From positions 1,410,816-1,474,815 of the forward strand of contig MU004191.1 in assembly GCA_010093605.1 (NCBI GenBank): a stretch of 64,000 nucleotides of DNA, written 5' to 3'. Source of the DNA: Lophium mytilinum. Taxonomy: Eukaryota. The notes under the pieces were generated by a model. That model was not told where the DNA came from, ran no database searches, and was given only the letters and a program-made list of their open reading frames with translations. Position 1 is the first letter of the stretch, and each line of letters begins with the position of its first letter. The position numbers and the translations under genes are program-made. This document shows positions 1 through 64,000 of the stretch, in pieces.

Positions 1-2717
1 CCCTCGAAGACTGGAGCGGCAGACTGAGCGTGCATCGATCTGGGCTTGTAAAATTTATACACATGCACGGAAGACGGCGGTCAAGATTCCGGGGTGATTG
101 CTCGTAGGTGCGCTCAACTACGTGGCGAAAGTGATAGCTGAGCCGTCGTTCTGTGAAGCGTGCTGTTCCTGAAGAATCTGGATGTCTTGGGAGAAGGGTC
201 AATAGCCCATAAAGTAGTTTGCAGACGAAACAGTCGAATAGGTATCACTCTAGTGGCGGCCGGCTGCAGTGGTGGCCCTGTGTACCAATCCTAGGGCAGC
301 ACGCGCCAACGAACAAGGCCATGTCCAACGGTCGTCTGGCCCTCTGGAGTGCGATAATGTGTAACCAAGGTACAAAAGCTCCCACCGGTACGTCGTCAGA
401 CATGTGCACAGCCCGTCTCCCCCCGTTGAAGGAGCCGGCCGATGAGCCCAGCGCCCTCTGCGGCAACGCACCCGAGACAAGGTCGCCCCCGTCGAGACAG
501 GAAATAGACGAAACATGCGGCCCAAGACAGTGCAAATTTGAGGAGGAAAAGACAAAGAGCTAGACGGCAAGGCACAGTAGCCTAGCGCCGCGGGGTTGGT
601 AGCAACCCACTCCGCATGCGACCCCCACACAATCCCCTTCACTCTTGGTCGTGCTTGGTATTCGTCAGTTTTGTGCGTTTGCTCTCTGCGCGTGGTACCA
701 CGAATTCCGGTTTGGTCGACAGATGGAGTAGTTGCACGTGTTGACTGCTTGCATCGAGAGTCTGCATCTTTGGGTGGCTATTGTCGTTTAATGACCATGC
801 AGTGTAGCAAACGTCGAGGGGAGATCTACGCACACCGAGAGTCCTCTTAGGCCGAATGAAATGCGCCGCGCGAAGAAGCTATTGCGTAGGCGCAGCGTGA
901 AACGGTCGAATACTGTGCCGTGATTTAGTAGTAGACACCATGGCCAACGTGGAAGCGGAGAAAAGAAGAGCAACTCGAAGCGCACTATCAAACTGTGGGG
1001 ACAGCCAGCTCAAAAGATGTGCGTTGATACGGTGAAGCGGGACCATGACAAACAGGTATGAGGATTGCCACGGCCGCATGCCAAGTAGGGAGAATTTCAG
1101 GTGCGCTCTGGCTCCGGTAGAATACCACAACAGATAGGGACATCTCAGCATCCAGAATGACGAGACTGAAGTCGCCATGAAAGGATGGGGTCTGCGATCG
1201 ACCCTGCGTTCGTGCATCCGATATGACGGCGGTGGGTGGACGGCTAATCGTTGCGAGCAAGGCTAGAGCCGCCCTCAGATCAGACGCTGGTTCCCACGAT
1301 GGAGGGGCGTACATCAACGACAGAGCGGTACACCACATCTGGACTGCGGGCCGGTGCACTTTGGGGTAGCCGGCGTCTTGCCAAAGTAGACCCAGTAGCC
1401 GCTACCCCTGTTGCGGAAGATTCGTCAAGTCATCCAGTGCTTTTCCGCAGTAGGAGATGACAGCGATGCAGCAGAGTGGGGCGGCAACGGCGGCGCAAAC
1501 AGAGCCCCTGGAGACGACCCAGCCCGTTACAGTGTCACCGTCTGAGGCGTCATGAGATGAGAATCCCCGGACTTGCCTACACGTGATCTTAAATCACTCC
1601 TTATTGCCAAGGATCGTGGAGAGGTCTCAGTAGGGAACGACATGGTCGTCTCTCCCTTCGCGTGCAGAAGCAGGGACGCGATGAAGCTTAATCCAAAGCG
1701 CGAAAGAGCAGGAGTGCAAACCAACCAAGGCTCAATAACAAAGGAGTCGCTGGCAAACAAGCTAGGGTATCTAGGTGGATGCCTTCGATCGTGATGTTTC
1801 ACAGCAACTCTTTGGTGACGAGCTTTTGGGACGCAGCCCACAAAGTCCTTGCCGATGCGCTAGAGCTCACGTGGTCCTCGCAGAAAATAGCAGAATGAGA
1901 CGTTGCAGAAGCTTTTTGGGGCACATACACAGTGGGCGGTTGAACAACCATTCTGCATAGGAAGAGAAAGAGCACTCGGAGACAGAGAGAACTCCTCAGA
2001 TGTTATTCTATCGTCTGAAGTGCAACGAGCCAAATTTAGTGCAGCTTTGGGCAGTGTGCATGAGCTCTGTGAAACAAAAATCTGCATCGTCGATGCAGAT
2101 TCGGAAGCGGACGAAGCAAGCCACTGGAGGACTGCAGAAGGTCGGACAAAAGAGACAGGTCGGCATCTTAACAAATGCTAAACTAGGACGTGGACGAGCC
2201 GTAGCTAGACGTCAAAGCCACTAAAACGGCCGAGGAGCAAGCAGAAGAAGAAGAAGGCGGGTTAAGTGACGGAAGAGGTGAGCGGGCCTAGCTTTCGGGA
2301 TGCCGAGAGCGTGTGATGGTGCGGAGAAAGGCCCGAGCGAAGAGGAGGCTGCCCGGGAGGCTGAAGAGGCCCGTTCCTAGGTAGGGTAACGGTGGCGACG
2401 ACAGTGAGTGGCTGGGCATTGCCTTCATCCATGGTTCGCGGGCTGGTCTGTGAATCTTCAGGGTTCTGCAGGCGGTTGTGGATGCTGTGCTGCAGCTACC
2501 CGTCAGAGAGGTCCAGTTGCAGAATAATAGCCCGCACGCGCCCTCCCGAGCCCTAAGAGGCCACGGAACGTGAGTAGCCAGCCGTTTGGCTGTTGGCCGC
2601 CATCCAGGTGCTCTCGACAGACACAGACACAGCGTGGATGTTCTCATCTGCACGCCAAATCGGCTTCGTTCCCAGTTGCCGCGTGTCACGCTCGATTGTA
2701 GCGCGGCATTGTGTTTG

Positions 2718-2769
2718 CTGTTGAGCCCGGGTTAGTCCGCCGTCAAATGTACCGGTAGCCAGCGCGTAC
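2718..2769 (-). other. Probable 52-nt spliceosomal intron in a minus-strand transcript leader, divergent from the cyclophilin gene
   Basis: Minus strand reads GTACGC...GGACTAAC...CAACAG: donor, branch point and acceptor in canonical spacing, with the same size as other introns here. No long ORF follows inside the window. Confidence 0.55.
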
Positions 2770-3166
2770 AAGGAGCGACAGTGTGGGAGGACGAGGTTGT
2801 GCTGGGGACGACGGTACGTGAGGCGGAGCAGGATCCAACGAGATGGGTAGACGTGTCCACTGCCTTCGTATCATCAACCAGTAGGTTTCATGGCAAAAGC
2901 ACAAGCGGAGTGCGACGACTGCAAGACTTCCATAGTGAACATGAATAGCTTCATCATGAATGGGGGAATATGCTGCGTTAGGATGGACAGGAGGAGAGGT
3001 GTGATCAGGTATCTTTACGAGTATAGAACAGTCGTGACTAAGTACGAGCTAGCCGAAAGAGGGTCTATCTTTCACGCGATACTAACGTCAACCGCGACCC
3101 TCGAGCTGTCTGCCACTACCCTCACGCATCCTGTTACTCGGCGCACACACTACTACATGAGACGCC

Positions 3167-4701
3167 ATGTCGGTGCTACTGGAGACATCTGTGGGCGACA
3201 TTGTCATTGACCTGCTTGTCACTGAATCCCCTCGGTGTTGCGAAAAGTGAGTCCCTCTGCGCGTCACCAACTGCTTCCTCCCACTTCCAGCGCGAGACTG
3301 AGCCTACAGAACAGAGACTAACACCATATCTCCCATTACTCCAGCTTCCTCAAGCTCTGTAAGATCAAGTACTACAACTTTTCGCCCGTACACAGCGTGC
3401 AGCCAAACTTCTCCTTCCAAACGGGCGACCCCATCGGCCCCGGCTCCAAAGACAGCGATGGCGGCTCCTCCATATGGGGCCTGCTGTCGCCCAACGACCC
3501 GGCGAAGAAGACATTCAAGCCAGAGTTCCACCCAAAGCTGAAGCACGTCGAGCGCGGCACTGTCAGCCTTGCGACCGCGCCCGCCCCCAATGACCCCGAT
3601 GAGCGCCTCGCCGGCAGCCAGTTTATCGTTACACTAGGGGATAACCTGGATTACCTCGATGGCAAAGCTGCCATCTTCGGCACCGTCGTCGAAGGTTTTG
3701 ATGCGCTGGAGAAGATCAACACAGCCTTCGTGGACGAGTCAGGCCGCCCGCTCAAGGACATCCGCATCCGGCACACCGTGGTTCTCGATGATCCCTTCCC
3801 CGACCCACCAGGCTTGACCGCACCAGACGCTAGTCCTGTGCCCACACCCGCCCAGCTCGCTACTGTCCGCATCGCCGACGACGAAGAATTCGCCGAAGAG
3901 GAGGATCAAGAAGCCATGGAAGCGCTCCGGCGCGAGCGCGAAGCCCGCGCGCAGGCCCTTACCTTGGAGATGATGGGTGACCTGCCCTTCGCTGAAGTCA
4001 AGCCCCCGGAGAACGTCCTCTTCGTCTGCAAGCTTAATCCCGTGACGCAAGACGAGGACCTCGAGCTCATTTTCTCGCGCTTCGGCAAGATTCTGTCCTG
4101 TGAGGTCATCAGGGATAAGCGGACCGGCGACAGCCTGCAGTATGCCTTTGTTGAGTTTGAGGAGAAGAAGGATTGCGAGAACGCGTATTTCAAGATGGAT
4201 GGTGTACTGATCGACGATCACCGCATCCACGTTGACTTCTCGCAGAGCGTGAGTCGCTTGTCTGACTCGTGGCGAGATGCGACGAACGCCAAGCGGAAGA
4301 GACAGGGTGGTGGATTCGGCGGCATTGAGAGCTTGGAGAGGAAGAGACAGTACCGGGTAGATGATGGCGCGGAAAGGCAGCGCGAGCGCGAGCGGGAAAA
4401 CAAATATGGTATCGTAATGGACAGAGAGGCGGCAACGAGGCGAGAAGAGGCGAGCAAAGACTTCGAGAACTCGCGAAAGCGCAAGGAAAGGAGTAGTGAG
4501 TATGAGGATCGATGGCGGCCGTCAAGGAGTCGCAGTCCGAAGAGGAGCGACCGACGGGACCGAGACAGCAGGTATTCGGAAAAGCGTAGGGAGCGGAGTC
4601 GAAGTCGAAGTCGGGATCGGTACCGCGACGATCACCGAAGGCGAGATCGAAGTCGTGAGCGCTATAGGGATGGTCGGCGACGTGACCGGGACCGACGGTA
4701 G
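3167..4701 (+). CDS. PPIL4: Peptidyl-prolyl isomerase-like 4 (cyclophilin + RRM + RS/RD-rich tail)
   Basis: Exon 1 (3167-3246) [26 protein letters not shown], intron 3247-3344 (GTGAGT..ACTAAC..CAG), then [13 protein letters not shown]...FQTGDP. RRM motifs [12 protein letters not shown] and [16 protein letters not shown] tail. Confidence 0.95.
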
Positions 4702-6147
4702 ATCAGAAAAGCGCCACAAGCTATTCTTCCTGGACTATCTCGGCTTTTGGCCAGTCTTTTTAGTGTCACGGCTCAACAGTGATGATCTGGATTCTCGGTG
4801 CCGCGTCACTCTGTCACTAGTTCTGTTTTCAAGGCCGCCTCTACACCACGGCTCTGTTTTAGGAGGACAAGGATGCAGTCAAGCTGGAAGACATGTGCTC
4901 TCTCGCCGAACAGGTCTGATAAACCTGCGCAGAGATGCTCGTTACTCGCTCCGCTTCTTCTCTCTGGGCTGCCTGATGGGCTAGTAGAATCTCCGTCCCT
5001 TATGTCAACGACACCGTCAACACCTATACGTCCGCCGGCATCGCGACTGGTGTTCCACTTTGTGACGCTTGTGGTGGGATTGGGGTGATTCAAAGCTTCT
5101 TAAACCGAGTGGCTGCTGTGATCATAATCATGGGCAGCATACAGCAAGCGACTATATTTGTACCTATTTCCAAAAAAAGAAATTCAGATAATTCACTGAT
5201 CCGAGCAGCTTTCAGCTTTTAGAAGCATTGATGCTGTGTGTACTTAAGGTGATAATGAAACTTATTCAAGAGCTCAGTTTATGATTTATATACAGCTAAA
5301 GGTATCTAACATAGCCCACAGGTTACAAAATCTAGGTCATGATTATGTGCGAACGAATCTCCTACCACTCGAGTTCCACCCTTGCTCGTTACACACTACT
5401 GTGCGAAACAGTGAGGCAGTCCAAATCCCATTGTGTCAGCTTTGACATCGTGCTCGAGTTTTCGAAGGCCTATAGGGGTAAGCCAGACAGAGACATACGT
5501 ACATACATGCCTAGAATCCAAGCAAAGCACTGTAGCAAGGACCGATTCTCATGTTTCGATTTGAGTTTCATGTTGTTTCAACAACGGAGTATAGAAGGAG
5601 TGATATAGGAGGGTGGTTCAGCTCGGTGAAAGCTGTTGATACTTTGACTCCGTGCTGGACCAACTTCGCCAGAATTAGAAACTGAGAAACGCCTCCTCAC
5701 CATGCATTTATGAACCCGCCTCCTCTCTGTGTGTACCTGGTAGCCACTGTTCGAGTTAGCTTGACAAGTTTACAGACTGTTCAAGGTGAAGTTGAGATCT
5801 AGAGAAGGCCCTTGTCAGAATTCAAGCAACGGCCTCATCGGAAAAGAGCTGAAATTTTGCTCTTCTACGAAGCAATTTTGCTATCCATCGATTTTCTATG
5901 ATACAATTCGGTAGCTCAATTCAATAAGCTCAATTCTACGCCTACTACCAAGCCCTGTTTCGGCAATTTTAGGCCCCAATCCCAAGTCCAAACCTGGAAA
6001 GCCACCGACGCCAAGGCAGTATGCTAAAAGGAAAAGGCTAAAGCAATCTCAAGAGAATCACATCTGAAAGCCTCCAATTCGCCGCTGTTTGTTATTCATT
6101 TTCTGGATTTTCAGAGGTACCTGAGCTGAGAATCTGTGCTCCCACTC

Positions 6148-9100
6148 TCAATCTCTCACGCTGATTCCAGTACGGGTGGTGAACATGCGCGCGGCAATGT
6201 TCATACTGGCCAGCTCCTGAAACAGCAGCTTCGCCGCATACGGAATCTGGACCTGCGAGATCTTGGTCTTGTTGTGGCAAGGGCGGCACTCGTACTCGCC
6301 TCTCTTGATTTGACTGTCGAGTATAGTTAGTATATAGCTTCCTGAAAAGAGGGAGGGGGTTTCATACGCGATTGGACTCATCAGCCCGCAGATATCACAG
6401 ATGTGCACGCGATACGCATCCGAGACCTCGAACAACCGCTCCTTCAAGAAGGCTGCTGCGCCATGCGAAATCATGCAATCACGTTCCATCTCTCCGAAAC
6501 GCAGGCCGCCGTCTCTCGCACGACCCTCGACGGGCTGTCGGGTAAGAATCTGTAGGGGTCCTCGGGCACGCGCGTGGATTTTGTCGTCCACCATATGGCG
6601 CAGACGCTGGTAATAGGTAGGACCAAGGAAAACCTGAGCAACCATCTTTCTGCCAGTATGGCCCTGGTACATGACCTCAAAACCACGACTATGGTAGCCG
6701 TGATGGCGGAGAATATCGGAAACGCTCTGGACGGTGACGTCGGTGAAAGGAGTAGCGTCCCCTTCAGCGCCACGGAGAGAACCGACCTTTGACAACAGAC
6801 ATTCGATCAAATGAGCAATCGTCATTCGAGAAGGAATGGCGTGTGGGTTGATGATGATGTCTGGAGTGAGCCCCTCGCGAGTGAATGGCATGTCTTCTTG
6901 GCGGTACGTAATACCAATCGTACCCTTCTGACCGTGACGGGAGGCAAATTTATCACCGATCTGCGGAATCTTCGTCGTACGCGTGCGCACTTTGACAAAC
7001 CGGAGACCCTCAGTGTTGGTAGTGAATAGCACCTGATCGATGATGCCGTTTTCAGTATGTCGAAGCGGTGTGGACACATCACGCTTTGTGTGCATGATGG
7101 TCTTCTGGCCCAGCTCATTAGCGTCTGGCGGAATAGGAGCTGTCTTTCCAATGATAACATCATCTCCAGACACACGAACTCCAGGTGCAACGACACCGTC
7201 GTCGTCAAGCTTATCGTAGGTCCCGCCCTTCATGCGGAGCGTGTCACTACGAGTCGGCTTCTCGAACTGCTCGAGAACGTTGACACCAATACGCTTCTCC
7301 TGTTCCGTGTATGACCGGTAGAACAGGCTCCTGAATAGACCTCTGTCGATGCTGCTTTGATTCATGATAACAGAATCTTCCTGGTTGTAACCAGAATAGC
7401 AGGCAATAGCCACAATTGCATTCTGGCCAGCAGGGAGCTCTCGGAACCTAAGATACTCCATGGACCGCGTTGTAGCCAGCGGTTTCTGAGGATAGTAGAG
7501 TACGTTCATCATAGTCTCCATACGTAGAGCATAGTTCGTAATCGCAACTCCCATGGCTTGTTTACCCATAGCGGACTGGTAAGTATTACGAGGAGACTGG
7601 TTGTGGTCTGGGAATGGAATAATGCTGGCGCAAATCCCGAGGATCATACTTGGGTGAATCTCACAATGCGTATATGTTTTCACCGTTGGGTTTGGTTTCG
7701 GTTTGATCCGCGTGAACCCATCTGCACCGTCCTCATCGCCTTCGAAGGTTCCCTGGCTTGCACGAGAATGGTCGACCAGGTCGTCTGGTGTCATGATAAT
7801 CATGGCAGCCTCTTCCTCTTCAGCATCCAAGTACTCCACCACACCACTGTGGAGGAGACCTTTCCAGCCGAACTGGACTTCAGATTTCTCATCGTCGCTC
7901 ATGCCTGTGGTGTCCACAAGTTTATCGTCATGGAGCTTTTGAACATGAGACTTGTCCAGCACTAACATTCCGCGATTGGGTTTTCTTGGATTGTTTTCAA
8001 CAACGAACAGAGGGCGCATAACTCGGCCGGCATCAGTGAAGATTTTGAACTCTCGATCGCGAATATCCCGAACAAGACTCATTTCGTACGACAGGACACC
8101 ACTTCTACGTAGTTCCTGCACAACGTTTACGAGCTGAGATGGTTGCGTATGTACACCGACCCACACGCCGTTAACGAAGATTTTGGTTGCGTTTGGATTC
8201 AAGGTGGGGTCATATTCCTCGAGCAGCTCCATGTTGCGTTGAGTCATGAAGTCGGTAATCGGTGTGCTCTCGCTGCCCACAGAGACGTAGCACATCAGTG
8301 AGAGGTTTTTCACCAATCCACAGGCCTGTCCTTCCGGAGTTTCTGCCGGACATACCAAACCCCAGTGGGTGTTGTGCAATTGGCGCGGTTTTGCGAGCTT
8401 CCCGTCGCGGCCAACTGGTGTGTTGGTCCGTCGTAAATGAGATAATGTCGACGAATAAGTGTAACGATTAAGGACCTGTGAAACCCCAGCTTTGGATGAG
8501 GCGGCCTTCTTTTGATCGCCCCAATTGCCAGTGGCTAGGGAGTACTTGAGTCCATTTGTGATGATACTGGCTTTGACCGCTAGCGCGATGCTGAACTCCT
8601 GACCATGTTCCACGCATTTCTGGAGGTACTTGTAGATATCCTTGGTCAGCCGAAGGAATAGTTGCCTGAAAAGATTGGCAATCAGGGGACCTGCGAGATC
8701 TAAACGCTTCTTTCCGAAATGGTCCCGATCGTCTTCGTCGCGTCGGCCAAGAACACACTGGAGAAGACGGTGGATCATGTAACCAAGGAAAAAGGCTTTC
8801 CTCGTGTCTTGGCCCTCCTTCTGAGATATATGTGGCAAGAATTCTCGCTGCATGATGTCCCGCGCGTACTTCAGACGCTTGTCCCGAGTACCGGTATTTT
8901 GGCCACGCTTCGCGATCCAATCTAGCGCGGTCTCCCGATCTTGTATCATGGCGCCTTCCTCTATGCTAGGCTTGAGCAGCTCGAGCATTTGGGTGTCGTT
9001 CCGGTCGTAGACGATATGATTCAAAATCTCTTCGTCGGACACAACTCCCAGCGCACGGAAAACAACAGATATCGGGACGTCTGCTTTGATGTATGGGAGA

Positions 9101-9990
9101 GTGGCGTAAGCGTAGGGACCGGGCTGTCGCTTGACGATCATGGAGTTCTCTGTCCACTTGATGTTGAAGGTAGAGATAAGACGAGATCCCTTCTCAACCG
9201 CACTGCGAATTTCAGCCGTCCAAGGAATGGGGCCTTGCTTCTTTCGGAACACCTGAACTATGTTCGCGGCACTCCGTTCTTGAGCAATGAGTACTTTCTC
9301 AGAGCCGTTGATGATGAAGTATCCACCTTGATCATAGGGACACTCCTTTTCCTGGTACAGCTTCTCGTCCGACTGATTTCGCAGATGGCACATCTCCGAG
9401 CGCAACATGACGGGCAGCTTGCCGATGAAAACGCGATTCGCTTCATCGTCGAGGTCGACTGGCACATCGCTAGGGTCCTCTTCTTCCCAATATAGTTCCG
9501 TTCCCCCAGACGTGTTGTTGTCGACGTCCATGTCGTCCCCGCCGGGATTCGCCGTGATGGGTCGTTCCCGGGCAACCATCTTCTTGTGCTGGATATTGGC
9601 CATCAAAGCCCCAGAGTAGGTGAGATTTCGCAGACGGGCCTCGTGTGGAGTCATGGCCATAGTAACACCATCACCTTCAGTATGCGTAGGGCGCGCCAAC
9701 GAGACTCTGCCAAAGTGTATCTCATATCGCCGCTTGATGATGGGATCATCGTCCTCACTGTAGGGCGCATTCTGGTCCAGAATGACGTGGCCGTTCTCCT
9801 TCACAATATCCTGGATTGTGTTGCGCGTGAACTCGTCGTACGAGTCCAGCTGCTGCGAGACCAGACCCTTTTGGAGGAAGAAAGAAGATATAACGGTCCA
9901 GCAGTCCTCGGCCGTTATCATATCGGTATCCTCCACGTCTCCCTCCTCCAAGTACTCTTCATCATCATATCCGTCACCATTGTAAGCCAT
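6148..9990 (-). CDS. RPB2: DNA-directed RNA polymerase II second-largest subunit
   Basis: 1280-aa ORF with [52 protein letters not shown] and a C-terminal zinc ribbon; one 54-nt intron at 6314-6367. Confidence 0.99.
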
Positions 9991-10632
9991 GTTGGCGATA
10001 GCGTTAGGAAGCTACGTGTGGGAGGCTTCGAGGTTGGGCAGCGCAAGTGAGGTATACGGCTTCGAGGACAGCGCGCGGCGCTGCGCAGTCAGCGGAGGTC
10101 GAGCGAGATCACCTAGGCGCTGGTAGCAGAAACGTCAGATTAGCTTGAAGAGCCCAGCAAGTATCCAGAGTGGTGCGCTCGTGAGGTGCTGCGACGGCGG
10201 CGCGAGGTGGCGGGTGAAGGAGGAGCTGGAGTCCTTGAGGTTCACGGCACGGGTGCTAACAAAGCCAAAGCAGGGGGCCTTGGCGCAAGCGCTCTTTGAC
10301 ACCAACCACGTGACTACGCTCCACTTTTCGAAAAGTATTGCAGTCGCGCAACAGCGCAACGCCTCTTCACTCGATCATATAAGGCTGTCCAGAGTGGTTT
10401 GGCATAATGATGACAGCCTCATCCGCATAGTAGATTGTCACAATGCACAGGCTGTAGGCTCCACAACCCACGTCAAAGGGGCAGATATCTGGACTACAAG
10501 AGTGAACTCGCTCTGGATACCTGAACGTTCATCAAGCAACCAAAGGTAGTGGTAGAATGGTGTAGACAGATCTATTCCGACGAAGCACATCTAGTAGAAA
10601 CGCACATGGCAATACTAGTAGTAGACTCTCTT

Positions 10633-11754
10633 CTAGATCTTACTCTGCCCTTCCTGAGGTATCTTCACCACTACCTTGCCCCAGCTCTCCCTCCCACCCA
10701 GCGCTTGAAGGGCTGCTGGAACACTCTCTAGTCCTACGTACTCCTTGTCTGTGAAGCACGTCCCTCTGTATTTCCCGGACTCCGTCAACTCATATAGCCC
10801 CTCCCACACTTTTTCTATCGCCTCGGGCTCGTTTATCGAGTATGCACCCCAATGCAACCCGACGACGCTCACGTTCTTGAGCAGGATTCTGTTGGTGGCC
10901 ATTTTCTCAATATCTCCTGCAGCAAAACCAATGACGAGGAGTCGGCCGTTCCAGGCTATACACTTCATCGACTGGCCAATGAGCCCGACAGGATCGTAGA
11001 CGATATCGACACCGCGGCCCTTAGGTGTCAGCTTTTTGACCTTCTCAGGCCAGTCGCTTTGGCGGTAGTCGATCGCATGGTCTGCGCCAAACGATCGCGC
11101 TACATCAAGCTTATGCTGAGTCCCCGCGGTTGCAATGACAGTCGCGCCGAACGCCTTCGCAATCTGAACTGCAGCAAGTCCCACACCTCCAGCTGCAGCA
11201 TGTACAAGAACCCAGTCCCCTGTGGGTTTGTTAGCCATACATCGCAAGTCAATAAGAATCGGCAGCTCTGACCCTTCTTGATGCCCGCCCGTGTAACCAG
11301 TGCAGCATAGCTAGTAGGGCCGGTCACAAAGACGCCCGCGGCATCGAAGAAGCTCCAGCCCCTGGGCATTGGACGCAGACGGTCCTCAGGTGCGGCGACC
11401 TGGGTAGCATAACCGCCTTGACTAGCCCCGAACACCTTGTCCCCAACCTTGAACTTGGGTGCCCGGCCGCCGGGGAGGGACGAGGGCGCTTTCGTGATCA
11501 CACCGGAGAACTCAGAGCCTGATATCCAGGGGAAAGGCGGTTGGCTTTGGTATTTTCCGCGAATCTGGAGGAGATCGAAGAAATTGGTCGCGGTGGCATG
11601 GATGGCGATGAGGTACTCGTCGGACTTGGGGACGGGGTCGGGCAGGGTGCTGATCTTGAGCTCTTCAGGGCCCTGTAGTTGTCAGTGAATACTCCGCAGT
11701 GATTGATGGTGTAGAGAGTACCTTGACATATTCAGTGACTTGAATAGCACGCAT
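10633..11754 (-). CDS. Zeta-crystallin / NADPH:quinone oxidoreductase-like MDR-family enzyme
   Basis: Three exons: MRAIQVTEYVK | GPEELKI...NFFDLLQIRGKYQ...GSEFSG | GDWVLVHAAAGGVG (NADPH-binding motif) ...GKVVVKIPQEGQSKI. Confidence 0.9.
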
Positions 11755-12243
11755 CTTGCAAGCAGGTCTCGATTACAAGCACTGGGTATATTATTACAAC
11801 AGAAGAGATGGAAAGCAACTGTCCTACGAGAACTTCTAAGGTTGTTCGTGGTGTAAGGCGTGCGGGCAGCTATGACCGTCAGCGGCCATGTTAAAGCGAC
11901 GCGGAGGTGAAGGATGCCTCGGTCAAAGCAGCTCGGTTCGTTTGTGCTCGACCTACCCCCGCTAAGTCGGTCTAGCAGTTCCTCTCGCGGTGGCTGAAAG
12001 ACTCGCGGTGGCGCAGGTGCTGTCTGTCATCTGGCTCCGTCATTTCGGTCGACTTCCATCAACTACTGTACGCCAGAAGAACACGCAGCAACACCCTGAA
12101 AGACAACCACGTCCACCCGATTCTGGCTGCTCCCTGCCTATATTTTGGCCACAACCACAGTCCCCTTGATCGCCCCACATCACCTCTACATAGGTAGCCT
12201 CGCCTCTCCGACCCCGCCGCGTCTCCCACCACTACCTATCGCC

Positions 12244-13680
12244 ATGGCCGACGACGCCACAGCAGCTTCTGCTGAAGAGACGCAGGTCACCTTCAACGTC
12301 AAGTCTTCGAGCGATGCCAAATACGTTCTCACCGTGCCCGCGTCCATCACCGTCGCCGACATCAAGACGAAGCTGTCCGGTTCAGACTACGCCGACCTGC
12401 CCGTCGAACGCCAACGTCTGATATACTCTGGCCGCGTGCTCAAGGACCACGATACACTAGCCAGCGTCAAGATCAAGGACGGACACACTGTTCATCTCGT
12501 CAAGGGCGCCGCCAGCAACGCCCGCCAGAATCCCGCTAATCACGGCTCGAGCACCACAAGCAGCACGCCAGCCGCGCCTCAAGTACCTACAAATCTCGCC
12601 ACAGGCACCGGCCACGATCCCCTCGCAGGTTTGACGGGCGCGAGATATGCGGGCTTTCACGGTCTCCCGGGTGCCGACACGTTCGGCCCAGATGGCGGAG
12701 TGAATACTCCCCCACCTCTTTTAATAACTTTAACTGACTGCTCATAGATGGGACCTCCAGACCCTTCTCAGATGCTCAGGATGATGGACGACCCGAACTT
12801 CCTTCAACAAATGAACGAGGCCATGGAGAACCCCGCGATCCAAAGCATGCTCACCAATCACCCCATGCTCCGCGACAACCCCGCGATACAGCAAGCCCTC
12901 CGGAACCCAGAAATGCGTCGTATGATGTTCAGCCCAGAGATGATGCGCATGCAGCTACAAATGCAGCAACAACAGATGAACAGGGGAGGCGGTGACTTTC
13001 CAGCACCCGGCGTCACTGATACCACACCACAGGCTGGGGGAACAGGTGCCAACCCCGCCCAACCCGCTCTAAATCCCATGGCCATGTTCGGCGGCGGCGC
13101 AGGAGGTCAAACCAACCCCTTCGCTTCGCTCTTCGGACCAGGCGCTGCCAATCCCTTCGCACCGAATCCCAATTCCAACACCACGCCCGCCACATCGCCT
13201 CCAGCCACAGCCTCCGCAGGCCAGGGCACGCCCGCAAACCCAACACCCTCGACCCAACCCGCTAACCCCTTCGCAAACCTCTTCGGCAACGCTGCCCAGC
13301 CTGGGGGCCAGGATCCGATGGCCCAAATGACACAGCAGATGATGCAGAACCCGGACATGATGCGCGCCGCGATGCAAATGCTCGGAGGCATGGGCGGCGG
13401 AGCCGGCGCCGCTCCTCCAGCTACTGGCGACGCGGCCGCGAATCCCTTCGCAAACCTGTTCGGCCCAGGAGGAGGCTTTCCAGCCGGCTTCCCAGCATTC
13501 GGGGGCGCAGCGTCACCGCCACCGCCTGCCGACACTCGGCCTCCCGAGGAAGTCTATGAGAGCCAGCTGCGGCAGCTGAACGACATGGGGTTCTACGAGT
13601 TCGAGCGGAATGTGTCGGCGCTGCGGCGGAGTGGGGGCAGCGTGCAAGGCGCGATTGAGCACTTGCTCGGTGGATCATGA
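12244..13680 (+). CDS. DSK2: Ubiquilin/Dsk2 (UBL - STI1-like - UBA)
   Basis: UBL (QRLIYSGRVLKD...GHTVHLVK), intron 12700-12747, M/Q/P-rich STI1-like repeats, UBA (YESQLRQLNDMGF...SVQGAIEHLL). Confidence 0.95.
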
Positions 13681-14201
13681 GGGATTGGGAGTTTCGTGTT
13701 GTCGCGCAGGGCGAGAACGAAAGGATGGCATGGATGCGGTGGGCATAGGCATGTAATAAGTATCTTTCTAGGCCGTCCCCTCCTTGCGGCTTGCATTGGC
13801 ATGGCTGGATGGATGGCTTCAAGGGGTTTCATAGGACGACACAGCTCGTTGAGGATTATGATGGGAATACGAGATATCCGACGAACTAAGATTGCACCGA
13901 TTGAGGTGCCCCAGTAAACTTCCTGAGTGTTTAGAACTAGTATTCGTTCCCAGCAGCTGCCGCCTGACGTAGCCTAGCAAGTATACGGAGGGTTGAAAGC
14001 CAAGGGCCTTTTCATGTGCAGATTTGGGACAGCAGGCTATAAAATGTACAAGCGCTCGCTCATTTCCATGATAGATGAACTATCACTAACCAATCCTTCC
14101 ATCAACTGCTGGCATGCGGGAAAATCACACGACGCTGTGTTAACAGACCAGACCAAACCCGAATCCAAGCCGTGCCACCGAAAACCCCAGACCCAGCTCC
14201 C

Positions 14202-16116
14202 CTACAAATACCGATCCCTCCACCCCTTCTTCCCCTTCCCCACCTGCACCAGCCGCCAGCTCACCTCCACTCCCATCTTCCTCGCCAACTCCACCGCATC
14301 AATCGAAGTCACGCTCTGGCAGAAATCCGCTCCAATCCACTCCAGCCCGCTCAGCTTAACGCACAACTGCTTGATCCCCGCGCCCGAAATCCGCGTCTTC
14401 GCCAGATTCACGCGCCGCAGCGCCGGGAACGTGCTGCACAGGAAATCCACGACCTCGTCGTCCGCGAGCGAGTCGGTGAGGTCTAGCTCCTGCAGCGTGG
14501 AGAAGCGCGGGTTGGAGAGGCAGCGGAGGAGGGCGTCTTTGTTGCTGAGTGTCGTGTTGGCGAGGGAGAGCCTCGTGAGGGAGGTGGAGGTCGCGAGATC
14601 GACGTCCACGTCGTCGGTGACGGCTTTGAGGAGGAGGACGTCGAGGAAGCCGGGGTCGAGGGCGCCGAGGTTGCAGAGGGCGAGAGCGGTCAGTTGGGGG
14701 AGGTGCGTGGCGAGCGCGGCTTGGGTGTTCAGCGCTGTCAGGGGGGAGGTCGTCGTGAAGTGGTTGTTGGAGTCGGAGGCGGTGTGTTCGTAGACGCGGA
14801 GGGAGGGGGGGAGGATGGGGAAGTTATTTAGGGGGTAATTGTGGAGCTTGAGGGACTCGAGGGATTCGAGCGTGGTGAAGTCGGGGTCTGTGGTGGGGCG
14901 TTTGTGCCAGTTGGTTAGGGTGAGGTGCTTTAGGTTTGGGGCGCGCCTGAAGAGTTCTTGCTGGGGCGTCTGTGACCTTATGAGGCTTAGGTTGTTACTG
15001 TATGGGCTGCTACTTGACGGGCTAGAGGTTAATAGTAGCGTGGTTAAGTTAGGTAGATCAACTTTCCAATCAACTCGCATTCCAACGCTGTCAATGTTGT
15101 GGAACTCTGCAACAGTAAGATTAGGTGTGTGTCGCAGGATCTGGGATACCGCGTCTAGAGAGATGTTGGTATTGTCGCGAAGAATGAGGCGTCGCAGGCT
15201 CGTAGAGCACATAGTTACTTCGCAAATTGATTCGCCGCTTAGGGTTCCACTAAGAAAATCGAGAGACTCCAGTGCCTTGCATGTTGTCGCAAGACTACGG
15301 AGAGAGTCGACGTGGTTGAATCGATGGATAGTTGCAGTCTTCAGTTTATGCTGAGACCTGAGGACGCAATGGCGCACGAATGAACCTGAGACAGGGCGTC
15401 GAGCATGGGAAAGGTCCAGATCCGTCCAAAGACGGGGTCGGTTGATCAGGAACTGTTTCCATTGCTTGGAAACGCGGAGACAAGTTCTAAAAGAGGAGTA
15501 AGCACAAGTCCATGTTGATCGAATGGGAGCAGGGAACTAACACCATGTTCCGGAAAGTCAAGTGGCCGATGACCATTTCCACAAGTTCAATAGGCAGAAC
15601 TGAGAACGGATCGACAGACTTAGGGGGTGATAGCTGTCTGATAAGTTTGTCAAGCATCCCTTGAAGCAGCTTGATGTGTTGTTAGCTTTCCTGTCTAACT
15701 CTCGTGGCGGCAAGGCGCCGATCTCACCTTGTAATTATCGTCCGTGACCGAGACGTTCTTGAGACCATACTTGTAGATATCAACAGCAGAATCAAGCTTT
15801 TCCATCTTTTGTAAGATGTCTGCAGTGCGAAGATATCCCTACATGGACGTTAGTTCGTTACTTAAGCAAACGAAGGCCCACCTACTCTAGCGTCGCCTTT
15901 GTCGAGCTTGATCATGTGGCGGCCATCTTTACAAGCCATCTTAAAGTTCTGTAGCTTCTCAAAGCTGGCTGCACGGTTGTTGAGCATGGCCACTGTAGGG
16001 ATGATCATGGATTCGATGGCTTCTGTGAAAGCATCTACGGCCTTCTGATACTCCTTGTGTTTGTAGTATCGCTTTCCCAGCTCTTGATACTCCGCGGCAG
16101 ACATAGTGCGAGGCAT
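14202..16116 (-). CDS. TPR / F-box / leucine-rich-repeat protein (Pof3/Dia2-like SCF adaptor)
   Basis: N-terminal TPR (ELGKRYYKHKEYQKAVDAFTEAI, NNRAASFEKL), F-box exon (DPFSVLPIELVEMVIGHL) and LRRs (LxxLxL) in 14202-15377; three GT-AG introns between about 15490 and 15885. Confidence 0.85.
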
Positions 16117-16513
16117 CTTGAAATGCACAATCCGGTGTCGCGTCGACACACTGTAATGCGGTGCGTGCAGTCGTGTTGAGTTGAAGTTGAAGTGGTCAGA
16201 GGCCTGTGACGCGACGCGACAACTCGCTTAGACTTTCCTATTTGAGCAACGTCGCAGAGAGGTCTGAGTGAATTGGGAGAAACCCCAAAACCACATTCTG
16301 CAGAGCGCCGGCGGATATGAAAGCTTGTAGCCTGTATTTCACGTTACATTCAGAGTTTACCAAAATTAAGGGATAATTCAGGCTGCGATCGTTGAGACTA
16401 CGAATTAGCCAGTCCCTCAGAGGCGCATCGTCTCATCAAAGTTGACTTGTTATCTCCTTGTCATATTTTATGTCTCAGCAATAATCCCTTCCATTACTTT
16501 CAGGCCTAACTGC

Positions 16514-16571
16514 AAGCTTTGATGGAATCTCTTCAACCATTAAAGCTTTGAGGGAATCTCTTCAACCATTA
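16514..16571. repeat. 29-bp tandem duplication, 2 copies, 1 mismatch
   Basis: AAGCTTTGATGGAATCTCTTCAACCATTA followed directly by AAGCTTTGAGGGAATCTCTTCAACCATTA. Confidence 0.9.
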
Positions 16572-17012
16572 TCCTTACTGCTCTTAGCGTAACGCATTGT
16601 CTTTGCATAAGTAGCTCCCTACTCAGGCTTCCTCAGCCCGTCTACAAGTTTCCAGACTGACATGTGTTTCTCAGAAGGAGGTAGAATTCTTCCTCTTGAC
16701 TCTGCCTCGCCTGTATTTAGGACCTTGGTGTATGCTTCTTTGTTCTTCCATACCTTCATTTCGACCACTCCCTGGCTCTCTACTCGTTCGCAACATTCTC
16801 TGCCTTACAAGTACTCATTCTTTCGACCGAATATACCCAGACTGGTAAAAGAATATGGAAAATTACAACGACGATCTTAATGTAGGTGGGTACAAGATTG
16901 AGCTCGTGAAAAAGGACCCACTTTCAATCTTTGTCGTTCAGCGTTTCTAAGTTCGTGCGACCATCAAGCCCTTGCGGACCCCAGATCACCTCAACAACCT
17001 CAATGCAAAATT

Positions 17013-18429
17013 TCATTCGACCACATGTCCGTCTCGTGCCATATCATTAGCAGCCTGCTGAGCACCATACTCTTTCAATCCCGGGCGAGATCTTGTGCGT
17101 CGAATAGACCTGCGGCGTGGATCTTGATAACTTGCAGGAGAACCAGAGTAGCGGCGTGTCGATAAGTCATGACAGTTCGCGTGCTCAAGTAACACGTGAA
17201 CATTCACAGTCTCTGGACCTGGTGCCCAGCTGTGTCTGTCTGTAGGGCTTTTTTGTCCGGGATCAGAGCGTTGTCTAAGATCTGACTTGTCTGATGGTCG
17301 ATGGGGTGTAGCGTTGCTCGATGGTTGCCTCCGAGCCTTTGGGCTTGTTTTCGGCGTTTTAGGGTCATCTTCTTCCTTGAAATTACTGACTCCTGCTACT
17401 TTAACAATATCCTACGGGTTGATACTTAGTCTTATTCACATTGAATCAAAGCGCTTGACTCACATTTGTTGGGTAAACAGTCCCAGGAAGAGCAACATAT
17501 TCATCGAGCGGAAGTGGTAGCGTTGCAAAGTTGAAACCCTTGCCAGGTGTGACTGGACGAAAGACTTGGCCCACCTCCTCCTTGAAGTCGAAAAGGTAGC
17601 TGCTAATAGGTTGATACGCAGAGCGATTAATATACCACTGTGGATAAGACCCAAACCAAGCATCAACTACAGGATCTACATCAACGCTAAGGTAGATATC
17701 CTGGCTATCATCATCAGGTTGGTGCACCAGCAAAACGAAATCGAACTCTCGAGGCAACCCAGATCTCTGCGTTGAGTTTTCTTGTAAGGTCCAGACGGCC
17801 AAAGCATCTTCAACATCGTAGTCAGGGTGTTCTCCATGCAGGGTCCGCAGTGAGCCTTGTATGCTCATCATGTCATAGACTTTGTAGCTTGATTTGTAAC
17901 CGGCGGAGGGATTGACGCTTGCCGAAAGAGGAGTCTGTGATATTCCGAGAGAGCTCGAGAGGCTGAAGTTCCATTGCAAGTTCTCGGGAGACACTGCCCC
18001 GTACATAAGTTGCGGTGCATGCTTCAGGAATCTGGGGAACTCCGGAGGTGTATCGTAGTAAGAAGCTTTGGGATTATGGCCATGAACGCCAACTCGTAGT
18101 ACAGCAGATTTGAAACGGTGACTTTCAGTATCTGCAGGGTGGAAGACAAAATGGACAGAGACGAAGTAGACGTTGCGCATGCTTCCGTCATAGAGAAGGT
18201 CTGTCTGATAATACCCGCGCTGGAGGCGATTCACGTGGGCAGATATGTAAGCATTTCCAGGCAGTATACGCTCATATATACACTTCTGACGGATCTGTAA
18301 ACGCTTATCGGGGGCATTAGGATCGGTTTTCACAGGCGGGTTGTCGGATACAGGAGTTTGAGCAGGGGGTGTATAGTCCGAAGGCTGGTGATGGGGGCCG
18401 GCTCTGAACCGCTGTAGATAGGAAGCCAT
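17013..18429 (-). CDS. Uncharacterised fungal protein with a beta-rich core and a disordered tail
   Basis: 327-codon open frame from the ATG at 18429, a GTGAGT..TAG intron at about 17411-17463, and a second exon running into the 17013-17207 frame. Confidence 0.75.
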
Positions 18430-18956
18430 CAAGTATGAACGACGCTGAGCAACTATGATGAAACAAAAGATGTTATAGCATGAAGTGCCCGTCGCGGACT
18501 GGAGATAGTTGTAGTAAAGGGGGATGAGACGTTGAGGTGAAAGATACTGAGGCTGCTGACAGGGGCTGAGACCAATGATCGGCCATCAAATTCGACGTCA
18601 GCTGCCTCGCATCAGGCACACCTTTAGAGGCATTCTGTAGCGCCGAACTCGGCGGATGAGCCCCTAGCTGAGACATGGGTCATTTGTTTATCAGGAACTC
18701 TCCTAACCATCATGAAGTGTGGTAGAACCATACTCGAGGTTGAAGGGGGTGGGTAAATGGCAGAACGGCATGACGCCGGGTTCCGCTGCCCCGCTCTTAT
18801 CGGCCTCTAGCCACAAATGGAGGCGCTGCGGGGGTGCCCGATATCTCCATGTGCACCACCATGAAACTCCATCGTGAGACCTTTCACTCTTTTGGAACCT
18901 CCAAAGACAGGTCGCCTCCTTATTTTTATCTTACATAGTAGAGCCTCGCTCTCATA

Positions 18957-21902
18957 ATGCAGCTCGTGCCCAAGGAGGTTTGTTTCCACCCTACCATTTG
19001 CACCACAATGCCTCGCTAACGATAAGCACTGTAGCTCGACAAGCTCGTGATTTCACAGCTTGGCCTACTCGCCCAGCGGCGTCTTGCTCGAGGGGTCAAA
19101 CTGAACCATGCTGAGGCTACTGTGAGATCTCGTCTATTTATATCTTGTTCGGGCTCTCTTCTGACAAACCCAGGCTCTGATTGCGAACAATCTTCAAGAG
19201 GTATAGCTTTTTCTGTATAGCGTAAATTTAGCTCAAAAAATCTGCAGCTCGTTCGTGATGGCAACCACTCCGTTGCAGATCTCATGTCTATCGGCAAGAC
19301 TATGCTTGGTCGCCGTCATGTCCTTCCTTCTGTCGTCTCAACACTGTCTGAACTTATGATCGAAGGAACATTCACTACTGGAACGTATTTGGTCACTGTG
19401 CATCACCCGATCAGTACTGATGATGGAGATCTTGAGAAAGCTCTCTACGGCTCTTTCTTGCCCATTCCATCCCAAGACAAGTTCCCACTCCCAGAAACTA
19501 GTGTCTATGAAAGCACTAAGCAGCCTGGAGCTGTCATCGCTGTCAAAGGGGAGGCTGGAAAGATCAAGTTGAATGAAGGCCGAAAGAGGATTCAACTCAA
19601 AGTTGTCAGCAAGGGAGACAGACCGATACAGGTACGTGCCGTTGCTCAAAGTCTTATCTAGTCCAAAGCTCACAAGCACAGGTCGGCTCTCACTATCACT
19701 TCATCGAAACAAATCCTCAGCTTCAGTTCGATCGTGTGCGAGCACATGGTTATCGTCTTGACATCCCCGCAGGTACTTCGGTTCGGTTTGAGCCTGGTGA
19801 TACGAAGACTGTTACGCTTGTTAAAATCGCTGGTAATCAAATCATCAAAGGGGGCAACGCCCTGGCGACCGGCTTCATTGAAAATGCCTCGATCGCCATG
19901 GGTATTGTTGAGAAGATTCAGGCAGGAGGCTTTCTTCACGAGCCCGAGCCGCTCGCTGATGCAGCACATATCGACATTTGCACCATGGAGCGGCAAGCTT
20001 ATATTAGCATGTTTGGCCCTACAACTGGTGATGTGGTCAGACTGGGTGCCACGGATCTCTGGATCAAAGTAGAGAAAGACCTGACTAAATACGGCGACGA
20101 GTGCTCGTTCGGGGGTGGAAAGACGCTAAGGGAGGGCATGGGCCAAGCAGGTGGAAGGTCTGATAAAGAGAGCCTGGATACCGTTATCACAAATGCCCTC
20201 ATTGTCGACTGGTCTGGGATTTACAAGGCAGATATTGGCATCAAAGACGGCATCATCGTGGGAATTGGTAAAGCTGGCAATCCTGACGTTATGGATGGAG
20301 TGGATCCCAATCTAGTCGTGGGCTCCTGCACTGATGTGATAGCTGGAGAGCACAGTATTGTGACTGCCGGAGGCTTTGATTCTCACATACATTTCATCTG
20401 TCCTCAGCAAGCCAATGAGGCTATTGCTTCTGGTATCACGACTATGCTGGGTGGTGGGACTGGACCGAGGTTTGTAAAACCATCCCTTCGAGTTATAGAG
20501 GATTGACTAACAATGCAGTACCGGCACGAACGCTACGACTTGTACTCCAGGTGCAACTCACATACGCCAAATGCTTCAAGCCATCGACAGCATCCCACTC
20601 AACTTCGGAATTACTGGCAAAGGCAACGACAGCGATGGAGGCCCGCTAAGGGAGCAAGCTCAAGCTGGTGTTTGCGGTCTCAAGCTACACGAGGACTGGG
20701 GAACCACTCCGGCCGCTATCGACACCTGCCTCAGCGTCTGCGACGAGTATGACATCCAGACTCTTATTCATACGGACACGCTCAACGAATCCGGCTTTGT
20801 GGAGCAGACCATCGCAGCCATCAAAGGTCGCACTATCCACACCTACCACACTGAGGGTGCAGGTGGCGGTCATGCCCCTGACATCATCAGCGTTGTTGAG
20901 CACGACAATGTCCTTCCGTCTAGTACCAATCCTACACGACCGTACACGCGAAACACACTCGACGAGCATCTCGACATGCTGATGGTGTGCCACCACCTGT
21001 CGCGCAACATCCCCGAGGATGTTGCCTTCGCCGAATCGCGAATTCGCGCCGAGACTATCGCTGCGGAAGACGTCCTGCATGACCTCGGCGCCATCAGCAT
21101 GATGTCCTCTGACAGCCAGGCCATGGGTCGCTGTGGCGAAGTGATTTTACGAACGTGGAACACAGCGCACAAGAATAAGGTGCAAAGGGGCTACCTCAAA
21201 GAAGACGAGGGTACGGATGCGGATAACTTCCGCGTGAAGAGGTATATCAGCAAGTACACTATCAACCCGTCCATCACGCAGGGCATGGGCCATTTGATTG
21301 GGAGCGTAGAGGTAGGGAAGTTGGCAGACTTGGTGGTGTGGAACCCGGCGAATTTTGGAGTCAAGCCTAAAACGATCATAAAGAGTGGAATGATTGCGTA
21401 TGCGATGATGGTGGGTGATTTCTGGTGGACTCCATGATGGAAATGAGACGACTGACGTTTTGCAGGGTGATCCAAACGCTTCGATCCCGACGGTCGAGCC
21501 TGTCATCATGAGGCCTATGTTTGCGGTGAGTCGTGTTCTTTCAATCTTGTCAATTTCTTGAGAACCTGTACTGACGAAACTCCAGACAATGGTGCCGCCT
21601 ACAAGCATCACGTTCGTGTCGCAAGCGTCGCTTGACTCCGGAGTCGTCAGGTCATATGGACTCAAGAAGCGCATCGAGGCGGTCAAGAACTGCAGGACTA
21701 TTGGAAAGAAGGACATGAAATATAACGACGTGAGGCCGAAGATGAAAGTAGACCCGGAGAGATATGTGAGTTCTCTACTTGTCAGAAAAGTAGGACATTG
21801 AGCTGACTAGGTATCTCCTAGACTGTAGAAGCAGATGGAATGGTGTGCACAGCGGAGCCGGCAACTGAACTGCCTTTGACACAGGCGTATTTTGTTTATT
21901 GA
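18957..21902 (+). CDS. URE1: Urease (single-chain gamma-beta-alpha, Ni-dependent)
   Basis: [42 protein letters not shown]; Ni-site motifs [34 protein letters not shown] and SSDSQAMG; ends [10 protein letters not shown]; about 8 short introns. Confidence 0.98.
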
Positions 21903-22636
21903 GGAGATGTAGCAGGCATAGAGAGAGCGGTAGTAGAAGAGAGACGAAGACGAAGACGTGGATGGTAGAAAATGACCTTTTAATCAAGTAATTGAACCAG
22001 ATCTGAGGAACTAAGACGCAGGATGGAAGCGTGTTGTGGTACTCTAGCTGAGTAATGGATTCATACTGCATGCCGCGAAATTAGAGCAGTGCTTAAAAAG
22101 CAAGCAAATCAGGCTGAAGTTTTGCGCAGTGCAGCGACATTGGGGCGAGAGGGCAGGTGAAAGCGCCGGGTGCAGCAGGGCATGCCGCTATAAGGACGCC
22201 CTAATAGCCACCAAATGTGCCTCCTCTTCCAGCCTTCCCTTCGTTCCACTAGCTGTTGCAGAGGGCAGGACTAAACTGTGCACCACACCTCGAGACCTGC
22301 CCCCCATGGATATAGTGAAGGAGCTCCGAGTTTCATCGCCAAATACTTGCGAATATTCCTTCAAATTATTGATGCTGGCTAAAGGCGTGGCGTAGAAATG
22401 ATTGATGGCAAGAGGGGTATCGCAACGAGGCCGGGAGGGGCTGGGGGCCCGTTATTTTGGGGCTGCAAGTTTTTACACCAGCGCTGCTGCCGCCGTGATT
22501 TTGGCGACCCAGCCGCTTCTTTTACTTGGTGCCGCCCGCCCTTCACCCGCTCCTCTCCCCCCAACCTCACCCACTGCCAGCCGGACCGCCTATTCACGCC
22601 AGCACCCATCAACGACCACCGCGGCCCATCGTCAGG

Positions 22637-24075
22637 ATGGCCAAAGAAAGGGCGAAGGACAAGAACGATGGCGAGTTGATGATCCCGCTGGAGCAGTTCC
22701 GCAGGACGCGCGAGATTGTAAGTAATCCATCCTTTCGTTCCTCGAGCTTGTCGTGTTGTTTGGTGCGCGCCGTCACCAAGGTCATCATCACGATGCGCCC
22801 TGCCCTCGTCCACATCCAAGACTACTTGGACCATTCTACAAGTCCTCGGCCAGCTTCTTTCAGTCGCCCTCCGCGCACAACGCGCTCGTACACCCGCGTC
22901 GCGGCGTCGCGGTTGTCTCCATACGCTTTGCGCCTCAGTTTCTTCACCACATCCGACGCGACTTGAGCTGCGCAAAGACCCATTGCTCTCTTCCATGGCA
23001 GCTCTTCTTCTCCAGTCGTCGACACAAGCTAACTCGCCTCTTTCACTAGATGCTCGCAACTCTCAATGATCTCCAGGGCAACCTCCAACAAGTGCAATCC
23101 GGTCTCCAAAACATGATCACCGTGTACCTTAGGCACTCTGCGTCTGTTCTAGACGGCAATTCCGGTGCCCTCGAGGACCTGAAGCTTGAGGGTCCGATTG
23201 GAGCCCCGATTACCGCCACTGGAGAGGCCTCCGCACCCGAAAAGAAACGCGGCAGGCCCAAGAAGGACAAGAAGGATAAGGACCCCAACGCGCCGAAGCG
23301 TCCCCTCACGGCCGCATTCCTGTATTCCCAACAGGCACGCGCTATTGTAAAGGCGGATTTCGAGTCGCAGCTACAGGATGGCGAGAAGTTGGAGGGAAAC
23401 GCAGTCAACCATGAGTTGAATCGGCGTTGGGCTGAGATGCCCGAGGAAGAGAAGGAGGTAAGCAAGCCCATTAATCCAATCTGGATTGTTTCGATCGCCA
23501 TTGCTAATTTGCGTTGCTAGCTCTGGAGAGACTCCTACCGCGACAGCCTCAAAATCTACAATGCCGAGATGGCTGAGTACAACAAGAAGAAAGGTATCCA
23601 GCATAAGACGCCCGCGTTGGAAGGCGAGATTGACGATGCAGACGCCGGCGCCATCCCCTCGGACATGGAGCCCTCGTCCTCTGATGACAGCGACGAGGAC
23701 TCTCCTACTCGTCCGAAAGCACCTACTCCCCCAGTCGCAACACCGAAGCCCAACAAGCGCCAGAAGTCTGCGAAGACTAACGGCGTGGCGCCGACGCCTA
23801 TCCTGCCAGCCTCAACTACGAATATGCGTAGCACGGTGCCGGTGCCTATCCCCCATCGGGCTACATCTGTTAAGCCACCGGGAGCTACCGCCAGTCCGGC
23901 AGTTGAGAATGGAAAAGCCAAGTCTAAGAAGATCAAGGAGAAGGAGCCGAGCCCGGAGGAATCGAAGAAGAAAAGGGCGCGACGCAATGTCGCAGACGAG
24001 GATGAGGGCGCTGCCGTCCAGGAGCCACCGAAGAAGAAAAGAGATCACCGGAAGAAGAAGGATGCGACTGCTTAA
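22637..24075 (+). CDS. HMG-box chromatin protein with AT-hook-like motif and basic tail
   Basis: Exon 1 MAKERAKDKNDGELMIPLEQFRRTREI, long intron 22718-23049, KKRGRPKK, HMG box DPNAPKRPLTAAFLY...RRWAEMPEEEKE|LWRDSY, and a Lys-rich C-terminus. Confidence 0.88.
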
Positions 24076-24460
24076 AATTCCTCGTCTTCGTTTCGATCTT
24101 GCTGGGTAAAAGGGAGCCGTGTTCCTGACTGAGGGGAGGATATACCCGGACGACTGTCTCCTCTGCCTACTATGGCTGCGGCCACGAAGTTATCTTCTTT
24201 GTTTCTTTCGGATGCTTTCTGGTGTTCTCGGATAGGTGGGCTTGTATACTGTAGTATCATGAAACGTTTTTCTTTCTTCAAAATTACCCTTTAGTGTCAT
24301 TTCCAAAGGGAAGTGAAGAAGGTTCATATATGTAGCGTTTTGGTAGTCTTCCAAGCTACTTCACGAATCCAGCGTCTATCAAATGCCCCGGCCCGCTCAC
24401 GTATCACAATCGTCCACTCTTACAATCTCTCCTAAACCCTCAACTCCCCACCACAGCCTC

Positions 24461-26979
24461 CTACAACCTCGCCGCATCCCGCGCATTCCGTCCCCCCTTC
24501 AACTCCAAAAATCTCACCGGCACCTCCACCACCCGATCGCGGATCCAGTCCCCAACCCCCTTCCCCAACCCATCCAGCCGCGCGCTCCCACTCACCCCGC
24601 GCCCCAGGATCCCATATACGACGAAATGCACCGCGCCGATCCCCGCGAACTCGACCCGCTCGATGTGGTACTCCGCCCTCCAGTCCTCACCGAGCAGCGC
24701 CTTCATCTTCGCTACCGAGAGGAACGAGCGCAGCCACGCCCACGCTTCTGGGCGCGCAGATGGTGGCAGCGAAGACGGGAGCGCGGTCGGCAGGAAGACG
24801 CCGATATTGAGGTTCGCGCCTTTATCTCCTGAGCGCGCGAGGGCGATGTCGCCCAGCCGCACCGCACGCGTGGGGCCGAATCCACTCAGTGGGCGCGGCG
24901 CACGGCAGTCGTACGTCTCGCGCGGCGCAAGGGCTTCGGTGTGCGAAGGGGGGGTCGTTGGGTAAGTTACGCTCTTGGCGGTGCCCTGCGAAGGGGATGG
25001 GAGGAGTGTGACGGAGGTCTCTAGGGAACTCTGCGGGTAGAGCGCGGGGTAGAAGGAGAGGTAGGGTCGCGGGAGCGCGAGGCGTTGGTCGCTGGTGCAG
25101 TGAAAGCCGGAGAAGTGCTGCATGCTGAACTCGGACATTGTGGCGGCCAGGCCGAGGTTTGTAGAGGGGGAGACGGCGGAGGCGAAGATGCGGAGGTAAG
25201 TTGTTGAGGCGAGTTGGTTGGAGGCGTTGGGGGCGGGGGTGCCGACTCTGAGGGTAGGTGTTAGGGGGTGTTACATGAAGGTGGTGATGGGAAAGGAGGT
25301 GGCAGTATGGGGAGTACCTTTGGAACTCTAGGATGTCGAATTTGTCGAGGATGCCGCGCCGTTTCAGCCCGAAGCGGAGCATGCGCTCATAGAGATCCCA
25401 TTTCTCCGCCGTGGCGTAGCCGGTTGCGTTGATGAGGAGCTCGCTTTGGTAGCCGGCGCGGTAGAAGATGGCGAGTTTGGTTGTGGGAGGGGGCGGTGCG
25501 CCGCGGATTCCTGATAGTCGAACTCTATAAGGGAAGCTTCATGTGAGTAATCTGGATGGACGAGAGTAAAAGGGGTAAAAAGCTTACCTGTTCCTACCTA
25601 CCTGCTCGATCTTTACGTCGTCGAGAATACCCTTAACGTCGCTGTTTAGGTAGATGTTCCCCTGAAGTTCGTACAAGAACTGGCACTTGACAGTATCTTC
25701 CGTCACCATTCCTTTCCCGTTTTCGTGCTTCGTGATGATACAGCTGCCATCATTCTCGACCTCCGCAATGCCAAAGACCAGGTCGTATAGATTGTCTAGG
25801 TCGTACTCGTAGAATCCGGCGAAGTTGGAGCCAGTTACGTACGCGCTGCATTCGATCAAGTGGCCTGCAATGAGTGCTCCGGCAAGTCGGTCATAATCAG
25901 TCTCGGACCATTTATACCAATACCAGGCCGCTCCAATCACCTACATGGTGTTAGTGTCGATTGGTAGTTTTAGGTATGCAAGTCTTACTGGAGACGCATC
26001 AGCTACTCTTCCGCAGATGATGATATCAGCACCCAGCTCCAACCCTTTCACAATCTCACGGGCCCCTAAGTACGCATTTGCCGTCACTACGGGCCTTGAT
26101 TCGTCTTCCAGAAGATTGAGAGTGTCTTTCGGAAAGTTGACCTCTGAGTTGACTGAGTCCAGATGGGGAGGAAGGCCATTCTTTCTGATATCATTCATGA
26201 CGGAGAGCAGGTTGTCGCCTTCCACATAAGCAACAGTAAGTGGAAGCCCCTTCTTTGTGACCTGAACAAAGATATGAGTTCCTAGAGACGCTATCGGAAA
26301 ACAGACATGACACTAACAAGCTCGTGCGTCCGCTCCACCAGCCCCTTTGGGTTCTGAGCTCCGCCATTGATGACGACCTTGATTCTTTTCTTGGCTATGA
26401 TATCAATGGTTTGCTCAAGGCCATCCCATGCTGTTTGCTCATAGCCAGGGTGGGTCCCTGCGGCGAAAGCTTCGGCGTTTTCTGCGATATTGACTTCTAC
26501 AGATTGGTTTTCTGGTAAGCAAATGTTCATGCGTTACAGTCCTAGACCACAAGTCTGGGCACAAGCTCGCTCCAGTTTGCCCACCCAACACCACTGTTGG
26601 GGGTAGCCTGGCTGCTGAGCGGGCAATTAGTCAAGGAGCAGTCTAATCTGCACTGCTTGAAGCTTGACATCGCCCTTGAGTCTTTAAAACCTAGTGGGGG
26701 TACCCCAAGCAGTGGCGTACCAGTGTGCCCAGACTTGTGGCTTGTCACTGTATCTGAGGCTCGGGCACTGCGTACCAGCGAGATAGTCTCCAGTGATAAA
26801 GTCGATGTCTCCAAGCTCTGCTTGAAGTTTCATGTGATAGCCGGGGTCCGCTATAGGTATGGTCAGAACTGGCAAGCCATAAGTAGGTACTCAAAGGAAC
26901 TACCTTCATAGCCAGAGCAGTTTGCGATACGAACCGGCCGTGTCCCTCGCTGCTGGTTCCATCTTGTCTCGTACAGCAT
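24461..26979 (-). CDS. AtuA/DUF1446-family protein
   Basis: RPVRIANCSG, FITGDYLAE, VVINGGAQNP, NAYLGA, GADIIICGRVADAS, AGHLIEC, and C-terminal ARSGDKG...LDGLGKG domain; about 6 exons; ends ..AARL. Confidence 0.9.
26537..26750. mobile_element. Tc1/mariner (impala/mimp-like) MITE, 214 bp, inside intron 2 of the DUF1446 gene
   Basis: 27-bp TIRs (26537-26563 and 26724-26750) with terminal CAGT/ACTG and an inner 17-bp perfect match CCACAAGTCTGGGCACA; TA on both sides (26535-36, 26751-52); no transposase ORF. Confidence 0.88.
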
Positions 26980-27464
26980 TGCGAAATTAATAGCGAGTAG
27001 AAAGTTTTAATCAATTTAGATTGTGCAGATAGCGCAACGTAGAGAGGATTTGCTCACGGGTATAGTAGAAGCTTAAGACGCCACAACTACTTAGAATATG
27101 CAGCGAAACAGACGATATCGATCATATAGTGCAGCTCTATCCTCGATCCGAGTCTACCGACTCCCCTCGGCCCTCGTTCATCAGAAAGCTGTAGATCTAT
27201 CAGGGGATCTAATCGAGTCGCAGAGCTTGACACGATCTAGCCAATAACAAGCGCGCGTGACCTCAACCGAGGCTTTAGATGACAGCCAATTCCACGCTCG
27301 TACGAGCTATAATACCTGGGATCCACTATGATGGAGATCTTCGGGCCGTCTATACTCTAGGATCTGTTGCGGCGTAAATAATATAAAGCTTGTTGAATAT
27401 TCGCGGCAGTGTTCTAATCAGCACAGCACGGAGAGCAGATAGTAGCACAAATTGAGTTACCAAG

Positions 27465-29363
27465 ATGACTTCGAACGGTACACCTAAAGACATGAATAGT
27501 GCCAGAGAAGAGTTAGCAGCCTATTCGGTGCCACAGGAAGCAAAAGCGCTATTCGAAAACGGCATTTTGAAGAATCCGTTGATTGCACCAACTCTTCCCA
27601 CCGAGATTGCGAGTTGCGCCGAACACATTCACTTCGAAGGAAATGACAAACCTAGCATCCCCATCAATTGGCGGTTTGCAGAGAGCATCGCATCCTTGAA
27701 AGGCTTGGAAGCAGCCATGATCAACGTCCTTTTGAAGAGAAAATACGGCATCGAGCCGCCGAAAGTAGTCATCAACACGTAGGTCACGGTCCAGGCTCCC
27801 CTGATAACTACGATTTGACCAGTTCTAGCGACCATGCGCAGCTGTTTATCATGTCAGCGTTAATATGGACCATTGATCCAGATGGAGAGAAAATAACCAG
27901 GGCTTCGGGACCCGAGTATGACAAGTATATCAGAAACCGCGACCTCCACGATCAAGCACTAGGGTTCCATCGGCAGTCAGCCACGAACATCTACCGAACA
28001 AAAGATGGGCGATTCTTCCATCTACATGGCAGCATGAATCCAGACCCCACGTTGAATAGTTTAGGGCTTCCGGTGCGCAAAGAAGTGGAGACGGTAGAAG
28101 AGTCCTGGAAGCCGTTCGAGGAGAAGATCGGGCAAATCAACTCAGAGGATCTCCAGAAGCTCGAATCCGATGAGTGGAAGCAGGCAGGCACGATATGTTG
28201 GACGACAGACGAGTATCGCGATAGCGAGCATGGAAAGGCCAATGCACACATTGCTCTTTATGATATCAAAGACATCCCCTCGCCCAATCAGCCAGCGGGT
28301 TGGTGGCCGGATTCCGCAGAGACCTCGCCGCAACGACCACTAGCTGGACTAAAGGTCGTGGATCTAACCCGGGTAATTGCAGCGCCTGCGGTCACCCGTG
28401 GCCTGGCTGAGTTGGGTGCCAGTGTGATGCGCGTCACAGCTCCGCATATCACTGATTTCTCGGCGCTACACCTAGATCTGAATTGGGGGAAATGGGAGTC
28501 AGAGTTAGACCTCCGAGAGGAAGACAACCGGGAAAAACTCCGTGCCTTGATTCGAAAGGCGGATGTTGTGGTCCACGGTTACCGTCCTGGGGTACTTGAC
28601 AAATATGGCTTCTCCCAGCAAGGCATACTGGACCTCTGCAAGGACCGAGAGCGTGGTTTGATCGTAGTACGGGAGAACTGCTACGGGTGGCAAGGCCCAT
28701 GGTCGTATAGAAGCGGTTGGCAACAGATCAGTGACGCAGTAAGTAAACTTTGTCCATCTCTCTCATAGCCGCTGACCTGATCGCACCAGAATTGCGGTGT
28801 CTCGATGGAGTTCGGAAGAGCGATGGGTAATAACGAGCCTGTTACTCCAGTTTTCCCCAACTCCGACTATTGCACTGGCGTTTCCGGTGTCGTAGCCATT
28901 CTGAATGCGATTTTACGGCGAGGATCTAAGGGGGGATCTTACAGCATCGATGTAAGGTCTCAAGTGCTTGCCTATTGGCGGATTGAGTGCTAATCGTCAC
29001 CAGATCGCCTTGAACTACTACTCGCAGTGGTTAGTCAACAGTTGCGGAACCTACTCACCAGCGGTTTGGGAAGATGTCTGGGCTCGCAACGGAAATCAGG
29101 TCTTCCGCCATGACCATAATATGACCTATACTCTTCCACGGTATGTGCAGATGCTGAAAACGAATAGCGGTTCAGTGCTCCTCAGGCCAGAGTTCTTCGA
29201 AGACCGGAAAAATGGGGCGCTAGGAAAGCCAGTCCGGACAGTCGCACCTGTGTTGAGATTTCCAGATGGTCCAGTCCAGTTGAGGTATAATGTTGGGACG
29301 CGTTCGAACGGTTTGGACAAGCCGTACTGGCCAAAGGATTTGATGACGGAAATTGTAGCGTAG
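27465..29363 (+). CDS. Family III CoA-transferase (CaiB/BaiF-type), long fungal form
   Basis: ATNIYRTKDGRFFHLHGS, RPLAGLKVVDLTRVIAAP, ADVVVHGYRPG, CYGWQGPWSYRSGWQQISDA, FPNSDYCTG; 3 introns. Confidence 0.92.
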
Positions 29364-29755
29364 GATATCGGAACTTCAACGACTGCGTTTGTTGTAGATA
29401 CGAAAAGGGAATTGGGAGAAGAAAAGATTATGTATTCAAAGAAGGATTTTGTAGGTTGGTAGGAAGTGTACGTGAGCCAGATGACAGGATATAGGCACTG
29501 GTGACGCATTGGGTTTAGCCAATGAGTCAGCTACGTAGTTTTCCGAAATCTCACCTGCCTGAACGAATGGATCTTTCTTTCCCGGCCACCCCGGCATTGG
29601 ATGATCGCTAATGTACGGTGTAAGTAGACTGAGTAGTGAGTCAGAGTAGATAGTAGTGCTGTATAAAAGATGAAGGAACTTAAAGAAAAAGGTATATAAC
29701 TCTCAAAATCATATATAGCAGAACGAAGAGCTGCTTCACCCCCTAATTCGCCATC

Positions 29756-30569
29756 ATGGACTCGCCAATTGTTATAACGACGCCGCGATTGCGGTTATCG
29801 CATATTACAGGAGTGAAGAGCGGCTCTGTGGATTTATCCGATCTCCATCGTGTTTGGGGTAATGAGATCGCTACTAAATGGAAGTACGTGCCAGCTTCTC
29901 TCAATTCAGATTCGCCTGAGCTACCCCTGTCTATCCAGTAGTCCAATAGTGCTGCATTTCACAAGGATTTCGAGACTAACTTTTTATAGCATCCATGGAT
30001 CCTGCAAGACGTTGTCAGAAACCGAAGAGCGGATGAGCACAATCTTGAAGAAAGCGCAAGACTATTTCGTTGTCTATAGAAGGGTTGCTGTTCATCCTGT
30101 GGAGTCCACAGAAGGAGAAGATGCAGCGCCTTCGACATCCAACCCGACCTGGGAGGCAATTGGAATGATCAACCTGGTCCTAACTGAAAAGCCAGATCTG
30201 GATCCATTGCCAATGCCGGCTTCCAAAACCAAGCAAGATTCCAAGGCCGTCGGTGAGCCCGCAAAACCCCCAGTGGTTCAGACGAGGAGTATGGGTTATA
30301 TGTACCTACCAGAGGCGTGGGGCCAGGGATATGGGATGGAAGCAGCCGCTGTTGTTCTCGCTCATTTTCGTCAAGCAGCATCTCGCACGGAAAGCCCGAT
30401 TTTGGTATACGTTGAAGCTGCAGTCGACCCCTCCAACATTGGGAGTCTACGTATTATAGAGAAGCTCGGATTTGAACGAGTTGGACTGAAGTTCATTTCA
30501 GATGAGGAGGTTTTCCTGGCTGGAGCATGGAGAAAGAACGAATATCCAATCTACGGACTGTACCTCTAA
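29756..30569 (+). CDS. RimJ/RimL-like GNAT acetyltransferase
   Basis: ITTPRLRL start, intron 29884-29989, acetyl-CoA motif MGYMYLPEAWGQGYGMEA, and NIGSLRIIEKLGF. Confidence 0.88.
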
Positions 30570-31360
30570 AAATAGCAGGGAGTAGCCATTCCTCTGATTC
30601 AACAACTATTCCTTTGGTCCTGGCAGCTTATTCTCTAGGTTCTCGGCTGCTAGGCTTTTGCATGTTGAGCACCCAGCCCTCTGGGGTTTCAACAACTGGT
30701 TCTTAGGGTTCGAAGGAAGACTCGCTCTGTATGCTGTATATACATAAGTATTGTCCAGGGTTCCAGACATAGAACTTGTGGCTTCGGGCTTGTCACGAAA
30801 TGCTCGTAAGAGGCAACACTCCATTTTGAGTGACATGACAGACATGAGTCAGGGATGAGGGCAGGAGATGGTCTCCTCCATACTCTGCCGAGGTGAAGAG
30901 AGACGAAAGGCCTACCAGCAGAAGTAGCAGAACCTGAATCGTCGACGCCAAAGAAGATAGAAGACTACTTCTAGCTACTCCTAGAGATAGATACGCGTAG
31001 CTAATGACCGTGGAAAGCAGCTCGCCTTGGCATGCATAACTATTCTCCGAAAGGCCCTCAGGAGCCGCTAGGCTCGAATGCCTTGACCGCAATAGTCAGG
31101 TCGTCAGCGCCCTCCAAGCTGCCCGCTCGCCTCCGACGATAAGACAGCGTCCCCAGCAGCCATCAGCCGTACCATTGGCCTCTATGCTCTGCCCTGAATT
31201 GCGCTGAACAGGGCAGGAGGTCGTGTGCGCATTACAACGCGTGCCGTGGACCGTCAACCGGGTAATTGGGGTGTCTTGGTACTACATACAAATAAACCAT
31301 CATGCCCGCCCCGTTGCGCTCTCTATCCACTGCCAATTGCCTCCGCTAGATTTGGTGAAA

Positions 31361-32553
31361 ATGCGCGTACAGTCACTCCTTTCGAGCAGCGTGCTGCTGG
31401 CTACGGCTGCGGCCTGGAACACTGATGGTGAGTGTTGCTGAGGACCTCCGCTGGTGCTTTTACTGACAAAAACGCGTAAAGTGCACAATCAGGTGGGGTT
31501 CATGGCCGAGAAGTTCCTCTCTCCATACACCACGTCGATTCTCGCAAAGATCCTCGAACCGGAATACCAAGGGTCAATTGGACGCGCAGCCGCTTGGGCC
31601 GACGCGTATGCACATACCGCAGAGGGTCGATTCAGCTACCAGTGGCATTGGATCGACTCCAGCGACAACGTAGGAACATCATGCCTGAGCGCTGAACCAA
31701 TTGCTGACGGTTCCAGCCTCCTCAACTCTGCAACACATACTACAACCGTGATTGCACCAAAGGCGGCTGCGTCGTGTCCGCCATCGCCAACCAGACGGAG
31801 ATATTGAAAGGATGCATTGCCGCCGCCAAAAGCGGAGAGCTGTCGGGCGGGAAGAACCTCACATGCTCGTATGCCCTGAAATGGGTTGCGCACTTCTTGG
31901 GCGACGTCTCACAGCCGCTACATGCATCTGGGATCGCTGCCGGCGGGAACTTCTTCAATGTCACCTTTGGCGGGAAGGCCACTGAGCTACATGCCGTAAG
32001 AGCCGACGCATTCAACCAGTACCCGTGTTTCATTACTGACAGTGACAGGTGTGGGATGGCGAAATCATCTACGCCGACTCCAAGGTCCCCAGGTTCTCCA
32101 ACACCTCCCTCGATCCGTGGATGAACGGCCTGGTCTCGCGGATCCGAAAGGATGACTTCTTCGAGCCGACGGCCTCGTGGTTGGATTGCGCTGACCCTTC
32201 TACGCCCGTTCAATGTGCCCTCTCCTGGGCGAGAGACACCAATCAAGTACTTATCCCTTGTCTTAAATTTCCCATCATCACTCAGCCCCTTCAACCGCAA
32301 TGTTCATCATTCTAATCTTCGTCTTTAGTGGAATTGTGATTACGTATACAGCCAAGTCTTCAATGGTACGGATCTGCTGACCAGCGGCTACGCTGAAGGG
32401 GCTTATCCCATTGTCGAGCTGCAAATCAGCAAAGGAGCACTGCGACTGGCAACCTGGCTGAACAAACTTGTGTATGGAGACTATAAGAAGGATCGACAAG
32501 TCATCTTGAGAACGAACCCGTCTTGGGTTGGAGGGCCCAGTAAGGGTGCCTAG
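31361..32553 (+). CDS. Secreted S1/P1 nuclease
   Basis: Signal peptide ending TAAA, then W-NTD-VH; AAAWAD, WHWID, HFLGDVSQPLH, GGN, LHAVWD, VELQISKGALRLATWLN; 4 introns. Confidence 0.95.
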
Positions 32554-32906
32554 ATGCGAAGATTTTCGGGGAGGTGGATCTATGGGAGTGATGTATCAAA
32601 TCTAAAAAAGCATATAAGACGGTTAATGATATGATGTAAGAGCGAGAGCTTCTTTTTGACTATGAGGTTTCAGCTTCTCGCAAGTGAAGACGCACATAAA
32701 CTACTTTCGTAGGACGCTATTCAAGGTTTACAACGTGAGGTTCACATTAAGATTATGGATTATATCGTGTGGACATCAGACTTGTTGCAAGCCATTGCCT
32801 AATCTCACAATCAAAGGTGAAGAACCAAATCGTTCGAATTAGAGTTGCATGATAAGCTAGCTCAAGACTGCGGCCTCATGAACAAGTAAGGAGTATTTCC
32901 AGCCGC

Positions 32907-35194
32907 CTAGTAAGCCACCATAGCCGAGAATCCCTCCATCTCCCTATCGAAGTTCTTATGCTGGGAGATAGCAAAGAAATACGAGTCCACAAAGTCCTTC
33001 GCGCCCTTCGCCATCTTCACTGCCTCCTTGAAGCTTTCTGGATGCACCTGGCTTGCCGTCACTACACCATACGAGTCCACCACCTCTCCGGATGTCGAGA
33101 ACGAGACACCTGGAAGCTGGCATGCGTCGCGGACGAAGGCTACTGCCTCGCCAGTCGCGCCGATGGCCTTCAGGTGTCCGAATGCCTCGCGCACCCAGTG
33201 CAGGGCGCGGCCATTCTTGCGGAGAGTCGCAATAGCGTCAGCACCGCCGGGCACAAAGATGGAGTCGAACATGGTTGAGCGCATGCCCTCGAGGTGGTGG
33301 TCTGGCACTACGCCCTTGCCGCTGGACTTGCTCTCGCCAGCAGCGAAGATGGTGTTGCGCTTTGGGCCGATGGTGAAGGGGACAGCACCTGACGCGGTCA
33401 GGGCAGCCTTGACTCCGTTGTAGGCGATAGCATCATAGCCCTCTGCGATGATGATGGCAACGCGGCGAGTGGCGATGGTTGGCTCTGCTGGCATATACTC
33501 GAGCTGGCTCAGACCCTTCGCCTTCTTGCCGTGGTTGGGACGCTTGGCCTCGGAGGGCACATCGGCGCCGACCATTTCGGCGACTTGCTGCGCAAGGTCG
33601 AGGTCGATGTCGTTAAGGCGGTCGGCCATGCGCTTGTAGACGACTGGGTCCTCGCAGTGGTCGAGTTCGAAGCCTAAAGCGGCTACAATATGGGCTTTCT
33701 CAGGGGGCGACAGTGAGTTGTAGAATAGTTGGGCTTGGTTGAAATGCTCCCTAAACTTCTTGCTCTTCAGGCGCGTCTTGATACCAGCAACCTTCTCAGG
33801 ATAGTCAACGTACCCACCCTCTTGCGCAGTGGCCGGGGGGTGAGCCTCGAACCGATTGGGCCAGTAGTTGGCCTTGCCCTTGGTGATGGTGTGCCTCATT
33901 GCACCATCTCGGTTGTTATTCATGACGGGGCAGACAGGTTTGTTGACCGGCAGCTCTTCGAAGTTGACACCGAGACGAGAGAGTTGAGTGTCTTGGTAAG
34001 AGAAGTTGCGTCCCTGGAGGAGGGGATCATCGGATAGACCAATACCGGGGACGATGTGGCTTGTGCAGAAAGCCAACTGCTCGACTTGCGTGAAGTACTC
34101 ATCTGGCATGCGGTTCAATTCGAGTTGTCCGATGTATCGGATTGGAATGAGCTCCTCTGGCCAAAGCTTGGTGGCATCTAGGATGTCAAACTCGAAGTCT
34201 TGCTCTTGAGCTTCTGGGATGACCTGGATACCGAACTTCCACTTGGGGAATGCTCCGGCACTGATGGCTTCTTCCAGATCTTTACGATGAAAGTCCGGGT
34301 CTTGTCCGGCAAGCTTCAGTGCCTCGTCCCACACGAAGGAATGGACGCCTAACTCAGGTGTAAAGTGGAACTTGACGAAATTCCGCTCTCCCTTGGCATT
34401 GATGAGAGTGTAAGTGTTGACACCAAACCCCTGCATCATCCGGTAGGATCTTGGAATGGCTCGGTCGGATTGAGTCCACAGAAACATATGTGTAGCCTCA
34501 GGGTGTAGATATTGGAAGTCCCAGAAGTTGTTGTGAGCAGTCTGAGCCTGGGGAACTTCATTGTCGGGCTCAGGCTTGCCGGCATGAATCACATCGGGGA
34601 ATTTCATGGAGTCTTGGATGAAGAATACTGGGATGTTGTTGCCAACGATGTCCCAGTTTCCTTCTTCAGTGTAGAACTTGACGGCGAATCCTCGCACATC
34701 ACGAACGGTATCTGCGCTGCCCCGGCTTCCAAGAACGGTAGAGAATCGCAGAGCAACGGGAGTCTCGCGCTTCGTGTCTGTAAGAACTCCTGCGGACGTC
34801 ACGTCTTCGGCGCTCTCGAACAGAGTGAACTTTCCGAAGGCAGCAGCGCCTCGAGCGTGGACGACTCGTTCGGGTATACGTTCATGATCGAATCGGTGAA
34901 TCTGCTACGTATCAGAAAGGCCGCCCGTACAATCGAGTGTGGAGTGTATCTGGAACTGACCTTTTCTCTGGCGAAGCCGTCTTCCAGCAAGGATGGGCCA
35001 TTCTTGTCCTCGGTCGAAACGGTCAACCAATCATCAGTGTTGGTTTGCTTGGTACCCCAATCGGAAGTGATGCGAGCTTTGGTGTCATAGGAGTCCTTCG
35101 TGTTGGCCGCCATTTGGGCGAACTTCGCGTCGTGCTCTCCAGGCATGACTTTCTGCACTGTCTCTGTTGCTGTGGAGAGGATTTGGGATGCCAT
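32907..35194 (-). CDS. catA: Large-subunit monofunctional catalase (CatA type) with C-terminal DJ-1/GATase-like domain
   Basis: GPSLLED...REK|IHRFDHERIPERVVHARG, RFSTVLGSRGSADTVRDVRGFAVKFYT, haem motif RNFSYQDTQ, C-terminal EAFGHLKAIG; no signal peptide; one intron at about 34903-34960. Confidence 0.97.
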
Positions 35195-36865
35195 TAAATC
35201 AAATGAGATTCAGTAGCAATTAGTGAAAGTGCGGGGCTCTCAGAAAGATGGAGAGGTTCATATAGCTCTTTTCCAGCAAGCGTAGTGGTGACGTCTGCCG
35301 TACGTAGGCTTTGCAAAAGCTTCAAGGGTGCACGAGCAACTGCCGCGGGCACTTCCACGTGGACAGAGCCTCCATAACTTCTGCATTGTCGCGTGGCAGG
35401 GAGCCAATCAGAATTCATCCAATTCATCTTTCTCTGATGTATGGTGGACGTCAACCGGATCATGGAGGTAGCCTGCCTGCCGAGGAAGCGCTAGAGCTAG
35501 TGACTAGGATGAGATGGGATTTCAGATTTCGATGCGGAGATTCCCATCTCGCTTGCCACCATCGAGAACATTAAGCTTTGAAATCCGTCCTACCACGTTG
35601 GTGTAAACCTGGAAGACGATCAAATGATGACGAGGTGAACGAAGCGTGACAGAGAAAAGACTGATGGGAGTTTATAGTTCGAGATTCGAATAACGGTCGT
35701 TCCGCATACACCCGCTGCCATTTTTGATACTAGCGAAGCAGAGATGAACAGAGGCGAAGGAGCTGAAGATTGAAGTCTAGAAAGAAGAGCCATGTAGTTG
35801 TACTCAAGAGCAGGGAGTAGATACATAGGCCTCAAGCCTGTTTAAGATTCCATGATGAAGCTAGACATGACTTCGAAAGGCTTCAAGCATAATCATATAG
35901 GACTCACGTGGCTTCGCGTTTTGAGAGGCCAGACTAGTTGACACCTGCCATCTGCGGTTACTCCCGTCCGAAGACTCACTAGATGCATAATAATCCGACC
36001 TGACATTAGGCCGAGTATGATCCGGTACTTCTGAATGATTCGAATCTGAACATGATCCGCGGACCGCAAAAGGTATTGCCAAGGATCTTGGTCCTCAGTG
36101 CTTTGGACGAATTCATCAACGTGATATGCTTTGAGGTTTTTTGAACTTGGCAACTCCCTAATTTCACCGAGGTATCAAAAGGACAAGATCATCAAGATAC
36201 GCCCATGGATACACGCGGCTCTAACAAAAAAACGGTGATCCCATCTTGGCCCATTTTAGCCCATCTCAACTCCCGGCCATTCTCAACACCACCTCATTCT
36301 CACACCATATTCACAAACCCGAGCCTAGCCCCCAGCAACTCCGAGGCCCCGTACTCGTCGCAAGCCACCAACACCAAAAGAACCCACATCAGCTTACAAA
36401 ATATTCACATTCGCACCAATCACCCCCCGTGCCCCCCTCACCACCCACAAGCCTCCCCCCTCAAAACCCGCCCCCAAATCTCCCGCCCGGGCTCCTCTAC
36501 AACCTAAGCTTCTCGGCCTCGGCGCGCCCCGAGCGGCGCCGACCGCGGATCCCCCACCACGCGCCCGTCCCCCACAATTCTGCATGCCCTCCTCTCCAAG
36601 GGAAAAAATATTGCTTTTTCCGCCAACCAGTCGTCGACTCAGGCTCGACATGCTGCTTTGGTTGCTTGGCACAGCACGCCAGTAGTTGCTAACGGCACGC
36701 ATGCAGCCATGGGGCCAGGCGCGCGAGCTCGATGTGGCGTCTGCAACAGCCAGGACGAGATTCCTGCAACGCCCTCGTTTCTGATTTCTGAAAGGGGGCG
36801 CGTGAAAGCACGAGAGCTGGCGGAGGCGAATATGCATGGGGCGTGCAGCGTTGATCGTCGAGGCG

Positions 36866-37479
36866 GGCATTTGTCGAATTCAAAATAGCACAGAACGCTT
36901 GGCGCTTTTTTCTCGGCGTTCCTCACCAAAATCTGTATGAGAATCGCAGCGAGCACCACGTAATTAAGTATTAACCTTCCAACGTCCCCTAAATAACAAA
37001 AGGTAAGGCTGTTAAATAAAAAGAAAGGTTATTTATCCATGCTATAGAGTATCTAGTGTTCTAAGCCTTATATAGGAGCTCCTCCGGCCCGGTAATACTT
37101 AAATGCGTTACAGTACTTAGACTCCTATCTATATCTTAACGCCTTAGTATTATTTACAGTAGATACTTGCGCTCCTTCTACTTATTATTACTTTTATACT
37201 TAAGTTATTAGGAGGCTCTGCTTAGGTGCAAAGGAGACGCGTTTCTAGGCAGAATAGGTAGCAGGTAGATAGTTACTCTAGTGCGCTATAGTACTACTAC
37301 ATTACTACCTGGGTATATAGCATGCCCGAAGAGCCTTACTTGCAATTATTAAGCGGACGTTGAGAGGTTAACATCTACAGTTAGGTGGTTGCTCCCCGTG
37401 ATTCTCATACAGATTTTGGTGAGGAACGCCGAGAAAAAAGCGCCAAGCGTTCTGTGCTATTTTGAATTCGACAAATGCC
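36866..37479. mobile_element. Non-autonomous long-TIR DNA element (foldback/MULE-like), 614 bp, with RIP-like AT-rich core
   Basis: Perfect 80-bp inverted arms (36866-36945 and 37400-37479) continuing inward for about 50 bp at lower identity; interior rich in TpA; no target-site duplication found. Confidence 0.8.
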
Positions 37480-38160
37480 GCCGCCCGCGCGGCGCGCCGT
37501 TATCTAGCTCAGGCGACCCCAAGTACGCAGATACGACGAGGAGAGTCGCGCTGACAGGTACGTCCAGCGTGGCTGACTGGTGGTTGGAGAGGCTGATGTA
37601 CCTTTTTTTGCTGCGCGTTGAGGGGGGGGAGGTGGGGTCAGGCGGATTCGTTGCTCGGCAAGCCCTGACAAGCTTTCGCCCGCCGGGATGCCTGCTTCGA
37701 GTGATGGTGCAGCGACTGGCGTCGCGAGAGGAGGCTGCGTGGGCCAGTCAGGTTCACAGGGCCGTCGTGGTGGGCGGATCTGCTTTGCCTACAGGACCAA
37801 GGACGGGCGCGATGTGCGGGAATGTATGCACAGTATATGCACGCAGATACGTCGTGTATCAACTAGTAGAACTTTTCTGCATTTGCGAGACCCGCTATCA
37901 TGTCATCCACCAGAATTTCCCGAGGGGCGCGTATGTAGATGGGAAAGGGAGAAGAAGAAACAACATGCAGCTTGTAGTGAAGGGTTAAAGAAAAGAAATC
38001 AAGCCAACATGATAAGTAGAAACATGAATGTGATGTATGAAGGTGGTAGGTACTCCAGCTGCGCGTCTTTCGTGCGGCATATATGCTCATCCAGACTAAA
38101 CTCCAACCCCGCTATATCCAAATGCTATTGGCTTTAGGCAGCCCTCATGCGTTGTTCCGT

Positions 38161-38598
38161 CTACTCCAGTAGAGTGAAGTCCGGAACACCCGGCTCGCCG
38201 CCCCAGTGGACGGGGCCCAGCTTGAGGAATCGTGGGCGCCCAAACGACTCGGAGCTGCTGACGCTGCTGGAACGCCTCTTCTTGAGCATATATTCGATCT
38301 CTTCGGCGGTGGTGTCCGCGGAGCCAACGGTTGGGGATGCCATCTCAGCCGGGATAAAGTCGTCAACTCGGTCGACTATCGGGGAAGCCGAAATCTTCGA
38401 GGCAGTGGAGGAAACACGTGGGCGAGAGGGGTAAGAAGCAGAGGTGACCGGTGCCAGGGTGAGGAAGGTGAAGTTCCGAACGGGAATGTGGTGCGAGCAC
38501 TCGGTCGTTGAGACCTGGACGGGGGAAGCGGGCTCGATGATTTGCTCCATGGTCTTTTCGGCAAAGTTAACGGACTTCTTCGGCGATTCAGAGGCCAT
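38161..38598 (-). CDS. Small Ser/Pro-rich protein, 145 aa
   Basis: GCC-ATG-G start context, TATAAA at 38714-38709, CT-rich leader, C/G-ending codons, and a structured-looking tail RFLKLGPVHWG. Confidence 0.75.
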   Translation of the reverse strand: MASESPKKSVNFAEKTMEQIIEPASPVQVSTTECSHHIPVRNFTFLTLAPVTSASYPSRPRVSSTASKISASPIVDRVDDFIPAEMASPTVGSADTTAEEIEYMLKKRRSSSVSSSESFGRPRFLKLGPVHWGGEPGVPDFTLLE

Positions 38599-41500
38599 GG
38601 CTCGTGGTGAAAGTGGTGGAAGGTTGGGAGAGAGGACGGCGGAGGGATCAGAAGGTGGGAAGAGCTGCAGTGTGTGGGATGAGACTCACTGGCTGGATAT
38701 TACAGGACTTTATAGAGGGAAAGATTTAAAAGTGGGTTGATGATTCGAAATGCTGTACTCCACACGTGGATTGCCGCCGGACTGTACCAAGGTCTGACCC
38801 TGATTGCTTTTGGGGATACACCTGACCACAGTAGGCGCTTGGATGAGAAGCTATCGTGCAATCGTGCAAGCGCGTGACCAAGCAACAGCGAGTCGTTCGA
38901 AGTGGGATGAATTAAAGGAGAGAAAACGGAAGGAAGGCTTGAGCTGTGTCTATCTTGGACGATCGTGTACTTATAGAATTCCGGCGCAGGCCTACTGATA
39001 TCGGAAGGCTTAGGCGGGGGCCTTACCCATGACGTGAAGCCGCTATGCCAGCTAGTGGTGCAGGAATCCCTTCGTCCATCAGGTAGGAGACGAGGAAAAT
39101 CCGGAAGGAGACCTGGTCCTCTCACGTCCTATTGTAGATGCTTGGCTATCATTCTTGGTGTGCTGATCGCCATTCGACGAGGCTCGAGACTACCCCACAA
39201 AGATGCAGATAGCGGTCAATCAGTCTTGTCGAATGAGCGTTATTTATTGCCAAGGGACTTTGCGGTATCCGCCGCGAGCGCAGAAATGCAAAACACCACC
39301 CGCAATCAGTGCAGCCATTCTTTTCGAATGTGTGACGCGTCCTGATGTCTCATGAGATAGGAGCAGCCGCCTGTTTCCTTAGAGTTGCGGTGGTGCTAGC
39401 AAGCGCCCTTGCCTCTGGTTCCCCGCATTTCGGGCGCAAAAGGAAGCAGCTGGTGGAAAGACACCACGTTGGCTGGAATCAGGAGCATCGTGAGGTCGGG
39501 AGCCGATCGTAGCCGGCGGGCGGGACCGATCGGAAAAGCGTGACCGAGGGGCAGTTGTCGAGGCTTCAGGGAGCTGAACTGAGCGTCTGTATTGGTGTGC
39601 AGCAGGCAGTTGTGCAGCAGCTGATTCCCGCATCCCGAGTTGCCGGCGGAGGTGACGAAACACGTGACCTTCTGACCGATCGAGCTGCGGACTGATCAAG
39701 CACTCAGTCTCTGGTGTTACCCTGTTTGCCACTGTTTGAAGTGCTTAAACGAGTTTCCGCATAGCCCAGGGCGAAGAGCTTGTATCTCGTCAGGGTTCTG
39801 CAACTGCATAGAAGCGCCCCAAGCAGTGCCATACCCCTACTCGTGGACTGCAGCTTGCAGTAGATTTAGAGTACCACCTTTTCTATGCCGCGGCACATTC
39901 CTGAGCGAGCCCGCTAATAGCACGCGTGGCTGTTTCGATCGGTTGGAGGCGTTGCACCGAAAGTTTATTCATGTGTGCCGGAGGTTTTGCATCACCATCA
40001 CGTGCTCGTTAACGCCCATTTTCGGTCGAACCTTGGAAACGCCGGCACTGGCACGTAGCGGCGCGGAATTTTGACTTTTGACATGGCGATCCGGGCTGCT
40101 CCACGCGAGCTGATCGATGATTACTGTGGGGTTGGGGTGTGCGATGGAAGGGGGTGGCTCCTGGCAGAGAGCAATCCGACTCGACAGCGGCGGAAGTGGT
40201 GGCGAGAAAGGTTAGGTAGGCGCTGCGACGCTGCGAGCCTGCGATAGGCTATGATGCAGCGTCCTGAAGGATGAGCGAGAGCTGGTCCACCGTCGAGGCG
40301 AGCCGCTCCTTTAACTGTCAGCTTGCCATGTCCTGGATGGACCCGTATCGTGGCGGGTGAGGTGCCGAATGGCCTCTCCGAGAAGAGCCCGGACGAGACA
40401 AATTGGCTGCGACAACGGCAATAGATTGATGGTGCCCTTTGCGGATCGAGCCCTCTGCACATCACCTGGAGTCGCGATGATTTGCCTTGGCACATACTCG
40501 ACGCAAGCACCACGCTGGCCATTCACAGCCCGGCGTGCGGCTTAATGTGACAGGACTGCGCTACAAGGCGCCTCGTACCATGTTCCATGGCCATTGTCAA
40601 CCCCGGTGCTGGCCTCGCCGCGCGACTCTTCTGGCAGCTCCTCAACCTTCATTCGAGGACCCCCGTTGCGGCAAAGGCAGGGAGCTTTCCGGCGTGACAT
40701 TGCGTGCTCCTCCGGATCTGCTGACTCGTGCTGCTCCAGCGGATCGCCTTCAGGCCTCGTCACAGGCACAGATGCGATATTGATGTCGACGGCCGTTTTG
40801 GTCGCTTGTACGGTAAGGGACCTCTGGTTCCACGCGCTCTCCACCACGCCATCACCACCCAGCCAACCTCGTCAAGCCAGTCTCGCTGTGGCCACAGCCA
40901 GTGCCGCCGGGGTGCCATGTGGATGCTGGGCTGGCAAGGGATCCCTTCGCGGCGCCAGGCCGCGGACTGTCTGCAAACCTTCTCGTCGTATGCTCCGCCC
41001 TGCACAGCACTGCAATCACTTCACGGCTGGACGCCGCCCTGAAGCCAACGCAGCACGGCAACGCCTCCACGGCCCCGGCTCGCGGCAGAGGACGCTTGCA
41101 TGCCGAAGGCCACCACGTCCCGATGTGGACAGGTGAGAGTGGGTGGGTTTGTGACAATCACTCTGGCTCAAGTAGCTCACGGGGAAGCGGTAAAGCGACC
41201 ACGCTTGGCGTACATGAATCTGATTATGCACGAGTAGCGCAGGCACGATAGAATACGCGCCACTGGACGACGTCCATGGTTGAGAATGGTGGCAACTCTT
41301 GCGGGGCCGGGGTCTTTCAAGTGCATTTTCAGGGAGTTCAATTGTCTACACTGTCTTCGCACTGTCCGAAACATTTCTACATGCTTTCTCAAACCCCAGG
41401 GTGACAGGAGTGCCTCTTGGGTATGCTCCGCGTAACGAAACAGACGTTGCTGGATTAAAACAGTTAGTCAGCGCCCACCACCGCCGACGGCGTTATTCCG

Positions 41501-42075
41501 CAGCGTTGTGAATAGTCCTGGGCATGCTAAGGGCAGTCCGTCTACAACCCCCTCCCCTTAGTTCCATGTGCTCCACGACGAGCCCACAGGGCTGATGCGT
41601 CCGCTCGACGTTGGACAAGATCTGCCCGGAGCCCATTGCGGAATAGCCAGCCATTGCGGTATGGAGCAGGCCGCCCGGCTAATGGCAGGAAGGGCATTGC
41701 TGCCCGCCGCGGCGCAGGCCTTGGAGATGGCACCCGTGGACTGCGCGGTTTTGCTGCCCAGTTCCAGGTGCTCGTAGCTACAATGCACCGCAGAGGCGTC
41801 AGGTCGAGGCATGATGGCCGCCGGGGTGCCTCCACCCTACTCGCTGCACGGATTGGCCTGCGCGCGGGCTCTAATCACTCTCAACCGTCGATAGGCACCC
41901 TGGCCCCGTGTTCCTTGTCGTGAGAGGCCGCCGCCAGACGCCCACCTACATGTCCTTGCTGCTCCCGCACGGAGCCAACGGCTTTGCAGCTCTGTCGCAC
42001 TCTGTTGCAAACGGGAGCGGCAGTAATCTAACAGCTTGCTGAAGGCCCGTCATCTCGGGTGCTCGACGATGCCTG

Positions 42076-42081
42076 TATAAA
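42076..42081 (+). promoter_or_regulatory. TATA box of the microprotein gene
   Basis: TATAAA followed by a pyrimidine-rich, ATG-free leader of about 450 nt. Confidence 0.6.
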
Positions 42082-42529
42082 GCGGCCCACTGCGCCTTGC
42101 CATTGTCCATTGTCGACTCCAGCTCCACCTCCCACGCTCCCCACACACAGCTCCCAGCTGCCTCAGCTCCCCCCCTCTCCTCCTCCTCATACTCGTCGCC
42201 TCAGGGCTCCCCACTGTTGAGTCGTCGCCTCGTCCTCGTCCGTCCAGCTGCATCCGCCACAGCTCAAGCTCCAGCTCCAGACCCAGACCATTCCAGGCCA
42301 ATCCCCACCAGCCCCACGAAGCTTGCCCGTCCAGGACTCGCACGCAGCCCGCCAATCGTCGTCGTCGTCGTCCGCGCGACCCTTTTCTCGTCTCTCCAGG
42401 CCACGGGTCTGCAGCTCTCCAGCACCCAGCTCGCGCTGCCGCCGTACCTTGGTACGCTCCGCCCAACACCACGTCTCGACGCGCGCCGGCTCGACCCCCG
42501 CAGACCCTCGCAATCGGCAAGCCGCAACC

Positions 42530-42676
42530 ATGTGCCAGAAATTCGTGCACACGTACAGCTGCGGCCACCAGATGGTGCAGAAGGCGGAATGCGCCACGTC
42601 GAGGTCGACGAACTGCGGCGTGCTGCAGGTGAAGAACATCAAGCATGACGAGAAGTGCGATAGCTGCGATCACTGA
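42530..42676 (+). CDS. 48-aa Cys/His-rich microprotein, putative metal-binding
   Basis: MCQKFVHTYSCGHQMVQKAECATSRSTNCGVLQVKNIKHDEKCDSCDH; start context CAACC-ATG; only 5 of the 47 codons after the ATG end in A/T; flanking UTR introns. Confidence 0.8.
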   Translation: MCQKFVHTYSCGHQMVQKAECATSRSTNCGVLQVKNIKHDEKCDSCDH

Positions 42677-45208
42677 CAGGTAGGCCCCTCGCCCCTCGCG
42701 GCTGGCCCCGGCGGGTGCATGTCTGACCAAGCTCGCAGCAGTGTGCCACCGCAGACTCTATCCGGACGACACCTCATGACGGCCGGTGGCACGCAAACAG
42801 GTGTCTTCTATCGCAGCGCAGGCGGGACCTCAGCTCACCTCATCACACAATTTCCTAGGCGGGGGCCTGCTGGTCTTACGGGCCCTCTCTCCTCTCCAGT
42901 TGGCAGGGGCATTTCACGGCGTCACGGAGACAAAAAGTGCGAAGGCGTTGGAAGGGCATCGGCGGCCCACGTGGACCACGGGCTATGGCTATCTAATGGC
43001 GAGACTGGCGAGACTGGCGTTTGACGGGCAAAATGGGTTGGCCGGGGGCTCTGCTTCACCTCTTGTATTACTCGTCGCTTTTGTATGCGCAGTGCGATTG
43101 GGCGCGGGCGAGGGCGTGATGGACTTGGATACCTATGGACTGTGACCTGTCCCACGGCGGGACGGGCAAAAAGGCGTTGCGTTCGTCGCGTTTCCACATG
43201 CTGTCTTCTGGCCCACCATCCTCTGCTTGCCTGCGTTCCTGCGTTTCATCGCCTTCCAATGCTGCTCTCCCGCGCGACGTGCGGCGGTTGTCCCGCGCTG
43301 CCGAGGCGGGGAGGCGGGAAGGCCAGAGGTCAAACAGAGGGCGCCGGCGAGTCAATTGCGCGACAGCTGTCAACTCGCTGGACGGGTCATGCCTGTGAGG
43401 TTCGCCCGCGTCGTACGAGGCCGTTGAGAAAAAGCAAATGACGCGTCTAAATCGCCCAACCGCGGCAGATGCTGCAGCTCGCCAATCGCCCCGATTTCAA
43501 ATACCCGCCCGGACAGCTGTGCCTCTCAACGGCTGCCCGACTGCCGCAGCTCAGCCTGCCGAGGGGGGTGGGGGCAGAAGGGGGGGACCACGGGACTTGG
43601 CGGGCCTGATATCAGATAGGGTATGGGCACGGCAGGCCGAAAAGTCAGCGGACCAGGAGCACCGCGAGCTGGAACTGGAGCAGCGGGAGGGCAGCGGGAG
43701 CATCCAGATGGACAGACGGGGGCCACGCTGGAATGCTGCCCAAGCCCCAATGGCGGCGACGGGCTGGACAGGGCGACGATAAGTGGAGTGGGTGGTGGTG
43801 GGTGGTGGTGGGTGGTGGGCGCTGAATCCGTCCTCAGTTTCTGGCCTCATGCACTGAGACGGCACAGCAGCTGCAACGGCGACATGTTTCGTTCTCCCGT
43901 CGACCATCCTGCGCATGTCTCCAGGCCGAGGAACGGGCCGCACGCCACACATAACCTACAGCACACCCGCCGCGCCCAGATTGGGTGCCCTGCCTCTGAT
44001 ATAGCTGCGCCGTTGTGATAAAACGGCGCTGCATCCACCGCAATCTACAGCCGACGCGATCTCCAACGCGCATATTACCAGCAGCACTAGGCGGCCGGCT
44101 ATGGGGTGTGCGTCTTGGGTTGCTGGAGCTCTTCCAGAACACTTCGTCTCCAGAATAATAGCCCGCACCCCAGACTGCACCGGCATCATCGTCGATCACT
44201 CCACGCCGCTGCAGCACCACTCCAACAGCAGCCCCGGTCAACCTCCACGCCTCAGGTCGTCCTGCCCGTCGCGGCCGCTCATCCGGCCGCTACGGCGCAT
44301 CCCTGAGCTGCGGGCAGCAGTGTCCGACACACGAGCGCAGCTTGCCTGTCTGGCACACCATCAGTCTGTCCGAAGCCTCGTGCATCGGGCATCAGCCGCG
44401 AAGACTTAGCCGCGCAGCTGCGGCCATGATCGCTGGATCGATGCTTGCCGCCGCCCCTGGTCTCCGTGGCGGCGCTGGCTTGTGACGGCGGGGCTCCGCC
44501 TGCAGAGGCTCGAGGCGTCTGCGAGGAGCTTCCACAAGGCGATGGGTTCGCATGACTTCATGCTCGCTGGATGCACGACGCGGGGGCACGTCGAATGAGG
44601 TGATGACAAGCACTGGAGACGAGCGTCCCAGGGCTCGACGCCACGGCTGGCCCTCGACAACGGCGCACCGGGAAGGATTGTTGCGCGTGTGATGCCATAG
44701 CAAAAGCTGCATTATCACTGCGCCCGGAAGGTGGGGGGTTAGTCGTATTGAGCAGGTCCAGCTTTACTTTTCCTAGCTTCGAAACGTCGACCGCGCGCGC
44801 CGGGGCTGCTCGCGCACGTCGCTTGCTCGGAGACGGGGCCCACAGCATTCTGTCGACCCTGGCGGACATGGTGATGCGCCAGTGGTGGTGACTTGGGGAT
44901 ATGGTGTCGGCGACTGGGGCCCTGTTCCGAGTCTTGGCATAGATGAGAAAGTGGCACGCTCAGATTGTTGAGCACGCTGTCTGCCGCTGTTAGAGTGCTT
45001 CAATCACTTCTAAAACAGCCCAATGCAAAGAATTCCTCTCACTATCACATGTCTAAGGAATGCAATGTAAGCAGACCCTCATTACACGCGTTCACACCCG
45101 ACCGCGGCCTGTTCAAAGTGCAGTGCCACTTATTTTATGCCCTGCGTACCTCGGACGGGCGAGACTGCCTGCCTGCACCTCACATAGAACAACACTCCGA
45201 CTTCACCG

Positions 45209-46507
45209 ATGAGTATCGACATCCACTGGGACACCCTGACGGGCGGTCCTGATGGAGTTGCCCGAGCCGAGACCATTCGAGCTTTCATCCATGAAAGGTT
45301 TCAGCAGGTGACGCTGCCGCGCTTCATCCGCTCCGTCAAAGTCCACTCCTTCGACTTTGGCAGCGTGCCCCCTGAGCTTGAGCTCAAGGACATCTGCGAC
45401 CCGCTCCCGGACTTCTACGAGGAGGATGATGACTATGGGAGCGAGGATGAGGATGCCGCCGACCGCGTTTCAGCCCAGGTCGACAGTATGCATCTCGATA
45501 CCCCCAAGTCCTCCAACGAGCGCCGCTTCAGGGGACTGGACGGACAAGACCTTGATGGCCAAAAGCCGCCCATGCGGTCACATCTTCCGCCGCACGTAGA
45601 CACCAGAGGGCCCGGCTTGCGTTCGATGCTGGCGCCAGGCGATCACCTCGGAAGCCCTCTGATATCCAGAGCATCCACTCCCGGCATCCCAGGCGGCACA
45701 TCCAACATGAGCTACTTCCATCTCCCTCTTGGAGCTGGTATCTCAGGTGCTACTACTCCGCTCGCTGCTGTGGCTGGTGCCCAATATCAGAGCTGGCCGG
45801 ACAGCCATCATTACGGTCGTTTCCTACACGAGCACGGCAACCGCCGGCCCGATGCTACTTCCATCAGTTCTCTCACTCCTCCTCTCTCAACCGCTGATCC
45901 AAGCTCGCGTCCATCGTCACAGCATCACAATGAGCCGATGAGACATGGTCCAAAAGTTGACACTGAAGAGTCCTCATCATCTCACATGCACCCCAAGACC
46001 CCCTCTCCGTCGCCACCACCGCGAATGAGGGAGAAGAGCGTCAACGACATGCAGGTTGTGTCACATGTCAAGTATTCTGGAGACATCAAAATCTCTCTCA
46101 CAGCCGAGATTCTGCTAGATTACCCGATGCCCAGCTTCGTCGGCATACCTTTGAAACTTAATATCACAGGCTTGACTTTTGATGGCGTGGCCATCTTGGC
46201 ATACATCAAGAAGCGGGCGCACTTTTGCTTCCTGTCGCCAGAAGATGCAGATTCACTTGTGGGCGGCGAGTCTTCTCTGGACAGCATGCCCAACGATCCA
46301 CAATCCTCCGATCGCGCAAGCACCCGGCTCCCCAAAATTGGTGGTTTACTTGAGCAAATCAAGGTCGAGAGCGAGATTGGCCAGAAGGAGAATGGCAAAC
46401 AGGTTCTCAAAAATGTCGGGAAGGTGGAAAGGTTTATTCTCGAGCAAGTCAGGCGCATCTTCGAAGACGAGTTCGTCTATCCAAGCTTTTGGACATTTCT
46501 TGTGTAA
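45209..46507 (+). CDS. MDM12: ERMES subunit Mdm12 (SMP domain)
   Basis: [10 protein letters not shown]...[57 protein letters not shown]...[12 protein letters not shown]. Confidence 0.97.
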
Positions 46508-48476
46508 CGCACCCATGACGCCCTACGGCCGAGCCGCCCAGCGCCCAATGCTCAGCAATCAGTCAAATCTCGAACATACTGTTTGCCCCACCATCCGATA
46601 CTCAGGATATCACATTGCCCAGATAGGAGACCGGAGAAGCTAGAGTTACAGCTACCCGTTAACTTCCACTCCCCGGAAGCCCTCACATAATCCCTACGAT
46701 ATGCCCACGTCTCGAAGACAGGCCTTCGCACAACATGCAGTACACATGCACGACACCGCAGTGCAGCCCTGTCAGCTGCAGCCTTGAGAAGCGAGGCGAA
46801 GGGCAAGCAGACGGGAGGAAGCGGGAGGCGGGAGGCAAGTGGAGCTGGCTAAATCAGACGACCGTAAGTGTCACTCAATCCCTGGACTTTGTGCTACAGG
46901 TGGCGATGCAGGCCACCGAGCATCCGCCTTGGCGCAGACATAGTTTCAATAGTGTGAGGTGTCACAACGGTCACGTTACAATGCAGCACAAGTGCCACGC
47001 AGGGCGTGCGCCTTCTGAAGCACGCCTGCGGGCTGCCTCATGGCTGCCGCGCTTGTTTCGCAAAAACGTGGGCTGGCGCTGTGCTGTTTGAAGTATGGCC
47101 TGAGGAAAGAGGCTGGCCGCATGTCCTTGTCATCTCGAGACGTATATTGGCTATAACGGCTATATCCGCCAGTGCGGCAATGGTATCAATCACACCTGTT
47201 TTTCCTCGTCATGTTCAGGTCCCAACGAACTCATCCCTAGCTTCAATGAGTTCAACGTAACTTCTGCCTGATCTCGATCTGACCCTCTTCTTTCCATTTC
47301 AAGCTTCTCGCCGCAGCACTATACTGCCGCGATACCCGGCTCGCTCCCGATAGCTACAAACGCGAGCCCCTTGCTTCCAAAGTTGCCTTCGCGATGAGCG
47401 TATGACTACCGGAATGTGATCGCTCACGCTAGTCTCCGGTTATTGAAAAGGTAGGTGACGATGTCGCAGCGATATCCATTGGGTCATGTAACCCTGCAAC
47501 TACTTTTGAAGGCGTGCATGGTGGACGGCTAGTTATGGATAAGGGATCCAGCATTTGCTAGAAACATCCCTCGGATGCCAGCGCCCTATTATTACGTTTG
47601 ACGATGCGAGTTCGGTAGTCCTGATGTGGTAGGCCGCGTGTGCGACGTGAACTAGGCTGCTTTGATTCCGAGCTGTGGAATTATGCATAATGTGCTTCTA
47701 GTGAATGGTCTGACTTGTCTGTGCGACTCCCGGTCTACGTATACAATTTTGTTTATTACCTTCCGTAACCATTGGTAGACCTTGTGGATTGAAGCTGAAA
47801 TGGCCTGCCTTTTACTCGGCTTTGCTTCTCTGAATTGACTTCTTGAAATAACTCATGTGCGCGCCATAGTAGACCTCGGCATCAAAACCTTATAACGCCT
47901 TTACCTGTTATGTATATCATTCGATGCCTTCTTCGGAAAGCAACTAATCAAACTCTTCCGACCTCTCAAAAGCATTGTGATAGTCTTGTGTCTTTGACTC
48001 GTAATAGCTCCATGTACTCAGCCCTGTAAGGTTAACAAGTGAGAGGAACACCCCGCTATCAGAGACTAATGTCGCTGGTTCGGCCCAGGGTCCAGACGAC
48101 AGCTCGGTACCTTAGGCGGGAGCGGGTACACTAAACTTTATATTCTAATCCATGGTTTGATGGTTTTCAACGACGACTGTTTTGTCCACAAAGGTCTTTG
48201 ATAACCAGCCAGGAATAACAGCGACAAGCAACCCAAGAAGGCTTCGCTGTCGATCAAGTGACGTAAAATTCGAGCACACGCCTCCATAAGTGGCTTGGCA
48301 AGTCTTGGAGGAGTCTTGGAGGGGCACTTCCAAGCCACTAATAGAGGGGCTGAAACAAATCACTCCTCCACGCTCAACAACTCCTGTTCTCTCCACAAAC
48401 AACTCTCTCCCCCTAAGAACCTACTCCACTATCACAATCATATACACTTTTGCATACAGATCTTAACGCCTCAATC

Positions 48477-51400
48477 ATGCCGTCCCTGCGGCTCCCTTCC
48501 CTCCTTCTCCCGTGTCTCATCTTGCTCGTGCTCTGGGCCCGCCCAACTCATGCGTTTGGCGCTGGTAATATTGCTTCGACCTCCAAGGTCGAGGGCCAGA
48601 ACTGGCGCCATGGAGATATCGAGGACACTCTACTCACTATTCTCATGTCCCGCACCACCGGCAAGAAGTTCAGCAAGATGGATGTGAAGCGCGTCTACTT
48701 TGGGAACTGGCTGCGTACGTATCTAGCTAAGCCAATGACGGGGAAATCAAAACTGACAATGTGGCAGGCGATTACTCCCAAGCCGTGGACGTACGTATCT
48801 AGCTAAGCATATGGTTGGGAGGTCAACACTTACAATATGGCAGGTTGGAACAGTCAAGATGGTCAGCGCGGAGGCTATCCGTATCCTACTCTGGGTTCTA
48901 GGCTTCTTGAGCTTTGGCTATGGCACTAAGGAGTTCGAGGTCACGCGGGATAGGCTTGGTTGCTACCGGTAAGCAATCCAAAGTCTGCGTTTTACAATTG
49001 CTCACACTCTGTAGTCCCGAAGAGCACATCGACAACCCTAAAGACTACGCTGACAACCTCGATGCCCGCCAATATGACCGTCGCCTTCGAGGACCCGTCG
49101 ATGAGCGTCGCGAATTGGCGATTGACCCTCGCACCGGTCTGAAGAACTATATTGCCTCGGAGGATCTGGGCATCACAACCTCAGCAGGGTTGGTTCGTAA
49201 CCTGTTTGGGCGATGCATCGACCTCGGCCGACGATACAACCGCAATGGAAACAAGGCAGATCTGTATGAAGCTCTTAGGCTTCTTGGTACTGGATGTCAT
49301 TGTTTGGAAGGTAAGAAATACCATGCCGGCGTAAGCTGCTAGAACTCTCGCTAATCACCGGCAGATTACTCTGCTCACTCCAACTATACCGAGCTCGCTC
49401 TCATCGAGATGGGCGAACGTAATGTCTTTCCCCATGTTGGCCGTAGGACGCAAGTTCGCGTCCAGGGCGCTCGTGGCCCTGTCTGGCCTATCATCACCGG
49501 TACTTTCGGGGGCGTCGACTTCCTCCACTCCGTATGTGGAGAGTTCTCAGACAAAGCTACTCAATCCGAGATGCAAGAACTCGAAGGAACTATCCAGGAC
49601 TCAAGTCGAAAGGGAGATAAGAGCATCATCAAAGACCTCCTGAGCCAGCTTCCCGATGGCCTATTTGGGGATAAGGATCAAGCCGGCAAAGCCGACGAGC
49701 TCGAGCAGAATGCCCAGTCTGCTCAAATGCAAAACATGACGATCACTCCCAAAGAGCCGGAAGAGTTTACTCAACAGCTGGATGAGATTGTCAAGCAGGT
49801 CTACCCGATCATGGAGTGGCACGACGAAATCATGCAGTCTATTAACGAATTCATCGAGTCGGTTCCCAGTAAGTAGTCGCCTTGACGGCCTTCACGGCCC
49901 CCAAGTTGCAATGCCTCTTCCCTTATGAGCGTTTGCTAATTGCCAATCCCATCTTTAGTCCTTCCTGACCTCATCGAGCAACTGCAGGATCAGATCAACA
50001 TCTTCGTGTTCTCGCTCCTGGCCCCATTCGTCCTTCCGATAATCTCACAGGTGAAGACAGAACTTGAGACCGGCTCGTCTGAAGTCATCGCCTCCTCCCG
50101 CGACAAGCAGCTCATCGTGTTCAACGACGACGAGTCCAGCGACCCGACTCACTCCATGATTTCCAAGGATCACTTCAGCAACGTCCTCAACGAGCCTGCT
50201 GGCAAGGTCGCTTCGCAGGTCCTCAAGTGGGTCGTCCCACAGATTGTGAACTGCTGGGATGACGAGCGTGCCGACGTAAACCGTACTATCCAGCGTATCA
50301 TCACTGGCGTTTTCCACCACCCTGCCCTCCGCCAATACGGCGACGACGGTGCTGCCGAGTGCCGTGGCCTGATGTTCAACGTCGTGGAGAAATGGTGGGG
50401 CGAGATGAGCGAGCGCGAGAAGGATGATTTGCGTGACAAGCTTAGCCGGGACGGCGTCGAGCAGGGCCGGAACCACAAAGAGGGTGTGCACGACAAGGGC
50501 CACGGCTGCGGCAAGCCTCTTGGGATGGCGAATGATTTCTCCGGTTCTGGAGTTGGAGGTGGCCTCGGAGGCGTACTTGGCGGCGTTCTAGGCGGCGGCA
50601 AGTCCTCCTCAGGTGGCTACGGCGGTGGAAACTCCGGCAAGAATGAACCTTTCCACGAAGTCGGCAACTTCGCTAGCGAGGCCGTTGGTGGTGGTGCACT
50701 CGGTGGCATCGTTGGCGGTCTGGTCGGCGGCATTGGTGGATCTCTCTTGAGCGGCGCGATGGGTGGAGGTGGAGGGGACGACGAAGACGAGTACAAGCCT
50801 AAGAAGGACCAGAAGTACAAGGCCGAGTACGATGAGCCATATGGCGGAGGCCACACGACGCAGTACACCGAGACGTCGAACCAAGGCAACCGATACGGCC
50901 AAGCTGAGTACAAGAAGACTGAGTATGAAAGCGGTGGCCGACGCGAGGAATACTCTAGCTACCAGCAGGAAGGCCGATCAGGCCATGCGGGAGGCTATGA
51001 GTCCCGCGTCGAGACGACGGCGACTAGCTATGGTGGAGGTGGAGGGTACGAGGAGAAGCGTAGATCGAAGAACTACGACGAGGGCTCGGAAGATGAAGAG
51101 GAGAAGCGGAGGAAGAAGGAGCGCAAGGCACGTGAGAAGGCAGAGAAGAAGGCCCGGAAGCAACACGGGGGTTATGATAATGACGACGATGAGGACAGTG
51201 AGGACGAGGGCAGGAAGCACAGGGAGAAGGAGCATAAGCGCCGCTCTGGGTCAGGCGAGCGTCGCCGTTCCAGGTCTCGCGAGCGGGAGTCTCGGGGCTA
51301 CGGCCAAGAGCAGAGTTATGGAGGGCAACAGCAGCAGTCCTATGGTGAGCAACGTGAGAGCGGAGGCTATGGCGAGGAGCTTCAATATGGTCAAGAGCGT

Positions 51401-51655
51401 CAGTATGGCCAAGAGCGCCAGGGCTATGGTGGAGGAGATCAGTACGGAGGCGGCCAGTACGGAGGTGGTCAGGAAGGAGGCGGCCAGTATGGAGGCGGCC
51501 AAGAACGAGGCGGCTACCAGCAGGAAGAACGTATGCCAGGCGGCTTTGGTGGAGACGAGTATGGCGAGCAACAAGAGCGACGTCGTGACGACGAGTACGG
51601 CGAGTCTCAGCAGCAGTATGGCGAGCCTCGGCGTGGCTACGGGGGTGGTTACTAG
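48477..51655 (+). CDS. het-c: Het-C family protein with signal peptide and Gly/Gln/Tyr-rich tail
   Basis: AFGAGNI, WRHGDIED, RVYFGNWLRDYSQAVD, LGCYRPEEHIDNPKDYADN, HCLEDYSAHSNY, DPTHSMISKDHF; 5 introns. May be a het-c paralogue rather than the orthologue. Confidence 0.93.
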
Positions 51656-52877
51656 TCGTTACTTGGGTCGCTGAAGGCTATGTGATCCACGACTGATAGT
51701 TTGAGCGCCAGTTGATTGTGCTAGTCGAAGTACCTAGTAGGTCTCTTCCCTATGAATAGCAAGCGAAACTGAATTGAATGAGTATCATGAGATCTGCCAA
51801 GTGTATATGTCTTTGTGATTGTGATACCTTGATTGCGGCAATGGTCACGTGACTTTGCTGACGGCCTTCTTAGATACTACTACGCTAGTGTAGCTAGGCG
51901 TGTAGTAAGATGGAGAGCCGGAAATAGCTATGTATGCATGTGGCGTAGGTACTTCGCCCTTGACTGATGGTAAGACGCGAACCACATGTCGCTGTCTTGG
52001 AAGGGCATCTGGGGGTTTTCTACAAAGATAGCCCGGACCTGGCTACCTGGGTTACAGAGAAGGCTTGCGGATGAAGCAATTAATTCAAGCAGAAGGTATG
52101 GCCTGATTTGTTGAGGGCTGCTCTCGTGCGTGCTTTGTGCCATGCACGATCGGGTTGATAGCTCCTTGGCTTGTCTCGTACGATGGACCCAATCGAAGAC
52201 CCGGACGGGCAGTGATAGTGAGGATCACGGCGCATACAGCCTGAGTGAAAGCAATTGATACACAGGAGAGCCCTCACTCGGTTCCAGAGGGGGGAGGGAC
52301 TGTCTGCGACTGGGCTTTGACGTCTCAAGGAGGCGGAAGGAGAAGATCAAACACGTCGCAGTTTCGGAAGCCAGGCGCAAACACAAAGCTTGGTCGGGCG
52401 CGAGAGGGTTATAAGCTGACGGCTCTCGATTTCTCGCTGCCAAAGCCTCCCTCCTGCCGCAGCTGACGTTCTCCTGGGCGTGGATGCATTTTTTGAAGGT
52501 TGAAGTCGAAGGTTGAGCTCAGCCCTCGTTGTGTCTTAGCGCCACCGATCCACACTTCACGGCCGCCCATCGGTTCCCCATCTTGGCTCCTACAAACCCG
52601 AACAGTCGAGTCGTAGCTGACATATACCTACCGACGCCCTCCTGCGCTGGAAGCTGGCCTTCCCTTATTCCTACGCCGTAATAATCGCCCTGTCCCAATA
52701 GACGCCACCTCTGCCGTGCGCAGTCTTTGTTCTTATTGAGCGTTCAGCCCTATTGCCTCCTCCGCACACCTCCGATCCGCCGAGCAACTTCGTTCAGTTC
52801 TGGCCTGTACATTTCGCGCGCAGACAGCCCCCTAGGGCTTTAATACCTCATATTCTCTCTACGACCCTCTAGCCATC

Positions 52878-55800
52878 ATGGCGCCCTCATACCTACCCGT
52901 GTCGACGCGCGATGTCGACGACACCGCCGCCCGAACCTCCCCTCCGCAACCGCCGAAACATGCGCCAGTAGCCCACATGGCCACCACAACCCTGAAAGTC
53001 GAGGGCATGACCTGCGGCGCGTGTACCTCGGCCATCGAGACTGGATTTAATGGTGTTGACGGCGTTGGAAACGTGTCGATCAGCTTGGTAATGGAACGCG
53101 CCGTCGTGCAGCACGACCCCAGCAAAATATCCGTGGACCAAGTGAAGGAAATAATAGAAGACCGCGGGTTCGATGCCGAGGTTTTGTCCTCGGACATACC
53201 TGCTGCGAACCAAAGTCTTGATGATAACTTTTTGAGCGATTCGGAGGATGAAGAGGAGAGCCAGGGCGCGAAGATGACCATCACCACCGTTTCTGTTGGA
53301 GGTATGACATGCGGCGCTTGTACTTCTGCTGTGGAAAACGGGTTCGCGAATGTTTCTGGTGTACAGCATTTCAGCATATCGTTGCTTTCGGAGCGAGCGG
53401 TCATCGAGCACGACCCGGCCATGATTACCCCGGAGCAGATCGCGGAGATCATCGAGGATACTGGGTTCGATGCGAAGGTCTTGGAAACAAAAGCCTCGGC
53501 GCCTGAGAAGAAAACCCGCCAGAGCCGGAAGCGGAAGACGTTGACTACGACAGTTGCAGTGGAGGGCATGACTTGTGGGGCTTGCACCGCTGCGATTGAG
53601 GGAGGCTTCAAAGGCGTAGACGGAGTTCTTCAGTTCAATATCAGCTTACTCGCCAACCGCGCAGTCATTGTACACGAGGCGGCAAAGCTTTCAGAGGCGC
53701 AGATCGTGGAGATGATCGAGGATAGGGGTTTCGATGCCAAAGTTATCTCGTCTGTGGATGCGAACGCCCAAACCTCGACATCCTCGACAACGTTCCATCT
53801 GAAAGTCTACGGCCTGAAAGATGCAAAGTCTGCGCAGGAGCTAGAGACGAATCTCCGCGCCTTGTCAGGTATCCCAGCAGCCACTGTCAATTTCAGCACT
53901 TCCCGGGCGACAATCACACACGAGCCGCTACGACTGGGCTTGCGTGCCATCGTTGAGTCCATCGAAGCTGTTGGATATAACGCGTTAGTCGCCGATTCGG
54001 ACGACAACAACGCCCAACTCGAATCTCTTGCCAAGACAAAAGAGATCCAGGAGTGGCGGCGAGCCTTTAGGACTTCTCTTATGTTCGCTATACCGGTGTT
54101 TCTGACCAGCATGTTTTTACCTATGTTTCTCCCTATTTTGGATTATGGCAGCATTAAAATCTGCACGGGAGTCTGGCTGGGAGACGTCGTGTGCCTTGTC
54201 CTCACTATTCCTGTTCAATTCGGCATTGGCAAGCGATTCTACGTTTCAGCTTTTAGATCTTTGCGCCACGGCTCGCCCACCATGGATGTCCTGGTTGTTT
54301 TGGGTACATCTGCAGCGTTCTTCTTCAGTGTCGTGGGCATGCTCGTCTCGATACTCATTCCGCCGCACAGCCGACCCACAACGTTGTTCGATACTAGCAC
54401 TATGCTTATTACCTTTATCACACTTGGTAGGTTCCTGGAGAACAGGGCGAAAGGGCAGACTTCTAAGGCTCTCTCACGCTTGATGTCTCTTGCACCATCT
54501 ATGGCCACTATCTACGCGGATCCCATCGCAGCCGCCAAGGCAGCGGAAGGTTGGGACGTCGCGTCGGATGAGAAGAACGGCTCTGAAGGAATGGATGGCA
54601 ACGCTGCCGAGGAGAGAGTCATCGCCACAGAACTTATCGAAGTCGGTGACGTCGTCATCCTCAAGCCTGGCGACAAGATTCCCGCGGATGGAACAGTCAC
54701 TCGTGGAGAAAGCTACATCGATGAAAGCATGGTCACTGGTGAAGCGATGCCAATTCTCAAAAAGAAAGGTGCGCTGCTCATGGCCGGTACTGTCAATGGC
54801 AACGGAAGAGTCGACTTCATTGTTACAAGAGCCGGACGCGATACTCAGCTAAGCCAGATCGTGAAGCTAGTCCAGGAAGCCCAGACAAGCCGTGCTCCCA
54901 TCCAGCGACTGGCCGATATTGTTGCTGGCTATTTTGTTCCCATCATCATCACCCTCGGCCTTGCTACATTTGTCTCCTGGATGGTCCTCAGCCATGTTCT
55001 GCCAAACCCACCCCGAGTCTTCCAGGACCACGCCAGTGGTGGCAAGCTGATGGTTTGCGTTAAGCTCTGTATTGCTGTCATTGTCTTTGCTTGCCCATGC
55101 GCACTTGGCCTCGCAACTCCTACTGCCGTCATGGTCGGTACTGGCGTGGGAGCAGAGCAAGGTATCCTCGTCAAGGGAGGTGCTGCTCTGGAAACTGCTA
55201 CAAAAATCACCCATGTTGTCCTTGATAAGACGGGCACGCTCACTGTTGGAAAGATGAGCGTGTCGAAGGCCGACCTCAAATCCGAATGGGCAAGGGATGC
55301 AAGTAAAGCACGGCTGTGGTGGACCTTGATTGGTCTTGCTGAGATGAGCAGCGAGCATCCGATTGCGAAGGCCATAGTACTCGCCGCGAAAGACCACCTC
55401 AGATTGGGGCCTGAAGGGTCTCTTGACGGGAGTGTTGGCGAGTTCGAAGCAATCATCGGCAAGGGCATCACCGCAACTATCGAAGCTGCGATCTCTCCCG
55501 AAAGAAAACGATACAACGTCCTGATCGGCAACGCGACCTACCTAGAGTCCGAGGGAGTGAGCATGGTTCCGTCACTGGAGGAAGTCCCCATTACTCCTGC
55601 AGGCATTGCGAACCCGCGAAGCAATGGTCCTCAAGCTCGCTCAGCTGGCACCACCACCATCCACACCGCCATCGACAACGTCTACACCGGCTGCCTGTCC
55701 CTCTCCGACACTATTAAGCCTTCCGCCAGAGCCGCCATCCTCGCCCTCACACGCATGGGCATCTCCGCCTCCATCGTCACCGGCGACACCAGCCCCTCCG

Positions 55801-56459
55801 CCCTCGTCGTCGCATCCCAGGTCGGCATCCCACCCGCCAACGTCTACGCCTCGGCCACGCCCTCGGACAAAAAAGACATCATCGCCTCGCTGCAGTCGCG
55901 TGGCCAAGTCGTCGCCATGGTCGGCGACGGCATCAACGACTCGCCCGCGCTCGCCTCAGCCGACATCGGCATCGCCCTCTCCACCGGCACCGACGTCGCC
56001 ATGGAAGCCGCATCCATCGTACTCATGAGCACCACGGACCTGCTCGCCATCCCCGCCTCCCTGCTCCTCTCCCGCTCCATCTTCGCCCGCATCAAGCTCA
56101 ACCTCGCCTGGGCGACGATGTACAACCTCATCGGCCTGCCCTTCGCCATGGGGTTCTTCCTGCCCTGGGGCTTGAGCTTGCACCCCATGGCGGCGGGGTT
56201 CGCGATGGCGTGCAGCTCTGTGAGCGTGGTGCTCAGCTCGCTGCACCTCAAGTTCTGGACCCGCCCGGCGTGGATGCGGGTGAAGTTGCTGGATCCGACG
56301 GCGGAGGTGCCGGAGGCGGAGAAGCAGGCGGAGGGGCGGATGCAGGTGGATGGGGTGGTGAAGCGGGCGAGGGATTGGGTTAGGGAGGCGCTGAGGGCGC
56401 GGAAGAGGGGGAGGGAGGAGGTCGGGTATGTGCCGTTGAGGGATATGGGGGAGTCGTAG
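52878..56459 (+). CDS. CCC2: Cu(I)-transporting P1B ATPase (Ccc2/ATP7-type)
   Basis: Three GMTCGAC HMA domains plus a degenerate fourth; TGE, CPC, DKTGT, SEHP, GDGIND, YN and MxxSS motifs; intronless, 1193 aa. Confidence 0.96.
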   Translation: MAPSYLPVSTRDVDDTAARTSPPQPPKHAPVAHMATTTLKVEGMTCGACTSAIETGFNGVDGVGNVSISLVMERAVVQHDPSKISVDQVKEIIEDRGFDAEVLSSDIPAANQSLDDNFLSDSEDEEESQGAKMTITTVSVGGMTCGACTSAVENGFANVSGVQHFSISLLSERAVIEHDPAMITPEQIAEIIEDTGFDAKVLETKASAPEKKTRQSRKRKTLTTTVAVEGMTCGACTAAIEGGFKGVDGVLQFNISLLANRAVIVHEAAKLSEAQIVEMIEDRGFDAKVISSVDANAQTSTSSTTFHLKVYGLKDAKSAQELETNLRALSGIPAATVNFSTSRATITHEPLRLGLRAIVESIEAVGYNALVADSDDNNAQLESLAKTKEIQEWRRAFRTSLMFAIPVFLTSMFLPMFLPILDYGSIKICTGVWLGDVVCLVLTIPVQFGIGKRFYVSAFRSLRHGSPTMDVLVVLGTSAAFFFSVVGMLVSILIPPHSRPTTLFDTSTMLITFITLGRFLENRAKGQTSKALSRLMSLAPSMATIYADPIAAAKAAEGWDVASDEKNGSEGMDGNAAEERVIATELIEVGDVVILKPGDKIPADGTVTRGESYIDESMVTGEAMPILKKKGALLMAGTVNGNGRVDFIVTRAGRDTQLSQIVKLVQEAQTSRAPIQRLADIVAGYFVPIIITLGLATFVSWMVLSHVLPNPPRVFQDHASGGKLMVCVKLCIAVIVFACPCALGLATPTAVMVGTGVGAEQGILVKGGAALETATKITHVVLDKTGTLTVGKMSVSKADLKSEWARDASKARLWWTLIGLAEMSSEHPIAKAIVLAAKDHLRLGPEGSLDGSVGEFEAIIGKGITATIEAAISPERKRYNVLIGNATYLESEGVSMVPSLEEVPITPAGIANPRSNGPQARSAGTTTIHTAIDNVYTGCLSLSDTIKPSARAAILALTRMGISASIVTGDTSPSALVVASQVGIPPANVYASATPSDKKDIIASLQSRGQVVAMVGDGINDSPALASADIGIALSTGTDVAMEAASIVLMSTTDLLAIPASLLLSRSIFARIKLNLAWATMYNLIGLPFAMGFFLPWGLSLHPMAAGFAMACSSVSVVLSSLHLKFWTRPAWMRVKLLDPTAEVPEAEKQAEGRMQVDGVVKRARDWVREALRARKRGREEVGYVPLRDMGES

Positions 56460-56764
56460 ATGTCACTTTTGCTCTGTTTCCTTTTGTGTAAGTCGTGTTA
56501 CGCGCGGTTTTTCTTTTGTAAGAGTTGGGCTGAGAGCGGCGTTTGTTGGATACGCGTGCGTAGCGATATACCTGTGGCCCTTAGAGCGAAATTTGGATAT
56601 ATGCGGTGTTTTACCTATATATCTTGTGCACACGTAAATTTATCATATTCAATTTCACTATTCAAGTTTCTCAGTTTTTCAATATCCATATTTTGATATG
56701 TTCAGTGAAGGCTGGGGGTTTTGATTATATAGGACTGTCCCAAATGCTAATAGTACGCTAACAT

Positions 56765-57222
56765 CTACTTCTTGTCTCCGGTATCGTGGATCGCGTTCGG
56801 CAGTGCGCGCTCCAACTTCTCAGGCACCGCTTTCTGGATCCCGAGCGGGACTTTGCTGGCGGCGCCGCCATCGAGGGCATGCGTGGTGTGCTTGTCGCCG
56901 GTGCTGCTGCCGGAGTTGGTGCCGGTGGCGCTGGTGTCGTGGAGCTAGAGAAAAGGGGGGTTAGTGGTAAGTCGAAGTGACGGGAGATGAAAGAGGTCTT
57001 AGATGGTAACATGAGGGGTTGGCCGCGTTTAGATGCGTTAGAGGATGTGAGGAGGAAAAGAAAGGGGAGGATAAAGATGACTTCACGGTTGTAGAAATAT
57101 GCAATACATACCTTATCGGGCAAGCCCTCCTCGAGGCCCTGGGGAACCTTCTCCTGCACCTTTTGCGGGACTACGGAGTCGCCTGTGGCGTGGGAGACAC
57201 CTTGACCATGCTCGTTCTGCAT
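56765..57222 (-). CDS. 96-aa hydrophilic two-repeat protein, probably stress/spore associated
   Basis: Exon 1 57222-57112, intron 57111-56945 (GTATGT..ACTAAC..TAG), exon 2 56944-56765. Splicing yields two similar units; TATATAAA upstream at about 57345. Confidence 0.85.
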
Positions 57223-57461
57223 CTTAAGATTGTGTTTGAATTTATCTGGTATTTAAGATTGAAGTAAAGTATATTCGAGTTGGTGTGGTAGGAAATCGTG
57301 GAAGTGATGGATGTTATAGATTCGACCTTCAGACGGCCTTTATATACCTTCACTGCACGACAAACCTCTTCGCCACCGTCACAGGCATATGCAATGCTCT
57401 CAGCTGTCCAAAGTCTCTCCACGCCAAGCACAGTGAGAAAATGTCGTATACGAACAAGTCT

Positions 57462-57469
57462 TGACGTCA
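57462..57469. promoter_or_regulatory. Palindromic CRE (ATF/CREB site)
   Basis: TGACGTCA 240 bp upstream of the 96-aa gene start; motif match only. Confidence 0.45.
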
Positions 57470-58169
57470 GCCAACCCTGTCCGTTTCGAGAGGGATGAGG
57501 TCGTCGAAAGTCACGTGCTGGCGTTTTCACAATCATCATCGTGTATTTTAACCTCTTACGCCCGTACGGGATTCGTACGTGAACGCCTGTTGCTCGAGCT
57601 AGAAGAATATTACTGGATGTGGTAGAGTTTGCGCCGCTACCATGAGGCGACGTGCATAGGTTTAGTAGCTGTCAGGCGGGACGTTTAGTGACTTTGTTAG
57701 TGTATTTTGGTTGCTGAACGTCATTAGCAGTCACTGATCGAGATTTTGGTTTGCGTTGTGACATCGGTGGTATGGCTATCGTGCAGGTATGGTTTGATGG
57801 CGCGAGTTTTGTCTGGATGCTGCGAGTCTATGACGATTAGTAGATATAACTGTCCAAAACTCAGTAGTCCTGTGTGACCTGCGAGATAGCGTTTCCTAAA
57901 GGTAGAAGTAGAGGGAGGAAGGTGTTGAAGCGATAAGGACACTTTATAGAGAAAGTCTTGTGGGTACTAAGAATTAGAGTGTGTATCTATATACTCGGAG
58001 CTGCGTAGATTCGGACGATGTAAACTAGAGCCAGCAATAGTACTGAAACCTCACTCTGTACACTGTATCGATAACAATTCCCTCGCGCCCTTAAACGCCA
58101 CGCTATGCATAACACACCCTTGATCGCTGAACGCTCTGAGAAGATCAAACAGACATCGCAAGGCGGGAA

Positions 58170-59363
58170 TCAACAGCAATTCCCGCCCCTCCGTCTCGGG
58201 CCAAGTCTGAAAACTTCTTCCCACTCTCTCATCCCGGTGAGTCTACTTGCGCCTCCTCCGCCCCTGTTATTCCTCCCCTTCCGCCACCGCACGCCTTCTT
58301 CGTTCCCGAAATTCCCGCTCTTGACGCTCCCATCATCGTCTACCCCGCCTCCATACCCCCCGCTGTCTCCGTATTGTATCCCGCTGGCGGGGTCGTCGGG
58401 GTCAATCTCGCCGAGCTCGATCTTCGTAAGAATTATGCGTGCGAGGCGATGGAATAGCTCGTCAACACCTTCGCCGCTCAGCGCGGAAACTTCGACGGCG
58501 ACAGGTATCGGGACCGGGAGGGATGAGGCCCAGCGAGATGCGGTCTCGGGCGCGACTTCGCGAAAAGCGTCGTGTGCAGTCGCCGTAGACTGCGCCCCAA
58601 GCATGCTCTGGCGATTCGAGCTTGGTGTTGAGGGGAGGGAATTCCGCGAGGAGAAGGAGGAGGGAGGTGGGGTGTTGTCCAAGCTCATGCCCCCACCTTC
58701 GGTGTCGAGATGGGCGTCTTCGTCGCCAACATCGGTTTTGTTTCCGGCGAGGATGACGGTGAGGTCTGGCGAGGCGAGGGCGCGGGCGTCGTTGAGGAAG
58801 TTCGGGAGGGCGGCGAAGGAGGCGTGCGAGGAGACGTCGTACACGAGTATTGCGCCGGCGGCGCCGCGGTAGTAGGAGCGCGAGACGCTGCGGAAGCGCT
58901 CGGTGCCGGCTGTGTCCCAGAGCTGGAGTTTTATGCGCTTCATGTGTGGGCGGGTTCCGATCCGTACTGCGGATATTAGGGTTGATGTCTGGAGTTGTCT
59001 GTACACTGTTGTTTCTCACCAATCTTGCTGGCGAACTCGACTCCGATGGTCTGGCTGGAAAGGATGCGCCACTCATTTTTTACAAAGCGGTGGAGGAGGC
59101 AGGATCTAGGTGCAAGTGGAGGTTAGAAACGGCGCTGAGAGGCTTATCGGAGCATGGAGGTGACGGAAAGTGAGCGTACTTCCCACAGCCGCTGGGACCA
59201 AGTAGTATTATTTTGGCGAGGTAGTCGTACATGCTTCCAAGCTCCTGTTCTCTGGTTAGACTGCCGTGCTGACCCGTTGAAGTAAAGCGGTGCGGACCTG
59301 GTCCTTGACAGCATTGGAGCCGGAGTTGGTGCTCGCGGAGGAGGGCGCTCGTTGGCGCGCCAT
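58170..59363 (-). CDS. Rab4/Ypt4-like small GTPase
   Basis: MARQRAP...KDQ|ELGSMYDYLAKIILLGPSGCGK|SCLLHRFVK...QTIGVEFASKI|...LQLWDTAGTERFRSVSRSYYRGA, GNKTD, EVSA, and C-terminal CC prenylation motif. Confidence 0.92.
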
Positions 59364-60140
59364 GATAAGAGATGTGGAGATGGCGCAGCAGTATGGAGGT
59401 TGTTGTCACAAGGAAAGAGAGGCTGCGACCTCGGAGGGCCAAAAGGAAAGAAGGAGGATTAACAGAAGCGTGGTGACGATGATGGTGCAGGAGGGATGCT
59501 CAGACGCGGGCCATGCTGGCGGAGATGAGCAGCAAGGGTACCTTTTCTGAAATAATACATCACCAGCCCTCACCCACACTGTTTTGTTTTATCACGGCAC
59601 GGGAGGTGCAGAAGTCCAGAATCCAGTCGGAACTCCCCCGAAGATGCATACATGGATCGCAGCAGCCTCACGGAAGCCTCCGCCGTAGAGCGACCTTTTG
59701 ACAGCTCTATTGTAACACGGCGTGCCAGCGGGACGGGCCCATCCTTAAGCTCTCCATGGGTCCTTCACCCCGCCACCTATCGTGGTTCCGCCGATGCGAG
59801 ACCTCTTCACGTGCTTTTCTTTCTTAAATGTCGTCCAGAATGGACCCGCCCTGTGAGTGAGTATGCAAGTCGTAGGAGTGGATTGGCAGGACGTCCCAAT
59901 CGCGCGTGTCGACGTCGCTCTCGCCGGCCGAGGCACAGTTTCAGTACCTGGATAGATACGTCACTAACGCCTCCCGGCCACTTTTTGTATCCGCTGTCGC
60001 GTGCTCTTTTTTTCTTCACGTTTGCTCACCTTTCCCTCCTGTCACTTGAATCCACCTGGGTAAAAGCTACTACACTGTCTTGGCTACGGGCACGTCGTCT
60101 TGCTGCGAAGCGGCCCCTCAGTTTCCTTTCTTCCTCCGAT

Positions 60141-61738
60141 ATGTCGTTCCTCAGTCGCCTCAATCCAACCCCAGCATTTCCCTCTTACACGGGGCCATAC
60201 AAGGTCGGATCAGTCGACGTGGAAATTCCAGCCACCGACCTAGCTTCTCCAAGTCCCGCGCCACCTTCTGCATCAGCTACGGTTGCATTCCGCATATTCT
60301 ATCCTTGTGAAGCAGGCTCGAACGAACGCCCCGTCAGGTGGATACCAAACCCTCAACGAGGTTATGTGTCGGCGTATGCGCGCTTTCTAGGCGCCAATTC
60401 CGCTCTATCTCACATTTTTGCGTATGCAACCTCATTCAAAGGGAACGGACGGCACTAACAAGTGACAGCGTGTTTCCCCAGCTCCTCTACTACGTCTCTT
60501 TACCTGTTTCTCGGAACGCCCGGCTCGTTGAACCACAAACAAAGTCCGAGCGATGGCCTGTTGTTATCTTCTCGCACGGGTTAGGAGGCTCTAGGAACGC
60601 ATATTCGCATATAGTGGGCTCCCTGGCGAGTCACGGAGTTGTGGTCATTGCTACGGACCACCGAGATGGAAGCGCGCCCGTGTCATACGTGAGGGAGACA
60701 GAGAAGACACCAGCTAAAACCGTTGACTACCGCCGCGTAGCCCACAAACCATCCCCGGACGTGTACGAGCAGCGAAACGAACAATTGCGAATTCGATTAT
60801 GGGAACAAGGCATGGTCCATGATGCCCTATTAAAAATTGACCAAGGGAAGCCAGTGAACAATCTAGACCCTAACCATAGCACTAAGAGCCGCAAACGCGA
60901 ACCCTCCGAGGTTCTTTCAATGTTCAAAAACAAGCTCGATGTGCACCGGCCAGGATCCATAACTTGGGCCGGCCACAGTTTCGGGGCGACAACGACCGTC
61001 CAACTCGTCAAATCAACATTCTACCACGCATCCTCCAGCGAAAACGACAGCTACGTACCTCTTTTCACGCCCTCCGCGTCTTCCGAAATCGTCAAACAAA
61101 TCACGCCAGCGTCACCCGTCATGCTGCTAGACCTATGGTGTCTTCCCCTCCAAGGCCCTTCCACCAGCTGGCTCCGGGCCAAGCCTATGCCCTGCTACGC
61201 GCCCTCCGGCCCAGGCGGCACCGCGCTCCTCGCTATTGAGAGCGAAGCGTTCTTCAAGTGGCAGGTCCACCTCGAAGAGACTAAACGCGTACTCTCCGAG
61301 TCCCCAGGGTCCAATCCACCCGTCCGCACGAAGCCTGGGCCCCGCTTCTTCTACCCCACCTCCTCCGCGCATCTCTCGCAATCCGATTTTGGGATTCTGT
61401 TCTCGTGGGTCACGACGAAGGTGTTTGGCGCCAAGGACCCGGAGCGGGTGCTTCGACTTAATGTACGTGCCATGCTGCAGGTCATGCGGGACTGCGGGGT
61501 CGAGGTTGCGGATACGAGTCGTGTGGATATGGAAGAGACAGGGGAGGTTGCTGCGGCTGGGAAGGCGCAGGATTGGAAGATCTTGGAGCCGAAGGCTGGG
61601 ACTGTCGCGGGCTGGATTCCGTTGACGACGGATGTGGATTCTCATGTTGCGAAGGAGAAGATTAGTGAGGCGCCGGCGGATGCGGTTGTAGAAGGCGAGG
61701 TTATGGGCGAGATGACTGTGGAGAATGGTAAGAGGTAG
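60141..61738 (+). CDS. PAF-acetylhydrolase-family alpha/beta hydrolase
   Basis: FPSYTGPYKVGSVDVEIP, intron 60422-60468, VIFSHGLGG, DHRDGSA, nucleophile motif GHSFG, LLDLW, HLSQSD. Confidence 0.93.
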
Positions 61739-62001
61739 GTGTGCAATAGATAGAGTAGTGTGGCTACTGTGGACTTTGCGGCATTAGACAGGCGTTATGT
61801 TTAGATTTTGGTGGATATCATATAGACAGCGAGCATATCGTTTCGAATAGCAGGCAAGAACAAGTAATGGGCTCTTTGATATATCTAGAACTACTTGATG
61901 GTAAGTAATAAACTTGTGCTGTTTACAGCCTCCGCAGCCTCTCGATTCTGCAGAAAGAGATTCTAGATCGCAAGTGTTGAGCTTTGAGTGTATCTTGATC
62001 C

Positions 62002-62211
62002 TGTGACATATCCTCGGTCTTAAGGGGGTTTATCGGTGGCAAGTGATAGGTGTCAAGGGTACGATGCGGAGGAGCTTGGAACTAGACAAGGAGGAAAGAA
62101 GGCTGGTTATAAGAGGTCGTATAAGGAGCAGGAAGAGAGGCCTGCACGAGGAAGCTATATAGTAGGAGAGCGGCTAGCCTGGAGGCCCAGCTCACGTAGG
62201 GCCTCGTGACA
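62002..62211 (-). mobile_element. Probable solo LTR (Ty3/gypsy-like), 210 bp
   Basis: Minus strand TGTCACG...TATATAG, CT-rich tract, GATAAA...TGTCACA (TG..CA ends). The flanking 5-mers do not match, so no TSD. Confidence 0.5.
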
Positions 62212-62512
62212 GGTGAACGTACAACCGGAGGACCGGGCGTAATCTGTCAAAATAGGTATCTAATAGCTATGATTCAAACTTTCGGAGGAAATAGTGTAAG
62301 AACGTACGGCACTGGGAACTTCTAAAGCCGCAGCTACCTCTCGTATGTTGTTATCGATGCTCGACACTGTATACTGCGAGGTGGCGTTTGGAATCGCAGA
62401 AAAGCGTCATAGATGCTCATCTTGGCTGAACGATGCTATTGCCTATACTCTACACAAGAGAACCGGTCCCGATATATACACACCCTATTCTCGCTTTACT
62501 CACTCCTACCAC

Positions 62513-63279
62513 TCATTTCGTCCGAATAACCTTCAACTTCTTCGGTATATGCACAAAGTTATTCGCATACGCCTTGGGCACGAACTTGCGCTCGTTCGGC
62601 TCCTGCACAAAGTATTCGTAGCCTTGCTTGTTGGCGAAGGCGACAGCGTCTTCTTTGCTCTTGAAGTTCAGGCTGTAGCCCTGCATGAAGTCGGCCGACG
62701 ACTGCCAGCCCATCAGCGGGTTCTCCCACCGGTGGCCCTTGGGGAGCGGGTCCCAGTCCATGACCCAGTGGTGCGAGTGCCAGTCGCCGGATTGCGTGGC
62801 GGATTTGGCCGGGCGGTAGATACTGGGGTGGGTTAGAAATTGGGCTGGGACTGCGGGGAGGGGCAGCTGTCTTACCGGACTGTTCGGGCTTGGAGGTCTA
62901 CTGGTGCGCCGGAGAGTACAGCTGCGGCTACGCTGTCGCCTGGCTCGCTGCCGTCCATCACTCGTTTCGGGATGGGGGAGAAGTTCCTGTATACAGCTCA
63001 GCGATTTGGTTCCAAGTTCTGGGTTGACGAGACGTACGAAACCCGGTAGTCAATGGAGACATCGTAGTCTGGTTGATGCGATGGCGTCCCCTCTCCACCG
63101 CTCTCTCGGCTGATCATGGCCGCCTCTGCAGGCTTCGTTGAAGGTGCATCTAGCGCGTTGATCTTCGGGGAGGGCTCGTCGGCGTAGTGGCGGATCTGAG
63201 GTGCAAATGCCCTTCGAACTGTAGGGCGGGCTACCAAGGGGAGTAGCCGCGAGCCAATTGACCGCGGCAGGGCTGACAT
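62513..63279 (-). CDS. NDUFS4: Complex I accessory subunit NDUFS4 (fungal 21 kDa subunit)
   Basis: Arg-rich presequence; LSGAPVDLQARTVR|IYRPAKSATQSG; RWENPLMGWQSSAD, F.SKEDAVAFA.KQG, YANNF...IRTK; 2 introns. Confidence 0.95.
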
Positions 63280-63531
63280 TGTGGCGGAGTGGAGAGGATA
63301 TGTGGTATCGTAGTGTTCTTGAGTGAGGTTGGAGGTTGGCCGAGATCACGGCAACTTCCGAGCAGCCGCTTCACTCTCAGAGATCTCTCGGCTTCTTGAC
63401 GACGAACTACCATCTGCCCGACCCTCACCACTAGCCCTTCACGTCAACTCGCTCTCCACTCCGGTAGGCTTCCTGAGGTTCCTCAAGCGGACAGGAGGAT
63501 TGTGGATGCTAATTGAGACGCCGCAGTCAAG

Positions 63532-64000
63532 ATGAGCTTCGTTACTAGGCGCGCTCTCTCGACCCTTATTCCTCCCAAGGTACGGCTTCACGATCGCAAC
63601 ACCATCGCAATGGCCAATCCGGATGCTGACCGTATACTCTAGGTTGCTTCCCCAAGCGTACGTATGCAATTTAATACTCCGTTGATGGCCCTGAGAAATC
63701 CCGAGGAACTCTCCCTTGCGAAAAACACGGCATATTATCCATCACCGCTAAAGAGCTTATCCCCCGCATCGTCGAAGCTGCCAGCAAATACAATCACGGA
63801 TTCGCCCCCAATACAACAACTGACTCGTATGCCAGGCCGTCGGTTCTTCCCCCAATGCTGCCCGCATGCAGCGAGTGGTGAGCTTCTACGAGAAGCTCCC
63901 CCGAGGCCAGGCCGCAGAGATCAAGCCAAAGGGCCTGCTGCAACGGTACCAGCACCGGTACATGGGCAAGAACTCATCAGCGTTGCGTAAGATATTTCAG
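63532..64000 (+). CDS. ATP17: ATP synthase subunit f, partial (runs off the window)
   Basis: MSFVTRRALSTLIPPK | VASPS (15-nt exon, 63643-63657) | AVGSSPNAARMQRVVSFYEKLPRG...; next intron starts at 63987. Confidence 0.92.

What the first reader, a model, noticed from the sequence alone, without database searches (positions are those of the whole stretch)
42076..42741. 48-aa Cys/His microprotein gene alone in a ~6.6 kb gene-free interval
Seen: TATAAA at 42076, about 450 nt of leader with no ATG, a strong CAACC-ATG start at 42530, and a 48-aa ORF with strong C/G third-position bias. Its pattern is C2-x8-C11-G-H13-x7-C21-x7-C29-x13-C43-x2-C46 (6 Cys, 4 His), with no signal peptide. A canonical intron starts 3 nt after the stop (42680-42738, GTAGGC..CTGAC..CAG), and there is a possible 5'UTR intron (42452-42503, weak branch point). 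The ORF track shows it only as the tail of a longer non-ATG frame, and it is below usual annotation cut-offs. Inference: an intracellular zinc-knuckle or metal-binding peptide. The 3.9 kb upstream and 2.5 kb downstream without genes, in an otherwise compact region, suggest heavy regulation. This is the best candidate for an overlooked system in the window.
Basis: partly seen in the sequence, partly recalled or inferred. Interest (0 to 1): 0.78.

Follow-up and report, generated by a model that had tools for sequence, protein, structure and literature searches.

The report
Conserved fungal cysteine-histidine microprotein gene
The 48-codon reading frame is a real gene for a tiny cysteine/histidine protein, probably zinc-binding, that is conserved across a large class of fungi and always sits just upstream of the mitochondrial-contact gene MDM12, with its function still unknown.

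Summary
The ORF at 42530-42676 (+) encodes the stated 48-aa peptide. TATAAA is at 42076 and no ATG lies between 42072 and 42529.

Comparative data show a real gene. There are 44 relatives at E<=1e-3 and 31 metagenomic loci. In 30 of 30 complete loci the ATG aligns and the stop falls two residues after the last Cys. All 105 CDS pairs have pN<pS. M1, six Cys and two His are invariant in my chosen 31-sequence alignment.

The gene architecture is also conserved:
- one TATA box (15 of 19 loci);
- a C-rich leader with 0 ATG in its last 300 nt (18 of 18; 33.9 expected);
- an intron donor 2-5 nt after the stop (18 of 20 parsed);
- two 3'UTR motifs;
- MDM12 downstream on the same strand (17 of 17 loci with enough sequence).

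One locus is the precisely spliced form of two others.

There is no Pfam family, PDB relative or clear fold match. The locus is not unannotated: a Lophium mytilinum model (344 aa) includes it as an over-extended C-terminus, and some relatives are annotated as 48-aa hypothetical proteins.

Best reading: a free-standing two-zinc mini-domain. The 5'UTR intron, metal binding and function are untested.

The parts
41947..42081 (+). Conserved promoter block ending in the TATA box (TATAAA at 42076-42081).
   Evidence: blastn blocks shared with L002, L010, L011, L020, L022 and others. A single TATA[AT]A lies 332-588 nt upstream of the ATG in 15 of 19 distinct loci, preceded by a conserved motif and by the last upstream ATG.
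42072..42529 (+). Leader / inferred 5'UTR. It is ATG-free and C-rich. The transcription start is inferred to lie shortly after the TATA box and was not mapped.
   Evidence: 0 ATG in -300..-1 in 18 of 18 distinct loci, against 33.9 expected from shuffles and 58 CAT on the same strand; the nearest upstream ATG is at -339 to -562. Pooled over the 18 leaders, 44% C and 20% G; a purine at -3 in 25 of 25 distinct contexts.
42452..42503 (+). Candidate 5'UTR intron (GTACGC...CAG, weak branch site). Unverified.
   Evidence: Spliced in the NCBI model P0050 of Lophium mytilinum (PPYL|DPRN) but read through in the Mytilinidion resinicola model P0003. The intron-lacking contigs L009 and L012 are collinear with L016 and L014 over the part of the leader they share, so no such intron is seen in those lineages.
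42530..42676 (+). Coding sequence of the 48-aa Cys6His2 microprotein, stop included.
   Evidence: conserved start, stop, length and ligand pattern. pN<pS in 105 of 105 pairs. It is the only frame in 38.6-45.2 kb that hits 31 of 31 loci.
42680..42741 (+). 3'UTR intron starting 3 nt after the stop. The donor is GTAGGC and the branch site TCTGAC is at 42722-42727.
   Evidence: A donor 2-5 nt after the stop in 18 of 20 regex-parsed loci, and 13 nt in L014/L018. L012 lacks exactly this intron relative to L014/L018 at 99-100% flank identity. L009 lacks it relative to L016.
42742..42805 (+). Conserved 3'UTR element at the start of exon 2. In the window it can form a 9-11-bp hairpin, with arms at 42743-42751 and 42784-42792.
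   Evidence: Sequence conservation across 20 loci. The hairpin has MFE -22.1 kcal/mol but z only -1.19. Covariation gives no support.
42909..42936 (+). Second conserved 3'UTR motif (GCATTTCACGGCGTCACGG...).
   Evidence: Found 214-293 nt after the stop in 9 distinct loci, plus L013, which is identical to L001; also seen.
45209..46507 (+). MDM12, the invariant downstream neighbour on the same strand.
   Evidence: Matches solved Mdm12 chains at E 3.5e-33 and the Pfam SMP-type family PF10296. Present downstream on the same strand in 17 of 17 loci with at least 2,055 nt of downstream sequence.

Best explanation
Positions 42530-42676 are a genuine protein-coding gene with its own TATA promoter. It makes an mRNA of roughly 1 kb (inferred). 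The 48-codon ORF is the first AUG after a long, C-rich, AUG-free leader. A short intron just after the stop codon is spliced out.

The product is a free-standing 48-aa cytosolic or nuclear protein without a signal peptide. Its six invariant Cys and two invariant His most likely hold two structural Zn(II) ions around a small three-stranded sheet (inferred). That would make a rigid mini zinc-finger-like module that acts by binding a partner, either protein or nucleic acid.

The same domain occasionally sits at the N-terminus of, or inside, long proteins that carry DNA-binding domains. This points weakly to a nuclear, transcription-linked role, possibly as a small competitor or adaptor of such factors (inferred). 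The post-stop intron probably serves expression of a tiny single-exon ORF: a junction so close to the stop should let the terminating ribosome clear the exon-junction complex (inferred from general knowledge, not tested).

My odds: real translated gene about 0.95; metal (zinc) binding about 0.7; partner-binding module rather than metal buffer about 0.55.
For: Family:
- 44 representatives at E<=1e-3 and 10 at E<=1e-10 among 1.84 billion proteins. I set one of the 44 aside, P0032, a repeat protein.
- Named members come from 14 species, listed in the full report.

Gene boundaries:
- In 30 of 30 complete loci the ATG is at the aligned M1, there is no in-frame Met upstream, and the stop falls two residues after the last Cys. 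Lengths are 48 aa (20 loci), 50 aa (1) and 53 aa (9).
- In-frame stops lie 11-30 codons upstream of the ATG in several loci.

Selection:
- 105 of 105 CDS pairs have pN<pS (means 0.175 and 0.583).
- dN/dS against the window is 0.12-0.41 in 13 pairs; one pair is saturated.
- Variable columns at codon positions 1/2/3 are 22/22/43 of 48.

Ligands: M1, C2, C11, H13, C21, C29, H39, C43 and C46 are invariant in 31 sequences.

Structure: two AlphaFold models agree on strands 2-8, 14-19 and 32-38, with pLDDT 76 and 74.

Transcription unit: conserved TATA box, ATG-free leader, purine at -3.

Splicing: L012 against L014/L018.

Fusion hint:
- P0018 has the domain at residues 1-48 and a Zn2Cys6 domain (PF00172, E 7.5e-9) at 132-167.
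- P0039 has the domain between a Myb domain and Homeobox_KN/PHD/KilA-N domains.
- P0030 (6 cluster members) shares a second motif with P0018 at E 2e-4.
Against: No metal binding was measured, and I could not inspect model coordinates for ligand geometry.

Model confidence is only middling. The invariance comes from a subset I chose of full-length 48-54-aa sequences. In the wider alignment A1, C29, H39 and C43 are 'nearly invariant', because of rows such as P0019 and P0040.

The long fused forms are automatic gene calls on unnamed contigs, and three such cases are thin support.

The strict MDM12 linkage is not explained by this reading.
Confidence: 0.6

Rival explanations
1. The microprotein is a dedicated partner or regulator of Mdm12 and the ERMES ER-mitochondria tether. 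Alternatively, its transcription unit is coupled in cis to MDM12 by read-through or promoter interference. Either would explain why the two genes never separate.
For: MDM12 follows on the same strand, 1.1-2.5 kb after the stop, in 17 of 17 loci with at least 2,055 nt downstream, and in the window. This includes members only 35-41% identical to the window peptide.

Dothideomycete gene order and orientation are otherwise described as randomised (abstract of PMC3219968).

Contig L012 is continuous from the micro-ORF through MDM12. It lacks two + strand introns that are present in L014/L018, one of them 427 nt upstream of the MDM12 ATG.
Against: Adjacency alone is weak evidence of binding. The protein has no membrane or mitochondrial targeting features. 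A continuous assembled contig may merge overlapping transcripts. The diversity of the unnamed loci is unknown, and several are near-duplicates.
Confidence: 0.12
2. It is a stress-inducible metal buffer or metallochaperone, functionally like a metallothionein, rather than a structural zinc module.
For: The protein is small and Cys/His-rich. It has a TATA promoter with a large upstream region. Its GC3 of 0.90, against 0.62-0.66 in neighbouring genes, suggests high expression (the link to expression is an inference).
Against: Only 6 of 48 residues are Cys, with no CxC or CC clusters. Many non-ligand positions are conserved (Y9, G12, A22, S24, K42). A defined beta-sheet is predicted. No metal-responsive promoter motif was identified, though I looked only by eye.
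Confidence: 0.12
3. The eight Cys/His bind an iron-sulfur cluster or form a redox or oxygen switch. For example, the invariant N-terminal Met-Cys could expose a reactive Cys after Met removal.
Confidence: 0.07
4. The ORF is a regulatory upstream ORF (first cistron) of a long MDM12 mRNA, and what matters is its translation rather than its peptide.
For: Same strand, fixed order, and the continuous contig L012.
Against: The spacer holds 12.1-20.6 ATG per kb in 16 distinct spacers, against 0 in the leaders, so scanning cannot reach MDM12. The peptide itself is under strong purifying selection with invariant ligands. The 3'UTR motifs keep their distance from the stop, not from MDM12. The ATG-free zone before MDM12 is only 10-226 nt.
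Confidence: 0.04
5. The 48 codons are only the last exon of a longer protein, as in the public 344-aa and 287-aa gene models.
For: NCBI models P0050 and P0003. P0050 maps at 99-100% to window exons from 40587 onwards.
Against: The model's third exon (42046-42450) runs through the conserved TATA box. Homology in all relatives starts exactly at M1. In-frame stops lie 11-30 codons upstream in several loci. The upstream extensions of different members share no similarity. The two public models disagree with each other on the 42452-42503 intron.
Confidence: 0.03

Closest known systems
Database orthologues annotated only as 'hypothetical protein'. Examples: KAF9731087.1 of Paraphaeosphaeria minitans (48 aa), CAI6339447.1 of Periconia digitata (49 aa), and the over-extended KAF2494195.1 of Lophium mytilinum (344 aa).
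   Same: The same family. They are 60-100% identical over the 48 residues, with the same start, stop and Cys/His pattern.
   Different: Nothing differs biologically.
Small structural zinc modules: zinc ribbons and zinc knuckles (for example the RPA12 ribbon), and the Zn(Cys)4 domain of Fur/PerR.
   Same: A small beta-rich module. Ligands sit at strand ends and turns, including a C-terminal CxxC. The count of eight Cys/His ligands fits two tetrahedral sites.
Fungal metallothioneins (Neurospora and yeast Cu-thioneins, fission-yeast Zym1; recalled from memory).
   Same: Very small, intracellular and cysteine-bearing. Promoter features are compatible with strong regulation.
   Different: The Cys content is far lower (12.5%). 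There are no CxC clusters. Aromatic and other non-ligand residues are conserved, and a sheet is predicted.
'microProteins' that mimic one domain of larger transcription factors (Id proteins, plant LITTLE ZIPPER; recalled concept).
   Same: A free-standing copy of a domain that also occurs in long proteins with DNA-binding domains: P0018 with Zn2Cys6, and P0039 with Myb/homeobox/PHD/KilA-N.
   Different: No interaction or dominant-negative effect is shown. The long forms are three automatic gene calls from unnamed contigs.
Neurospora mRNAs with introns near the stop codon or in the 3'UTR, which are reported to be degraded by EJC-dependent NMD. Source: a passage of PMC7746235 citing Zhang and Sachs 2015, which I could not read.
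   Same: A spliced intron downstream of the stop codon in a filamentous ascomycete.
   Different: Here the junction is only 2-5 nt past the stop in most loci. By the general 50-nt rule (recalled) it should escape NMD. The intron does not change the protein. Whether it affects mRNA stability here is untested.

Membership tests
Unnamed Dothideomycete 48-53-aa Cys6His2 microprotein family | M-C start and the pattern C2, C11-G-H13, C21, C29, H39, C43-x2-C46 | tested here: met
   Invariant in 31 chosen sequences. Invariant or at least 90% conserved in the wider 29-sequence set.
Unnamed Dothideomycete 48-53-aa Cys6His2 microprotein family | Free-standing ORF of 48-53 codons that ends two residues after the last Cys | tested here: met
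   30 of 30 complete loci. The window ORF is 48 aa.
Unnamed Dothideomycete 48-53-aa Cys6His2 microprotein family | Gene architecture: TATA box, ATG-free leader, intron just after the stop, MDM12 downstream | tested here: met
   The window shows all four features.
Zinc ribbon / zinc knuckle modules | Two knuckles of CxxC type, each supplying a ligand pair | tested here: not met
   Only one CxxC (C43-C46). The other turn is C11-G-H13, and the remaining ligands are single.
Zinc ribbon / zinc knuckle modules | Fold similarity to solved ribbons | tested here: inconclusive
Zinc ribbon / zinc knuckle modules | Stoichiometric zinc binding | not testable with these tools
   No coordinates or metal modelling were available. 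The complex tool with Zn was unavailable.
Any Pfam zinc-finger or metal-binding family | Match to the family profile above its threshold | tested here: not met
   0 families at E<=10 for the window peptide. Among 29 members, only three single-member hits at E 0.11-0.66.
Metallothioneins | High Cys content with CxC/CC/CxxC clusters and few aromatic residues (criteria recalled) | tested here: not met
   6 Cys in 48 residues, one CxxC, conserved Y9 and F/V5.
Twin CX9C (CHCH) mitochondrial intermembrane-space proteins | Two CX9C pairs in a helix-loop-helix (recalled) | tested here: not met
   The spacings are Cx8C and Cx7C, and strands are predicted rather than helices.
Regulatory upstream ORF of MDM12 | Main ORF reachable by scanning or reinitiation, that is a short spacer poor in AUG | tested here: not met
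   Spacers of 1,101-2,532 nt with 12.1-20.6 ATG per kb in 16 distinct spacers.

The most novel reading that the evidence does not exclude
The microprotein and MDM12 form a conserved two-gene unit. The tiny zinc protein would be a previously unseen partner or regulator of Mdm12 and the ERMES ER-mitochondria tether in filamentous ascomycetes. Alternatively, its long regulated transcription unit controls MDM12 in cis. Either would explain why the pair survives the order-scrambling typical of Dothideomycete chromosomes.
Probability: 0.12. Interest if true: 0.75.

Novelty: new variant of a known kind. Interest (0 to 1): 0.5.

Why it matters
Conserved eukaryotic microproteins with a defined fold-like ligand pattern and no family assignment are rare entry points to unknown biology. 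This one is under strong purifying selection across a fungal class that includes many plant-associated species.

Its gene has an unusually elaborate and conserved architecture for a 147-nt coding sequence: a TATA promoter, a 340-560-nt AUG-free C-rich leader, an intron 2-5 nt after the stop, and conserved 3'UTR motifs. It never separates from MDM12.

The finding has three practical uses:
- It shows that current public gene models at this locus are wrong in at least two genomes.
- It gives a clean test case for how introns placed right after a stop codon act in filamentous fungi.
- It offers a testable candidate link to ER-mitochondria contact sites or to transcription-factor control.

Tried and rejected
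No reads could be laid, so transcription and splicing in the window's own organism are untested.
- Own genome: not held, so paralogues in this genome could not be counted.
- PDB sequence searches: only RPA12 at E 0.63 with the wide profile, and nothing with the clean profile.
- Protein Atlas: only unnamed Ascomycota clusters, scores 0.84-0.87.
- RNA structure of the 3'UTR element: the window hairpin is not better than shuffles (z -1.19). My hairpin-plus-pseudoknot proposal is not supported: 66.6% of cells are paired against 66.1% in shuffles, with 197 of 500 shuffles as high. RNAalifold predicts no consensus pairs. I therefore describe it as a sequence motif only.
- Rfam and tRNA scans of 36-47 kb found nothing relevant.
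- Hidden genes in the interval: 40 ORFs of at least 100 aa gave no Pfam hit. No second conserved frame exists.
- Upstream synteny: 73 ORFs of at least 130 aa from 14 loci gave no Pfam hit. Only 4 of 78 locus pairs share any upstream ORF similarity.
- Literature: 'Mdm12' plus 'microprotein' returned 3 unrelated reviews. Four peptide strings appear in no held paper. A small-ORF/Dothideomycetes search found nothing relevant. Zhang and Sachs 2015 is not held.
- Earlier findings of this scan: none for this genome or sequence. The word search returned only unrelated prokaryotic and phage microproteins.
- The first alignment was too diverse for the locus search, so a narrower one was used. That search pattern fetches only members with the VKH[DE][ES]KC[DE] stretch. 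The MDM12 linkage is therefore untested for the more divergent subtypes, which end in ...ICGG or ...CGG.
Full report
**What is in the window.**
- TATAAA lies at 42076-42081.
- The last upstream ATG is at 42069-42071, so 42072-42529 contains no ATG.
- The start is CAACC-ATG at 42530.
- The ORF 42530-42676 encodes the 48-aa peptide MCQKFVHTYSCGHQMVQKAECATSRSTNCGVLQVKNIKHDEKCDSCDH, with six Cys and four His.
- GTAGGC follows 3 nt after the TGA. TCTGAC is at 42722-42727, and tandem AG acceptors are at 42737-38 and 42740-41.
- GC at codon positions 1/2/3 is 0.46/0.38/0.90. The values for MDM12 and a catalase ORF in the same window are 0.60/0.45/0.62 and 0.61/0.40/0.66.

An ORF of this size is common in this GC-rich DNA: 59 ATG-ORFs of at least 40 aa overlap 37.5-46 kb. 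The case therefore rests on comparison with relatives.

**It is a conserved protein family.** A word-indexed search found an identical 48-aa entry and an 83%-identical 48-aa protein. It also found two longer models that hold the peptide as their C-terminus: a Mytilinidion resinicola model of 287 aa and an unnamed 186-aa one. An exhaustive phmmer search of 1.84 billion representatives gave 44 proteins at E<=1e-3 and 10 at E<=1e-10. I set one aside, P0032, a 614-aa repeat protein matched in seven stretches. In the others the match either is the whole protein or sits at the very end, or the very start, of a longer predicted ORF.

Names attached to members are all 'hypothetical' or 'uncharacterized'. 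They come from these species:
- Lophium mytilinum, Mytilinidion resinicola, Glonium stellatum;
- Paraphaeosphaeria minitans and P. sporulosa, Periconia digitata, Ascochyta lentis;
- Phyllosticta paracitricarpa and P. citriasiana, Saccharata proteae, Neofusicoccum parvum;
- Patellaria atrata, Neohortaea acidophila;
- Lepraria finkii, a more divergent member.

The taxonomy tool places Lophium and Neohortaea in Dothideomycetes and Lepraria in Lecanoromycetes. That the others are Dothideomycetes is from memory.

The Lophium mytilinum model KAF2494195.1 (P0050, 344 aa) maps at 99-100% identity to window segments 40587-40694, about 40862-41143 and 42046-42450. Its C-terminal 48 residues are identical to the window ORF. 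The window is therefore that species or something nearly identical.

**Gene boundaries and selection.** A back-translated pattern search of metagenome contigs returned 31 loci. One of them (L013) is a truncated duplicate of L001. In the other 30:
- the ORF begins with ATG at the aligned M1;
- no in-frame Met lies upstream before the previous stop;
- the ORF ends two residues after the last Cys;
- lengths are 48 aa (20 loci), 50 aa (1) and 53 aa (9).

Upstream in-frame stops lie only 11-30 codons before the ATG in several loci.

Among 15 distinct 144-nt coding sequences, including the window, all 105 pairs have pN<pS (means 0.175 and 0.583). dN/dS against the window is 0.12-0.41 for 13 pairs, and one pair is saturated. 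Variable columns number 22, 22 and 43 of 48 at codon positions 1, 2 and 3.

I chose a 31-sequence alignment of full-length short members. In it M1, C2, C11, H13, C21, C29, H39, C43 and C46 are invariant, and H7, G12, A22, S24 and K42 are at least 90% conserved. A wider 29-sequence alignment includes some defective models. There C29, H39 and C43 are 'nearly invariant'.

Six-frame pieces from 38.6-45.2 kb were compared with all loci. Only this frame hits 31 of 31. The other hits are antisense or alternative frames of the same DNA, or of conserved non-coding blocks.

**The transcription unit is conserved too.**
- *Promoter.* 15 of 19 distinct loci with enough upstream sequence, including the window, have exactly one TATA[AT]A in the 750 nt before the ATG. 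It lies at -332 to -588 and is preceded by a shared motif. The last upstream ATG lies a few bases before it.
- *Leader.* From there to the start codon there is no ATG. The count is 0 in the last 300 nt of 18 of 18 distinct loci, where base-matched shuffles expect 33.9 in total and the same strand holds 58 CAT. Pooled over the 18 leaders, C is 44% and G 20% of bases. The -3 base is a purine in 25 of 25 distinct contexts.
- *Post-stop intron.* Of 28 distinct downstream sequences, a simple splice-signal parser found an intron in 20. The donor was 2-5 nt after the stop in 18 of these and 13 nt after it in 2, nearly always with a TCTGAC branch site.
- *The 8 unparsed sequences*. By eye, four (L002, L023, L025, L026) have a GT donor 3-4 nt after the stop with non-consensus branch or acceptor sites. 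Two (L010, L011) have the donor, but the contig then ends in a palindrome. Two (L009, L012) lack the intron.
- *Direct evidence of splicing.* L012 is 99-100% identical to L014 and L018, except that two + strand GT...AG segments with branch sites are precisely absent: 58 nt just after the stop, and 123 nt further on. This is the signature of a spliced transcript set against unspliced or genomic copies. I count it as direct evidence that the post-stop intron is spliced in a relative. L009 likewise lacks the intron of its 84%-identical relative L016.
- *3'UTR motifs.* Exon 2 opens with a motif conserved across 20 loci. In the window it occupies 42742-42805. A second motif, at window 42909-42936, recurs 214-293 nt after the stop in 9 distinct loci, plus L013, which is identical to L001.

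**RNA structure in the 3'UTR is not supported.** In the window the first motif can form a 9-11-bp hairpin (42743-42751 with 42784-42792; -22.1 kcal/mol). Three checks give it no support:
- its z-score against shuffles is -1.19;
- my hairpin-plus-pseudoknot model does no better than column shuffles, with 197 of 500 shuffles as high;
- RNAalifold finds no consensus pairs.

I therefore report a sequence motif, not a structure.

**The candidate 5'UTR intron is unresolved.** The Lophium model splices 42452-42503, and the Mytilinidion model reads through it. Contigs L009 and L012 show no intron in the part of the leader they cover.

**Context.** The downstream gene at 45209-46507 is Mdm12. It matches solved Mdm12 chains at E 3.5e-33 and has a Pfam SMP-type hit.

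In the related loci, Mdm12 follows on the same strand in 17 of 17 loci with at least 2,055 nt of downstream sequence. It is absent only from the 13 loci with at most 1,833 nt downstream. Several of the 17 are near-duplicates; there are 15 distinct spacers, plus the window's. The linkage holds for members only 35-41% identical to the window peptide. Dothideomycete chromosomes are described as keeping gene content while randomising order and orientation (abstract of PMC3219968), so a fixed pair is notable. It is not proof of a functional tie.

The pair is not a scanning-type bicistron. Spacers of 1,101-2,532 nt carry 12.1-20.6 ATG per kb, and the ATG-free stretch before MDM12 is only 10-226 nt.

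Upstream, none of 73 ORFs of at least 130 aa from 14 loci has a Pfam hit. Only 4 of 78 locus pairs share any upstream ORF similarity. In the window, 40 ORFs of at least 100 aa between 38.16 and 45.25 kb have no Pfam hit. The wide gene-poor flanks therefore recur in relatives.

**What the protein may be.**
- Pfam gives nothing for the peptide or for 29 members.
- PDB sequence searches give only RPA12 at E 0.63, or nothing at all.
- The Atlas lists unnamed ascomycete clusters.
- Two AlphaFold runs on different alignments agree on a three-stranded sheet (strands 2-8, 14-19 and 32-38). The C11-G-H13 turn lies between strands 1 and 2, and C43-x2-C46 lies in the tail. Mean pLDDT is 76 and 74.
- Fold searches find nothing significant.

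Eight invariant Cys/His in 48 residues, set at strand ends and turns, with conserved non-ligand residues, fit two tetrahedral zinc sites in a rigid mini-domain. This is an inference. No metal data or ligand geometry could be obtained.

There is also a lead to function. The domain occurs in three long predicted proteins:
- at the N-terminus of a 322-aa protein with a Zn2Cys6 DNA-binding domain (P0018);
- at the N-terminus of a 299-aa protein with six cluster members (P0030), which shares a second short motif with P0018 (E 2e-4);
- inside a 966-aa protein, between a Myb domain and Homeobox_KN/PHD/KilA-N domains (P0039).

These are automatic gene calls on unnamed contigs, so the hint toward a nuclear, transcription-linked role is weak.

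**How it most likely works.**
- Shown: it is a selected coding gene with a conserved promoter, leader, post-stop intron and 3'UTR motifs, and the intron is spliced in a relative.
- Inferred: the AUG is the first one met by scanning ribosomes. The product is a two-zinc structural module that binds a partner. The stop-proximal junction lets the gene benefit from splicing without triggering EJC-dependent decay.

On that last point, a passage of PMC7746235 says that Neurospora transcripts with introns near the stop or in the 3'UTR can be NMD targets, citing Zhang and Sachs 2015, which I could not read. The distance rule itself is general knowledge that I recalled, not something I tested.

Rival readings are given with odds in their own section: an Mdm12/ERMES partner or cis-coupling, a metal buffer, an Fe-S or redox switch, a uORF of MDM12, and the last exon of a longer protein.

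**Known or new.** The gene is not unannotated. It is present in public databases, either as 48-66-aa hypothetical proteins or buried in over-extended models. One such model runs through the conserved TATA box in this very locus.

I found no name, family or paper for it. Four peptide strings occur in no held paper, 'Mdm12' plus 'microprotein' gave three unrelated reviews, and a small-ORF search found nothing relevant. These searches cover only the held library.

I rate it a new variant of a known kind: a small Cys/His metal-type module with an unmatched ligand spacing and an unusual conserved gene architecture. Interest is about 0.5.

**Limits.**
- The locus search pattern fetched only members with the conserved VKH[DE][ES]KC[DE] stretch. 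MDM12 linkage is untested for the more divergent subtypes.
- The taxa behind the metagenomic loci are unknown.

Noticed in passing
window 40587-42676: The public Lophium mytilinum gene model (P0050, 344 aa) joins exons at 40587-40694, about 40862-41143 and 42046-42450 to the microprotein ORF. It reads straight through the conserved TATA box. It looks like a longest-ORF artefact in GC-rich DNA with few stop codons. The Mytilinidion model (P0003, 287 aa) differs in its exon choices.
   Followed up: partly
window 40001-45000: This 'intergenic' stretch is the most GC-rich part of the window (0.61-0.64, against 0.44-0.60 in nearly all other 1-kb bins, with one at 0.61). It produces many long random ORFs on both strands.
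   Followed up: no
L012:900-925 versus L014:994-1116 and L018: A second + strand intron (123 nt, GTAGGT...CTGAC...CAG) lies in the spacer, 427 nt upstream of the MDM12 ATG. It is spliced out in the continuous contig L012. The + strand transcription therefore covers the spacer in that relative. This could be read-through from the micro-ORF unit or a long MDM12 5'UTR.
   Followed up: partly
P0018, P0030 (with P0057-P0061), P0039: Long predicted proteins carry the microprotein domain. One has it N-terminal with a Zn2Cys6 domain. One has it N-terminal and shares a short FIT..S..DFKSK-like motif with the first. One has it internal, between a Myb domain and homeobox/PHD/KilA-N domains.
   Followed up: partly
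window 42352-42356; leaders of L003, L006, L007, L009, L010, L015-L017, L021, L022, L031: A CCAAT-containing motif (GCCAATCAGCGC in most loci, GCCAATCG in the window) sits inside the presumed 5'UTR, about 110-180 nt before the ATG. In many loci it is followed by two short complementary segments (CGCCTTC and GAAGGCG) that could pair.
   Followed up: no
P0047 (90 aa) versus window 42742-42800: One database protein is a mis-modelled relative. Its tail (SVPPQTLSGRHLM...) is the translation of the conserved 3'UTR element. This shows that the element is more conserved than the coding sequence between those two species.
   Followed up: no
window 38800-39218, 43405-43461, 44377-44468, 44684-44765 versus L020: Further non-coding blocks are shared only with locus L020 (60-81% identity). 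They may be distal regulatory elements of the micro-ORF gene or of MDM12.
   Followed up: no
L010 and L011, last ~100 nt: Both contigs end in a perfect inverted repeat that starts inside the post-stop intron. This is probably an assembly artefact.
   Followed up: no
window 32910-34904 (-) and 38161-38598 (-): A large-subunit-type catalase ORF has Catalase, Catalase-rel, Catalase_C and DJ-1_PfpI Pfam hits. The nearest upstream ORF with a plausible start (145 aa, MASESPKK...) has no Pfam hit.
   Followed up: no

Follow-up and report, generated by a model that had tools for sequence, protein, structure and literature searches.

Two neighboring introns of the het-C gene of Lophium mytilinum, separated by a microexon of only 23 nt, are copies of one another, and both are spliced out of the transcript. 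Likeness between introns is the evidence on which claims of intron gain by copying usually rely. In het-C, however, the likeness of the twin introns is young and the positions that they occupy look old, and so look-alike introns need not mark a new gain; a copy can mark the replacement of one intron by another instead. We consider it probable that this is what happened here, with one old intron overwritten by a copy of its neighbor and with either intron as the donor.

The twin introns of het-C

The stretch of DNA that was analyzed (the window) comprises 64,000 nt of L. mytilinum contig MU004191.1 (positions 1,410,816-1,474,815 of the forward strand), and the coordinates given here count within it. 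In our gene model, het-C lies on the plus strand at 48477-51655 and is interrupted by five introns. Exon 1 (48477..48714) runs from the start codon to the first base of the Arg codon that follows the sequence FGNWL, and it matches the Pfam Het-C domain PF07217 (E 9.9e-31), as the last exon also does. Intron 1 (48715..48767), which is 53 nt long, in phase 1 and bounded by GT..AG, carries a branch-site-like CTGAC near its 3′ end. It is followed by the microexon (48768..48790), which contributes the residues RDYSQAVD, by intron 2 (48791..48843), also 53 nt long and bounded by GT..AG but in phase 0, and by exon 3 (48844..48968). Intron 3 (48969..49014; 46 nt) and intron 4 (49311..49364; 54 nt) bear no relation to the twins. 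Intron 5 (49869..49958; 90 nt) precedes the last exon (49959..51655), which holds the end of the Het-C domain, a tail rich in Gly and charged residues, and the stop codon. Intron 2, exon 3 and intron 5 are placed by the gene model together with the contigs described below.

A preliminary description of this locus, made from the sequence alone, had stated that removing both twins restores a conserved motif of the protein. Splicing out all five introns indeed restores this motif and leaves an open frame of 960 amino acids, whereas the frame ends at 90-123 amino acids if either twin is retained or if the microexon is skipped, which shifts the frame. The named homologues of the last exon come from Dothideomycetes. 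In the tail of the protein (50540-51655), a long Gly-rich stretch is followed by a charged repeat region rich in Gln, Gly and Tyr. Two ordinary-looking genes, each a single long open frame on the plus strand, flank het-C: an SMP-domain gene (45212-46507) with a weak MMM1 hit, which we take to be Mdm12-like, and a heavy-metal P-type ATPase gene with four HMA domains (52878-56459).

Four sequencing runs were compared with the window, all in the form of contigs, which drop rare variants. A single DNA contig from run X1 crosses the whole stretch with no differences, although X1 may be the window's own source and therefore is not independent. A contig from run X3, which is RNA by a guess whose sole support is this intron-less contig, likewise has no differences and lacks all five introns, each removed at GT..AG. 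This contig joins 48714 directly to 48768 and keeps the 23 letters of the microexon (its letters 107-129) between two skips of 53 nt each. Contigs of run X4, which carry a related sequence with exons mostly 95-99% alike, are also joined across both twin junctions, and run X5 has almost no coverage at the twins. The splice junctions, for which an RNA check had been proposed, are therefore borne out by the presumed RNA of X3 and by X4.

Realignment confirmed the resemblance that had first drawn attention to these introns. They are equal in length, identical over their first 18 nt, and matched at 43 of 53 positions without a gap. The exonic flanks are not duplicated and the phases differ, as had been noted, and the match reaches just one exon base on each side (C before and G after) before it stops. 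The shared 18-mer matches twice in the window, where 0.00 matches are expected, and the twins are the sole pair with at least 60% ungapped identity among the window's 424 donor-like sites. Their mutual E value in a genome search is 5.7e-8. Moreover, their global alignment score is 76, compared to a mean of 10.7 and a maximum of 43 for 3163 pairs formed from 82 distinct het-C introns of other fungi.

A repeated intron could also be the product of faulty assembly, or of a segmental tandem duplication of an intron together with an exon. We give such explanations almost no credence, even with X1 set aside as a possible source of the window. The two copies have 10 mismatches over 53 sites, their flanks are single, their phases differ, the protein contains no repeated peptide, and both junctions are present in the contigs of X3 and X4.

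The preliminary description had further raised the possibility of introner activity and had proposed a search for more copies across the genome. No third copy emerged from this search. In the 43.4-Mb genome, the 18-mer with at most 2 mismatches occurs at the twins and at one additional site (contig C13), which is the level of the controls with their two hits. DNA searches of the genome with the region (161 bases) and with each intron (62 bases in both cases) returned this locus only, and these are word-based searches that decayed copies could escape. A scan for the twins among metagenome sequences gave candidate hits in six loci. The twins do not fold better than shuffled sequences (z 0.14 and 0.49), and at 53 nt they are not longer than the other introns of the gene, which measure 46, 54 and 90 nt. 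None of the 25 longest pairs, out of 42, forms a terminal inverted repeat, and the border repeat at the twins is only 1-2 nt (G/GT), the same as that of other het-C introns at these positions.

By definition, an introner family has at least four members spread over unrelated genes (Gozashti et al., 2022, PMC9860276), and introner-like elements are described as longer than regular introns and stably structured (Collemare, van der Burgt and de Wit, 2013, PMC3609843). The twins resemble the elements of both accounts in that their likeness covers the whole intron and ends where the exons begin, and in that the host is a Dothideomycete. Unlike introners, they amount to two copies in the same gene, are short, lack a stable structure and occupy positions that do not look new. 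It is therefore very unlikely that the twins are relics of an introner-like family whose members entered both sites, or took the place of both introns, and have decayed elsewhere. Word-based searches would indeed miss decayed copies, but the count of two, the single extra 18-mer hit at control level, the three DNA searches that return this locus, the short length, the ordinary folding and the presence of both positions in other lineages leave the proposed introner activity unsupported.

We also considered transfer from a paralog as a source of one twin. A second Het-C gene in the genome (L006, on contig C8) is 73% identical over exon 1 and has no intron before reference codon 143. This candidate explanation is rejected because the paralog has neither twin intron.

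Intron positions in other fungi and the age of the copy

Introns in other fungi were detected from gene calls on unspliced contigs, in which an open reading frame either breaks or reads through at a given position. Among the best 120 of 708 exon-1 open reading frames, 13 break at the position of intron 1 (position 1), and 17 remain open there but break at that of intron 2 (position 2). Another 71, transcripts included, read through both positions, 14 have their break at a different place or are ambiguous, and 5 are without the motif. We also examined 80 metagenome loci, 57 of which have at least one intron called; in the one metagenome scan, identity to the window is at most 87%. Position 2 is filled in five of these loci (L007, L015, L032, L038 and L060), and position 1, seen as DNA, is filled in L032 only.

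In locus L032, both twin positions are occupied, at the same base and in the same phase, by introns that are 62 and 64 nt long and resemble neither each other nor the twins. The position of intron 3 is also common to the window, L032, L007 and L038, and that of intron 4 is common to the window, L007 and L038. Two sequences from Pleosporales-side lineages (P0256 and P0260) have an open reading frame that passes through intron 1 and the microexon into intron 2, such that both introns are read from peptides and not from DNA. Among public annotations, P0006 (Lophiotrema), P0104 and P0070 have extra residues in this region, most likely from mis-called introns around the microexon; in the annotated Lophiotrema protein the extra residues stand at position 1, as from a mis-called intron. 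A search for read-through into exon 3 found, in 42 of 42 candidates, no peptide like the translated twin sequence upstream of this exon.

Intron 2 is present and intron 1 absent in the Cenococcum-like loci L007 and L038. The same is true of L015, which is nested in Pleosporales, and single losses of intron 1 therefore do occur. The position-2 intron of L015 measures 129 nt, about twice the length of those in the other four loci, and may contain an insertion. L032, L007 and run X4 all have CGT as the Arg codon at position 1, and thus both ancestral junctions were probably C^GT..AG^GT.

Carriers of an intron at position 2 are located near Diplodia, Verruconis, Rhizodiscina and Cenococcum as well as inside Pleosporales, and this spread over Dothideomycete lineages indicates that position 2 is old. 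Carriers of an intron at position 1 are spread through Pleosporales, to which the window is added. Intron 1 is absent from the Cenococcum-like loci, which group with Cenococcum geophilum, and from all outgroup-side sequences examined. In our largest tree, in which four rows join an exon 1 to a last exon on the inference that contigs of equal length belong together, the protein encoded in the window branches as the sister of Pleosporales (ultrafast bootstrap 90), and by this placement position 1 would have been gained once. With a support of 0.28, a smaller tree groups this protein with the Cenococcum clade. An approximately unbiased (AU) test rejects neither placement, with p-AU values of 0.25 for Pleosporales and 0.75 for Cenococcum plus Lepidopterella, and is a rough test based on fast trees and 2000 replicates, a number flagged as too few. 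The history of position 1 may accordingly consist of one gain, of one gain and one loss, or of two gains. Sequences P0178 and P0179 were at one point placed near Delitschia from exon 1 alone, and this has been superseded by their grouping with Rhizodiscina (support 94). The preliminary description had suggested that an intron was gained recently and that intron positions in relatives be compared. Since this comparison reveals both positions in other fungi, recent gain is ruled out for position 2 and is doubtful for position 1.

The distance between the twins gives a measure of when the copy was made. Their Jukes-Cantor (JC) distance is 0.22, rising to 0.27 when the splice motifs are left out. 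By comparison, the distance from the window at four-fold sites is 1.37 for L007, 1.49 for L038, 1.77 for L015 and 2.28 for L032, the last from 49 sites only. On the assumption that the rate of change in short introns is close to that of four-fold sites, the copying is much younger than the splits between lineages that share the positions. The twins are no more like their orthologous introns than shuffled sequences are (p 0.21-0.97), and thus no trace of the donor survives. By eye, intron 2 resembles intron 2 of the Cenococcum-like loci, but this pairing ranks fourth of 82 by global score (p 0.44 against shuffles), and the resemblance was rejected as evidence on the direction of copying.

The 10 differences between the twins all fall after base 18, and with the differences placed at random, at least 18 consecutive matching bases would arise with p = 0.053. 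Another, partial round of conversion or selection may account for the flawless first 18 nt, but at this p value we draw no inference. One could extend this argument and propose that selection maintains the likeness as a whole, through a common element on which inclusion of the 23-nt microexon depends, whether or not partial conversion has also recurred. The clustering of the differences is what this proposal has in its favor. However, two dissimilar introns flank this microexon in L032, selection on a motif leaves the equal length and the gap-free identity throughout unexplained, and the 129-nt region of both introns plus microexon folds no better than shuffles (z 0.68). We therefore regard maintenance by selection as highly improbable.

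Probable replacement of an old intron and its possible route

The preliminary description offered two readings of the twins, intron gain by local copying and conversion between two neighboring introns. The copying part of the first reading stands, as one twin copies the other, whereas recent gain is not supported, given that the positions are shared with other fungi. The second reading is the one that we now favor: both positions were probably inherited, and a copy of one intron overwrote the other. Both positions are filled in L032, the likeness of the twins is young, and position 1 appears to have been inherited rather than regained. Outside the window, unrelated sequences occupy both positions (as DNA in L032 and as peptides in P0256 and P0260), and the window's het-C gene retains other inherited positions (introns 2, 3 and 4). 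Replacement is also favored because one gain and at most one loss explain the pattern at position 1.

Among the observations that count against this reading are that L007 and L038 lack intron 1, that neither tree placement is rejected by the AU test, and that position 1 was seen as DNA in just 1 of 80 loci. The first two, along with the absence of intron 1 from the outgroup-side sequences examined, are equally points in favor of a parallel gain. By this account, position 1 was empty in this lineage, either because it had never been gained or because it had been lost, and a copy of the old intron 2 would have landed 23 nt farther upstream, at a C^GT that was filled independently in Pleosporales. 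The event would then be an ordinary non-segmental duplication within one gene that by coincidence struck a shared site. Only 2-4 C^GT sites exist within 100 nt of junction 2, and the region is rich in intron positions, with eight in codons 53-62, so that a parallel gain with a bias for certain sites is not far-fetched. Parallel gains have also been reported in Dothideomycetes (PMC4457414, in the part of the text available). However, the copy would have to land on the exact base and in the exact phase used across Pleosporales. One gain with no more than one loss yields the same pattern, a single loss of intron 1 is seen in L015, and the gene keeps its other inherited positions. Parallel gain, the most serious rival of replacement, is possible but, in our judgment, rather unlikely.

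If replacement is correct, then the ancestral gene would have carried two ordinary old spliceosomal introns around the 23-nt microexon, and one of them would later have given way over its full length to a copy of the other while the exons remained untouched. The route would probably have been a template switch at the DNA level that exploited microhomology between splice sites, either as a double switch during replication or in the course of break repair. The microhomology would be provided by signals that even unrelated neighboring introns have in common, which on the donor side are C^GT and the donor motif and on the acceptor side the branch site and CAG^GT, separated from their counterparts by a fixed offset of 76 nt. 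A nascent or broken strand could slip by 76 nt at the donor motif, copy the neighbor, and slip back at the acceptor. Copy tracts that entered the exons would presumably be purged by selection on the nearly invariant peptide. This slip-and-return route derives from microhomology-mediated repair as it is generally known.

The replacement might alternatively have proceeded through RNA, by reverse splicing into an existing junction, with the same product. We lean toward the DNA route because an RNA route within the same molecule requires a cDNA conversion tract that ends inside the 23-nt microexon, as otherwise intron 2 would be lost; in Zymoseptoria, such tracts cover about 100 nt to either side (PMC5647799).

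Relation to described intron duplications

Near-identical introns within one gene have been described as same-gene duplications (SGD). In the survey by Collemare, van der Burgt and de Wit (2013, PMC3609843), as far as its available text goes, SGD introns account for 82 of 1610 multi-copy introns in 24 fungi, and half of these are non-segmental. The twins have the characteristics of the non-segmental group, as they are near-identical, reside in one gene, have ordinary length and folding energy, and are bordered by flanks that are not duplicated. The het-C pair thus belongs to a described but uncommon class, with the probable added twist of a young sequence at old positions. The survey explains non-segmental SGD by transposition within a transcript or by transfer between paralogs, and the term 'gene conversion' occurs nowhere in it. 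Unlike SGD as explained there, the two het-C positions recur in other lineages, and neither intron is present in the paralog, which points to replacement. In Table 2 of the same survey, as available, just one SGD is at a position that represents a single gain, across five species, which fits replacement and is no demonstration of it.

Replacement at occupied positions has been proposed before. According to the available portion of Yenerall and Zhou (2012, PMC3443670, citing Torriani et al., 2011), no more than 11-24% of a set of 95 introns related in sequence may be novel, and a different intron may have transposed by reverse splicing into a position that was already intronic. The Mycosphaerella/Zymoseptoria case, by the account in the accessible part of PMC3514964, concerns introns of unrelated genes. 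In contrast to the transposition proposed in PMC3443670, the donor and recipient in het-C are 23 nt apart, no further copies came to light, and we consider a DNA route no less likely than reverse splicing.

A parallel for the turnover of sequence at a fixed position exists in Zymoseptoria tritici, for which the available text of Wu et al. (2017, PMC5647799) reports allelic exchange of introns at fixed loci, with narrow tracts of about 100 nt on each side. As in het-C, the sequence turns over in a conversion-like manner while the position stays. In that species, however, the exchange is between alleles of one locus with homologous exons, whereas the het-C exchange would involve two positions without exon homology. 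In the literature judged from titles and the openings of abstracts, with most subscription papers lying outside this scope, we found no case of replacement between neighboring introns of one gene.

We tentatively put forward the possibility that neighboring spliceosomal introns can overwrite each other whole by way of microhomology between their splice signals alone, with no exon homology and at fixed positions. If this is general, then a good part of the catalogued non-segmental SGDs, and some gains that were called from similarity, would be replacements, and such cases should cluster at short exons. The twins represent one event only, and nothing indicates that it affected the Het-C protein.

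Other features of this part of the gene deserve mention. Codons 53-62 contain eight intron positions among the 80 loci (53.1, 56.1, 59.0, 60.0, 61.0, 61.2, 62.0 and 62.2), and this concentration within about 30 nt that encode a nearly invariant peptide, across loci L007-L086, has the appearance of a hot spot of intron gain or sliding. In a distant Het-C group (L081, L082, L084, L085 and L086), two introns surround a microexon of 8 nt at codons 60-62. The paired introns share short blocks, with local scores in L081 and L085 of 20-24, which fall within the background maximum of 32, and possibly preserve a much older copy event.
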